A DNA stretch of 57,421 bases, the filler included, from Dirinaria sp. TL-2023a (lineage: Eukaryota): the NCBI GenBank assembly GCA_051941275.1. It is 6 parts of 6 records of this genome, joined end to end, with 100 filler letters (N's around TTAATTAATTAA, not from the genome) between each part and the next. Parts side by side here need not be neighbours in the genome. Positions count along the whole stretch, not along the records: positions 28,780 to 38,266 come from JAVEBF010001047.1; 5 more parts are not named here. One strand, 5' to 3'. Both the position numbers and the translations under genes were made by a program. This document shows, in pieces, positions 1-57,421 of the stretch. The notes under the pieces were generated by a model. The model worked only from the letters and a program-made list of their open reading frames with translations, had not been told where the DNA came from and ran no database searches. Each line of letters opens with the position of its first letter. The first letter of the stretch is position 1.

Positions 1-3000
1 TTCCCTTCCCCTTTCGCATTCCGAACCCACCGGCTTTCCCCCCGCCGCCGCCAGCGGCTTGTTCGGTGGCTGAGATGCCGTTGTAATCGGGAACGGAGGT
101 GGTGGGATCGAGGCTGGAAGTCGTGGCGCGGCGGAGTAACGTGGGGACTTTGAAGGTTGTGGAGGTGGTGCTGGTGTCCGGGCCGAAGGCCATGCGGGTG
201 GAGAGGGAGGAGGTCGAGGTCGAAGCGCGGAGGAGAGCGAGGCGGTCGGTGAAGGAGGGGTTTTTATTCGTGCGGCGGGTTGATGGCGCGGGTGGAGGCA
301 GCATGGATGTTGTCGTGTTGTTGTCCCCTTCATTTCCGCCCATATGAGTGGTTTCGTTGTTGGGAAGGCCGTTCTCGTCTTCGGAATTCGAGGCTGATGA
401 TGCATTCTCCGTAACGAACGACGCTGATTCCGGCGTTTCGATCAGGAACGAAACGCTCTCTCTGATTTCGGCAAGAGTAGCAGGTCTCCTACCCTTCGTT
501 CTCCGCGCGGCAGGTGGTGGACGGTTGGCTGAATTGGGGAGAGATTCTTCAAGAGGTCGTTTGCGTTTCGTGCCGCCTTCTGATTCGGTTGCCACGGGTT
601 GACTCTGCGAACCTGTCACTTCATGCGTGCCTCCCTCGCCTTGCTCATCGCCCTCTGGATGGTCTAGAAAATCCATTTCTCCGTCGTCTGCTCTGTCCTC
701 AATGGCCCTCAGAAAGGCCATCTTCTTTGGATCTTCAGCAATTTTTCCAATTCGCTCGTCTTCCAGCAATGCCTTTCGCTTCTTGGCCTCCTGCAAGCGG
801 CGAGCTCGATGTCGGGCTTCGGCGTCGTCATCCGAATCGCTGAGGTCCAAGTCTGCGCCGGCACCACGGTTGCGGCGGAGACCGCCTGTCTGCAGGTCTC
901 GGTAAAGCTTGTTGATGTTGGCTTCGTCCTGAACGCGCTCCTTATCTCTTTGCAACCACTCGAATCAGCCAATGTAGGGATCTAGATGTAGGGGGGAGAT
1001 TCAATGACGACCTACGCATGAAAAGCAGCCAGCTTCCTCTCGTCGACTTCAACATCCCCATGGTCGATCATTTGCCGTGCCTCTTCGTCTTCTGAGCCAC
1101 CGCTCTCATCGTCACTCACACCACCAAGTCCAGCGTATTCGTCCTCGGATTCCAAGGCCTGTTCTTCGACCATCTCTTTGGCCTCGCTTTTCTTTTTATC
1201 GTATGCTTTGGTAGTCACCGCTGCCGCCCGCTTTCTCTTCATCACATCAAAGGCGTTCGCTGAAATCTCGAAGTCTGCTGGTTCTCGAGCTTTGTGGCTA
1301 TCATCATCGTTTGCTTGGTCGGTGGCATCGTTGTTGCGGCGTTGGAGACGGCCTTTTTTCTTCTTCACTGGCGACTCTGGGCCTGGTAGAACCACCGTAT
1401 CGACAGTCGAAGGCGGAGGGTTAACAAACCGATTAGCTGCAGGAGACGAAAGACCGAATCCTACGTCTTGGGTAGGATCTGGAATTTCATCGTCTTGAGT
1501 CGCGGAAAGCAATCTTTGGGATTCCTGAGCGTTGTCGTACTCTATTTGCGATTGCGAGAAGTGAAGGCTGATGTCTTCATTTGCAGTGGAGCCCTGAACC
1601 ATAGAGTCTTTGCCATTTTGACTGTCCATTACCATGGACTCGGTATCATTCGGATCGAACACTGGGAAATCTGGCTCGGGGACAAAGCCTAGGACTTGAA
1701 GTGAGTCTTGATTCTGGTCAACGATCATATGACCCGGAATTTGGTCTTGAGTATCTGCCATTGTAGCGGCGAAGGCTTGTGTCATCCCCATCATTGGCAT
1801 GTTTGGTCCTCTAGAAAAACCTAAGTCAGGAATTATGGGCTTCCCTGGGGTATCCTCGGTGGGAGGACTCGGGTTTACAAGTGGCTCTTGGAGTGGCTCC
1901 TCATCATCGTCATCGTCAATAACACGGGTAGCTCGAGCTTTTCGTTGAGGAAGTGGGACATCGATTTCTTCGTCTCCCGTGGTCTCGTCAGCAGCCAATT
2001 CGATTTCTTTTGCTGACCCTTCGTTTTGAGAGTCTTCGGAAGCTTCGTCCTCGATGAGCCCGTTCCTGTTACGAGTATTGCCGTCCACGCCGACACCACC
2101 AATCGCCTCATCATCCTCGCCGCCACCTTCGCTATTCTCGGAGCCGCTAACATCTTCATCGCTACTACCACCCTCCTCATCTGAACCAGATAGCTCAGCC
2201 CCAGATGCATTGTCTCCGTTCTCTTCATAGTCCTCGTCTTCATCGCTAGTATTGTCGAGGGAGACAAGTTCACCATTGGCCCGCTTCTCGTTCCGAACAG
2301 CATCCTTCTCTTTCCTCTTAATTTCTTCAGCTTCCTTTCTGGCTTTTTCCACCAAGTCTTCTACTTCGACTTGATCCTTCTGCCTCTCTTCTGCAGTCTG
2401 AAAGATCACACCTCTGGCTTTCAGGTCCTGTATTTTTTCCGCGCGTTCTGCAGCCGCTTGCTGTCTTGCACGCTGCCTGAGAGACGTCTGCATATCCGAC
2501 AAAGTCATTGATGCTCTAGTTCTGCCACACTGCTTCTCTGGTGATTGAAGATGAGCTAGCGCACGGAGTTTCAGCAGCGAGCGACCTTCGCCGGCTTTCG
2601 TCGTTGGCAAGCGATTAAAGGCATCCAATCTAGACTTAGAAACTTGCCGCGGTAGGATTTCAAGGTCGCTATCGGAGTCTTGGCCTTGCAGCTTGGAGCG
2701 GCTGGCAGACTTCTGAAGCCGGATCTTGATCGGAAGTCGTTTAAACTCAGTATTAAATTCATCAGCCGAATCCCCTGATGTTATAGGGTCAGGGGCAGCC
2801 GCCTTTTCTTTACCTTTAGAGGCTGCGGGCTGAGGATTATCGATAATATTCTGAATGGTAGGCAGTTCGCTGTCGGAATCGAGATGCTCTTCGGCAACAG
2901 CAGAGGTCTGAATCGACCCATCGGCGTCCTCTGCAACGGCAAGTTTACAAGCTAGGTCGCTAGGTCTCAGAGGGCTGGTTGGTGGGGTCGCGTGCGCTTG

Positions 3001-4104
3001 GCCGTTCTCCGCATCAGACGCAGGCACAGAGCTTGCAGCGGTGGATGAGCTTAGAGCTTGTTGAATCTCTGCATTTGATGGATCTGATGTACGGAAATTG
3101 AATCTTGCAAACAGGCTTTCCTTAGTGATTTTCTTCTTAGTTCGCGCCTGATGAGCCAGCTGCATATTTCGATTCATCCTCTGTGTCTCTCTGTTCATCT
3201 CTTCCAGGGCCTTCTTACTCGCTTTACGCGTTGGACGAGCTTGTTGGGTCAATTTCTTGGCGCCAGCATTGTCATCGCTTTCATCTTCAGAGACTCCTAA
3301 TGCTTTCGCGGAATTTTCCCTGAGACGTGCCTCCCTGGCTGCTTTTTTCTCAGCTTCCACTGCCTGCTTGGCCTCCCTTTCAGCCCTTTTCCGAGCAACA
3401 AGCGCAAGGAAGCGCTGGTTTGCATGTGGATCTGGCGAGTCACGATCCGAATCCTCTTCATTGCCCAAGTCTTGATGATTTATAGATGGTGATGCTGCTT
3501 CTGGGGTGGGCGACAGTCCGGGGGGGCGGTTTGAACGTCCTGCCGGTGTTCCTATGGGAGACAGCGACGCTCTCGGTTCTTTTCTGGATTGGAGCCTTTG
3601 CCGTCTACCTGACGGGGCGGTCGTGCCGTCTCCATCTCCCAGTATCGCCTGGTTGAAGCCCTCTGTTGACGCTTCCCTGCTCATATGATTGGGAAGCAGC
3701 TGCTTCTTAATCCGCTCGTAGGCATTTCCTTCGGGCCCGTCTTCCTCTGAGCTGATTTTTATATCATTGAACGAGGTTTTGTTTTGTAGGCGGGCTGCAA
3801 GTCTTCCCCTTGGTACTACTGGAGCATCATCGCTTTCCTCAGCACTGTCCTCTCCGGATTCGTGAGTTGAAGGTCTTGGTGACGCGGGATGTCTGTTCAC
3901 ATGATCTGTACTGCTGTCATTGCCATGTATTGTAGAGGCTTCAACGCGTGCTTCGCTGTCCGACTCATCATCCACTGCGGCCAGCATAGCTTTGATTTTG
4001 CTCCTGGGCGTGAGTTGCTGCGGTGAGCCGAGGTTCGAGCTCCTCGAAGGTGAAAGCACTGCCGCCAAAGAGGGCGAACGATACAGTTTGACTGGCGAGC
4101 CCAT
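1..4104 (-). CDS. MRC1: Mediator of replication checkpoint Mrc1/claspin-like protein (3' end truncated by window)
   Basis: 1030-aa acidic/coiled-coil ORF ending in MRC1-domain-like EMVEEQALESEDEYAGLGG...IDH. A GT-AG intron at ~948-1015 continues the frame as DKERVQDEANINKLYRDLQTGGLRRNRG towards the window edge. Confidence 0.85.
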
Positions 4105-4215
4105 GGTGAAAGATCGAGTATTGAGATGCTCTGATTGTTAAATCAGCATATCCTTCATGGTTGACACCACTGGCATACCTTCAATGTCAATTGATACCAA
4201 TGCCGATCCCCACCG

Positions 4216-4254
4216 ACGCGAAACACGGCCTCGCGACCACCTGCTCAGACGCGT
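4216..4254. promoter_or_regulatory. MCB/SCB-like G1/S cell-cycle elements upstream of MRC1
   Basis: ACGCGAAA at 4216-4223 and ACGCGT at 4249-4254, 110-150 nt upstream of the ATG. MRC1 is an MBF target in yeasts. Confidence 0.55.
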
Positions 4255-4974
4255 TTTTAGTGCGTGCATAACACTTAGCAATGCTTGGCACCAGATAGAC
4301 TGCATGCGACTACAGAGTTATGTACAGTACCTTACATAAGGTAATGTAAAGCAGGTAAGGTATGATTAGGGGCTCGAACCCATGTCAGCAAAGTGACCCT
4401 GAATAAGTCTTTGCGGAGTTGTGCAGGGAATGCACGCCATTCGAAGCACCAGAACGTTATCATCTGAATTACTGGTCCATCATAGACCACCCACGAAATG
4501 AATTGAATATCTCTATGAGAGAAAGTCTGGCCCACGCAAGGAGCTCATCAGGCTGTTCTACCGAAATCCTAAAATCGGCAAGGTCAAAAAAGGAACGGAA
4601 ATTAGCACGGTTCGGAAGCCAGTATGTAGATTCAAGATTTGCTCAGTGTTTCTCATATGAGACATTCTGCTATCTAGATTCACCATTAGGTCCATGATTC
4701 CAACTTCCGTTCCCTCGTACACGACAACCTTGACACCTGCTCTTCAACTCCGAGATTATGCTATCGATGTGATCGTCGTGCTCGATAAATAAATGCCGCG
4801 CCTATTGATACCAACATGCCCAACCAAGCGGTTACTATGTACAATGAGATCTCCTGAAGCTCTCTTCCAGCAATGAACACCGGCGTGCGGAGTGGCTTTC
4901 GAGCGATATTCGGTCGCGCGCACTGGGCGTGTCAAGGGGCCCCATGCTGGAGCGCCCTGTGGGCAACTATCTCG

Positions 4975-6715
4975 TCAAGGGACAACTGTCTGGCCGTTTG
5001 GTCCTTGTCGCCTCGTGCTAGAATACTTCGAGCTCGCTCCAGGAGGCTGGGGCAAGGGTCCTGAAGGGGGCGGCGCGGGTCGAATTGGCAAACTCGTAGC
5101 GGAGCCTAAGCCATCACTCTCTTTCGAGCCGCGGCTTGGAGGGATGTTCGGGTTGTAGCCAGGTGAGCGAACTTGGGCAGCAGTCGCAGCGCTAAAGCCA
5201 CCTGATTCTCTTGAGCGGACAGGCGCGATGAGCGAATTGCTTGAAGTACGTGGCGGGAAAGGACGTTCAGGACCAGAGCTCTGGGAGGAATAAAGACCTG
5301 CGCCATTGGCATCATTCTGTTGGGCACGGTTGGGAGGTGGTTCGGCTCGTGCAGAGTGCTTGACGTCCTCGCCGATGGGGATTTCCCCTGAAGTTGGTGT
5401 TTTTGACGATGCGGACGAATCTAATGAGGGTGACTTTGCTGTGTCTCCGCGGAGGAGAGCTTGAGTAGAAGGGGAGAGCTGTGGAGCAAGGTGGGATTTA
5501 CGATTGTGCCTCTCCATCATTGAAACAGCCCAGTCTTCTAGGTCGACCGGTGTACGCTTGGCAGCCGCAAGGAAGCTATCGTGGTCCTGCACGAAGTTAG
5601 TCGAGCACCTCTGATAGTAGGCCATCCTACATACATATAATTGTCTGGGTGTAGGCCGTTCTTCGGGGTTCTTGAGTAAACATTTCTGAATCATCTGATC
5701 GAGTATAGCTGGAAAAGCATCGCTCTTCGGTAAAGTGGGGGCTGGCTCGTGCACAATTTGTTGCAGAAGATCCAGGATACCCATAGGACCGGCACTGGCT
5801 CTGTCCCCAGCGGCTGCATCGCTTGCGTCGAATGGAAATCTTCCGATGGCTAGTTCCATAATAGTCAATCCAACGCTCCAAATGTCTGATTTTATGGAGT
5901 ATTTGGCGCCCTGAATCCGCTCTGGAGCCATGTATGTAGATGTGCCGACGAATGTATCTGCGATGGAGTTGACGAGTTCTCCCGAAACGCCAAAATCGCA
6001 TAGTTTGATGCTGCCTTTCGAGTTGACAAGAACATTTGAAGGTTTGATGTCGCGGTGCATGATGCGGTGGATCTCGTAAAGATAATTGAGCCCATTCAAG
6101 ATGGCTTCTGTAATCTTCCCTAGCACATCTACTCGGACAGGGCCAAAGTCCTTGGATATTCGATCGAGAGAGCTACAGCTTCAGCTAAAGGCGAGGTTCC
6201 CTCGAAGCAAGATCGTACTTACCCGCAGTCCATATATTCCATACACATGATTACGTCTCCCGAGTTACTCAGGAAAGCTCCGTAGAAGGTGACTATGTTA
6301 GGTGATGTACAGTCGTGCATGATGTGGAGCTCGCGAACGATTTGCTTCCGCACTTTTTCTTTCGCCTCGACATGGATGACCTGCATTGGGTGAGCTTTTA
6401 TTGGATCAAGCCCGCCCTACTCCATCCAGTACAGACCTTCTTTGCCATTGTGACTTTTGTAGCGGCATGCATGACTTTGCTGACAGTCCCTCCATTTCCA
6501 GCTCCGAGCTCTTTGATCACGACCAAGTCCTCGCTACGGAGATCCAGCTTAAATTCTACGCCGATCTCCAATGTATCTGGTCTCTGTACATTTCCAATAG
6601 CGCCCGGGATCTGAGCGTCGCCTGCGGAAGGCGTCGGAGGCTTCGAGGGCGGATTGCTCAAGGCCAGACCCTTGACATTCTTGCGTTTCATGGTCCGAAC
6701 CTGGAAGTCAGACAT
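4975..6715 (-). CDS. STE7: MAP kinase kinase, Ste7/Byr1/MkkB type
   Basis: N-terminal docking motif MKRKNVKGLAL, GAGNGGTV, HRDIKPSN, DFG, activation loop SIADTFVGTS, APE. Introns 6381-6436, 6173-6222, 5587-5634. Confidence 0.92.
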
Positions 6716-7385
6716 GGTGGCGGAAGGTGACGAAACAAGCAAAGAATGGATGCTGTATGATATAAGACAGTAAGATAAGCCAACGCTGAGCCAGGTTAAG
6801 TGGCTTGAGTCATGTAAATCAGGTCAAGCGAGCGGCGTGTGACTGCGGGAGTCGGAGATAGACAGCGGTTTCGGCTTGGATTTGGCGCTAAATGCATACG
6901 TATCAGGTGGTCATGCTTGGTCTTGCAAGATAGCCCCAGTAAGGGGAAGTGGGAGAAAGCAATGTAGAGCTCGTTTGATAGAGACCGGAGGTGACAGCTG
7001 TTAGAGTTTCGTTCCTGGGTACTAGTACTGTAGCTGCTATTCTTGGAGGGGTGAAGTGAAGTGAAGCCGAACGCTGCGATTGGCGGACGGAGCACATTGC
7101 AGATGAGTAAGCAATTTCACTGTCAGCCAATCACGCCAGAGTGTGGCCCCATCGTCTTTGATTACCTGAACATTAAAGGTCCGCTTACTCGGTACTCCTT
7201 ATTACATTTCTCGCCTACCTTATCAAGAGTCGGAACACGGCGTGTTAATATTATCATTGCAAGCCCAGTGGAGGCGCGTGCAGTAGCTTGACCCAACGTA
7301 AGGTAGCTTTCAGCTAGCCAGCTGTTCCATTGCAATTGGCAACGCGGCAGCAGCAGCAGCCAGCAGAGCAGCAATCAGAAAAGCC

Positions 7386-8637
7386 ATGTCAGTCACTGCC
7401 ATTTCTGCAACTTCGAAAACTCGCGCTGCTTGTGATGAGTGCCGTAGGCTGCTTCTCTTCCGCCACAGCATGCCTTCGTTGACTGTAAAGGCCAGGCACG
7501 AGGAAGCTCAAGTGCTCAGGTGAGGCAGAAGGCTGCTCACGATGTCGTGCAGAGAATATCAATTGCCATTACTCGGTTCAGCGGCAGATGGGCAGGCCGC
7601 GAAAGCGGCGGCAACGAGAGGGTGACGATGTTAATATAGTTGACTCATCGAATAATACTGGGTACACAATGCCAGTGACTGAGGCAAGTTCAGCTTCAAC
7701 TCAAGTGCCTGATATGGCGCCTTTTCGATACCCATCCGAAGGATTCAGCTTCGACAACGTACCTTTGAATGATTTGGGCGACCTCAACAATGGCCCACTC
7801 GCTGGAAGTATACTGCAATATCCCAACGGTGTCCTCGGCAGCGAGGGTCCAGGCTCATTCCTTGTTGATGGTCATTCTGGCCACGGTGCCTCTGCCAGTA
7901 GTTCGGGAGCAACGGTGCCCATGAATGATCCACAGCTCATGCCCCTTCCCGCGCAGATTTTGTCCACAGAGAGCTCACCCGCATATAATGATCAAAGAGA
8001 GCAGACTGTGTCTACATCCGGTTGTTCTTGCTTATCCAATCTCTACGCTACGCTCTCTTCGTTTCAATCGTTACCTCCGCCCTCATTCCCTTACTCGATG
8101 AGTATTCTTCACAAAGCCACGAATGTGGCTCGAGGAGCTTGCTGCTGCGAGAACTGTCCAACACAGTATGCTTCTGCCTTACAAAACCTGATGCTACTCA
8201 GCACCCTTCTGCCTTTAATCTCTCACGGATATGCAAATCTCTTATCACACTTGGACGAGAGGGCATCAAGGACCGAATCTGTCACTATGCGGCTTGGCGA
8301 ACACGACAAGACGCTCGATGATGTGCTCAAGCACACCGGTACTATCGATTGTCCCATGTCGTTCGATGTTGACCTGACTGCAGAGGAGTGGCGCTCGGTG
8401 GCACGGAAGGCTATCAGACGAAAAGTCATCGGGAACGCAGTGACAGACACAACTTTGTTAGGAGTAGTCAACAGTCTGGAAAACCGGCAAAGATCTTGGC
8501 ATGAACATCCCATATTGGCTGAATTTCAGCATGGGAAAAGTTGCAGAGAGCATGGATCCGAAGTCGGCGAAGAGCATACCTGTCTGAAGATGCTAGCCAG
8601 GGTGCGGGTCTCTATCGAGGCACTAGACCTAGATTAA
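7386..8637 (+). CDS. Zn(II)2Cys6 transcription factor
   Basis: Splicing out intron 7444-7495 gives MSVTAISATSKTRAACDECRTRKLKCSGEAEGCSRCRAENINCHYSVQRQMGRPRKR, joining the 349-aa ORF. Confidence 0.9.
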
Positions 8638-9498
8638 AGGCCAATGAGCCGTGCAATATCAACTTTTCGGGAACGGAGTATCTCAGTCCTCTTTCTTGGC
8701 ACAAATATTCTACTTCTCACATTCATGAAGGATTGTCATGTGCCTAGGATATTCCAATAAGGACCTACAAGAAAGCACAATCGGCATCCAGCTTAAGGTC
8801 TATCAGCGAAGATGCTCATTGCTAGCCTACTCAAGACAAGTTAGAGTTTCGGCTGATGAAAAGTACTTGAACGAAATGCTATATGGAGATGAGTGAAAGA
8901 GAATCTCGTGCAGCCAAATTCTTGGTAACAGACAACAAGTACAGGAAGACATGCTCCATTGGACTTCGCAAATATCAATTCTATTAACCCCTTTCGGAAG
9001 CGGAAGCAGTCAGAGAAGTTGATATCTCATTAATTACGGATGGCACCGTCCAGAACGTCTAAGTAGCGCGATGTATGTCAAAATGAGGTCTTTCGGTGGA
9101 CTGCAGGTGCGCTTTGATGGGTACAGGTGGATGATTGGAAAAATAGCGAGATGTCTCATCTTTTAGGCTATGTTCCGAGGAATCTTCAATTGCCCGTATT
9201 TTTGGCGTAGGTCGCGCTAAGTAAAGACCTGAGTTATTATATCTATGAAATATTGCCCAAGTTGCTCATGGTGAAAAAGGCTTAGATTCATCGCGTCAAA
9301 AGAGACAATTCCATTTCATGTTGATCTTGAACGAGCAAAGAGGCGGTGAACGATGATCAGTGATGTATTATAAGGAAAGCTGAGATTCGAGAACAGGTTG
9401 TTGCCCTTTTTGAAATTTGAGCTACTAGTTTGCTATTGTTGCATTCTTTCTCTTTCTAAACATGCCTTATGATAGCAAAATATCGCTCTTCTCCGTTT

Positions 9499-9598
9499 NN
9501 NNNNNNNNNNNNNNNNNNNNNNNNNNNNNNNNNNNNNNNNNNTTAATTAATTAANNNNNNNNNNNNNNNNNNNNNNNNNNNNNNNNNNNNNNNNNNNN
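9499..9598. other. Artificial contig linker
   Basis: N44-TTAATTAATTAA-N44, exactly 100 nt, with stops in all six frames. Confidence 0.98.
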
Positions 9599-9826
9599 GT
9601 GTATATTAGACGTAAGGTAGGCAGAATTGATTGCGTGGGAAGACTTTGGTCGAATGTGATTTCAGCTAGCTAGCTACCGTGAGGAGACATAAATTTTGAT
9701 AGTGATAGTCCTTAACACGAAAAGCCCGAATGAGGTGCGTCCCACCACATGACCCGAGAATCCCTTGTCCCCCACTCCAAACCCACCTAACAAAACCCTC
9801 AAACATGCTGAATCTATCTCCCACCC

Positions 9827-11033
9827 TTACTTCTTCGGCCGAATCGGCACTTTATCTTCAACATAATCAAAATGGCCAACCAGACTGGTCAAAAACACGT
9901 CCGCGGGGCCTTTGGCACCCTTGGGCTTGCCGCCGCCCAAAAAGGCCAGGGGGAACCCGACATCGAACTCGGCCGCACCCTCGATCTCGTCCATGTCCTG
10001 CGGGCTCAGCTCCAGGGCCAGGGCCTCGATGTTGCCCTTGAGGTGCTCGATCTTGCGGCCGCCGACGATGGGGAAGACGTAGGGCGCCTTGTGCAGCACG
10101 TACGCCAGCGCGACAGAAGTAAGAGCCGTGTTCTTCCGCTCCGCGATCGCGTTCAGCACTTCGGCCACCTGGACCTGTTTGTCCGAGGCCTCGCCCATGT
10201 TGCGCCCTTCGCCTTTGGCCGCGTCTTTCTGTTTTTGGGTTTTGAATTTCCCGCCCCCGAGGGCGCCCCAGGGTGCTAAGCCCATGCCTTCCGCCGCCAC
10301 CATGTGCAGGATGTCCCGCTCGAAATCGCGCTCCGCGGCCGACCAGCGCCCCTGGTAGACGACGAACTGCCGCAGGCCTTTCTGCCGCGCGTATTCGTTC
10401 GCTTTGGAGACGATCCAGGCGGGCGTGTCGCTGATGCCGAGGTAGAGGACTTTGCCCTGCTCGACGAGGGTGTTGAGCGAGTGCATGATCTCGGGGATGC
10501 TGGTGGTGAAGTCCCACCAGTGGAGGTAGAGGAGGTCGATGTAGGAGGTTTGCAGCTTTTTGAGGCTGGCGTCGACGCTCAGCCGCAGGGATTTGGCGTT
10601 GTTGCCAAGGTAATTGGATTGGATGATGCCGTCGAAGCCGTCGTGCGCTCTGTAGCCCGTGGTGAATTTCGTGGCGATGACCATTTGGTCGCGGAAGTCG
10701 GACGGTTTCGAGGCAAGCCATTCCCCGATCCAGAGCTCGGATTGTTCGTCTTGGTAGTTGTTCGATGTGTCGATGAAGTTGCCGCCTTGGCTGTGGAAGA
10801 AGTCAAGGAGCGAGAAGACATCGGATTTGGACATCGCGCCCATCATTTCTCCCCTGTGCGAAGGTGTTAGGACAAAGTTTCTTGGGGGGAAGCGTGTGTG
10901 GCATCTACCATGCGTCGCCGAAATTCATGCCTCCCAGGCATAACGGGCTTACTCTAATGCCAGCGCTGGGGGAAAGAAGGCGATGACGGCCTAGAATGGT
11001 CTTAGGTTCTGGAGGTTGAGTGAAGAATCCCAT
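9827..11033 (-). CDS. Aldo-keto reductase, aryl-alcohol dehydrogenase / norsolorinic acid reductase-like
   Basis: Exon 1 [42 protein letters not shown], intron 10854-10908, then [45 protein letters not shown]. Confidence 0.92.
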
Positions 11034-11763
11034 GATTGGTGATCTGGACCGAAATTGAAGAGGACGGACGAGGTAAAAATCTCAGGCGGTTGATGCGGTT
11101 TGTGACTGATAGAAGTCAGGGTTGGCGGTTTTATATATCAAGAGATCAGGTAAACAGCTTCAAATGTGAACCGCCGTCTGGTGATTGAATTCGCGATGAT
11201 GTCAGAAAATAACGGGAATATCAAGTCAATCTCCATGTTATCTCCGGGGTAGCGGAAATCGGATCGAATCCTCATCCGATCGCAAAATTTGGAAGTACGT
11301 GCAAGGAAGGATGCGTCCTCGCAGTAGGTAGGCGGAAGGATCTAGGTTGCAGCGTCTGCAAGTTTTTATGATATGCCAATCGTAAATTCATTATTGGACT
11401 TTGCAACTTCAGCTTCCCCATACCTGCTGTTTGAATAAATGATGAGAGGCCTCTGAGAGAGAGAGAGTTCTTCGTCCGCGCTTTTATTTTGGAATATTAA
11501 TCGTATGAGACCTCTAGAATGTCCCAAGTAACCTATATACAGCTACCGAAGCGAAGATATACTGCTTGATGTCATGCATCCCATAGCCAAATACTCGCAA
11601 TCATACTTACGCAGGGGGTATAGAGCAAAGCAAAGTATACTGCAACGATGAGAGCGGATGCAAAGCAAATCCAACAGCACAAAGAAAACGCCGTAGCCAT
11701 GCAGTAGATGAAGTCGTCGCCGAAAAGTCACGGCATGAGACTCTGTAGCCAGAAGGCCGAACA

Positions 11764-13718
11764 TTATTGATCGAAGCCGGTAGGATGGCTTCCTTCTTCG
11801 TCGCCTTCGATCGTCTTCCGCCAATGCTCGGGAAGGCAAACGCAGACAAGCTCGTCCCGAATCAGCTAGCTCTTGCAACAGGGGAAGGTCGATGCTTACC
11901 GGGAACGCTTTAACCTCGTCACCTAGAGTCGGGGACTGGCCACCACCATAACCGTTTGATACTCCGCTATCCCTCTGTATCTTGTGCTTCCCCAAATAGT
12001 CTTCTGCTCGCTCGTTCACCCGTACGCCAGTCGCCCATCCATCGTCCCAGATACCGACGACCCGAAGCATATCGCCTCGCTCAAGCTCAAATTCATCGCC
12101 CGCTCGAGGCTGATATGCCCACAATGTGGCAACCGTATCGCCAGGGCGGATATCGTCTTGGGAGTAGTAATCCTTGAAGTTTGCCAATTGTTCGGATTGG
12201 CCGCTACCTAGGCCTTCTGGCGATGAATTGTGGCCAGAATGAGGCGAACTGCTGTCGTCGAAGCCAAGCATAGATTGGCCAGACAGAGACCCATTTCTCC
12301 TACCAGTAGTAGGTGGTGCTTTACCTCCCCTTGATTCTGGTGTGTTGCCGTACATATCAGAGTCAGAGGTCTCGCCGTGGCCTCGGTCTCTGCTAAAAGT
12401 CCCTGCGACAGCGGGGACATTACCATAAGAATGTGAATCACTAGAAGTACCTTCCAAAGCGGACATCCTAGTAACACGCCCTACAGGATTGCTGCCATAT
12501 CCCAACTGGTTGCTTGGGTCATTTCCTGGTGCCAATGACATATTCGGCTCACCTCTACGCGGTGGCGATGGCTGGTTGAAGACGCTGCTTTTTTGACTGC
12601 CTCGACGTCTTCGAATATAGAGGATTAACAACACCAGTAGACCAATCAGTAGCAATGCTCCCAGCACAGAGCCAATTACTATGGCAGCAATCTGGCCTCC
12701 TGAGAGACCGTGGTGCCCATTTGTACCCTTTTTGACAGCTGGCGCCCCTGTTGCCGACGAGGTACCATTGCCCGTGGATGACGGGAATAATGGAGGTAAC
12801 GAGGAGGTCGACGGCAAAGTAACCCCTGTGCACTTATTGGTGACGTTGGACGCTGCACAGCATGAATCTGTGGCGTTCGGCGAACTCGAGGCGCAATATC
12901 CGCATAGGCCCTGTAGATTGGTAGAAAACCCGCAACTGTTGGGTTCGTTTTCCTCCCCGGTAATACACTGCTGGCTGAGTGAGTTACTTGGCAGCGCACA
13001 GTTTGTGAAGTCTGCCCGTATTTGGCTAAGAAAGTCGGCATTGGGACCGTCGCAGAGCTGGCTGTCGACAGTGATCTCTTCTTCGCTCGTCGCTTGTTGA
13101 GCCTGTACAGTGTTAGGACTTGATTCCCCACTTCCTAGTCTAAAACTCACGCATGTCTCGGCGCAAAGAGGCCGGGACGCCGTAGACGAGAGCGAGCAAG
13201 GTGTGATGGAGTTTTGGACAATGGCATTACATATTACACTAGTCGTGTATCGTGCGTAGAGACTTGTGGTATTCGTAAGGTTAACATTATTACAGCCTAG
13301 TAGCTGCTGGTATCTGGACGAATGCAGTAATTAGCGGAGAGACTACACGCGTGAGCGTGACTTAGGACCTACTTTAGTTGAATGTAATTTGTCGTAACGT
13401 ACTGGCTCAGTCGCTGGTCGAAGCTCTGTACATCCGAAACGAATTGAAGGAATGGGCTACAGAGTATCAGCGCGGGCAGCCCCTTCAGTCTAAGCCTCCA
13501 TTTCCTTACTATTGGGACGTGAGTCCTGTCGATATTGACGAGGCATTGAAGGCCGAGCATTGTGTCGAGTTCGAAAGAGGGATGCAATTCTGGGAGCGGG
13601 CAACAGGAGTCGCAGAAGCGAGGAATGTGAAAAGCGCTATCTGCAAGCTTGCCGTCCGCCTTCTTCTGCTTCTCCGCCTTCTCTCAGACGAAGCTTTTCC
13701 CTCTTCTTGGGACCTCAT
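11764..13718 (-). CDS. Single-pass membrane protein with Cys-rich ectodomain and C-terminal SH3 domain
   Basis: Hydrophobic N-terminal segment, Cys-rich exons (introns ~13463-13509, ~13313-13371, ~13101-13150), TM IAAIVIGSVLGALLLIGLLVLLILYI followed by RRRR, SH3 ATLWAYQPRAGDEFELERGD...WDDGWATG. Intron ~11851-11899 gives the final exon LVCVCLPEHWRKTIEG...FDQ*. Confidence 0.85.
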
Positions 13719-14458
13719 GCTTTGGAATCTGTGACTGCGACGAGCTATGGTCCCATGTTGGGTAACTTGCAGTCTAATTGAGGCAGCACTAGTGGTCTAT
13801 GGCTGTTTATTGAGTCAAGGTACGATAGCTGAACGGGGTTGGACCTTGGAGGAGGGCTATGATGGTCAATTGAAGGTTAGTAGAAGAAACAAAGAGCCGA
13901 AAGTATTAAATGAAGGAGTGACTGCGAATAGAAGGTAAAGTACTTTAGCAGCGATAGGAGTGAGAATGGATGAGTCGCAGGCAAACACGCCCTCTTGAGT
14001 CTTGACTCCCAAAGAGGAGTTGTTGGAGGCAGCGTTGAATTACTGCCTCAGGGGTGAAAACCAATCATGTGAAAGCACGCTAGCGACTCGGTAAATTAAA
14101 AAAGCTTGACTTCTCGCCTGCGGCTCGCCCACCACGCTAGGATGTTATTGGCTGTACATACTGTAAGGTAACTAAGCTTTACGTCGGTCGAACAATGAGC
14201 AGTGCAAAGTAGGTATTGTACATTATTAACAAATGGCAATTGTCGGTAAATTGTCAAAAGCTGCATGAGTATTGCATTACCAGTATTGAACACGGATCTG
14301 AAAGAATCTACCTAGCCTTGCAGGCGTTCAGACTATTCGGCTATGAGTGTCTTCAAGTCTTAAATCTACCCTATGAATAATATCCTATCCATCGCCCACA
14401 ATCTGCTTTCGAGGGAGAAGTAATAAGGCTGCGCAGCTACGGAAGAATTCTTTTCGCC

Positions 14459-16434
14459 ATGGATGGCGAGCCACTGGCAGATCGCACAGCTGCGATCAAT
14501 CGCGAAGACGTAGAGGTCCAAGAACCCTCAAAGAGCGCCTTGAAGAAAGCACGGAAGCAACAGATACAAGCCGAAGAAAAAGCTAAAAAGTCGGCTACCA
14601 ACACCACTAAGGAAGCTGGCAGAGCAGCAGCGAAGAGAGCAGTGGCTCCAGCTCCCAAGGGAAAGATAGAAGGGGCCGCTTTGATCGGTATCGATGTTGC
14701 TAAAGAAGATGATTTCTCGGCCTGGTATACACAAGTTCTTACAAAAGGCGACATGCTGGACTATTATGATATCTCGGGATGCTACATACTCAAGGTCAAA
14801 CCCCTCCCGGCGCGTATCAAAACGGTATTGATAGTAGCTAGCCCGCATCGTTCTTCGTTTGGGAAGAGGTACAAACTTGGTTCAATCAGAAGATAAAAAG
14901 TATTGGCGTCAGAAATTGCTCCTTCCCCATGTTCGTGTCGCAAGACGTCTTGGAGAAGGAAAAGGATCATATAGAGGGCTTCGCCGCTGAAGTAGCTTGG
15001 GTGACCCACGCGTAAGAGCTAGTTCCGCTCCATACCGCGTCTATCCTAAATTCATGCTGATTCTATTTCGCAGGGGTAAGAGTCCGCTGGAGAAGAAAAT
15101 CGCAATACGTCCGACTTCAGAAACGGTCATGTACCCTTACTATGCCAAGTGGATACGGAGTCATCGCGACTTACCGCTGCGGTTAAACCAATGGAACTCG
15201 GTCGTTCGATGGGAGTTTAAACATCCGCAACCCTTCCTACGCACAAGAGAATTCCTGTGGCAAGAGGGTCATACTGCTCACTTGACCCAGGAAGGCGCTG
15301 GTGAGGAAGTCTTGCAGATCTTGGAGTGGTATGCCGGGGTCTATGAGGAGCTTCTAGCGGTCCCAGTCGTTCGCGGTACAAAGACCGAGAAGGAGAAATT
15401 TGCAGGCGGGCTCTATACGACCACGGTCGAGGGCTACATTCCCGAAACTGGGCGAGGCATCCAGGGCGGCACAAGTCATTGTCTTGGACAAAACTTTAGC
15501 AAGATGTTTGGCATCACAGTTGAAGACCCCGCGTCCAAGGAGGGCGAGAAGAAGCCGCCTTTATATGTCTGGCAGAACTCGTGGGGTCTGTCGACACGAG
15601 TAATTGGTGTCATGGTCATGATTCACAGCGATAATCGAGGCCTTGTAATCCCTCCACGAGTTGTCGAAGTCCAAGTCGTGATAATCCCTGTCGGCATTAC
15701 CAAAAACACCACTGAAGAGGATAAAGCGCGATTGTACCTCGAAGTGGATGCCTTAGCCGCAGTCCTTAAAGCAGCCAACCTGCGTGTCGAGACCGACAAG
15801 CGAGATGGGTATTCCCCGGGTTGGAAGTTCAACGACTGGGAGCAAAAAGGCGTGCCGCTGCGCCTGGAATTCGGGCCTGGAGAATCCTCCGGCCATTATG
15901 TCACCACATCTCGGCGCGACATCCCAGGGAAAGAAGGCAAAAGCCAAATACCAATCCCAGAACTGGGCACCGAAGTCCCTAAGCTCCTCGATACCATCCA
16001 ATGCGACCTGTACAAGCGCGCCGACGAAAAGTTCAAGACGCACACGAAACAGATCACCGACTGGGATGACTTCGTACCTGCGCTGAACGACAAGAACGTC
16101 TGCCTGATCCCCTTCTGTCTAACGGAGGAGTGCGAAGACGAGATCAAGGAGCTGAGCAAGAGGAAAAACGAGGACGATGATGGCACCTCCGAGGATGCGA
16201 GAGCGCCGAGTATGGGTGCCAAGAGTTTGTGTATCCCCTTCCAGCAGCCGCCTGGCTTGGTCAAGGGGGAGACGAAGTGTACGAACCCGAATTGCAAGAA
16301 CTGGGCAGAGCAGTGGTGTCTCTTTGGACGTGCGTCATCTCCTGTTCTCTATTCCTGCTGTCTATTTCTTATCGAAATCTGCGTTTCAAGGCATACAGAA
16401 TGTACTAATAATGTATTACACAGGAAGCTATTGA
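14459..16434 (+). CDS. Cytoplasmic prolyl-tRNA synthetase
   Basis: IAIRPTSETVMYP, QWNSVVRWEFK, FLRTREFLWQEGHT, QGGTSHCLGQNF, AKSLCIPF, terminal FGRSY*. Introns ~14794-14841, ~15012-15073, 16330-16423. Confidence 0.96.
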
Positions 16435-17528
16435 TCGTTGCGCACAGGAGATCCATCCGCACTAGCCCGTTACGATAAATGCTCACGTCTGAACCATGGA
16501 ATGCATAGACATAGTCCAACGAAGCAGACTCATAAAAAGATCTCCCACTAAGCTTCGCCAGTCGGCACGTTTGACCTCTGACATACGCAGACCTCCACCA
16601 AACAGAAAATTTCAAGTAAACCCAGTGATCAGCAGCACCAAATCGTATCTGGATTGACAACCTCAACCGCTTCTCGTTGTCTTCCTTCAAAGTGTGGAAT
16701 TGTCGTCTCTTTGTTTTTGTTTTTTTTTTTTGGTTTCTTTTTCCCATCACCCAATTCATAGGATCTTAACCCTAAACGTAGATATTCGTCGTCATGTTTA
16801 AGGTACCTACCTGCATATATTCACCTCTCAATCCATGATCTGAAGTACGACGAGCGGCCGAAGTCAAGGCCATCTCTACGCAAGCATGGTTGTGGATATG
16901 TCAGTATACCCGGTTGAGTTCTTAAGCCTGGTGAGACGATATTTTCGGAAATTGTATTTTAATCTTCCTTTGAGGTACAAAGCTCAAGTCGTAGGGTATC
17001 CAGCTGTGCCACATGACACCACAACCGCGGGCACAATTCCGAGGGCTTGGCAGTGAACCCTGCATGTCCAGACTCGGTAATCGGCTCATCGGGTATTCGA
17101 GCGACCAACCTGAACCTCGTAAATGTGAAATTGTAAATACTGAGGTACTTTACCTGGCTCCATACAACTTCACATCGGCAGTCGCGAAGGACTGCGCTCT
17201 TTTTCAAACCTTCATCGGACCCTTGTTGCGTTAGTCTGGCTTTACAAAGTACGGCCTGGTGGTTTATTTATTCCCTGCATGCAGTTCAGGTCGATCAAAG
17301 CTGCTTCATCACTGAATCCAGAATTCGATCACGACCAATATCAGCTTTCTAAAGCATGTCCACACCTTGTGACTAAGTTTCTGGCGCATTGCATATCCTC
17401 ATGACTTTTTCCCGCAGTCGAACATTATTATCACATTCAAAAGATCAAGTTTGATCAAAACCCCACAGTAGAAGGCCCACAACCACCCCACGATACTCAA
17501 CTCTCTTCGCCCGTATCTAACATTCAAT

Positions 17529-19092
17529 ATGGCGCGACGTTACCAACGGGAAGAACTGCTAAGGCTACGTGCATCACCATTGGTGGAGAAACCTGCAAAC
17601 CTGCCTCCGCTTGAAGAATGGATGGGGTAAGTAACTGGTGATTCCTTGGAGAACTTCACTTCGATTAATTGCATTTATAGCGCCCAACCGGATCACAGTC
17701 AGAACTCTAATCAGAAGCGCCTTCCCAATCGAGGCAAACCTGAAGATTTGTCCAATGAAAACAATGCCAACAGGCGGCCGACTTTTGAAAGCAGGATTTC
17801 TCGAAACAATGGTATGCCAGCTTTCGCCAGTTCCCACATTTTGCTCACCGTATCCAGTATCGGAGGATATTGTTCTAGGACCTCCAAAAACAGCCTTTGC
17901 CTCTGCTGGACGCTCCAGGGCCGATAATAGGACAGTGGATTCACCAGGTCGAGCAACCTTCACAGCAAGTGAGGACAATGCAAAGAGTGAGCGGCAGAGC
18001 TTCACGGACAAATTTAATAGAGATGCTGCAAGAGAAAACAGAGACGGTCTTCGTGAAGGTCGACCCGAGAACTTACGACTACGACGGGATGACCATGAGC
18101 GTTGGAGTAATGCAAGGGGGCCTCGAACACCATACGATGAGAATGAACGAGCGATTCGAAGGAACAATGATCGAGATCTAGGTCGGGAAAACAATGGCCG
18201 AGATGCAATAAAAGGTGGACGAGGTATTGACAACTACAGGCGCACTGGAGACCGAGAAGGCAATGGAGATGATCGGCGCAACGGGCAGGGACGAGGGCGC
18301 CACGAGCCCTCATGGTACAGAGAGGATGAAAAATTTGAAGCTGAGGGTCACGACAGCACTAAGGATAGAGCTATCCGGGACTGGCGTGACAAAGACAGGG
18401 GTGCAGGCCGCGTCCAAGACCGGGACTGGGCTAGGAAGAAGGATCGTGAGCCTGAGTGGATGGATGATCCAAAACCAGAGGAGAAGGAACCGGCTCATAC
18501 CCAGGAAGACTTTCAAAAGTGGAAAGAGAGGATGAAAGCTGGCAATGCCGCAACTCAGGACACGCCAGCTTCGCCAGAACCCAAGTCAAACCATGATCGC
18601 ACAGCTTCTGGCAAGCTCAAAGGAAAATTAGAGACGCCGTTGGTGCTCGACTCCAATTTCGATGGCTTCTTTGGTATGTGGGGCGATACCAAAAAGGATA
18701 CCATTACTCCAGGTGCCGATGAACAGCCAAAGAAAACATCTGGCAAGCCTTCTAAATTTACGGGCTTTTTTGCCCCGAAGGCGGAATCGAAACTCATGCA
18801 AGACCCTCCTCAATCAGCCCCGCTACCAGCAGAGCCGTCTAAAGATGAAGACAAGGAAGGCTTTCAACGCATCCTAAAGCTCCTCGACCAACAGCAATCA
18901 AGCAATTCCCGCAACATGACGCCCTTCCACGAACAACCAACCCGACACCCACCCAACTCTCCCCCACAGCCACTTCTTCAGGAGTCCAACCCTCTCGAAG
19001 CGCTTCTCAGCCCCCAACCCAAGGAACCGCGGCCGCCCCCTCAAAGCCGCGATAGCGAGTTCCTTTTACAGCTCATGCAACAGCCTCAGCAG
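17529..19092 (+). CDS. Putative eIF4E-binding protein, 4E-T/Eap1-like (truncated at contig end)
   Basis: Exon 1 MARRYQREELLRLRASPLV contains a YxxxxLL motif. Introns 17627-17680 and ~17812-17858; R/D-rich region, EPEWM, DFQKWKERMK, P/Q-rich tail. Confidence 0.7.
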
Positions 19093-19192
19093 NNNNNNNN
19101 NNNNNNNNNNNNNNNNNNNNNNNNNNNNNNNNNNNNTTAATTAATTAANNNNNNNNNNNNNNNNNNNNNNNNNNNNNNNNNNNNNNNNNNNN
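19093..19192. other. Artificial contig linker
   Basis: N44-TTAATTAATTAA-N44. Confidence 0.98.
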
Positions 19193-19695
19193 AGTTAGGC
19201 TTGAGGCGAAGTTTCATGTTAGCAGGGTGCTGAGGGATTGTAGGGAGGCGTGGAGGGTGGAGAGGATGGAAAGAGAAAGGGCCAGGGGGCGAAGTGGTGC
19301 GGCGGCGGTGTCGAAGAAGATGTAGAGAGGAAGTTATGTCTGTGGGAAAGAGGCAAGAAGTGTGTTTCCTTTTTGGAAGATGGTTGTGAGTCAAGCCAAA
19401 GTCGTTTGGGAGGCCCTGCCAACTACGTATGCAAGTGCACTTGATGGTCGGTCGCTGGGATGAAATCTAGCATACCGCTGAGTGCGCAGCATCAGGGTAT
19501 GCAAGAATGAAGATCGAGATGGGAAGAATCATAATCAAGCATCGCCATCGGAAGCACAAAGGTTGACGGATCGCATTGGAGAACCATGGCTACACAAGCT
19601 GGTGTAAAGAGGGTATCAAATATCAGTCGAAAAAAGCAGATCATGTTCTACATGTAGGTACTCGTACCCCGTCCTTTGCGCTACACGAGCCCAGC

Positions 19696-21734
19696 TTACT
19701 CACTGAACGACTTCCCCAGGTTCTCATCCCCCTGCCAGAATTTGGGCATAGGAGGTAGTTTCTGGCGCAGTACTTTGACCCTGAAAGTGTGCATCGCTGC
19801 CTTGATGTGGTACGAAGCATGCTTCCAAGTCGGCACGGAGAAGACCTGATCCAGCTCTTCCAACGTCAGAGCCTTGGTCTCGGGGACGAAGAGCAAAACG
19901 CCGACCCAGCCGATGAGGCACCACACCGCGTACCAGGCGAAGGCGCCTTGGTCTTTGAAGCTTGTGCGCAGCATAGGCCAGGTAAAGGAGAGGATGAAAT
20001 TGAAGGTCCACGTGGTGGCGGTAGCGAACGACATGCCGACTTCACGAATGTGGAGGGGGAACGCCTCCGCCGAGTACGTAAAGGGGACAGGGCCCGAGCC
20101 GGGCGAATAGAAGACTTCGAAGAGGTACATTCCCGTGGTGACCATGGCGACCCGCTTGGGTTTTAACTCGTCTATCCAGAACGAGAATCCGGTCCAGAAT
20201 AGGAAAATGGCCAAGAATGGGTATGTGAAGAGCAGCAGGTTGCGGCGGCCGAACGAGTCAATGGTCAAGAAAGCTGGGATGGCAAAAACCCAATTGAGAA
20301 TACCGGTACCCATAGAAGCGAGAAGCGCGCTCGACTCGCTAAACCCTGAGTTGAGAAAGATGGTTGTCGAGTAATACCTGGAATGAATTTAGCCTACTGC
20401 CCGTCCAGCGAGGACAGTAGATCGAATCACTTACGCAATCACATTTACACCGCAGAATTGCTGCATGAACATGACGATCCAGCTAGCCAAAGCAGCGCGT
20501 CGGTTGCGGCCCACAGTGAACATTTCCTTGACCAGATTTCTGCCGCGCGAGACTTTGCGCTCAATTTCAACATTGACGTAGCAGTAATAGAGATCTCGAG
20601 CAGCTTGGAGATCGCTACCCCGGATCCTCTGGAAAGCGTGAAACGCTTTATCGACCCGATTCTTCTTGATCAGCCATCGAGGGGATTCTGGGCAGAGATA
20701 CACTTGCGCACAGACGACCAGGGGCAAAACCACGGTCGAGCCGAGCATCAGACGCCAGTTCAGATCATGGCCAACGTTCAAAAATGCGACTCCCATAATG
20801 TTGCCGAGCTAAATTTGCAATGGGTTCAAGGATTAGCCACTTCTTTCCATTCTGATCAACTAGCAACCTGATAAGCAACTGAAACGAAATATCTGAAACG
20901 TACCATGATCCCGAAAGCGGTCCACATCTGCCACATCATAACCAAAGCTCCTCGGATGAGAGGCGGAGAACATTCGGCAGCGTAAACGGGGGTGGTGGTC
21001 GATTTTGAGCCAATCCCCAAGCCAAGGAAGAACCTAGCAACGAACAAATTGACCCATGAGTTGGCGACACCTTCCCAGATCGAGGCGAGAGCTGCGATCA
21101 AACAGGAGATGAAAATGGTGCCTCGCCGCCCAAAAAGGCTGTTCAGAGGTGCGGTGAGCCAGCAGCCCAGAACTGCACAGGCCAGGTAAGGAGCTCCGAC
21201 GACAAGGCCGGTAATGTAATTTGCCATGTTGACGTCGAAGCGATCGGATGTGTTGGTTTTTGAGTCCGTCACTACATTGAATCGTTTGAGGTAGAAAGTT
21301 TGAGCGCCGTTGTTGACTGTCTCGTCCATGCCCTGGACGGCGGCGCAGAGCGAACACATGATAACGAGGTAGTAAAGCTGCTTGGGATGGCGCCATTTGT
21401 GGGTGTGCTCCTCCTCCAGCACGCGCTTCTCGTCGTCACTCAGAACATCCAAGTGCTGGTATCCAGATGGATCCTGAGCTACAAGAGCGCCCTTGCGGAA
21501 CGTCTCTTGATACTCGATGAGGTTGTTCTCTGTGCAGAATTTGTCGACATCGGCGAAGAGCTGTTCCCGTGGAATGCCACCGAGGGGATTTTCGAACATG
21601 GCATTGAGCTTGTCTCGCGGAACAGCATCGGGGGCAGCGCCATATCCCCCAACACTGGCCCTCTTCTCACTGTGTACAGCCTCATTTCCGATAGTGGACG
21701 ACCCCGGAGAGCTTTCATTCTTCTGGTCAGCCAT
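19696..21734 (-). CDS. MFS sugar porter (polyol/myo-inositol transporter-like)
   Basis: AVQGMDET, FGRRGTI, PVYAAECSPPLIRG, PESPRW, MQQFCGVNVI, IDSFGRR, YSAEAFPL, PETKALTLEELD. Introns ~20808-20902 and ~20378-20434. Confidence 0.93.
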
Positions 21735-24695
21735 CGTGAGAATTGTTTAGGTGTCGACGATATTTTACGTCGACAAGCATCAGCGACGAGCAGCAGGTGA
21801 TATGACAGTCGAGGGGAGAAGTTTTACGGGACGGAGGGGCTGAGGAGGGACGGGTCATTTATTGCTGACGCCAATGAAGTGGTTTCAAATCAGCCAACTC
21901 GGCCTTCCGTGGTGCCTCATTGCCTCCCGTCGCTTGGGTTGCCAAACTAAGGATGGTTCATGGTTGTAGAATTTTGCTTCACACCAATCAGATCGAGTCC
22001 ACGTACCCAGGGAGCCAAGCTTCCTTGAGCTGGTGCTGTGGGGACGGGAAGGCTGTGTATTGCTTATGGTCGATCCAATGAACAAAATTTTATGTCATAC
22101 GGATCCTGAGTCAGCACAAGTAGCAACTACTACAAAGCCAAGAAGAAGAAAAATTGACTGTGAAGGCAAAGCCACCAATGACGCAACACAAAGACCCAAA
22201 GGTCATATGAACAAATGCTTAAACCGGTTCCCAAAACATTGTTCTTGCTACTACGACTGGAGTCAGTACTGGAAGGCGACTCGAACCACAACATAAAGTA
22301 ACCGAGGGCAAGACCAGATTTCGCATCATTGAAGATTATTATCCAGGTATGCCTTGTCTATCGGTCATGCGGCCAGCTGCACGTTGGCACGCTGGGATCC
22401 TTTCCGAATGCAACAACAAAAACGACCGCTCCTGCAGGCTGATCGCGATCTTCAAGGCCATGTTGTCAAGATAAGCCTCGCCGCACTTAGCTTGCCCCCT
22501 CCCCCCTGAAACATTGACTCCCCCTGACTAATCCAATCATCTCCTTCCCTCGCAGCTCCAGCTGCCAAGATATTGGTCTTGGCATTCTGATCATCCATTC
22601 GGAAATAAGGCAAGGCACCGGTGACGACATGTAAGGTACCTACCTTGAGGAAAATTATACTACGGCTTTCCAGGCTCCTCTACCTACATACGATACGTAC
22701 TATATATATGCATCCAAAAAAAGGAGGGGAAAAAAAAACAATCTTCACGGTTTCTGCGCCCCGGTCCATGCGAAACGAACAGTCGCCGCCATCCGCCCAG
22801 CTTCCAAAAACTTAAAACACATGACCCATGGCCCAACATTTGCTATGCTTGCCACAGACTGAGACTAGCGCTCAAACTGTCCCTGATCATGTTTCCTCCA
22901 CGTTTCGCAGATATTATTATTCAGAAAAGGTTGATCACAGGATCTTCCTCCACTGCTCTTTTCTTTGTCGCTGGTCTCGTGGTAATCTGGAGACTTTGAG
23001 CGAGATTTATTTGAGTCGGAATAAAGAGTTGTGAGATCTTCCGTTACCATAACGTGCTAAAACCGTCTTGGCAATGGATGAGATGTTGAAGCGAAGGGAA
23101 TCCACTCTACTCTGGCCAAGGGCAAATCTCACGTGATATTCAAGCTGAATATACCGAGGAAGGCAAGCTTTCTTTTCTTTTTTTCTAAATTTTCAGTAGA
23201 AATCAATTCGTGCTTTCTAATGAAGCAGAGGGGTGGCATTTCAGTACCTGTTGATTAAACTGCATTATTCTTTGTATTCTTTTCATAGGGTGGCGCAGTA
23301 AGGTAAAATTGAATTCCTCTCTTTTTCCCCATCCGCAGTCTGTATACCCAGTCTATCATGAAGAAAAAAAATTGGAAGCACATATCAAGCAGACCCCTGA
23401 AATTTGACGCACAATTAAAGCCAATCTCACACTACATTACACGACTATCGTAGATGCGGCGCAAGCTATATACGTATGGTATACGGAGTCGCACTGATTG
23501 CTATCCGCTACCGACTGTTCCTTTCTTCCTTTCTTCTTTTTTGTCTGAAAGATCAATATCCGAAACAACACAGCATTACATTTGTAACTCTCATCACCCG
23601 AATCAAACCAATAGACTCAGCATAAATATATCTCAAAGAGCGAGATCAGTAAATGCCTTGATCGGTTTCCGGATGCTTTTATTCCCATCCATCCCTCAAC
23701 ACCATACTCAATTTTTCATACGCTCAAAGCATCTATAGCGTAGGCGTTACTCTTCATCCTCGACTTAGACACCTCGTTTACATTTGAGTTATTTATTATT
23801 GATTGGGTGGACTGTTGTCAGCTACTGGAGCTCGATCAAAGTTGGTGCTGCTGCTGCTGCTTCACATGGGATCGCGTATGAGTGCTTGCGGCCTCGATGA
23901 CAGGTTTCTAGAGAATCGATGCGTTTCAGAAGCATCCAGCTCGGGAGCATGCAAATGTTGAAGATTGAATTGTTCTAAATTCCAGTGATATTGGCTTCGC
24001 GGTCGAGCAGACTCTAGCAATAGCGTAGGATATGGGATGAGGTTGCCTCCCGAAGAAGAGATAGGTTTCGGGTTTGCTGAACGGGCGTTTTGTTCTCAAG
24101 AAAGTAGCTGAAGTGATAAATAATAAGTCCAGATAGAACTTTCAAATTAGAAACTTGTCGCACCATCATCACTTTTTCGCTACTTCCACATCTCCATTCC
24201 TAATATGGATACGGCTCCTCTTTGGGACATGAGCTGCAGAGCGGCGATGCGTGAAGGGTTTTGTCAAGCTTGGTAACGTTTGGGCAATTATTGAGACCGA
24301 TACTCGTATTTCGATCCCTTTGACTTGGGCGTGGCTTTGACCTTTGAGTGAGAATCGCGATGATGTAGTGTTTATTGATAACGAAATTATTTGGATTATG
24401 CCATGCTATTATCATCCAGCCTGTTGATGGGCAAAAGCTTAGATTATTGGGTCTGAATGTGATTGATTGTCAATTGGGCAGGAGATAAAAATTTGGACAT
24501 ACATAGTAGCTGGAAAGGGTTTGTGAACATAAGTGAAGAGGAATGTAAATGCCACAACTCCCTTCAAAAATAGTACGACGTAATAGAAAAGAAAATAAAG
24601 CCAAAAACCCCCACAGAAAAAGAAAAGAGAAAAAAAGCAAAGAATTCTAAAGTATATATATACTAATAAGGCCCCGTTTCCCCATCCCGCGCAGT

Positions 24696-24795
24696 AGGCG
24701 TATGTGGGCGATTGGCCTAACGGTTACAACTCCATCCACAGTAAACCTCGCACGAAACTACCCGAAAGGGTCCGGGGTTCGAGTCCGGTAAGCCT
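24696..24795 (+). ncRNA. Candidate RNA polymerase III-transcribed, tRNA-related structured RNA (not a canonical tRNA)
   Basis: A-box-like TGGCCTAACGG (24713-24723), consensus B box GGTTCGAGTCC (24776-24786), ACCC-GAAA-GGGT hairpin, terminal AGGC/GCCT pairing, upstream TATATATATA (24653-24662). Confidence 0.55.
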
Positions 24796-26056
24796 CCTTC
24801 TTCAGCATTGATTTCAAATCGATCTAAAGGGGGAGCCAAGTTACTAAGCTTCCCTGAGCCGAGAGCGAAAAGGGAGGGGTGCTTTAGAAAACAAAAAAAG
24901 ATTTTCTATAGCCACGAACCTCAGAGGTCCCCCGAGGACTCTGGGCTTCGGGGTGAATGTTTTGTGGGTTTACATACCTGGATAGGGCTGAAGGGGTGTT
25001 AAGGTATTATATTTCTTTTAGTGCAGAAAGAAGGCCACGGGAGGGGGGGGAAATCATGATTTTCATGTCATGTTTGACTTCATGCTTTCTTTCTTGATTC
25101 TATGAGACTGGGTTTGTGATATAAGAAGAAGAATTTTACTTAGGTTGAGCGTTTTCTCAGATTTGGACGGTATTGCTGTCAGCACAGGTCCCATCGATGT
25201 AGGATCATCAGGGGCGGGCATTCGTCCATTGCTGAAGATAACATATAGACTCTCCAGCCGAAATCCATCACGCCATCTCACCTTGTACTCAACAGATGAC
25301 TGTATCCGAGGCGTATCGAGCTACATATTTTCTCGTTGCTTACGCATTGTTCTGTACATGACAGAACGACTGAAGGCGTACATTGGTTTCTCACAATCTT
25401 TTGCCTGCGATGCTGACATGAAACAATTTTGAGACTGTTGTGAACCAAGTCTATGCTCACGTTCTTCAATTTCTGTCTCAGGCCGTCCGAACTTCCTGAT
25501 CTCTAACATTGCAAGCCACATCAAGACCTTTCAGAGAGATAGCGGCGTCCGCGACTTTGAACGAAAGTGCTCCTAAATGTGAAAGAGGTCGGAGCCAGGC
25601 GGAAAATTGTGACCGCATGTTGAGTTTTCAGGACCAGGAAAAGGTTAGAAAATGAGGATAATCAGCTGCTCAAAGAACTAAATCTTCCACAAGGTCCAGG
25701 CATCGCAGAATCGAATTCAAATCACAATTTCAATGTTTGAATCATGATTCTAAATTTGGATGCTGCGATGTAACCAAAGGAGTCAAAATTTGCAATAACA
25801 GCAAATTTCTCGACCTATATGAAGTTCTGAAAGCTATTGTGAGGGTTGCAGAATATCTAACATAAAAAAATAGCATTTCTTCATTGTAAATCAATCAGTC
25901 TCTAGGGTTGTGCAGGACAAATAGCCGTGAAAAGACTCAACTACCGCGCGGCTATCGCACACTCTACCCATCTCTCTTGGCCCTTCGACTCGCTGAAGGC
26001 ATGCATGTCTTGGCGCTTATAATACATACACCACGGTGTTAGCCGTTTATGCAATC

Positions 26057-28452
26057 ATGGCGACCGAGCCGCTTCCGCTAGAGAGTCATACCCAAAATAT
26101 GTCTCCTAACACGCCTTCCCCGTCCTCTCAATCTAAGAAACCGCAGCGGCTGCTTGCGTGTGTACTCTGCCAAAAGCGCAAGGTGAAGTGTGATCGAAAA
26201 GAGCCTTGCACGAATTGCCTGAAGTCAGAGTCGCAATGTGTGCCAGCAAGCCTAGCGCAGCGTCGACGAAGACGCAGATTTTCCGAGCGAGCGCTGCTGG
26301 AACGTCTTCGCAAATACGAAGACTTGCTCCGCCAGAACAGCATATCGTTCGAACCACTCCACAGGGATTCGGCTAGAGAGCAAGAGTCTCCAAATGCAGA
26401 GAATGGTGATCACTCCAACGATGAGCATCTGAGAACTGTAGGGCCAGGTTTGTCAACTACCTCTATCTCGACTACGACTAAGTCTGGACGAGGCTCTAGA
26501 CCCAAGTATGCGCTGTTCAAGAAGCTAATTCAAGATGACTAATTCTCTCAGGAACATCTGGCACGCCATAAGCCAAGGAGTATGACTATGTCGTATGAGA
26601 TTGAAGCGCTACTGACAATAGCAATAGTTCCGAGGCTCCGACAATGACAGTGACTCTTCGCTTGACGATGCAGGTGAGGCCGTGTTCAAGAAGGCATGGG
26701 ATCAATCGTACGAGAATAACGAATGGCTTCTATTTGGCTCGCGAACGACAATTGCCGAGCTTTCTATTCTACATCCCGATCCACTCCAGATATTTAGGCT
26801 TTGGCAGACGTATATAGAAAACGTAAACCCGCTGCTTAAGGTCACACATACTCCCAGCTTGCAAGAACGCTTTATAGAAGCTGCTAGTAATGTGAAGAAT
26901 ATCAAGCCCACTCTGGAGGCGCTCATGTTCAGTATCTACTGCACGTCCATTCAAAGTCTCGAAGCGAAAGACTGCCAAATATTATTTGGTCTCTCAAAGG
27001 ACGAGCTTTTGATGCGGTATCAGACCGCCTGTCAGCAAGCGCTGTTCAACTGTGGGTTTTTACGTTCCAGCGATCGTGATTGTTTGACCGCGTTATATCT
27101 CTACCTAGTCAGTCTGACCAGTGGCCGACCTCTTCGATCCTTGCTGACGATTTCAGGTCTCCGTCAGACCTAGCACAGTTCCTCAGTCTCTATCCTCCAT
27201 GCTTGGCGTCGCAGTTCGCATTGCGCAACGCATGGGTATTCACAGCGAGACGGCTCTAGCAACATGCACTATTTTTGAGGCCGAAATGCGCCGGAGACTC
27301 TGGTGGTCGCTTGTGCTCTTTGACACTCGCATCAGTGAGATTGCCAATTCTAAGATGGCAACGCTGGATCCCACGTGGGACTGCAAGATTCCTCTCAATG
27401 TGAGTGATTCTGACCTCCGGCCAGAGATGAAGAGGCCACCAGTGATTCAGAGAAATCCCACAGAGGCAATTTTTGCAGTTGTACGTAGTGAGGTAGGCGA
27501 ATTCATTCGCCACACGGGTTTTCACCTTGATTTAACCAGTCCGGCTTTAAAGGCTATCTCCAAACATCTTCAGAACGAGCCAAGTCAAGAAGGTGGTGAG
27601 CTAATCAAGCTGGAGGAGACGATTGAGGGCGAGTATCTCAAGTCCTGTGACCCAGAAAACCCAGTTCACTTCATGACAATCTGGACAACGCGAGCATACC
27701 TTGCTAAATGCCGCCTCCTGGAACACCACTCAAGGTACTCTAGCTCATCGATACGTCAGGCCGAGGCAGAGCGTGACGCTGCCACTTCTCACGCGCTTCG
27801 CATGCTTGAGTGCGACACGAAAATCATGACCTCACCCCTCACCAAAGGATTTCGTTGGCTGAATCACTTCTACTTCCCATTCCCAGCCTACATCCAGATC
27901 ACCCAAGACTTGAGAACGCGACCGACGAGCGAGCAAGCGCAGCAGGCGTGGGAAGTCATGAGTGACAACCATATGGTTTGGTTCAATGCTCAATGTCCAG
28001 AGGATAGTCCGTTTTTCCATATTTTCGCCAAGCTCGTCCTCCAGGCATGGGAAGCTTGCGAAGCAGCCTCCAAGCAATCAGGAAACACTTCCGAACCACC
28101 ACCACCACCCATTGTGGCATCCATCAGACACACACTGGCACAGACAGCAGCCACGCGAAATGCACAGAATCCCGATGACACCGAGCAGCCGAACACTCCT
28201 GTTACGGGCATGGAAACCGACGAGCTTCGGGTGCCGATGTCAACAGGCTTCACGAACCAGAACCTGCCATCTAGTGCGGGAATGCAGGACGGCTACGCAG
28301 TACCAGGAGGCCTCGATGTATACCCTGGCACATCAGGACAAGCTCCGTTCGATATCGCTACGAACCAATTGGACTGGACCGCGTCATGTGCACATTCGGA
28401 TTGGGAAGGTTGGCCCGGCTGGGGAGGCTGGCCCGGTTGGGGAGGCTGCTGA
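26057..28452 (+). CDS. Zn(II)2Cys6 transcription factor with fungal-specific TF (middle homology) domain
   Basis: ACVLCQKRKVKCDRKEPCTNCLKSESQC; LWQTYIENVNPLLKVTH; AVRIAQRMGIH, EMRRRLWW, PLNVSDSDL. Introns 26506-26551, 26580-26627, ~27108-27157. Confidence 0.92.
28408..28443 (+). repeat. 18-bp coding tandem duplication (GWPGWG x2) at TF C-terminus
   Basis: ggttggcccggctgggga followed by ggctggcccggttgggga. Confidence 0.8.
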
Positions 28453-28679
28453 GTGAGAGAAGTTTTTCATCCCAAAAATCGATGTTGCTGCGTCCTGAAG
28501 GATTTAAATCCCTCTCGTATCGTCAAGAATGATGAACTCCCTCGCATTCATATGTAAACTAACATCGCAATGCATTTTACATAACATTAGAAATTGTACT
28601 TTATTGAAGAACACAGTAGAGAGAGAGAGAAATAGTCGGCTGAATGCAGTTTTCCGTTCAATATCAATATCCATCCTCC

Positions 28680-28779
28680 NNNNNNNNNNNNNNNNNNNNN
28701 NNNNNNNNNNNNNNNNNNNNNNNTTAATTAATTAANNNNNNNNNNNNNNNNNNNNNNNNNNNNNNNNNNNNNNNNNNNN
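28680..28779. other. Artificial contig linker
   Basis: N44-TTAATTAATTAA-N44. Confidence 0.98.
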
Positions 28780-28917
28780 ATGTACCTGGTTCCACAACTT
28801 TGTCCGAAGTGACACACAAGTCGATAGCTACTGCGAGCATTCCATCCCCATCTCCCAGGTAAGTCTGCCTCAGATACTGGAGTCATCCCAATCATATCCC
28901 CCAGATAATCCCAAATC

Positions 28918-29701
28918 TTACATACGACTCTCGCCCTTTGGATCCGTGACCTTCTTTAAGTCCTTCGTAATTGGGACTTGAACGTCTCTGACGGAGGAAT
29001 CGCACACCGTGCCGTTCTTCTTGGTGTAGCAGGTCAGATCGAGGGCTGCCGTGCCTTGGGCTGTAATGTTTACTCTGCGCCGATAATTCCACTATCAGCC
29101 CTTGATTCCATACATAATTGAAAGTAAACACCCAACCCAAAGATCCTTGTTCACATGGTTCCCAACAAAAGAGAGATGAAGAAAAGAGGGAGATGGGGGG
29201 GATTTGGAGTGCGAACATACCCATTACAGACCTGGTTGTATTTGAGAGAGATATAACTGCCTGCGAAGAGGTACATTATGCTCTTGTTCTGGCAGTGGTA
29301 GTAGGACTTGAAATCCACAGCCGACGTATATCTATGCATGACCATTAACCAAGAGACCAAAAAGAGGAAAAGGACAGAAACCCTCACGCTCCCTTTCCCC
29401 TCCCCATCACCGCCCTAGCACACAAACTCTTCACATGCGAGTTCGGATCCTCAAAATAAAAATAGAAATAGGACGCCACCTTCTTAACAGTCGGCAACGC
29501 AGTAAAAAAAGAGAGATCCCCCACGCTCCAAGGCAAAGCGGTGCATTCAGCGGAGGAATGTGCATGTACTTCGGAGGTATTGGGAGAATGCGCGGGGCTG
29601 TGGTGGGTAGAATTCTGCACCGCGGGGCCTGGGTGTGGGAACGCGGAGATGGATTCTAGGATTGTGAGCAAGACGAGCAGGAGAGAGGGGAGGAGATGCA
29701 T
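28918..29701 (-). CDS. Small secreted Cys-containing protein, Alt a 1 (AA1)-like fold candidate
   Basis: Signal peptide MHLLPSLLLVLLTILESISA. Introns 29332-29387 and 29075-29220 join three ORF fragments: C-x-WSVGD..FYFEDPN..C / YYHCQN..YLFAG..C / GVNITAQGTAALDLTCYTKKNGTVC...SRM*. Confidence 0.75.
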
Positions 29702-30460
29702 CTTTCTCTCCGATGTTTGCGGTTGAAGGGAACTCGGGGGATAAAGTTAAGGGGAAGAATTGAGAGTTGGTTAAGAGAAGAGGGGTGGAGGAGTCGGCCT
29801 GCCATGACGGGCAATTTATGTCGACGGGGGGGCAACTGTATGAAGGCGCGCAAGGAAGACTCGTGCACTTGCTAGGTGAAGGTTCTTGTAACTCGATACT
29901 GGGAATCGGATTGGAGAGTGAATACATGAAGGGAAGTCAGCCGGGATTGGAATTGGAATTGGAATGTTGAAGGGATTTGCAGACTCGAGGCCAAGTGCTT
30001 ACCCTTCAAGAAGCCGTTTCCATCTGTAGATTGTGTACGAGGTACGACCATGGCATGAGGGTGACTGAATGCCACGCACTTATCGGGACCGATGGCCTTC
30101 GCATGAGGATGTTGTGCCTGGAACGGCGCTAGTGAGACAGCGATGCGATGATGATGATGATGGGGTCAGGACCACATCTTGGGGGCAATGAATAATACCA
30201 TTGCCTCTTAGATAAGTTATGTAGAAAAATCATAAATACAATGCTTCATCTGGGAAAATCTCGCCAGATTCCGAAGCTGGTATCGCGCGCGCTCTCTCTC
30301 TCTCCAAAAAAAAAAAAAAAAAAAAAAAAAAATTGGGAAACGCCTCTTCACTCAAAAGAGACCCATGTCTAATGTAATCTGGTGCATCCACGTCAAAATA
30401 AAGGGGGAAAGGGTTCGTCTCCACAAGAGGCTATACATGATCTTCCATAAGCTAGATAGC

Positions 30461-32366
30461 TCAATCCTCGTCCTGGCCTAATCGCTTATAATTGCCCGTC
30501 TGCCCATTACCGCTTTTGCCTTCGCTCCTACCCCGGTTGGCGAGTCGAGAGATCCAACCACCGATGCCTTCGGAACGAGACTCCTCCGGAGGCTTTCCGT
30601 CCTGTGCGTTGGGTGGGTTGATATCCAGACCAGGGATAGCGTTGTCTGCGCCTAGGTTTCCGAATTGACCTCTTCGAATGTCGAGCGATGGCACGGGCGA
30701 TCGAGCGCTCATGAGTGAGTCAACCTCGGCTTGCTGGGCAGGCGTGGGCATTGCGGTGGTAGCATCCCCGAAAATCTGGTCCATGTCCTCCAAACGCACG
30801 TTTGCCGTTTCAGGATATATGAAGTACACTATGCGGTGGTTAGCATCTTGGCATACGGATGGCTTTGGAGTGGTATGAGCTTACCAAGAACGAAGCTCAC
30901 GGCGCAGAAAAAGGCATGCACAAGGTACAACCGCCACTTGATCCATTCCTGCAGAATGGGTGTCATTTCGCCGACGATCCAATTGCAGGCCCAGTTAGCC
31001 GCCGTACTCAAACTTGCGCCTTTGGCACGAATGCTAAGCGGTAGGATTTCCGGCGGATATAACCAAGGTATCGGCCCCCAGGAAGCTCCAAATGAGGCAT
31101 TGTAGATCATGACGAATATGACAGTCAGTAAAGGCGTGTAGTGAACATCGATGAAGATAAAATATGATATGGCCGAAAGCGATAGAATCATAGCGACAGC
31201 ACCGGAGAGGAGGATCATACGTCGACCCCATCGATCCACCAGGTACCATGGAGGTATGGTCGAAAGAAGATAGGTGATACCGTTGATACCCGTCATCAGG
31301 ATCGCCTCTCGTCCAACCCAGCCAGCGGATTCGAACACGAGCGGCGCATAATACGATATGACGTTGATGCCATTGAGTTGAGCCAACGCTTGTGCAGACA
31401 TAGCGATGAAGAGTCGTTTGTAGTATTTTCTGAACATTTCGTAATATGTCCTTTCACCTTCTTGTCGTTGTAAGAGCACGTTCATCTTGATCTCTCGGTA
31501 TTCTTGTCTCGCCTTGTCATTGTGGATGTCACCGCCTCCATAAAGATTGGCAATGACTACTATGCCTTCCTCGTCATGATCATTATCGAGCAGCCATCTA
31601 GGTAAAGGATCAGCACTCCAGGAAAGAACGATCTTAAAGGGGATATGTACCTTGGTGACTCGCAAATGATCAGGCTTCCCAGACCCAGGAGCAGACCCAT
31701 GAAACATTGCAGCAGGAGTGGCACTCGCCAGGCGTAATCATTCGGGATGTAGCTAGAAAAGTAGTCTACCCAGACACTGGCAGCGTACCCCGAGATGTTG
31801 CCTGTAAATTCGATACATGCGAGCTTGCCCCGGTTATGAGGAGGTGAGATCTCTGATTGGTAAACGGGTACGATTGTCGATAGTGCACCGACGCCAAGAC
31901 CAGCAATGATACGGCCGAGGATCATCATGGGCATGCCGTTCGCAAATGTCTGGAGCCCACCTCCAACGAAAAAGACAATGGAGCCGTATAGGATCGTCTT
32001 TCTCCGCCCTATCACGTCACCTATTCGTCCCACGCTGAGTGATGCGACTAGCGCTCCAATTTCGAGGATAGCAACCATAGTACCGATTTCGGCTCTTGTA
32101 GGCTGGTTGAAGTAGTCGATAAAGAACGAGCCCCTAATCCATAAACCCCGTCAGCAACTGCTCAGGCAGAGGGAATGGATGCACAATACGTTATTATGCC
32201 CGACATTACACCTTGGTCATATCCAAAGAGAAACACCCCCAGCGAGACAAACACGCTGGTAAAATATCTGCTGTGCATTAGCCATTGCCATTGGAATTGA
32301 TGTTTCCCATGTGCCATACAGCAAAGGCTTGCCCGTGAGCCCATGGCTCCCTACCCGGCCCGTCAT
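30461..32366 (-). CDS. MFS sugar porter (monosaccharide transporter); coordinates run from the first in-frame AUG, possible non-AUG extension to ~32918
   Basis: FLFGYDQGVMSG, IGRRK, PVYQSEISPP, ESPRWL, QLNGINVISYY, VDRWGRR, SWGPIPWLYPPE, YPETAN. Introns ~32268-32319, ~32134-32189, ~31598-31651, ~30829-30884. Confidence 0.92.
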
Positions 32367-34465
32367 GATGGTAGCAAGAATTTTTTCTGTCCGGCCAATC
32401 GTCCTCGGCGGAGGCTCCGGTATTTCAATAGCCTCCTTATCGACTCCAGGATTGGTGGTCTTTCGGTGTAGATGATCTTGTGGAGCGTAACGAACCTCCT
32501 TGTGCCGCCGACTCCCCTGTCTTGAACCGGACCGGCGACGAGTCTCTGCCTCGTACGAGCGGCGTAGCCTGATCTGTAGCGGGTCCTCCTCGTTGGCAAG
32601 CTGCTCGGCGAGATCTCCCGTGTCGCTCCAGAGGGAAAAGTCGGAGCCCGCAGATTCCGAGGATGGCCGGCCCTCTCGTTTCTCGTCAGAGGAATGCAGC
32701 AGCGACGCCGAATGGTCGTCGTCAGAGCGAGAAGGGGTGGTGAGATTGCGGAGGGGAATGGCAGCGGCGGTATGCTTTGAGGAAGGAATTGTGCCGGTGG
32801 TGAGTGGGCTGACCTGTGGCAGCCCTTGTGCCAGTTCCCTGGGACGGCCAAATATGTGTACTAGTTTAAGAGGGTGAAAATACACGTGGAATGTCGGCTG
32901 CAGGATCGTGTGAGGAGGTCACGGATTGTGGGGACAGGGTCTTGAGGGTCTCGCATCGGAGCAGAAGCTACTAAACAACAACTGGACAACTAGTCCTCTT
33001 AGAATTCTTGAAGTGGGAAAAAAAACTAGTGGACTATTCTGAGGGGGAGGCTGATGCAGGGAGAGTCTTTCGGACCGTGAGCAGAGAGAGTCGCGCTGGG
33101 CGAATAGAGAACAGCAGAGCCACACTAATACTGCAGCATTTAGCCACCTGCAGACTGACTCTGCTTTTTTCTCTTTGTACCGTGCTGAGAGTTTCGGTAC
33201 CTAGTTGCTGACTAACACGCAAGCAGCCATGGATCAATAGATGGAGTATTAGTATTTCCAGGGTCCAAAGGGTCCACACACCATGTCGTCCAAGACTTCG
33301 GTAGAGTCAGCAAGAATTCTCAACTACTGTACTGCTTAAGATTCGTCCGAGGTTTGCCCTGCCCTCTTAATTACTCTTCTGCTTTCGGCATAAGTATCTA
33401 CTGTACGCTTCGCACACAGGCAACGTGTTCTGTAGCATGAGACAACAAAGCCATGCACCGCCCTACAGCCCTTTCTACCAGCTGAATGATCACCACGTGG
33501 TCTATATATGAACACCTGGTAAAGACAAAAGCCCTCTGCAGAGAAGAGCCTTGGGCCAGCACGCCTACAATCCCCACGACCGACCCCACGCTTCCAAAAG
33601 TACGGAAGGCCGGCACCGCAACCCGTCATTAAAGTAGGTAATCAACTAATAACAATTGAAAGCATCATACAAGCATTTGAAGATCGCGTAGGTCGCCCTC
33701 AACCCCAAGCCAAGCCCTAGATCCCGCAAAACCGCCTCTGTCCCTCAAAAAAAGCAATATTTCCCCTCCCCTCCCATTACCTTATTTCAGGTATTCCTCG
33801 GAGGTGTCCTTGAAAAAACGTCAGGTGACTTCTGACCCGGACCCCGGCTACAGCGTTCCGCGTGCGAACACCACATGCATAGCTAATCCACCAATCCACC
33901 AGTCCACCGAGCTGGTCCAAAGACCGATCGATACCTTACCTCAGTATCCCCGGCTGGCTCCGGTTACAATCGAATAAACTACACATACATTATGTTACCA
34001 TGAGCTCGCCCTTGCAGAAAGGCGCACTCAAATTTTCTTCATTAACCATAATCATGTGTTTTGCAGCACAGTAAAGGCCCATTATCATGTTTGGGCGTGG
34101 CCAGTATCTGTTGTCTAATTCCTTGAGTCTTGTCGATTGCTGCTGGGAGAATGCTTGCGTGACTGTATCTACAGACTTTGACCCGGATCGAAGCCTGCAA
34201 TATCGACCGCATCTGAAGCAATGTGGATGATTCCAATAGAAGGATGATGAGGACTTCAATATTAATACAATCGAATAATAATAAGACCAATGCACTTCCT
34301 TCATCACCAGCCATGTGGTGGTGATTCAAACATCAAGACTTTTGAGTCCAAACCAACCAATGCCATGCTCACCGTGTGCCTTCGACCTTTTCCTTCCCCG
34401 GCCTCTTGCAACACCACAACGGCGCCTACCTGCCTCTAATCGCCACGCGACGTAATAGCTGGCTC

Positions 34466-35195
34466 TCAATCCTCACCGACGGGCTCCATCTTCAGCTCAA
34501 CCTGAGCGCAAGTAGGGACTGAGTAGTTATAGCTCGGGTAGTCCACCTTCCAGAACAGCTGCGGAAGGCCATGCCACCAGTCGCAGGCGAGCCAGCCTCC
34601 GAAACTCTGTCCGTGTAACCATTGCAAGCCCGACTCGTTGTACCAAAGGCCCGAGGTTGCCATGCCTGCGTTGATGTAGACGAACTCCCAGCCTTTGAGC
34701 ACAACATGGTCAGCCGTTGGCATCCCTGCGAGGAGGTGTACAACATGAAAGGGTGTAGTGTTGTCGGAGGAATGGACGGATCAAAGGTAAGACACACCAG
34801 CATAGTTGGTATCAGAAGGCAAATAGAAGCTCCATGGAAAGTCCGTGCTCATGTTAAAGGTCTGGTAGGTGTTGTTCAAGTAGGCAGGCCGAGCGCTGGC
34901 CTTCTGGCCGAGCACAGCGTCATTGAGGCCGGCGCCTGGAAGACGACGGTAAGCTTCGTTTTGTGTTTTACTTTCCGAGTCCCAAAGAGATGCTGCTCCT
35001 ACCAGTGTGATAAGCCCACACATAGAGGCCATCTTTCGCGGGATCGCCCCCAGGGAGAACCTTTGTCTTCAGGTAATACGGGCCGGTGATGTTGTTCTCT
35101 GCGCGCTTCGCGAGCTCAGGAGAGGAGATGACGGAGGCAGAGGAGAAATAACTCAAGAAAAAGGGGAGAAAGGCAACGAGGTGGGAGAACTTCAT
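34466..35195 (-). CDS. Small secreted fungal protein of unknown function (YHTGAG...GWLACDWWHG type)
   Basis: Signal peptide, then a KR (Kex2-like) site. Introns 34936-35002 and 34693-34797 give YHTGAGLNDAVL...YAGWEFVYINAG...FGGWLACDWWHGLPQLFW...CAQVEL. Confidence 0.82.
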
Positions 35196-35760
35196 GATGA
35201 TGGCTCGACGATTCTGCTCTGAATCGGCGGGTTTGATGAAGGAGTGCTTTCTGTAAGACTGTCAGCTAGAAGGTAAGCACTGAGAGGTAATGGGTTTAAG
35301 ATGTTCACTTTCAAGAAGATGTCAAGAAACTAGCCTGATATGCAAATCTAGGTAGATGTTCCGTTCTGCAGCGATTGGTCGATGTACGGCTTGCGTGGTA
35401 AGTCAGGTACAATCACGTTGAGCTGCAGGCTATTTGCTTTTGGGCAAACTAGGCACGTGATGAGATATCGAGGGACTGGTCAGGTTTGTTATCCTGTGGG
35501 TAACGATGGAATATTGCTTGATCTCGCAACGAGCTGGGTGATGACTCGGATGTAAAGAAATACAGAGATCAGGATACAAAAGGAGCTCGATTGTTCATGA
35601 TTCATAAGGTAAGGAACAGCCGTAAAAAATCACTACGCTCCTTCCCTGGATACCACCATAGCTCAAAATGCAACATCAAAGGGTTTGCGAAGAAGCCAAG
35701 ATCCTTTACGAGGCAAGTGACGCGCAGCTTCCCCACGTTCTGAAAAAACGGATCTGACTT

Positions 35761-36270
35761 TTACCTTCCTGTCTTAGGTACTGTACCTTACCTTACTGAA
35801 CCTTACTGGACCTTACCTTAATGCAAGCAGCCGTTATAAGTACATGCCACCTCAGGATGAAACATCATGAATGAGATTGTGTCCATTGAGCTTTGCCGCT
35901 CTATCAAGCGGTGACAAAGACAATCTCCATACGGTAAAGTCATCCTGAGCGGTCTGCTGGAGTAGGTTCCCTGTGCCTCAAACGAGACAGCGCCGAAACC
36001 TGAGAGAGAGATCGGTAGACCGTCAAGCCCAGATGCTAAGTAAGTAAGCAAGGAAGGTACCTGAGATCGTGAATGAGGTAGGTACCTTAAAAGCCGTGGG
36101 CTGCCGACGTAATTTCAACGTAAAATAAGGTAAGGTAAGGTATCACCACCAGTAAGGTACCTTACGTCACGGTGCAAGAACCGCTGATTCTTGGATCCTT
36201 AGTACTACATGTACCTTACCTTATGCATGTAGTGTAAGGTACAATAAGGTCATACCTTACCTACCTTATC
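35761..36270. repeat. Cluster of TAAGG/CCTTA pentamer repeats and palindromes
   Basis: taccttaccttactgaaccttactggaccttacctta (~35784-35820), taaggtaaggtaaggta (36126-36142), perfect palindrome GTAAGGTACCTTAC (36152-36165), further copies to 36270. Confidence 0.75.
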
Positions 36271-36813
36271 TCAGATGGGGTGGGCTAAGCTCGTACACGC
36301 CGGAAAGGAAAAGGCACAGAGCGCGGTTTAGAGGAAAATCGACCTAGACGGTTGATCTCAGGTAGAAAAGCTTCAACTGTCGAACAACTTCCCCCTTGTC
36401 TCCTTAACATGTGCTTAGCATGAGACTGTGAAAAGCCTTTTAGGGTTACCTTACCATCCAAGGCCGGGGATCCTCATGATACTGGTACGAGTACGAGTCA
36501 CCAGCTAACCTCTACTTACATACAAAGATCTCACCCATGCTTGTTTCCCTTCTCCATCCACCCCGCATTTCCCCGGATCCCCGGCATTCTTGTCTCCGTC
36601 ACTTCTTGCCGCACTATTGTCTTCACTTGCTAATCTGGCGATGCTCCATTGGCTCTTCCAGTTTCAATGAATCTCGAACCCTACCGTAGGTCATGTACAA
36701 TCCTGACACACTCCGGCCTTATCTTGCAGCCAGTGCGGTCCAGTGTAACCCAGCGATTTCCGCTATTTCCGCCTATGGTAGCGTGTCTTAGTGTGTGCTA
36801 GCAAAACTTTCCG

Positions 36814-37458
36814 TCACCTCCGATCGCAACTGTGAAGCGCCAGTACTGCGTTCACTTTCTCCTGCGGCGTCAGCTGCTGGAAGATATGATCCACAATTTC
36901 GTACGGGTATCTTATCAGAACGCCGTAGAGTGTGCGACCGTTGCCAAGCCAGGGGCCAAGCTGGGGGAGCGGCCGAACTAGAAGATGGCTGCTCGCTGGA
37001 GGTAAGATTCCAAGAGGGCTGAAAATGAAGTAGAGAGCGCTAAACAGCCGCTCGAGACTGGGCATGTCCAAATTTCCAATGATCTGGAGCCAGAGCTCGC
37101 TGGGAACGGAGAATATGGGGCCGTTGCGGAGGAAAGCGGTGGAATGCAAGACGGACGAAGGAGCATGGTTGGGCCACCCGGCTTGGTTTGGAGTGTGGCC
37201 GCTGGGGCTTCCATAGGCAGGCGGCAATGATGAGCTAGAGGTAGGCTGTGGCGGGTCAAGGGCCATGTGCTGGTCCAGTAACTGGCTTGGTCGCGAAGAA
37301 GCGTTGCTGGCGAAGGTGGAGCTCGTTGGAACTTCTGAGAAATCCGAGTCGCGTTTAGAGCCTTGATCATGCATACTGAGACGCCAACGGATTGAGCGCT
37401 CAGCAAGCAGCGTAATCTCCCACCTTCTAGACTCAAGCAAACTTCTGTTCTCCTCCAA
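36814..37458 (-). CDS. Hypothetical 214-aa protein with two F-box-like motifs
   Basis: Intronless ATG ORF; IFSVPSELWLQIIGNL and LIRYPYEIVDHIFQQL resemble the F-box LPxEIxxxIxxxL pattern. TATATA ~35 nt upstream. Confidence 0.55.
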   Translation of the reverse strand: MEENRSLLESRRWEITLLAERSIRWRLSMHDQGSKRDSDFSEVPTSSTFASNASSRPSQLLDQHMALDPPQPTSSSSLPPAYGSPSGHTPNQAGWPNHAPSSVLHSTAFLRNGPIFSVPSELWLQIIGNLDMPSLERLFSALYFIFSPLGILPPASSHLLVRPLPQLGPWLGNGRTLYGVLIRYPYEIVDHIFQQLTPQEKVNAVLALHSCDRR

Positions 37459-37516
37459 TGGAACAAGTTGTGACTTTATCTGAACACCGATATATAGCGT
37501 GAGGTTGTCGCTGACG

Positions 37517-38200
37517 TCACTGCTTCTTCTTTTCGCTCTTCAACAGAGCGACGTCGGCGACAAGGTTCCAGATATAGCCTGATATGTTCCAAGCAATGAA
37601 AGCAATGACGGCCAGATAGAGTCCTGTTGGCAGTAGGCTTTTCGGCAATATATTCAATAGGAAAGGGTCCAGGATAATGTCCACAGTTACCGGAAGAACA
37701 GTTTGCATGAGAGTTTTGTTGTTGGTGTAATAATCTGCTGCGGCAATAATTCGTAGAAGTAGGATTGAAGAAGTTTTGCTTGCAGATGCTGTGGTCGATC
37801 GTGTATAAGATTGCTCATGGGACTCCGAAAAGGATGCAAGAGAAGTGATGAGCTCGGGGGTACTCAACACTTCCGAAACGGGGAAAGTATCAAGTGTGAA
37901 TGCAGTTGGTTGAGTAGCAAGCCAGCAGATTCTCACTTCGTGCCTTTGTCCTTGTTGTAACTCATGGAGAAGGAACCATGACACAGTTCCCGACGAGTCT
38001 GGCTGCGGGAAGGAGGCAGCCAATTGCGTGCGTACAGTAGACTTGAAGGGGGTCAAGACTTCTAAATGGAGATCATCAAGGTTTGGAGGGTCTTGAGGAA
38101 TTGAAATGGCTTCAGGAGCAAGAAAAATGGTTTTCTCTACATTGGCTGAGGATGAGGCTATCCACAGGACAAAATGCATCAAGAACAGGAGGATCCGCAT
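37517..38200 (-). CDS. PGA1: Pga1-like GPI mannosyltransferase II co-activator
   Basis: Signal peptide, ANVEKTIFLAP, QRHEVRICWLATQPTAF, LRIIAAADYY, VDIILDPFLLNILPKSL, C-terminal TM and KSEKKKQ dilysine-like ER signal. Confidence 0.7.
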   Translation of the reverse strand: MRILLFLMHFVLWIASSSANVEKTIFLAPEAISIPQDPPNLDDLHLEVLTPFKSTVRTQLAASFPQPDSSGTVSWFLLHELQQGQRHEVRICWLATQPTAFTLDTFPVSEVLSTPELITSLASFSESHEQSYTRSTTASASKTSSILLLRIIAAADYYTNNKTLMQTVLPVTVDIILDPFLLNILPKSLLPTGLYLAVIAFIAWNISGYIWNLVADVALLKSEKKKQ

Positions 38201-38266
38201 AGCTTCGACACCGGACCATGGCGGTCAGCCGCGTGATAAAGTTGGCGATCGAGATTTACGTGTTAT

Positions 38267-38366
38267 NNNNNNNNNNNNNNNNNNNNNNNNNNNNNNNNNN
38301 NNNNNNNNNNTTAATTAATTAANNNNNNNNNNNNNNNNNNNNNNNNNNNNNNNNNNNNNNNNNNNN
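38267..38366. other. Artificial contig linker
   Basis: N44-TTAATTAATTAA-N44. Confidence 0.98.
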
Positions 38367-39064
38367 AACTAGATACAATAGGGGGTCCCAGGTATATATG
38401 CGTGTGTGCGGGTGTCGGGTAAACACCGCGATCGGGTTAGCGCATTACCCCTGAGAACCCTGGGAGGTGTTGCCCCAGGTAGTATACCAGGTGCATGCTC
38501 GTAACAATCAAATCAATCTTCACCCCCAAATCACACTTCTCGTTTCGCGATTTTCATTGGCTTTCGCAAAATCCACCGACAGAAATGTTATTTACCTCAA
38601 TGCTTACACGGTCCAGCCGGGATATATCGAATGCATTCCGACAACGTGCTCGTCTCTGTCCTGGAGCTTTGATTTCAGCTGCCCGAGTTTGCTCTGAGAC
38701 GCATCGTGTTCCGACTTACTATTAGCCGATGATTAGGCTTCGATTATACGCCGGAGCATGCGTCCATTTGATCGTAGCATAGAACCTACAATCAGAAATT
38801 CCACCATATCTCGGACGGGCTCGTCAACGAGGATGATTCAACCTCTGTGGCGGCGCAGCTCAATTGCATGGCTCGCTAAGCGTTCACAGCCCGTATCTTA
38901 CAGGAATCAATCACCATTAAGCATAATCTGATGAGGCTCAAGAGGTTGTATCGATAGATGAATGGATGTTGCTTGTGGAGGTTTGGGGCAACACGCGAGA
39001 AAGTCAAGGACTGATTCTTTTTGGTTGATATTGCTATACTACCCCCTACCAAATCATCTAATGC

Positions 39065-39600
39065 CTACTACTACTTTACTATTACTACTGCTGCTACTGC
39101 TTGTGTCTTCCCCTTCAAGAGCGTTTGATTGCTAGAAGCTCTTTCGATAACTCCTCGCGCCATTCTTTGCATTCTTCCAGCAGATGCCAAAATGTGACTG
39201 CATTGTTTTCCCTCCCAGTCACCTCTTTTCGTCCCAAACCATTGATAAAGTCTCTTCTAGACCACAAGCCTCAGTAAAGGCTCGTCACAGAGTTCACTCA
39301 GCTGGCTGATTCTCAGCGCAATCTTGACTTTCTACGACCTGACATTCTTACGAAGCCTAATACCTATTCTCAACCCTCCCTCCACTTCAAGTTTCTCATA
39401 GTATGATCTTCCGAGTCCCTCCCCGCTCGTCAACGCGTTTAGTCCGATCATGAAAACGAAAATCACTGCTTCCTTCAAGCGCCTCTTTCAGTAAGATGAA
39501 TAAATTGGCCGAGTCACTACCCTCTCACTCTCATCTAACGGCAAAGGAAGCCTCAAACTCTTGTGACAGCGATGGGAGAGATGATATCTAGCTGATTTTT
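39065..39600 (-). pseudogene. Decayed coding relic with RIP-like stop codons
   Basis: Reads ...PIYSSY*KRRLKEAVIFVFMIGLNALTSGEGLGRSYYEKL...NVRS*KVKIALR...LVV*KR, then after a frameshift DFINGLGRKEV...WHLLEECKEWREELSKELLAIKRS*RGRHKQ*QQ****. Confidence 0.5.
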
Positions 39601-42089
39601 ACTTCTTGAAGCGGTTTTCTTCCTTCCTTTTTTTAGGACTGATTGGATTAAATTGCGAATTCGTTTGACTCGGACGCGTTTACTAGTACGCGTACAGATT
39701 ACGATGCCAATGCTGAAGTCAAGCGATTGAAGAAATTTCTTCTGATAGTACGTTTTGTGTTCGAGTCTTATCGAGAAGTCTTCGAAGTATTTTAAATTAG
39801 CTCAAATTTCAATCTTGAAGTCTTTGTTTTAGGCATTGATGACGTGAAGTTGTCACTTCAATCATTGTATTGTTGTTCGCGCTATCTCCCATTCCTGTCT
39901 TTTGATTATCGTAGTGGTTCAAAAAGTATTTGTGCACTGGTACATTGTTCATTGCATGACGAGCCTTTTTTATTAGGGACAATTGGGCGGTCGTGAGGCT
40001 GGAGGATTGAATCGACGAGAGCTATGGTTGTGATAGCCATGATGATGAGCACGGTGAAAGCCTACGTTACTGCTTGAGGGCATTGTTCCTTGTCTGCAAA
40101 ATCATGCCTTGATGATGATGTGTTTTGGGATGGAATCGTTGAATATACTCGTAAAGTGTAGAAAAGTAGTCGGACTCCATATAGTATCCAAACTCTTATT
40201 TATTCATAGATGCGAATATCGAGCATCGAAACGTTCTCATCATTAGTGATTCTATTTATACTTGCATTGCGTGTTCTACAGAGCTTGTGCTTTAGGCCGA
40301 TGAAGTGGTTACATAATACCGAAAATAGCTAGAGTCGCTGAGTGTACCCTGTCTCCTTGGCCTATGTATGTTCTTATCAGCGCAGCAATAATTAGGGTCG
40401 ATATGCCATCATTGTGATCTAATTTATATACCTTGAAAGAGGCTTTTGAGTGGTAATAGCGATGTAGATTAATGATCATTTGGTATATTCTGAAATCAAA
40501 ACAGAAGGGGTCATAGATAATATCGACATACTTTGGTTGGGCTGAGAAACCGCGAAACGAAAATGCATCAGCAAAACTCGGAAATACTGAGAGTTAAATG
40601 CAGTATGTAAGATACTTGAAAACGGCTTATGCTCATTTTAAGCCAATGCATATGAACATATTAGCCGATGATGAAGTCTTGTGAGACATTTCCCCGTAAC
40701 CATAGCATACGTATACACAGCTGACCGCACGCACACACTTGACGAGCTGATCCAGCTGAAGAACAAACCTGTCGAATGAAGCAAGATCGACGAATGTTAA
40801 AGGGAAATATTGGGTCTAAAGACATTCTATGCTCACACGTAGATGTTCCAAAATTCCTTCGAGAACCTACCACAGACAAGCAGGACTCAGTCGTCATAAG
40901 CTAGTCAGAGACCGCCGCCCCAGGTGGAGGTCGCAATGCTGCCGAGAATGCGAATGAGGCGGTCGCTCTAATAGATTGTTTTGTTCTAGGTGTTTTAGAA
41001 ACTCTCGACATACATACTCCATGCTAGATGAAGAGGTGTAGAGAGCATCCTTTAGGTATGCCGATTTATTCCCAAGACGGGAATACGGTGGAATGATTAG
41101 GAAATGTGTGTCTGCCTCAACTTCATGATGAATCCTTTGTCATAATATATCCAGCTACTAATTAGTATGGAGTACAAAATAAGTCATTTTAGAGCCTCCT
41201 AGAACCTACTACAGCAACTGAGGAGTCTCTCTGCACAGTCACTTTAGTCCATCGACGGACCGTCCCAGTACAGCATACAGTTGTACTCGAGTTAATCAAT
41301 GTGCCGTCGAAAGATCCAATAGCGATTTGAATAGTAGGTGACCTAAGATGTTCACGAATTTCCGCACTATAGACTAAGCAATCAGTGGTTGCTATTGGTT
41401 TTTGTTCTGGCACTTTTCCGATGGGGTGGTTGCTGTTTTGAAAGATGGTGACGCTTTTTCCTCGCTGTAAAGATAAGGGAGTAGGATGATGATGAGACAC
41501 TGACAAGGTGGCTGCAATTTCTGAAATTTAAATCAAGTCTGATGACGACAGCAACATTCCGGACCTTAAGAGGGCTATTGAGTGGAGTTTTCAGAGCTGC
41601 ATTAGTGAACAGCCCAGGCTCAGGAAGGTGAAATATAAAATGGAACTGAATCACAGAAGCAGTTGTCATCTTGAATAGCCACTTATCCGCTTAGTCATTC
41701 GTGCTTTTTGCTTCAGGGACTGCTACTTGGCCGGCTAAAAATAACCGGCCAATCAGAGCACGTTCTCGCGCTTCATACATTGTCGTCAAAAAGTGAAGTT
41801 TGGTATACCTCGCCGACGTATACTTCGTGGTGGGTTCCATGTAGATCAGAAGTGACTGATTATCGTCGGCGAACATGGCTCTCGGATCACTATAGTCGAT
41901 GTTGAAGCTAGGGTTGGAATCGAGCGCCTTCTCACGCGTCGTTGAGTTTCACGCGCAACACGCACCTTAGTGACTATTGAACCGTGGATCACGACCGAGA
42001 TGGCAGTCCTTTGGGAATAGGTCTTTAAAAATCAAGAATCTCCGTCACGTCAAGTCTTGCAGTATTGGAAGAAAGCAACGACCGCCAAG

Positions 42090-43671
42090 ATGACGTACAA
42101 TATTGCTATGGTCAGCGATTTCTTCTTCCCACAGCCTGGCGGCGTCGAGAGCCATATCTACCAGCTGTCGACTAAACTCATCGATCGTGGCCATAAGGTA
42201 GTTATCATCACTCATGCGTACAAGGGTCGAAGTGGTATCAGGTATCTTACCAATGGCCTCAAAGTGTACCATGTCCCATTCCTGGTCATCTACCGCGAAT
42301 CGACCTTGCCAACAGTCTTCTCTTTTTTCCCTATCTTTCGGAATATCGTAATCCGAGAACAGATCGAGATAGTGCATGGCCATGCCAGTCTCAGTAGCCT
42401 CTGCCATGAGGCAATCCTGCATGCTAGAACAATGGGCCTTCGGACTGTCTTTACAGATCATTCTTTGTTTGGCTTTGCGGATGCTGCGAGTATTTTGACA
42501 AATAAGCTGCTGAAGTTCACTCTGAGCGATGTTGACCACGTCGTTTGCGTTAGCCATACCAGGTACGATCCGAAAATGGGAATACCTGGGCTGGGTCTGA
42601 CTAGCTCCCAGTAAAGAGAACACCGTTCTTCGCGCGTCTTTAGACCCATTGATGGTGTCAGTGATTCCCAATGCCGTGGTTGCCGAGAGCTTCGAGCCTT
42701 TATATCCCAATACGAGCAATAAGTTATCATCTTCCAGCAGCCGAGATGCACGTCCTCCGCCGCGGTCACACCAAGATCTTGGACCGCACGATACTATCAC
42801 CATTGTTGTCATCTCAAGGCTCTTTTATAACAAAGGCACGGACCTTCTAATAGCAGCTATCCCTCGCATCCTTGCCAGCGATGCCAATGTACGTTTCATC
42901 ATTGCGGGCTCGGGACCGAAGGCCATTGATCTTGAGCAGATGCTGGAGCGTCGAGTCTTGCAAGATCGAGTGGAGATGCTTGGGCCGGTCAGACACGAAG
43001 AAGTCCGAGATGTAATGGTCCGAGGCCACATCTATCTTCACCCAAGTCTAACAGAAGCCTTTGGAACCGTCATCGTAGAGGCAGCCAGCTGTGGGCTGTA
43101 CGTTGTCTGCACTCGTGTTGGAGGTATTCCAGAGGTTCTACCACCTCATATGACGACCTTTGCAAAACCAGAGGAAGACGATTTGGTGCTGGCCACGGGT
43201 AAAGCGATCGCTGCGCTTAGAGCAAACAGGGTCCGTACTGAGAAGTTCCATGACCAAGTTAAAATGATGTATTCTTGGACCAATGTAGCTGAGCGGACGG
43301 AGAGGGTGTACGACGGTATCACTGGCGCCCTTAGCGAAGAAGAGTTCTATGGAGATACCTCTGGAGGAGGCTGGTCTGCCACTCGAGGTCGTGCAGGCGT
43401 GCAAAGCTTCGCGCTCATTGATCGATTGAAGAGGTATTACGGTTGCGGGATCTGGGCTGGAAAACTGTTCTGCCTTTGTGTCATAATTGACTACCTCCTT
43501 CTCGTGTTTCTGGAGATGTGGGCACCGAGAGGGACCATCGACACTGCACGGAATTGGCCTAAGAAAGGGGACACGAGCTCGTCTCCCAACAAAGAGGAAG
43601 ACGACGAAGCAAGGCCGCTTAGAAGGGGTGTCAGAGAAGTCCAAGTTCGAAGACATAGACAATATGTCTAG
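42090..43671 (+). CDS. GPI3: GPI GlcNAc transferase catalytic subunit (Gpi3/Spt14/PIG-A)
   Basis: [68 protein letters not shown]. Intron 42563-42611. Confidence 0.96.
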
Positions 43672-44453
43672 CACCAGCCACTCAAACAAGCCAGGTCTTG
43701 CCATTGGTTCTCTTGTCAGAAATTGCATATATCTCTGGTAAAAATATTGTGCTGGAAACATCTGACGAGAATGTTTAAGGTACTATGAACAAAGAATCCG
43801 ACGAATGAGTTGATCATGCCCGATGTTGACAGTTCCTCAGGCATGAATATTCTAGCTAAAGGTGAACAAGGTCTCCTAGAAGACAAAAGCATGCCGAGAC
43901 GCAAGCTGCTCTTCCAATACAGCTTAGTCCAACATCTGTTAATGAATACCTGCTCAGAACATTTACTGTTGCACACTACTCGACTAGAGCTCGATTGTGC
44001 GATGACAACACAGTCTTGAGGCACAGCAGATTCAAGATCTTATTTTTGAATGGTACTTTCTCAATATTCTTTTACAGAACATCTTAGCCAAAGCTCCAGA
44101 GCTCTATCACTTTCACTTCGACATACAGACCGAGGCCCTTTCTTCTTGGAGCTTACAGCCCCAACTATTGCACAGTCTTGAGCAGATTCTCTAAGCTTGG
44201 ATTGGATTGGTGTGTGGAAATCCGTTTCCCCCTGGTAATTCACCCTCTGCTTGGTTCGCACCCTTTCCATCGACCAGGTAGCAACGAATCATTGGGAGTT
44301 TTTGCATTGACCTAAAACACCAGTGCAACCATAACAACGAAGCAAGCCTGAGACCTCAACGCTACCGTCGAGAACAATCCATTACACTGCCCGTCCTCCT
44401 AACCACGTTGCGTTCCTCGAATACCGGTCCGCTGTGTGCCATTCAGCGCTACA

Positions 44454-45656
44454 ATGTCTCAACGAGTTCCGCGCTTGCCTAACGAGCTGTATGCTCATAT
44501 CTTGAGCTACCTGGATGATATCCAGGATCGGAAAAACGCTCGTCGGGCCTCTTCGACGTTTGCGGCACTCGGCGCTCCATACTTGCTACAAACCGTCTTC
44601 TTTTCCTTTAATGGTTTCGATCGAGAGATTCTTCGTCAGAGCATATCTCAGAACCGCATCGCCAGAGGTGTTCGTAGCATGGTCTGCGATGATACCACCT
44701 TTCGCGTATTGCCGCAATGGCCTTCCTACTGTGATGAGCGAATGTACCTCGAGCAGCAGGAGCTGAAATAGCCGGGCCGAGCTTTACGAGAACTATCTGC
44801 AATCTTTGAACGCTGCCACAACCTCAAAGAAATTATCATTACAGATTTCCGCAAAGGCGTTCTCAGGCCGCTTTACCGAAAAGAATACAAAAAGCCTGTG
44901 GAGAAACGATATCGGTTGACCAACTCGGGTACGAGGCTGCCAAAGCCGCAAGTATGGCCCACGATCCCTAATCCAACAAACATGTGGAATGCACAGACGA
45001 CGCAATATTTTATGTTCGTGGAAATTATACGAGCATTGTCGATCACCAACCACCAGATCGATGTGCTGGATATTAAGGGACATAATACTGGTATTTCCCA
45101 CAGGATATTTATCACGGCACCTGTCGACTACCGTCATGTCACCAACGTGTTCACCTATCTGACAACAATTCACTTGACCATCGATACACACGGTTCGGAA
45201 GGACTATGGTTGGTGCTTACGTTGCGAGGTGGACGACTGGCCAGAGCGCTCAACAAAGCTAGAAACCTGAAGTCATTGGAGCTGAGGTTCATGAGCCATA
45301 ACCCGAATATGAGGCAATTTCCTCAGGAGACAGAGTTCGACTTCGGCACTGGTTTACCATCTAGAACATGGCCTGACCTTCATCATTTTGGTCTCTTGAA
45401 CGTTGAGATAGATGACCACCATGCTTTTCTCGCATTTATAGCGCGGCACGTACGCACACTAAGGAGTCTTCGTTTCGAGTGTATAGCTTTGATACAAACA
45501 ACCTGGGAAGCTACTCTAGACGACTTTTTGGCCCAGGGTGTTCAGTTGGACAACTGTCAAACGGCGACATTGTACAATGACTCCGAAGATTCCAGTGTGG
45601 AAGGTAACGAGATCATTGAATTTCTGAGGGGAAATACTGAGAACCCCTGCTCCTGA
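44454..45656 (+). pseudogene. F-box protein interrupted by one in-frame TAG (44769-44771)
   Basis: N-terminal F-box LPNELYAHILSYL. The frame continues after the TAG (PGRALRELSAIFERCHNLKEIIIT...) into an LRR-like C-terminus (NLKSLEL, WPDLHHFGL, TLRSLRF). Confidence 0.65.
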
Positions 45657-46169
45657 TTCTTGAGACCTCGAACTGGAGGTGGGCGAAGTGCTCAACTGGA
45701 ACGGTGGTATACAATCGCAATAGGGATGGGATTCAATTGGGCTTTCAAACCAACGACGGCCATGGCGTTCAGTGGCGGATTCAAAAAGGCCAAAATACTG
45801 GCATCCAATCGCCACGTACTCGGCGTTTCGAGCATATGGGATAGCATTCGCTTGTCTCTGAGCCTATGAGTCTCGACATGGCTTATGAAGCTTTGCTGGT
45901 GAGTCTCGCTATCTGCTTTTCGTGACGCTGCCACCAAATTCACGCTCCTCCCCCTTTTCCTTACTAATGACTCTCAGAGCCACATCACTGCCATGACTCT
46001 CTCCCGATTCCCTCAAAAATACGTCACTCTACGAACCCTGTCGTTGCTGATACAACCTCCCGCTAAGACCTTGTCCACTCTGGTTTCCCCCTTCCAGTCA
46101 AACCAAAGCAGGAAACCTCTTCAGTCAAACGCTAGCTACTTGACTCAAAGACAATCCCAAAAAGGATAC

Positions 46170-46379
46170 ATGTGTCGCAACATCAGAACTACCTACGTCA
46201 CCTGCGGGCACGTGCTATCTCACATGGAACACTGCTCGGGGGATGTTATGGGATGCTACACCCTCGGCCTTGAAATTCTACGAATAACGCAATACCGCGA
46301 CTGCCCGAATTGTAATCCACAGGGATATAACATCGCACATCCACCGCATGATGGGAGTAGGGCGGATCGGGGATGGTGA
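46170..46379 (+). CDS. 69-aa Cys/His-rich microprotein (MC..CGH..C..C..CxxC)
   Basis: MCRNIRTTYVTCGH...HC...GC...CPNC. ATG has A at -3; same pattern as the gene at 47511-47717. Confidence 0.65.
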   Translation: MCRNIRTTYVTCGHVLSHMEHCSGDVMGCYTLGLEILRITQYRDCPNCNPQGYNIAHPPHDGSRADRGW

Positions 46380-47510
46380 ACGACGCGATGTAGGAAATTA
46401 AAGGAAGGGAAGGACTAAGACAGAGGTGGATTGTTGCTAGGCCTACCTACAGCAGGACACCTGGATTATTTATGACATGTAAGAAAAATCCGAAGCAATT
46501 CCGAGGAATCAAATAGGGAGGCGGAACAGGGGACGTTTTTTTTTTTTTTTACACAACGGATGTCTCATATCTGGCCTCACCATAAGGTACATACATGCTT
46601 TGCGATACAAGAATCGGACTGTATGTACCTTGTGTTAAAAGCGTCTTAAAATCAAAAAAAAATCCCTCCAAATTGATCTAACCCCTCTTTCCCTCCCAAG
46701 AAATAATAAGAGAACCCCATCAAAACCTCAAAAAGTACAAACAACCCCGTACCAATCTAAATGATCAATCTACAAGCTCAACAATCTCTCTCCTCGCTCA
46801 TCTCACTCCCTTAAGGCCAGCTTGCCTTCCATCAATCCATTCCCTGGAGCCAGTTAAGAAAGCGTTCTTTCGCTACGAAAATTCTACCTTCCACTCAGCT
46901 CGGGCTTCGAAAAAGGGTCTGTTTTATATGTGATCGTGTGGGATTGTGGATTAGTGGTGGTGGTGGGTTTGGGGTTTTGTGAGGGATGTTGCTATATCCG
47001 ACATCAACCCATTTTCCTCATATTCATACTAATATTTAGAAGGGGTTTTGATTGTTATTTTTTTACTTGTTGGCATTGCACCACTTTTTTTCTCAAGAAA
47101 AAGAAGGGGAAAAAAAGGTGGGAGAAAAGGGAAGAGAGTGAGAAGAATCATGTCTTGATTTCTACGATATCTTTTTTACTAAGGTACACATTCTTGTTGC
47201 TTTCGCTACGGAAAAGCATAATTTAAAGAAGGATGGAATGGTAATGCGTTGACAGCTTTAGATCATGATAAAGGAGATTTTTTGAAGATTGGCACTGCAG
47301 TAGGTGCTAGGAATGTATTTTTTGAGCTGAGCTGAGGGCTGGTGAAGAGAACACGATATGAAGTATCTCTCGTTCTCACATTCTTCGAATCTGAATGCTA
47401 CTCGTCAAAGTAAGAACTGTCTCCATCAATAGCTAGCTCCATGCCAAAAGTCTATCATCATTTGAATTCACTGCAAGAGCTCATTGCAAGCTCCCCTCCC
47501 CCTTCTTTCA

Positions 47511-47717
47511 TCAACACCACCTCCCCTTCATCCGATCCTCCTCCTCAATCTCCTTCATGCGCGCATCGTAATAACAAGTCGGACAGACCTGTTTGAGCTT
47601 CCAGTCTGTGATCGTGTTCAGCCCGCGCGCGGTGCAGACTCTAGTGTCGTTGATGCAGTTTTGTCTCTCGGTTGTCCTGTGCTTGCAGCTGTAGATTGTT
47701 TCGGTGGTGTAGCACAT
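47511..47717 (-). CDS. 68-aa Cys/His-rich microprotein (MC..CKH..C..C..CxxC)
   Basis: MCYTTETIYSCKH...NC...VC...CPTC. Strong AAAA-ATG context preceded by a CA-rich leader. Confidence 0.7.
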   Translation of the reverse strand: MCYTTETIYSCKHRTTERQNCINDTRVCTARGLNTITDWKLKQVCPTCYYDARMKEIEEEDRMKGRWC

Positions 47718-47851
47718 TTTTAAGTATTTTGGTGGGGTGGTTGTAGGTTTTTTTGGGGTTTTTTTTTAGGGTGGTTGTGGGTTATTTTTGGGGGTTGATG
47801 GTATTGGTTTGGTGGATCTGGGGAGGATGTTCTTGGGAGCAGGAGGGGGGT

Positions 47852-47951
47852 NNNNNNNNNNNNNNNNNNNNNNNNNNNNNNNNNNNNNNNNNNNNTTAAT
47901 TAATTAANNNNNNNNNNNNNNNNNNNNNNNNNNNNNNNNNNNNNNNNNNNN
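47852..47951. other. Artificial contig linker
   Basis: N44-TTAATTAATTAA-N44. Confidence 0.98.
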
Positions 47952-49382
47952 CGGGACCTCCAATAATTCTCCGCGGGTAGCCTTGGCTCCAGAAAAATAA
48001 TGCCGAATCTAAGTACCTTCGTACCCTCCAGCCATCGTAGGTGTGGCTGGCACAGAGTGGCACTACTTTGCTCCGGAGGATTGTCCGCCAATCACAACAT
48101 CTTCATCTCGAACCGGTAAGATACATAAGAACCACCTGTCCACGCCGCACGTTAATTTGTTACTTCGGTACCTAAGAGCTGACCTGACCTTGGGCTAAGA
48201 CAGATACCAAACCTTGATGTTAACCCCCTCGCACGGTCCAGAGCCCAAGGATCGGCGACCCGTGTCGTCGGGTCTGGCTAGTAGCGTGGGGGTGAATCGT
48301 TGGGCCTGGGGGACAGTGGCCTGTCAAGTGTCAAACCTGTGCACATTGGAGCTCGAACGGGTGCTGACTGCTGACCTACCTTACCTGAAAGTAAAGTACT
48401 TTATGGAAGCAGCTATGCGAGTATGCGCGTCAGGCATCCCGCCTGTCGTCAGCAGCCTTCGCACGACGATCACATCGAAATTTTCAGGCCCGATGTAAGG
48501 TAGCTTTAAGCGCACTTGGAGAGATTCAGACGGCACTGTAGTCTGTCCTTCGGCAAGTGGAAGGCGTGGCTTGGGAGAAATCGTTTGGAAAAACTTCCTA
48601 GTATCTGAAAAGCCTCGAACCCATCTTAATTTGGAAGCCCTCGGACGCTTATGTAAAAATCTGATAATGGAAACCGCCCACTTCCAGCGGTGGACATCAG
48701 CCATCAATAATCACCATTGGGGTACTTCGAGAATGTTATGACCGCTTTGGGAAGCGATACTCCATCTACCTCAATCATGGCGTCTTGAATGGCAATAGCT
48801 CTTTACCTTAGGCTCGCCCTTCTGCGTGCCAACGCCGGGTAGATTGGACGTGGCATGACTTGCATGCTGTAGTCTTCGCATACCCGTTCGCCATGCGATA
48901 ATCGGGCCTTCCTTCCTGGATCTGCTATTGTGTGGGGGGCTGACCTGCAGCGAATCGCACGTACAGTGAGAGTGCAGAGCCTACTTTACCTTACCTCGTT
49001 GCGATCCGAATCGAACGGGAGTAGGCCGCTGCGATGTGAAAACTAACGGTTTTCGGGCCAAGCTCCGTGCTACCCCGCAATAGAAATACCTCCTTTTTCC
49101 TCTCTCAGCTAAGGCAGTCGACCTTAGCACTTTTGCGTCTACGCACGGCCCTGTAGTTCGAGAAGTTAAGGTAGAAGCCGATGTGATAATGCAGTGTAGC
49201 ATGGCAAGACGGGATTTTGACGGGCATAGTCGGATCGGGAACTACCCATGCAACAACTGCCTTCGGTCGTGCATTGTCAGCCGGTGTTGCTTAACAGCAG
49301 CACGGTCTTCAGTTCATGTAGCTGTGTAGAATTAAGACAAGTTCGACCATCACGAATGATCAGCAACTTCGGCATAACTTAC

Positions 49383-50849
49383 CTACCTAGAATTTCCAGC
49401 ATCGGGCGGTCGAGCCTTCGATCTCCTACGACGTAGTATTTCAGCTAGTGGAAGCTGCTCCTCATCGTAGAACTCTGCTCCTTCGTCAACACCGAAATCA
49501 GATAGGCTGTCACCTTCGGAACTTCTCCACATTTCTGCACCCTCATTTCCATGCTTGCCAGGGGCAAACCGCTCCTTGCTGGTCTGGAGACTCGACTCAG
49601 TCTCAGTGTGGGGCCGCTGGAAAGGCTCGTTTCGAACAATGGCATTCGGCCTCATTCCGAAACGCATCAGGTCCTGTGCCTGCCTTTTATGGAAAGCCTC
49701 AACGTAGTTCTGAGTCGACATCGTGCTATGATCGAAGATGAAAGACTGAGATTTATGCGATACCTCTCGTTGCTGCGGCAATCGGTCCGGATCAGGAGGT
49801 GGCCAGCAGGAGCCCGGGTCTGATACCACATGAATCAAGGGCGCTGATGCAAGTAGTCGAAAGGGTACACACCTTCAAAGCCATTGGTCTCGAAATGCAG
49901 GCCGGATTCATTTTTGAGTGTAGGGGCAAATGGCCAAAGCCATAACAAGGGGCTAGAATCAAGCCCCTGCTGAATATTTCGAAAGATTCCGATATCGTAA
50001 GGAAACTCTTGTTTTGTGATACGCATTTTGACCCCATTAGGTCCATCCAAGTAACCTCCCATTTTTCTGCTACGGCGGACGAGCGATGCGTGTCTTTCAA
50101 TCTCCCAGCTTTCAATAGTGTAGATGTTTCCGCATAGCTGCCAGATATTGCGTACTAGCAAGAGAGACAGTGCGAACAGCATCGCTGAATTAACGAGAAC
50201 GAACAGCAACAAAAAAATCATTTGCACTGGAGATGGACCAAGGTACTGAAGGTCCTTTGTAAGCGTGCAAGGCAAATGAAAGTGGTAAAATACGTACACT
50301 GGGGAGATGACGTGAATCCCACAATACTTTTACTCTGAGGAAAAGGAAATACTCTAAATAACTGATGGCGAGGACCGCATACAGTAGAAAGCGAAGAAAA
50401 TGAGGGAATGTTCGATGAGAGACACAATTGATGGTCCACGGACAGTGATGATCCATCTTTGGAACGCATCTGACAGTGGAAATTAGAGACAATGTAGTGG
50501 CGAGGTTTAGAGACAGGTAGTGCTACCTTTTGCATATCTTGCAATGATGCGCTCGAGGAGGCTTGTATGTTTCGCATTTGCGGCACCAGCGCGACCGCTG
50601 AGATATCTTATCGTGGTCGTCGATGGCCAATCTCCAGTCTGACGGTATTCGGCCAGCGTCTGTGAAGCAAGCTCTGAAGTAGCAAACCCAGACGCAGAAC
50701 ACCAAAACATTGAAGGCCACTGTTTGGGCTTTCGTAAGCGGACATGGGCTGGTATAGCGGAACAGTATCTGTGGCCCATAGGAGAGAAAACCGATCAAAG
50801 TAGAGACTCCTGGCAGGGCCAGTTTGGGCGCCGCAACATCTTGAATCAT
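49383..50849 (-). CDS. PFA4: DHHC palmitoyltransferase Pfa4
   Basis: [70 protein letters not shown]...PLAEILRRR. Introns ~50471-50526, ~50249-50297, ~49821-49872. Confidence 0.92.
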
Positions 50850-50950
50850 CGAGCTGACTTAAGGACCATCGTTCCGTACAAGTTTCCGACTGCAGCAAAC
50901 CTCCCAAAGACGGGCTAACCCGTTTGTATCATCTGCGTCTTGGCGCTTCC

Positions 50951-50981
50951 TTTAGCGCGTTCGTCGCGCGTTTAGCGCGTT
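50951..50981. promoter_or_regulatory. CGCG (MCB-like) cluster in the divergent PFA4 / MutL promoter
   Basis: tttagcgcgtt-cgtcgcgcg-tttagcgcgtt: three CGCGT sites, including an 11-nt direct repeat. Confidence 0.5.
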
Positions 50982-51203
50982 ATGGAGACATGATCTGCGA
51001 GCAATATCTCGAATTTACCAAGATGCAGATTTTCTCTTCAGCAATATTAATTTCTACTCCATTTTCTTTTCTTCATTTTTATTAATTCACAATTCACCTC
51101 TTTGATCAGTCACGGCGGAGAGTGCGTTTCGGATTATGTAGAAGAGATGCTGCTGTTACGATGACCTCACTCGGTTCATGAATTTAATCTTTCGTCTTAC
51201 AGC

Positions 51204-54200
51204 ATGCCTATTGCTGCGTTGTCTGAGAATACTGTCCATGCTATTGGGTCTACACAAGTCCTCACAGATTCTCATTCTGTCGTTAAGGAGCTAATCGATA
51301 ACGCACTGGATGCGCGCGCTTCTGCTATTTTCATCGAGATCTCTCCAAACACTTTAGACGTGATACAAGTCAAAGACAACGGCTATGGAATCGCTCCTGT
51401 TGATCGGGCTTTGGTCTGCAAGAGGCACTGTACAAGCAAAATCACATGCTTTGATGACATCGCCAACATCGGAGGGCATTCTTTAGGGTTTCGAGGCGAG
51501 GCTTTGGCCAGTGCAGCAGAGATGAGTGGCTTTGTCGCTCTCACAACGAAAGTTGAGGGCGAGCCCACTGCTGTGAGTCTTAAGATCGGACGAAAAGGGG
51601 ATATAGAGAGGTACCATTGGTCCGGAAATCCTTTGGCGTGGCTAATGCCGCTAGAAGTGAAGAGCGAGCGTCACATGCTGTGGGTACTACCATTAGGATT
51701 GTGGACTTCCTGAAATCTATACCTGTGCGTCGGCAAACTGCGTTGAAGCAGACGGTAAAAATACTATCAAATATCAGGAAGACGCTTCAAGCCTATGCTC
51801 TGGCTAGGCCTGCCACCAGATATTCACTAAAGGTGCTTAAAGCAAAGAATGATAAAGGTTGTTTTACATACGCACCGAAGTCTGAGGCCAGCGTTTTCGA
51901 TGCTGCAACCAAGATCTTAGGCACGAAGGTCGTGGACCAATGCCAGTGGAGAGTGTGGACCCCTCATGGAGAGGCTTCTTCCAATGAGGAACAGGACGTG
52001 ACTCGTACTAGTAATCTTGAAGACGCTTTTACGATCGAGGCTCTCTTGCCTGCTCCTGGCTGTGGTAAGAACGCTGTTCTTTTCGGCTATCATGCGACTA
52101 ATACTTGTCCTTACAGATTTGGGAGCTATCAATGGCATTGGACAGTATTTATCAGTGGATTCAAGACCTGTGTCATCTGCTAGGGGTACTATGAAGCAGA
52201 TCATTAGTATTTACAAGTCCTACCTTCGAAATTCTTTTTCCGATGGTGGCGAAAAGATTATCGATCCATTTCTATGCTTGAATATCGTTTGCCCTCCAGG
52301 GAGTTATGATGCCAATATTGAGCCCGCCAAAAACGATGTCCTCTTTTGTGATGCAGTTTTAGTTTCCAAACAACTTGACTCGTTCTTTAGGGACACATAT
52401 GGAGAGTTGCAGACAACGAGCTTAAGAGAACGAGTTCAGAAGCCGTCCACCCCAAGGGATCAACGATTTGAAATATTGTTGTCGCGTACGCATCGAGCAA
52501 GGGACGGTTCGCTTTCGAAAGCCCCTCGCCATGCAAAAGAGGGCGATACAAACAGTGTCAATGATGGCAACCTTTCGCTCCCAAGGGTATCAAGCGTCTG
52601 TAGCGACGTAGCGAACAGAGCTGAGCCAGCCCTATCTCGAGCCGAACGGGCCAAAGGGCTTGCGCGCGTTCAAGTCAGCCAAGCACCTCATGGAGAGGAT
52701 CAAGCGGAGCTACCTTCGCGTTCGCCGAATTGGACTCCTAACACTTTCGTCGGCGGCGAAGACGAAGAGATGAACCTTTTCTTAGGATTAGATTACCACG
52801 ACATAGGAGCACCAGTGCCCGATCTCAAGGAACAAAATGACTTACGAGACGTACGCGTTTCGAACCCATGGACTATCGCGAAAACATACGCACCAATCCA
52901 GTATCGAGCCAAACAACCGAGCAACAAGCAATTACTCACTCCTGCTAGGCAAAGTTTTGATAGAGAGAGCACATCTGAAGTTTCACCTGCATCGATGATA
53001 GGGGATTTTGACCCCAAAACTCACCGCTCTCAAGCAGAACGACGATCCGAAGATGACTCCGTTGAGCGAGGTTTCTCTTCGTCTTCCCCGGAGCGCTTTC
53101 CCTACCCTTTAGCTGCTCGGGTTTCGAGAAGCGGTGAGTACGCATTAAACACCTTTAAGAAATCTAATCGAGAACGCCACGCGAATGGTGCACTTGATAC
53201 ATGGGTACAGACATCATTAGGTAGCTGTGAATGCAATCCCACCTCATCTTTGGAAGACAACACACACATTGATCGAGGAACGAGCACCAGCTACAAGCCC
53301 GACATTGTATCTGCTCGAAGCATTCTCGGAGGGGCTTCTACAAATGCGACTCCTGAGGCGCCCAGTCGCCATCGCAGACCATCTCCAAGGAAGCAAACAA
53401 GCAGCGGCATAAACAAACCTTTTAAATCCCCACTGAATGATCTTGATCGCAATTGGTTTGACATCGGATCTAAGCGTTCAAGGGATTCACGGAAACCGAA
53501 GGGCAATGTTGGGACTCAGACAATTCGAAATAGCAACGCGAGCTCAGATCTCCCCAATGACGAGACAGAGTTTGTTGGTGAACGAAACCCTAAGCAATCA
53601 AGTATGCATCCAGACCTTGCGATATCATTGGATTATGAAAGTCGCAAGGCGTTAGCCATGAAGCAAAGGAAGGTCCATATATTGCGGCAAGCCGCTTTGG
53701 AGAAGGAGCGCTTGCTCGAAGTGGGCGGAAACTTGGTCGACTCGTCGACTATTGTCAGTTCACCACATCAGAATCGGTACAAAAAAGCTGTGGCAGCACT
53801 ACATCCCACTGATGAGGCTTCAGACACTGCCGATTCATCAGGCCAAGCATCGGCGTTCGAGCCTGGCGATGCAAGACAGTATCTACTGCATGTCCAAGAG
53901 CGCAAACAAGAAGCCGGCGGCAGAGCAACAAGATCGCCATCTCATGCTTCTCATTCGCGGAGGAGGAAAACTGCAATGCTACCGCTAGAGACAATTCGTG
54001 AGGAGTGGAGTACGCGGGATCTTGTCCTACAAGTCCACGACATTAAGACCGTGGATCTTGCTCGAAGAGTGGCACAAGCGAAGAACAGCGACGAATACAT
54101 CTCCTCTGGGATGATTGCGGCAGGCCTTATCGCAGGTAAAACTATTGACACGGTCAGAGCTTGGGAAAGCCAGATGAGAAGCCTAGTCTGCCGGAACTAC

Positions 54201-54329
54201 AGGAGCGAAACAACAGGAAGTGAGCAAGAAGCTCCAACCGCCGCCCCAGCCCAATTTCGGGTAGAGCTTTGGCCAACGATGCAGGACTATTTGGCTGGAC
54301 AAGCGCTCACAAGTGGCGAAATGAGATAA
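51204..54329 (+). CDS. MutL-family mismatch repair ATPase (Mlh2 / human PMS1-like)
   Basis: GHKL motifs VVKELIDNALDA, VKDNGYGI, TSKI, LGFRGEALAS, GTTI; transducer YDANIEPAKNDV. Introns ~51611-51654 and ~52065-52116. No DQHA endonuclease motif seen. Confidence 0.85.
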
Positions 54330-55027
54330 GAATATATTGCTTGGAAGATATGTGAATTGCTTTAGAAGGCCAGATGATTTGACGAAAGTAATTTGACGAA
54401 GAGAAATCTTGCTTGTTTTGGAAGATACCCCTTTGGACGGCATCGCGTGGCTCGGAGCGTTCGCTTCAACTTGAACTGCGGCTAGAAGTTAATAGAGGTC
54501 CGATCTAGACTATCGCGCGTCTCGCGTAGCTAGATTGGCACAATCTATTGCTGTTTGTACAGAACCAACTCTCTCCTTTCTGCGTGTATCTCATTATTAA
54601 CATTGAATTCGATCTAGGTCACTCGGGTCCTTCGTCTGTGTCCTATCACAAATGGGATGTAGCGGCATTAAGGACTTGGTAGTTCGTTCTCGTATGACCT
54701 GCATAGCGTAGGGCTTAGCTGCAATGATACCATTGATTAGATGCATCGAGTCGCCTCACTACTGCTGCCTCCAGTTCATGCGTCTGACAAAGGACCCTAT
54801 GCGACCTTAAAGCAGGAGCATGGACGATTTCACAATGTAGACTCATAGCCAGTGCTAGATCCGATCTGTTATCTGACAAATGTCGCTCCTTTTCCCGTTA
54901 TCTTCGCGCTCCTGAATCAACCTCATCCTCCAGCAACCCGCCTCAGCTAATCTACCACACATGCGCAGTAGCTTGACTTCGCAATTGATCGTGTATCTCT
55001 CGCTGAATAGCGACTTCCTTGCTCACC

Positions 55028-57421
55028 ATGGTCGCCGATAACATCTACGAGCTATGCTTGCCAATTCTGAAAGACCTAAATATCGAAGACGAGGACAAGA
55101 CGGAGAAGCTACAAGAGCTCATCGAGCAAGAGTCGTCGCTGACAGGCAAGGCGCTGGAGGAAGCAGTGCTCGGTGTCCTTTGGCGCTTCCGAGACTCGAC
55201 AAATCACTCCAAAGCTTCACCTCCCGTTCGCCATAACATCCTCCGCAGGCACTCACCAGCGCTAGGCCAACTCCCCCGTTCGCCGTTACCGCGCTCGCCA
55301 TTAGCATCCCCTTCGCTGAGCGGTGTCCCGCCAGCTATTCCTTCGGCGCTGAGTGGTCGGCCTCAGACATTCCAGAGAGCCAGTTCGTACCACACCTCCA
55401 GTCCTTTTGGATCTCCCCGAGCATCTCCACGGCTTGCGTTCGTCGGCCCGATACCTCACAGCCCCAGCTTAAGCTCCTATGAATTCAGCGAACCTTCCGT
55501 TGTGCAGAATGACTACGGGGACTACGGCAGCGATACGGTGGACTGGTTGGTCAACGACGAATTGCAAAGCAGACCAACTTCGTCCGGCGCAGGCAGTGCA
55601 TACGAAAGTGGTCTGAACGGTGCTGCTACGTCATGGATACAACCTCAGCAGAACGAGATGTCTCCGTACGATATGCTTCGCTCTGTGCTCGGGGATGGAA
55701 AGACGGACGAGGAGATTGAGAGCGCGCTAGAAGCCAATAGCTACGATCTGAGCACGACGCTTGCGAATCTGATGGGAGCTCAGGCCATGTACCAAGATCC
55801 AAGCTACATTCAGCCGCAAGAAGGTCAGATATTGATTGGCAAATCCTTGATGCCCACGCAACCTACCTCGATCGATCGCCCAGCATCCCGTGGCCGAAGC
55901 CCTATCGTATGCAAATACTGGCTGTCAAATGGGAATTGCCTAAGGGCAGATTGTCGGTTTAGTCATGACTTGAGCAACCATATATGCAAGTAGGTCTAAG
56001 CCGCGGAGTCCTTTTGAGCTTGTACTGACATGATAGGTATTGGGTCATGGGTAATTGCCTGGCCGGAGATAGCTGCATCTTCTCTCACGACCCGGCTCTT
56101 CTTCTTGATCGCATCAGTATTGGTGGTGGCGATGCAACGATCGGTACTCCTTCTCGGCAGCTGCAACCAAGCTTCCAAGTGCAAGATTACGATGCTTTCC
56201 CAGCGTTACAGCAGCAGGCGACCGCTCAATGGGCGCAATCACCCTCATCCCCGTCAGCCATGAACGTCTCTAAATATTCGGGCTCACAAGGTTCCAACGG
56301 CTACTTTCCACCCATGAGACAGCATTTCGAGGCCAGAAAGGCACCGCTTAACGGTCTATCGTCGTCCCCAGCGTCGAATAGCTCTCGACCCACGAGCCGA
56401 CATCAGTCACGAGTCCCCACTCCATCCATACCCGCAGTCGACGATAACGACGCTTTTCCAACTCTTGGAGCAGCCGGTACCAAAGGCCCCAAGAAGCATC
56501 ACGGAAAACGTGGTGGCCATGGGCACGGGCACGCACACAGCAACAAGGAAAATGTCCCAGGTTCTCTTGCAGATGTCGTCCGCATGTCACCGGCGCCAGC
56601 CTCGAGCCCGCTACGCAAAGGCCTCACGAAGCGCGGCAGCTATCAGAATAGCCGCGAGAATAGTCTGGCCGCAAACGCTATCCCTGCACCACAGCACGTC
56701 CCATGGCTGGAAACGGGAGAAAAAACCAACCAGGCATACTTGAAAGCGCGACAAGATGCATTCAAGCACGGTGGCTTGCGCAACAAATTCTTACAGAGGC
56801 AAGTCCAACCGCCAAGCGTTTCTTTCCATCCTGCTTTTCTCTCGCCACTCCATTTTTCTACATCCCAAGTGATATGCTAACTCTATATCCAGCGCCGCCC
56901 AAGCCTGGAACCGCAACGACGCCCGAGCCGCCAAAGCCCTCTCGCTGCGGGGCCAGTCCGAAAATGACCTGATGCGCAAAGCGCACCGGGAAGCCGCACG
57001 GGTCCTGTACGAGGAGCGCAACAACAAAGACTCCTCCTCCTCCTCGACCACCTCCTCATCAGAAATCTACATCGATCTGCACGGCCTGCATCCGGAGGAG
57101 GCGCTCGAGTACCTCGAAGCCGTCCTCATGGAGCAGGCCAAATCGAGCCGCCCGGTCTACGCCATCACGGGCACGGGCCACCACAGCAAAGGCGGCAAGG
57201 ATAAAGTGGGCAAAGCGGTGCGCGGCTGGCTGAACGAGTGGAAGTACGCGTGGCGCGAGTTCAGTGTCCCTGGGGATTCGATGGGGGCCGGTGGCGTGTT
57301 GGGGATTGATCCGAAGTCTTTTGATCGGAGTCTTGTGGTCGCGGGGGAACGTAAGGGGGAGGAGGAGCTGGGGGAAGGAGGAGAAGAGGTTTTGGGCGGG
57401 AAGATTAAAGTCGTGAAAGAG
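55028..57421 (+). CDS. CCCH zinc finger and Smr-domain protein (3' end truncated by window)
   Basis: Two CCCH fingers (CKYWLSNGNCLRADCRFSH; CKYWVMGNCLAGDSCIFSH), AAQAWNRNDARAAKALS, Smr IDLHGLHPEEA...ITGTGHHS. Introns 55990-56036 and GC-AG 56799-56892. Confidence 0.9.

What the first reader, a model, noticed from the sequence alone, without database searches (positions are those of the whole stretch)
24653..24810. Pol III-type structured ncRNA candidate that is tRNA-like but cannot form a cloverleaf
Seen in sequence: in a gene-poor intergenic stretch, a TATA run (24653-24662) precedes a ~100-nt element. It has an A-box-like TGGCCTAACGGTTA, a perfect B box GGTTCGAGTCC, a GNRA hairpin ACCC-GAAA-GGGT just 5' of the T-arm, an internal TGTGG/CCACA stem (24703-24707 with 24736-24740) and closing AGGCGTA/TAAGCCT pairing. 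The D-stem, anticodon arm and normal acceptor stem do not form, so it is not a functional tRNA. An A box ending CGGTTAC plus a B box inside a closing stem resembles the architecture of vault RNAs and other tRNA-derived Pol III RNAs. Inference: an unannotated fungal Pol III RNA or a tRNA-derived SINE head. Caveat: no T4+ terminator directly follows; the first TTTT is at ~24902.
Basis: partly seen in the sequence, partly recalled or inferred. Interest (0 to 1): 0.75.

Follow-up and report, generated by a model that had tools for sequence, protein, structure and literature searches.

The report
Worn-out tRNA-like remnant between genes
A short stretch between two fungal genes keeps the promoter boxes and rear half of a tRNA gene but cannot make a tRNA or any notably stable RNA fold, so it is most likely a tRNA-derived remnant or small repeat and not a new RNA gene.

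Summary
The element is not a tRNA. ARAGORN and Rfam find nothing, even at E<=10 on 161 bases. None of 7456 single-deletion variants gives a tRNA call.

It is also not unusually structured. The 100-nt and 121-nt cores fold worse than most shuffles (z +0.86 and +1.44).

A B box alone is at chance level, about 0.9 per 57 kb. The combination of B box, flanking stem, adjacent 4-bp hairpin and A box is rare, about 0.14 expected per 35 Mb.

One public DNA run holds a 188-base contig covering 24672-24859 with 4 differences. Nothing else in 2.4 kb around it is covered apart from low-complexity matches. The unit is therefore either better conserved or more abundant than its flanks.

I found no other relatives, no transcript data, no T5+ terminator within 900 nt, and no significant target-site duplication.

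Best reading: a tRNA-derived relic or low-copy SINE-like unit that may still bind TFIIIC. The vault-RNA comparison is not supported.

The scan has flagged at least 8 other Pol III-like or tRNA-like candidates in this genome. A word search with this element matched none of the scan's noted stretches.

The parts
24653..24662 (+). TATATATATA run, 34-43 nt upstream of the closing stem and 51 nt upstream of the A-box match. Lies outside the contig of run X1.
   Evidence: sequence; the contig starts at 24672
24672..24859 (+). Unit carried by a single 188-nt contig of public DNA run X1: 4 differences, k-mer depth 4.6. This is the minimal extent of the conserved or repeated unit.
   Evidence: tables 2, 3 and 8
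24696..24702 (+). 5' strand of the closing (acceptor-like) stem, AGGCGTA. Pairs 6 of 7 with 24789-24795.
   Evidence: part of the centroid fold
24713..24723 (+). A-box match TGGCCTAACGG (fits TRGCNNANNGG). It is out of register with the closing stem by about 10 nt. X1 differs at 24722 (G>T), which breaks the match in that copy.
24760..24771 (+). 4-bp hairpin with GAAA loop, placed where the long variable arm of a class II tRNA sits.
   Evidence: (MFE of 24756-24796)
24772..24788 (+). T-arm-like hairpin CCGGG/GTTCGAG/TCCGG, in a register shifted by one base from a tRNA T arm.
   Evidence: flag 'Tshift' true and 'Tstd' false
24776..24786 (+). B box GGTTCGAGTCC, a perfect match to GGTTCGANNCC.
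24789..24795 (+). 3' strand of the closing stem, TAAGCCT.
24794..24835 (+). 42-nt hairpin directly after the tRNA-like part, inside the X1 contig. This is the only local fold that beats shuffles: -17 kcal/mol, z -2.42, 2 of 200 shuffles.
24888..24905 (+). A-rich run (24888-24899) followed by the first T4 (24902-24905). Possible retroposon tail and/or weak Pol III stop. Neither is shown.

Best explanation
The element is a piece of DNA derived from a tRNA gene, probably a class II (long variable arm) type. It has lost the cloverleaf and no longer encodes a tRNA or a notably stable RNA. It sits inside a discrete unit of at least 188 nt (24672-24859), and that unit is either a low-copy SINE-like tRNA-related repeat or an in-place decayed tRNA gene. 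My odds within this reading are about 55:45.

What it still has is a TFIIIC-type promoter: a perfect B box and an A-box match 52 nt upstream. The likely present-day behaviour, which is inferred and not shown, is TFIIIC binding at the B box. At most there would be weak Pol III initiation near 24693-24703 that runs on for about 200 nt or more, because no T5+ stop follows. That is the behaviour of the yeast tRNA relics ZOD1 and iYGR033C and of ETC sites.

Shown here: the motifs, the absence of a tRNA or Rfam match, the absence of excess fold stability, and the presence of the unit in one other data set. Inferred: the tRNA ancestry, factor binding and transcription.
For: - Motifs are at the stated places.
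- The layout 'hairpin, then stem with B box, then acceptor-like strand' matches the 3' half of a class II tRNA. The hairpin abuts the stem with 0-1 nt between them.
- In 20 Mb of first-order Markov sequence, 313 B boxes occurred. Of these, 7% had a flanking stem, 23% an adjacent hairpin, 1.6% an A box 30-80 nt upstream, and 0 of 313 had all three. The product of the rates gives about 0.14 per 35 Mb.
- Run X1 holds one 188-nt contig over 24672-24859 with 4 differences, and nothing else in 23800-26200 except low-complexity A-rich matches. By my arithmetic, a random 188-nt patch within the 1601 nt used to find the run would cover the flagged element this well in about 5% of placements.
- It is not a tRNA.
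- It has no excess structure.
- There is no T5+ run within 900 nt downstream. By the review PMC5356446 (passages read), S. pombe needs 5 T and S. cerevisiae 6.
- B-box binding by TFIIIC is nanomolar, and natural A-B spacings run from 31 to 93 bp (PMC11724288, passages). The spacing here is 52.
- Weakly transcribed tRNA relics and TFIIIC-only sites are known in yeast (PMC5356446).
- Low-copy or single-copy tRNA-related SINE-like units are described in Aspergillus fumigatus (PMC5063351, abstract and passages).
Against: - No ancestral tRNA could be named.
- The 5' half shows no D arm or anticodon arm, and the A-box match is about 10 nt out of register with the closing stem.
- Even after hypothetically adding two C to the T stem, ARAGORN made a call only at 90% of its threshold. 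That call was a poor 'Trp' with 3 of 5 anticodon-stem pairs. It made no call at 92% or 95%.
- My chance criteria were defined after seeing the element, and 0.14 per genome is not negligible for a scan that read most of a genome.
- For the SINE form: there is no second copy in the 57-kb window. The flanking direct repeat (20 of 26 aligned columns) is matched or beaten by 18% of the 67 A-rich pairs tested. No LINE or other coding relic lies nearby (0 of 40 ORFs with a Pfam hit).
- The X1 evidence is a single contig from one very fragmented assembly of an organism whose name is coded. Low, uneven coverage of the same locus is not excluded.
- Both listed X1 differences (24722, 24727) fall in or next to the A-box match. 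That argues against constraint on the A box.
Confidence: 0.6

Rival explanations
1. Chance. This is ordinary intergenic DNA in which a B-box match happens to lie next to small hairpins and downstream of an A-box match. No tRNA ancestry and no function.
For: - A B box alone is at chance frequency: 0.9 expected per 57 kb, 2 seen, and the other one (4370, minus strand) has no tRNA features.
- A closing stem of 6 of 7 pairs somewhere within 100 nt is unremarkable (my estimate).
- No tRNA or Rfam signal appears at any threshold tried.
- The folds are weaker than shuffles.
- No relatives were found in three collections.
- The scan reads many windows, so an event expected 0.14 times per genome will turn up.
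Against: - 0 of 313 simulated B boxes had all three accompanying features.
- The only good contig that X1 lays on 2.4 kb falls on the flagged element. I estimate about a 5% chance for a randomly placed patch.
Confidence: 0.25
2. A working, lineage-specific Pol III gene. The tRNA-derived boxes act as an internal or leader promoter for an RNA of about 140-210 nt that includes the 42-nt hairpin at 24794-24835. It would be conserved among related lichen fungi.
For: - TATA run, A box and B box have spacing compatible with Pol III.
- The 188-nt unit is about 98% identical in another data set while the flanks are not seen.
- The hairpin after the tRNA-like part is more stable than shuffles: z -2.42, 2 of 200.
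- No Rfam family matches, so if real it would be undescribed.
Against: - There is no T5+ terminator within 900 nt, and the first T4 is at 24902.
- The whole unit folds no better than shuffles (z -0.16), and the tRNA-like part folds worse.
- The X1 copy breaks the A-box match at 24722.
- Covariation cannot be assessed from one relative with 4 changes.
- The TATA run lies outside the conserved contig.
Confidence: 0.12

Closest known systems
ZOD1 and iYGR033C of Saccharomyces cerevisiae (relics of tRNA-Ile and tRNA-Arg genes) and ETC (extra TFIIIC) sites
   Same: All are tRNA-gene-derived or B-box-bearing intergenic sites that no longer make a tRNA. In yeast they are occupied by TFIIIC, with or without Pol III, and at most weakly transcribed (PMC5356446, passages). 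This element has a perfect B box and an A-box match at a permitted spacing.
   Different: Factor occupancy and transcription are untested here. For the yeast relics the ancestral tRNA is known. Here none could be assigned.
AfuSINE2 tRNA-related SINE-like sequences of Aspergillus fumigatus (Kanhayuwa and Coutts 2016, PMC5063351)
   Same: Both are from filamentous ascomycetes and have a tRNA-related head with degenerate A and B boxes, a tRNA-unrelated extension, a size of 140-493 bp, and a very low copy number (some single copy). tRNAscan rejects the AfuSINE2 sequences as true tRNAs (abstract and passages).
   Different: AfuSINE2 units were reported with 4-14 bp target-site duplications, and five of eight were transcribed. 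Here the flanking repeat is not significant, no second copy was found in the window, and there are no expression data. I did not compare the sequences themselves.
tRNA (Rfam RF00005), class II type (Ser/Leu)
   Same: B box and T-loop sequence, a hairpin in the place of the long variable arm, an acceptor-like closing stem, and an A-box-like D-loop motif.
   Different: No cloverleaf, no D stem and no anticodon arm. The T stem is out of register. No covariance-model or ARAGORN hit.
Vault RNA
   Same: Only the general idea of internal A and B boxes within a closing stem. The comparison is recalled, not tested against vault sequences.
   Different: No Rfam family of any kind, vault included, matches at E<=10. 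No terminator closes a ~100-nt RNA. The closing-stem fold is not favoured over shuffles.

Membership tests
tRNA gene (RF00005 / ARAGORN cloverleaf) | Cloverleaf with acceptor, D, anticodon and T arms, detectable by a tRNA finder | tested here: not met
   ARAGORN gave 0 genes in the window and 0 with introns, mitochondrial mode or thresholds down to ps90 on 24501-25000. At ps80 there was only a call on the opposite strand with an 87-nt intron, which I treat as noise. 0 of 7456 single-deletion variants were called in 4 settings, and the positive control found 2 of 2.
tRNA gene (RF00005 / ARAGORN cloverleaf) | Covariance-model match | tested here: not met
   No Rfam match at gathering scores in the window. 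No match on the element at E<=10 in 501 or 161 bases.
tRNA-derived SINE (SINE2 type) | tRNA-related head with A and B boxes | tested here: met
   A-box match at 24713-24723 and B box at 24776-24786, with 52 nt between them. The combination is rare by chance.
tRNA-derived SINE (SINE2 type) | Several dispersed copies with different flanks | tested here: inconclusive
   No second copy in the 57-kb window. No whole genome is held. One 188-nt contig in run X1 lacks the flanks. No match in metagenome, prokaryote-genome or viral collections for the patterns tried.
tRNA-derived SINE (SINE2 type) | Target-site duplication flanking the unit | tested here: inconclusive
   24628-24652 and 24886-24911 align at 20 of 26 columns. 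That score is reached by 0.3% of all same-geometry pairs in the window, but by 18% of the 67 A-rich pairs.
tRNA-derived SINE (SINE2 type) | A-rich or simple-repeat 3' tail, or a LINE-related 3' end | tested here: inconclusive
   An A-rich run lies at 24888-24899, outside the X1 contig. No LINE partner is available to compare. 0 of 40 nearby ORFs have a Pfam hit.
tRNA-gene relic / extra-TFIIIC site (ZOD1, ETC type) | Consensus B box outside a working tRNA gene | tested here: met
   GGTTCGAGTCC at 24776-24786, and no tRNA is present.
tRNA-gene relic / extra-TFIIIC site (ZOD1, ETC type) | Occupancy by TFIIIC, with or without TFIIIB and Pol III | not testable with these tools
   Needs ChIP in the fungus. 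No RNA run was listed.
tRNA-gene relic / extra-TFIIIC site (ZOD1, ETC type) | Traceable descent from a particular tRNA gene | tested here: inconclusive
   Only the 3' half has a tRNA-like layout. Hypothetical repair of the T stem gives a poor call at ps90 only. The species' own tRNA genes were not available.
Vault RNA | Match to the family model, and a ~100-nt RNA closed by an oligo-T terminator | tested here: not met
   No Rfam hit. First T4 is at 24902 and there is no T5+ within 900 nt.
Leader-promoter Pol III genes (RPR1, SNR52 type; recalled) | A known mature RNA (RNase P RNA, snoRNA) directly downstream of the tRNA-like leader | tested here: not met
   No Rfam family matches 24796-25000 above chance. 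The best is MIR2907 at 22.8 bits against a gathering score of 60. By eye there is no consensus C box upstream of the CTGA at 24854-24857.

The most novel reading that the evidence does not exclude
The 188+ nt unit is a working, lineage-specific Pol III gene of lichen-forming fungi. A tRNA-derived head supplies the internal promoter, and tRNA-processing enzymes may cut it off. That would release the adjoining 42-nt hairpin (24794-24835) or a ~200-nt RNA, a tRNA-plus-hairpin layout otherwise recalled from herpesvirus tRNA-miRNA units. Its ~98% identity in another data set, where the flanks are not seen, would then reflect selection.
Probability: 0.1. Interest if true: 0.6.

Novelty: new member of a known kind. 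Interest (0 to 1): 0.25.

Why it matters
If it is a relic or a low-copy SINE-like unit, it is ordinary. It adds one more tRNA-derived fragment to a fungal genome, of modest use for repeat annotation and as a possible TFIIIC site between a sugar-transporter gene and a Zn2Cys6 regulator gene. It would matter more if the several tRNA-like, Pol III-type candidates that the scan has noted in this genome proved to be one expressed family. Nothing here shows that.

Tried and rejected
- **Whole genome.** None is held for this window. Copy number in the genome could not be measured.
- **Sequencing runs.** One run was listed, and no RNA holder was listed. The flanks were without cover in X1. I use this only as a contrast with the covered unit.
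- **Metagenome scan.** A scan for a 20-mer of the T arm gave 7 loci. All are unrelated GC-rich DNA sharing only the 20-mer, and 2 have ordinary bacterial tRNAs elsewhere.
- **Other collections.** The prokaryote-genome scan gave 0 matches. Two viral-contig scans gave 0.
- **Earlier findings.** A look-up by sequence gave 0. A look-up by eight words gave 0.
- **Protein-database trick.** I searched with the 62-codon open frame across the unit, hoping for spurious gene calls on other copies. No candidate was found.
- **Non-canonical insertion.** tRNA with an intron or other insertion: 0 of 7456 deletion variants were called.
- **Lost bases in the T stem.** With two C added, 0 of 4237 variants were called at default settings and with -i. 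1003 of 4237 were called at -i -ps90, as poor 'Trp' or 'Ala' models. The unmodified-length model was not called at ps92 or ps95. Rejected as a way to name the ancestor.
- **C/D snoRNA downstream.** There is a CTGA at 24854-24857 but no consensus C box (by eye).
- **Coding potential.** 0 of 40 open frames of 50 aa or more in 21750-26000 have a Pfam hit.
- **Rfam weak hits nearby.** MIR2907, mir-562 and mir-2432 score far below their gathering scores and are treated as chance.
- **Yeast or other tRNA sets.** Trying to obtain them through the genome search failed because the record is not held.
- **Literature.** The 10 papers listed of 572 contain nothing, by title or abstract start, on tRNA relics or SINEs of lichen fungi. 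This was one search, not an exhaustive one.
Full report
**Setting.** The element lies in a 4.2-kb stretch between two genes. One is a sugar-transporter gene on the minus strand (19696-21746; Pfam Sugar_tr, E 5e-24 and 3.5e-40). The other is a Zn2Cys6 transcription-factor gene on the plus strand (25997-28452; Zn_clus E 3.7e-09, Fungal_trans E 1.6e-07). The window is therefore fungal. None of the 40 open frames of 50 codons or more in 21750-26000 has a Pfam match. G+C there is 0.41-0.45, against 0.51-0.54 in the flanking genes. No whole genome is held for this window.

**The observation.**
- TATA run at 24653-24662.
- A-box-like motif at 24713-24726.
- B box at 24776-24786.
- ACCC/GAAA/GGGT hairpin at 24760-24771.
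- TGTGG/CCACA at 24703-07 and 24736-40.
- AGGCGTA/TAAGCCT at 24696-24702 and 24789-24795.
- First TTTT at 24902.

Two details need correction. The closing stem has one G.A mismatch, so it has 6 pairs of 7. The stem around the B box pairs only in a register shifted by one base from a real T arm.

**Not a tRNA, and not a known RNA.**
- ARAGORN finds no tRNA in the whole window. It finds none on 24501-25000 with introns, mitochondrial mode or thresholds down to 90%. At 80% it makes one call on the opposite strand with an 87-nt intron, which I treat as noise.
- Rfam 15 gives nothing at gathering scores in the window. It gives nothing on the element at E<=10 in 501 bases, where three weak microRNA-family hits lie beside it. 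It gives nothing at all in 161 bases.
- To test for a non-canonical insertion, I removed every single segment of 1-70 nt from 24670-24830 in a script. 0 of 7456 variants were called in four ARAGORN settings, while the control found 2 of 2 known tRNAs.

**Not notably structured.**
- The 100-nt closing-stem unit folds at -26.5 kcal/mol against a shuffle mean of -29.5 (z +0.86).
- 24690-24810 has z +1.44 on the plus strand and +1.62 on the minus strand.
- The 188-nt unit has z -0.16.
- The one local fold that beats shuffles is a 42-nt hairpin just after the tRNA-like part, at 24794-24835 (z -2.42, 2 of 200).

**More than chance?** I simulated 20 Mb of first-order Markov sequence with the window's composition.
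- B boxes (GGTTCRANNCC) occur 313 times, which is 0.9 per 57 kb. The window has two, the other at 4370 on the minus strand with no tRNA features. The B box alone therefore means nothing.
- Of the 313, 7% have a flanking 5-bp stem, 23% have an adjacent 4-bp hairpin, and 1.6% have an A-box match 30-80 nt upstream. None has all three.
- The product of those rates gives about 0.14 such composites per 35 Mb. The criteria were chosen after seeing the element, so this is an optimistic figure.

**Layout of the 3' part.** The hairpin abuts a T-arm-like stem, which is followed by an acceptor-like strand. That is the layout of a class II tRNA with a long variable arm. The canonical T arm would be restored if the 3' strand had two more C. 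I tested that idea. With the two C added, ARAGORN still calls nothing at default settings (0 of 4237 variants). Only at 90% of threshold does it call a poor model with 3 of 5 anticodon-stem pairs, and it makes no call at 92% or 95%. The ancestry cannot be named.

**Relatives.**
- One public DNA run (X1, coded, a very fragmented assembly of 30 million contigs) was listed. No RNA run was listed.
- Laid on 23800-26200, X1 gives a single good contig: 188 nt, covering 24672-24859 over its whole length, with 4 differences and depth 4.6. Two of the differences are listed, 24722 G>T and 24727 C>T.
- The other 30 laid pieces are short, low-identity matches to the A-rich tract at 24587-24636. Nothing covers the rest of the stretch.
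- By my arithmetic, a 188-nt patch placed at random in the 1601 nt used to find the run would cover the flagged element this well in about 5% of placements. The unit is therefore probably either better conserved than its flanks or present in more copies than they are. One contig from one run cannot tell these apart, and uneven low coverage is not excluded.
- Both listed differences fall in or next to the A-box match, and one breaks it.
- Other searches found nothing related:
  - The 7 metagenome loci share only the 20-mer.
  - Prokaryote genomes gave 0 matches.
  - Two viral-contig scans gave 0.
  - The window itself holds no second copy.
  - Earlier findings searched by sequence gave 0.
  - A protein-database search with an open frame across the unit gave 0.

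**SINE features.**
- A direct repeat flanks 24653-24885: 24628-24652 aligns with 24886-24911 at 20 of 26 columns.
- An A-rich run at 24888-24899 falls within the downstream copy, so that copy may simply be A-rich tail sequence.
- The repeat's score is reached by 18% of the 67 A-rich pairs of the same geometry in the window, so it is not evidence.
- The X1 contig starts 25 nt upstream of the closing stem and 41 nt upstream of the A box. If the unit is a repeat, that is a long leader for a Pol III retroposon.

**Pol III signals.**
- TFIIIC binds the B box with nanomolar affinity, and natural A-B spacings range from 31 to 93 bp (PMC11724288, passages). The spacing here is 52.
- The TATA run lies where TFIIIB would sit, but it is outside the conserved contig.
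- No run of five or more T follows within 900 nt. Fission yeast needs five and budding yeast six (PMC5356446, passages).
- The site could therefore bind TFIIIC and perhaps start weak transcription that reads through. This is inference.

**Comparison with known kinds.**
- The nearest are the yeast tRNA relics ZOD1 and iYGR033C and the ETC sites (PMC5356446).
- Also close are the low-copy tRNA-related AfuSINE2 units of Aspergillus fumigatus: 140-493 bp, some single copy, five of eight transcribed (PMC5063351, abstract and passages).
- The vault-RNA comparison fails the tests I could run.
- The scan has noted at least 8 other tRNA-like or Pol III-type candidates in this genome. A word search with this element matched none of the scan's noted stretches, and I could not compare the sequences directly.

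**Verdict.**

| Reading | Odds |
|---|---|
| tRNA-derived remnant, either decayed in place or carried by a low-copy SINE-like repeat, possibly still a TFIIIC site | 0.6 |
| Chance motifs | 0.25 |
| Working new Pol III RNA gene | 0.12 |

Interest is low to modest.

Noticed in passing
window 9499-9598, 19093-19192, 28680-28779, 38267-38366, 47852-47951: Ten runs of 44 N occur in five pairs, 12 bases apart within a pair, spaced about 9.6 kb apart (440 N in all). They look like regular masking and not assembly gaps.
   Followed up: no
window 4370-4382 (minus strand): A second B-box match (GGGTTCGAGCCCC) has no flanking T stem and no A box. I take it as a chance match.
   Followed up: partly
window 24794-24835: A 42-nt hairpin directly after the tRNA-like part is more stable than shuffles (z -2.42, 2 of 200). 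It is unchanged in the X1 contig as far as the listed differences show.
   Followed up: partly
window 24587-24645: A purine-rich, A-rich low-complexity tract lies just upstream of the TATA run. It attracted many short low-identity contigs of run X1.
   Followed up: no
L004 about 1430-1621: This metagenome contig has tandem tRNA-Lys-like units. The unit upstream of the called tRNA-Lys(ttt) starts like the called gene but carries a longer insert before the T arm, and ARAGORN does not call it. It is unrelated to the finding.
   Followed up: no
same genome, other pieces (earlier notes e1-7652354, e1-7653046, e1-7652215 and others): The scan has noted at least 8 other tRNA-like or Pol III-type candidates in this genome, including a 7-copy cluster and a tandem pair. 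Whether they form one family with this element could not be checked.
   Followed up: partly

Follow-up and report, generated by a model that had tools for sequence, protein, structure and literature searches.

To our knowledge, fungi offer only a few well-supported cases of non-AUG N-terminal extensions with deep conservation. Extensions initiated at AUU have been described for cpc-1 (NCC7; PMC5487733) and for Cryptococcus ArgRS (PMC7049704). Neurospora crassa cpc-1 (Ivanov et al. 2017, PMC5487733) is a Pezizomycotina mRNA with a long, uORF-containing leader. Near-cognate codons, an AUU among them, are conserved there in frame with the main AUG, no stop intervenes in that frame, and a single mRNA is described as giving two or more isoforms. 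In Cryptococcus, the mitochondrial isoforms of ArgRS and LeuRS start at AUU or ACG (Wallace et al. 2020, PMC7049704): a strong-context AUU (..caccAUU) yields the long isoform, and leaky scanning to a strong-context downstream AUG yields the short isoform. In structure-assisted non-AUG initiation (START; PMC11165317), an RNA hairpin adjoins a near-cognate start. Neither a transporter nor the terms MFS or sugar are mentioned in the available text and supplements of the cpc-1 paper (PMC5487733), and a full-text literature search found no non-AUG N-terminal extension reported for a membrane transporter. Here we describe a sugar porter of Dirinaria sp. TL-2023a with a conserved, AUG-free N-terminal extension that most likely starts at an invariant AUU.

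Results

Sugar porter and upstream open frame

The window (the whole stretch of DNA analysed; 57,421 bases) carries on its minus strand a sugar-porter body of five exons (30461..32366; stop codon 30463-30461), delineated by Pfam and RNA contigs. Scores for Pfam Sugar_tr (PF00083, MFS) are well above the cut-off of 22.3 bits (127 and 171 bits; E 1.2e-36 and 5.3e-50). Four introns (32319-32268, 32188-32133, 31650-31598 and 30884-30829, minus strand) are spliced out in the RNA contigs; they measure 52-56 nt, and each has a GTA donor and a CTRAY branch site. The body begins at an AUG with A at -3 (32364..32366, minus strand), where a short isoform is proposed to start, 18 residues ahead of the first membrane helix.

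The frame of this ATG stays open for 552 nt upstream, until a TGA at 32919-32921, as an earlier, sequence-only reading of the locus had reported; the stop-to-stop ORF in the window translation (32217..32918, minus strand, 233 aa) agrees, and the peptides quoted in that reading are present. The next minus-strand ATG upstream in any frame is at 32956, and the intervening 590 nt, previously given as an ATG-free ~585 nt, form the longest such gap on either strand of the window (runners-up 425 nt on the plus and 403 nt on the minus strand). The earlier expectation of about nine ATGs holds under uniform composition only, local composition (T 18.5%, C 34%) predicting 6.0 by mononucleotide and 4.6 by first-order Markov models. 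Between ATT 32789 and ATG 32366, 2.8% of codon shuffles of the window sequence reach equally few ATGs. Judged from the window by itself the depletion is suggestive; it becomes compelling once orthologous sequences are added, and only then. The stretch is T-poor, with all three frames fairly open.

Conservation of the extension

Conserved coding sequence occupies 141 codons (32367..32789, minus strand; ATG-free in every frame), beginning at ATT 32789, and not the 184 codons first proposed. Among 941 candidates, 88 protein matches to the extension were found at E<=0.01, with Lecanoro-, Eurotio-, Dothideo- and Leotiomycetes represented and homology to other classes down to E 1e-50. dN/dS was 0.091-0.324 (12 informative pairs of 14), and the ATT-to-ATG segment, 124-156 codons long, is in frame and free of interruption in all 40 distinct sequences. 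By homology, dN/dS and unbroken frame, the extension is genuine coding sequence under purifying selection. The earlier impression that it reads like protein is borne out by these homologues and dN/dS values, and coding conservation in orthologues, the lack of which had been named as counting against the proposal, is strong. An untranslated 5′ leader with ATG 32366 as the sole start would likewise be left ATG-free by selection against upstream AUGs, and open frames come readily in a T-poor stretch, but this explanation is contradicted by the dN/dS range, by protein homology reaching other classes and by the absence of any stop or frame change in 40/40 sequences, and is hardly credible. A Pfam profile search of the extension returned no family, an ESM Atlas search gave no usable hit and AlphaFold2 with a 28-sequence alignment gave no usable fold (mean pLDDT 42.4; extension <50). 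On the model of other fungal transporters, the extension is probably a regulatory tail.

At none of 64 orthologous loci does the segment from the upstream stop to the conserved block contain an in-frame ATG, in keeping with the AUG-free extension of the sequence-only reading, and the in-frame codons from stop to ATT include 0 ATGs in 924 (34 distinct leaders). On this comparative evidence there is no AUG on hand to start the extension, and an AUG-free conserved extension is a feature of the whole family. Out-of-frame ATGs are purged as well: in 40 sequences, whose relatedness means that neither ATG nor ATT counts can be treated as independent, the extension contains 11 against 109.1 expected (ratio 0.10), with none at all in 31/40, whereas a core exon of the same loci, used as a control, contains 114 against 116.9 expected (ratio 0.98), with 0/30 sequences at zero. 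This purge of all frames, absent from the transporter core, fits a near-cognate start combined with leaky scanning to a conserved AUG. A near-cognate start plus a short AUG isoform had been proposed before, and the purge and conserved AUG accord with that idea; the position then given for the start does not hold (see below).

Met at the downstream AUG is found at 61 of the 62 loci reaching there, being offset by one residue in the other (L053). It lies within a conserved peptide (..IM[TS]G..) and could be kept for protein reasons, as would be the case if only an AUU-started long protein mattered, with the purge preventing wasteful out-of-frame starts and AUG 32366 encoding an internal Met. A weak AUU, however, means that most ribosomes must continue; the AUG that they reach first is always this one, which is in frame; its -3 base is A in 39/40 sequences, and it sits at a natural sugar-porter N-terminus, close ahead of the first helix. 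A single product is thus an unlikely reading of the conservation.

Transcripts and upstream ORF

ATG 32956 opens an ORF of 31 codons ending at TAG 32863-32861 (32861..32956, minus strand), as previously read; the peptide begins MRDP and the ATG, with C at -3, is in weak context. A uATG lies 120-215 nt above ATT in 28 of 37 distinct leaders, and in 13 of these 28 the peptide opens with M(R/C/H)D, a pyrimidine occupying -3 in every one of the 13. uORFs differ in length (7-34 codons) and in frame relative to ATT (f0, f1 and f2), and 75 of the 77 found within 300 nt of ATT end at least 66 nt upstream of it, the other two (L028, L029) running past. A second copy of the motif CGTGAYC (32917..32923, minus strand) contains both the TGA at which the main frame ends upstream and the GT donor used in a public gene model.

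ATG 32956 could alternatively mark a first exon, joined to the extension by removal of a 47-nt (32885-32839) or a 62-nt intron (32922-32861, required by public model P0089). Either removal restores the frame in the window, as the sequence-only reading had correctly worked out for the 47-nt segment, and gene predictors make such joins (P0089, P0007, P0021, P0033). However, RNA contigs X1 and X2, which were obtained from a single sample of a related strain rather than from the organism of the window, have all four downstream introns removed yet are unbroken over 32320-32931 and 32320-32942, respectively, crossing both proposed introns unspliced. Minor isoforms are lost from contigs and could have escaped detection in this way, and the contigs do not show the transcription start; they do reach 32942, and a transcript beginning below ~32450, which had been held to tell against the extension, is not seen. 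A further RNA run (X4) covers the gene in pieces only and adds nothing on the leader. In a distant relative, a fully spliced contig (L035), regarded as mRNA since it is without the four introns that its relatives have, aligns colinearly with the L032 genomic leader over ~330 nt; neither here nor in X1 and X2 is an upstream AUG spliced into the frame. In the related strain an extra base in the hairpin loop described below would throw both introns out of frame, yet the protein is still conserved (P0090), and the donors (GTGTAT and GTGACC), with no CTRAY branch site, are unlike those of the four confirmed introns. The variable frame and length of the uORF also speak against a spliced first exon, which we consider very unlikely; ATG 32956 most likely opens a conserved uORF. 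Its inclusion in the mRNA of the window is extrapolated from L035, the related-strain contigs ending 14 nt short of this ATG.

Two other explanations were rejected. Likeness of the ATG-32956 frame to Teloschistales N-termini, which might have made it an ancestral coding frame, reflects nucleotide conservation of the leader carried into gene models, and the frame varies by locus. That the one T>A change of the related strain abolishes the TAG was likewise rejected, P0090 beginning after that stop.

Hairpin and spacer

Between the uORF and ATT the leader is predicted to form an RNA hairpin (32806..32825, minus strand), with a 5′ arm at 32825-32820, an 8-nt loop at 32819-32812 and a 3′ arm at 32811-32806. 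Its folding energy is -13.2 kcal/mol in the window (z -3.0) and ranges from -8.3 to -13.5 kcal/mol across sequences. Counts for 34 distinct sequences, taken from a structure-fitted alignment, show 99.5% of 195 cells paired, compensatory changes in three of the six pairs and a covariation score that 0/500 shuffles reach. A covariance model built from nine well-aligned sequences gave 39 matches in 42 sources at E<=0.02, with 4/47 matches at E<=1 being spurious and weak; in L038, L040 and L053 hairpin sites were seen by eye below the E<=0.02 threshold. A MAFFT alignment of 36 leader segments analysed by RNAalifold yielded 0 pairs, the 3′ arm being misaligned, and Rfam 15 covariance models gave 0 matches at E<=1 over 32300-33300. 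A C-rich, non-coding spacer of 16 nt (32790..32805, minus strand) separates hairpin and start. In 34 distinct sequences the spacer measures 11-17 nt, with all three residues modulo 3 represented, as taken from the model alignment (RNAfold-derived lengths are confounded by extra outer pairs). As judged across these leaders, the RNA hairpin and a short uORF are kept above ATT and the reading frame is not.

The candidate AUU start

The proposed AUU start of the long isoform (ATT, 32787..32789, minus strand) has A at -3, C at -4 and C at +4. Every distinct leader (36/36) carries ATT here, together with A at -3 and C at -4; elsewhere in the extension Ile synonyms are used freely (ATT 76, ATC 163, ATA 57). 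Protein conservation starts at this codon, with none found upstream at the protein level. In-frame stops lie only three (L035, L023) or eight codons (L026) ahead of ATT, the related strain (95-99% identical to the window) has a 1-nt insertion in the hairpin loop, and L035 and L032 differ by a 1-nt indel in the spacer. Given these stops and indels and spacer lengths in all frames, coding cannot start above ATT.

AUU is a weak near-cognate codon, and CTG and GTG are usually stronger. The sequence-only reading looked for the start close to where the frame opens, at ACG/ATC/CTG, GTG 32885 or CTG 32834; these codons do exist in frame in the window, as does CTG 32822, and some in-frame CTG, GTG or ACG lies between the last stop and ATT in 29/36 leaders, the window included. 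An upstream start, alone or beside AUU, would suit the usual ranking of near-cognates, but no candidate is conserved in position, the loop insertion puts the candidates out of frame in the related strain, relatives carry stops between such codons and ATT, and the protein-level conservation ends at ATT. Such a start is improbable for the long form in the window, although additional, lineage-specific near-cognate starts are possible. Weighing these sequence comparisons, the long form most likely starts at AUU 32789.

Discussion

Our preferred reading, to which we give a probability of roughly 0.65 from the comparative sequence evidence, is that one mRNA would give a long isoform from AUU 32789 and a short isoform from AUG 32366 by leaky scanning. 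The mRNA would present, in order, a weak-context uORF (ATG 32956), a moderately stable hairpin (32825-32806), 16 nt of spacer and the strong-context AUU. Some scanning or re-scanning 40S subunits would initiate at AUU, giving a long isoform of ~703 residues with a 141-residue cytosolic extension, while the remainder would pass through 423 nt purged of AUGs by selection and initiate at AUG 32366, giving a short isoform of ~562 residues. The ratio of the two may be set by the uORF and hairpin. The dual-isoform idea of the sequence-only reading was therefore right in kind and wrong as to start site and length (141 codons, not 184).

A bolder and rather doubtful proposal joins the invariant AUU, the uORF and the covarying hairpin, which ends 11-17 nt before AUU, into a single conserved switch of translation. 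By folding again on the exit side of the ribosomal 40S subunit as AUU enters the P site, or by binding a factor, the hairpin might enhance or gate the use of the weak start; through re-initiation downstream of the uORF, the ratio of long to short transporter might then follow nutrient or eIF2 status. A hairpin downstream of a start reportedly, after Kozak, stalls the scanning subunit over the start codon. In START (PMC11165317), the structure likewise lies downstream and stalls the scanning subunit over the start, whereas here the 3′ end of the hairpin is 11-17 nt upstream of AUU, so the downstream-hairpin mechanism does not apply as described. If real, the switch would represent a mode of non-AUG start selection assisted by structure upstream, different from the downstream-hairpin effect already known, and would govern, throughout the Pezizomycotina, the regulatory tail on a sugar transporter.

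The missing AUG also accounts for the unrelated, probably artefactual N-termini in public gene models of the family: to bridge it, predictors make up introns or attach the uORF or adjacent genes. Some named NCBI orthologues, examined as protein sequences, are modelled with long ATG-started N-termini. P0005, a prokaryote-style ORF call, has an 'M' ~100 codons upstream, which need not stand for ATG.

The combination of an invariant AUU in constant context, an AUG purge with an internal control, loss of frame above the start and a covarying hairpin makes this locus a test bed for the selection and tuning of weak starts. It also suggests that ascomycetes, lichen-forming ones and others, regulate their sugar uptake by making the transporter either with or without a 141-residue cytosolic tail.

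Among fungal MFS sugar transporters/sensors, N. crassa rco-3/sor-4 is similar in having an mRNA with a uORF, but the passage mentioning it (PMC7049704) refers to no non-AUG extension. cpc-1 encodes a transcription factor and has several near-cognates with partial conservation (64-98 of 100 species; PMC5487733), in contrast to the membrane transporter reported here, with its single invariant AUU (36/36), AUG-purged 141-codon extension and covarying hairpin just upstream. The Cryptococcus extension is described as a short targeting peptide (PMC7049704), whereas the extension on this transporter is a conserved domain of 124-156 residues with no evident targeting role.

Gene structure and the ATG-free open frame

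The minus-strand frame 32217..32918 is open from stop to stop and includes ATG 32366, with 552 open nt 5′ of this codon, bounded by TGA 32921-32919. Consecutive minus-strand ATGs lie at 32956 and 32366, and the 590-nt gap between them is the longest without an ATG on either strand of the window (runners-up 425 and 403 nt). An open, ATG-free stretch upstream of 32366 had been described by the sequence-only reading and is confirmed at these lengths, as is an out-of-frame, 31-codon ORF from ATG 32956 (stop TAG 32863-32861). The same reading expected about nine ATGs in this stretch, which is too many: local composition gives 4.6-6.0, and on the window alone the gap carries modest statistical weight. 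The whole window contains 440 N, none inside the gene studied.

Downstream exons match Pfam Sugar_tr (E 1.2e-36 and 5.3e-50), and the extension N-terminal to this sugar-porter body (minus strand, 32367..32789, 141 codons) matches no Pfam family. Four minus-strand introns (32319-32268, 32188-32133, 31650-31598 and 30884-30829) are spliced out in RNA contigs. These contigs represent the locus in four RNA-seq runs, all from one lichen-metagenome sample of one study, and are 95–99% identical to the window, hence derived from a related strain and not from the window's own organism. Intron 1 is closed by a tandem acceptor, CAGCAG (32268-32273), of which the RNA contigs take the distal AG (32268); use of the proximal AG would add one codon. 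About 120 nt 3′ of the stop codon a run of ~27 T gives way to (GA)n and (GC)n (30300-30345); the RNA contigs, whose 3′ end is at 30355, do not reach it, and contig mapping left out 30200-30344 as repeat. A second, distant sugar-porter paralogue lies on the minus strand at 19738-21377 (tblastn with the transporter, 24–29% identity over two segments).

Conservation and ATG depletion of the extension

A 157-residue query (32837-32367) was searched against longer proteins, and 88 of 941 candidates matched it at E ≤ 0.01, the best outside the genus at ~1e-50. The matches are sugar porters of 560–830 residues from Lecanoromycetes, Eurotiomycetes, Dothideomycetes and Leotiomycetes. Similarity starts with a motif ..(T/I)IPSS.. 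and extends as far as a conserved ..IM(T/S)G.., in which ATG 32366 encodes the Met; upstream of IPSS, the N-termini of public models are unrelated. Scanning metagenome contigs with the extension alignment gave 595 pattern matches and at least 64 confirmed loci. Among the matches listed, none of 64 loci has an in-frame ATG between the upstream stop and the conserved block, and the stop-to-ATT stretch of 34 distinct leaders (924 codons) contains none. The downstream Met is kept in 61 of the 62 loci reaching that point and is shifted by one residue in the other. From ATT to ATG the frame is uninterrupted in 40/40 distinct sequences (124–156 codons), dN/dS is 0.091–0.324 (Nei-Gojobori; 12 informative of 14 pairs, leaving out one without synonymous difference and one saturated), and acidic and proline-rich motifs are conserved. 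On these comparisons the extension is protein-coding. A structure model of it was too poor for use; by analogy with yeast transporters, it may be a regulatory cytosolic tail.

In any frame, 14 ATGs are seen in 17,106 nt of extension (40 distinct sequences), where codon shuffles predict 111 and a first-order model predicts 137, and 28 of the 40 sequences have none. Split by frame after correction of five misplaced anchors, three are in frame, each abutting the conserved Met (L057-L059). The other 11 are out of frame, where 109.1 would be expected (ratio 0.10), and 31/40 sequences have no out-of-frame ATG. As control, a core exon of 160 codons was taken from these loci; its out-of-frame ATGs number 114 for an expectation of 116.9 (ratio 0.98), and no sequence of 30 lacks them. 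These counts come from related sequences and are hence no independent trials, although between the major groups synonymous sites have reached saturation. The pattern indicates that ATG depletion is a family trait specific to the extension.

Start of coding at an invariant ATT

The I of IPSS is encoded by ATT (minus strand, 32789-32787; in frame with, and 141 codons upstream of, ATG 32366) in all 36 distinct leaders for which DNA upstream of the block was read, always with A at -3 and C at -4, although the codon supplying these bases encodes I, T, N or K. Other Ile codons in the extension are ATT (76), ATC (163) and ATA (57), and all three are used at two further conserved Ile columns, so the constraint on the third base of the invariant ATT goes further than coding requires.

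The frame is not kept 5′ of ATT. L035 and L023-25 have an in-frame stop 3 codons before ATT, and L026 has one at 8 codons, within a hairpin loop; the spacer between hairpin and ATT (11–17 nt) takes every residue modulo 3, with a 1-nt indel between L035 and L032, and the hairpin loop differs by 1 nt between the window and the RNA strain. The openness of 32790-32918 in the window is thus incidental. In L035, ATT is the sole near-cognate codon between stop and conserved peptide. The near-cognate codons named by the sequence-only reading fall in the leader; some in-frame CTG, GTG or ACG precedes ATT in 29/36 leaders, none conserved in position.

The best hit's 90% cluster includes NCBI KAL8823120.1 (source name Dirinaria sp. 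TL-2023a MAG), which equals the window's exons (residues 378-616 100% identical) and joins MRDPQDPVPTI, from ATG 32956, to LHIFGRP.. across a predicted 62-nt intron (32922-32861). P0090, a model of the same cluster called on a 2372-nt RNA contig, begins at TTG 32851 in the frame of ATG 32956 and is carried into the main frame by an extra base; this reading implies that the RNA strain has the stop at 32863, and that two near-identical strains differ in frame upstream of 32818. Public family models are often fused to a mitochondrial-carrier neighbour (941–1110 aa) or carry the name 'Ribulose bisphosphate carboxylase large chain' (P0047, P0072, P0075, P0083, P0084; P0008, P0043, P0053, P0060, P0078), probably annotation artefacts, possibly triggered by the missing AUG.

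Leader: splicing, uORF and hairpin

A weak intron of 47 nt had been considered as one way of joining ATG 32956 to the main frame. RNA contigs are unspliced there: X1 is unbroken over 32320-32931 and X2 over 32320-32942 (X3 ends at 32841), with one additional base after 32817 relative to the window, so that in the RNA strain the 47- and 62-nt candidates would leave the frame. Candidate introns of 47, 62 and 84 nt in the window have GTG donors and lack a CTRAY branch site, whereas the four confirmed introns (52–56 nt) have GTA donors and CTRAY sites. L035 (2228 nt) matches residues 11-690 of a full-length orthologue colinearly, has none of the four introns found in its genomic relatives L032-34, and aligns with L032 over ~330 nt upstream of ATT with no gap >8 nt. 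The leader has no intron in the RNA contigs of the related strain or in L035.

An upstream ATG lies 120–215 nt 5′ of ATT in 28/37 leaders. Thirteen of these 28 uORFs, that of ATG 32956 among them, start with M(R/C/H)D, all with a pyrimidine at -3; they have 7–34 codons, in any frame relative to ATT, and stop 66–174 nt before it. The motif CGTGAYC occurs twice in this leader, at the uORF start (32947-32953) and at 32917-32923; in relatives (L005, L007, L009, L012) the uORF start reads ATGCGTGAYCC and CGTGAYC recurs 20–35 nt downstream, the second copy providing the TGA stop in lineages with 7–8-codon uORFs. A third conserved block follows (..CTGATCCATTCCAC.. in relatives; window ~32903-32886). 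In the L001-L004 leaders and the RNA strain, uORF and extension share a frame with only the uORF stop codon between them, and readthrough of that codon could in these cases give a long form that starts at AUG; the window differs, its frames being unequal.

Directly 5′ of the spacer (32805-32790) lies a 6-bp hairpin (minus strand, 32825-32806) with a loop of 5–10 nt (21 nt in one sequence). A covariance model built from nine sequences finds it in 39 places among 42 sources (E ≤ 0.02). Standard pairs fill 99.5% of 195 cells (34 distinct rows); when the 3′ partner is slid by 1–3 columns only 29–51% pair. Three of the six pairs show both-sided changes (10 cells; GC to AU twice, UA to AU once, with G-U intermediates), and the G-U pairs argue for a sense-strand RNA structure. 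The covariation score, 0.201 against 0.107 in shuffles (reached by 0/500), is favoured by an alignment fitted to the structure. Five examples fold at -8.3 to -13.5 kcal/mol, and no Rfam family matches the leader. L028 and L029 have an additional, lineage-specific out-of-frame uATG at the hairpin foot, 37 nt 5′ of ATT, opening a 23-codon ORF that runs over the AUU and ends 35 nt beyond it.

Proposed mechanism and comparison with known systems

Taken together, the comparisons establish an AUG-less, AUG-purged and evidently translated extension with an invariant, strong-context AUU at its 5′ edge. Its leader, unspliced in the RNA contigs, contains a covarying hairpin as well as a conserved uORF whose start has a weak context. 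The downstream AUG is universal, has A at -3 and lies 18 residues ahead of the first membrane helix. A fraction of 40S subunits would initiate at AUU, giving a long form of ~703 residues, and the majority would scan past it to the AUG, giving a short form of ~562 residues; the uORF (via re-initiation) and the hairpin may modulate the ratio. A non-AUG start with dual isoforms, as first proposed, was thus right in kind and misplaced in its coordinates, the start being put at ATT 32789-32787, 141 codons from the ATG. The feature belongs to a whole transporter family in at least four ascomycete classes, more widely than first thought.

Conserved N-terminal extensions that start at non-AUG codons and go together with leaky scanning form a known kind, described for cpc-1 of Pezizomycotina (PMC5487733) and, in human, in PMC3105428. 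A full-text literature search gave no report of one for this transporter family, and transporters are not mentioned in the cpc-1 paper or in 10 supplements to it. Of these known cases, cpc-1 shares a conserved AUU among its near-cognates (PMC5487733), and Cryptococcus ArgRS an AUU start in the context ..cacc.. (PMC7049704). The transporter extension would be an unusually clean example of this kind, with initiation at AUU inferred. In mammals a GC-rich enhancer upstream of near-cognate starts has been described (PMC13754004), to which the C-rich spacer may be comparable. The known hairpin effect on non-AUG starts (PMC11165317) is that of downstream structures, whereas the structure here is upstream of AUU and so lacks the defining feature of that class; this upstream hairpin could be the single element new in mechanism.
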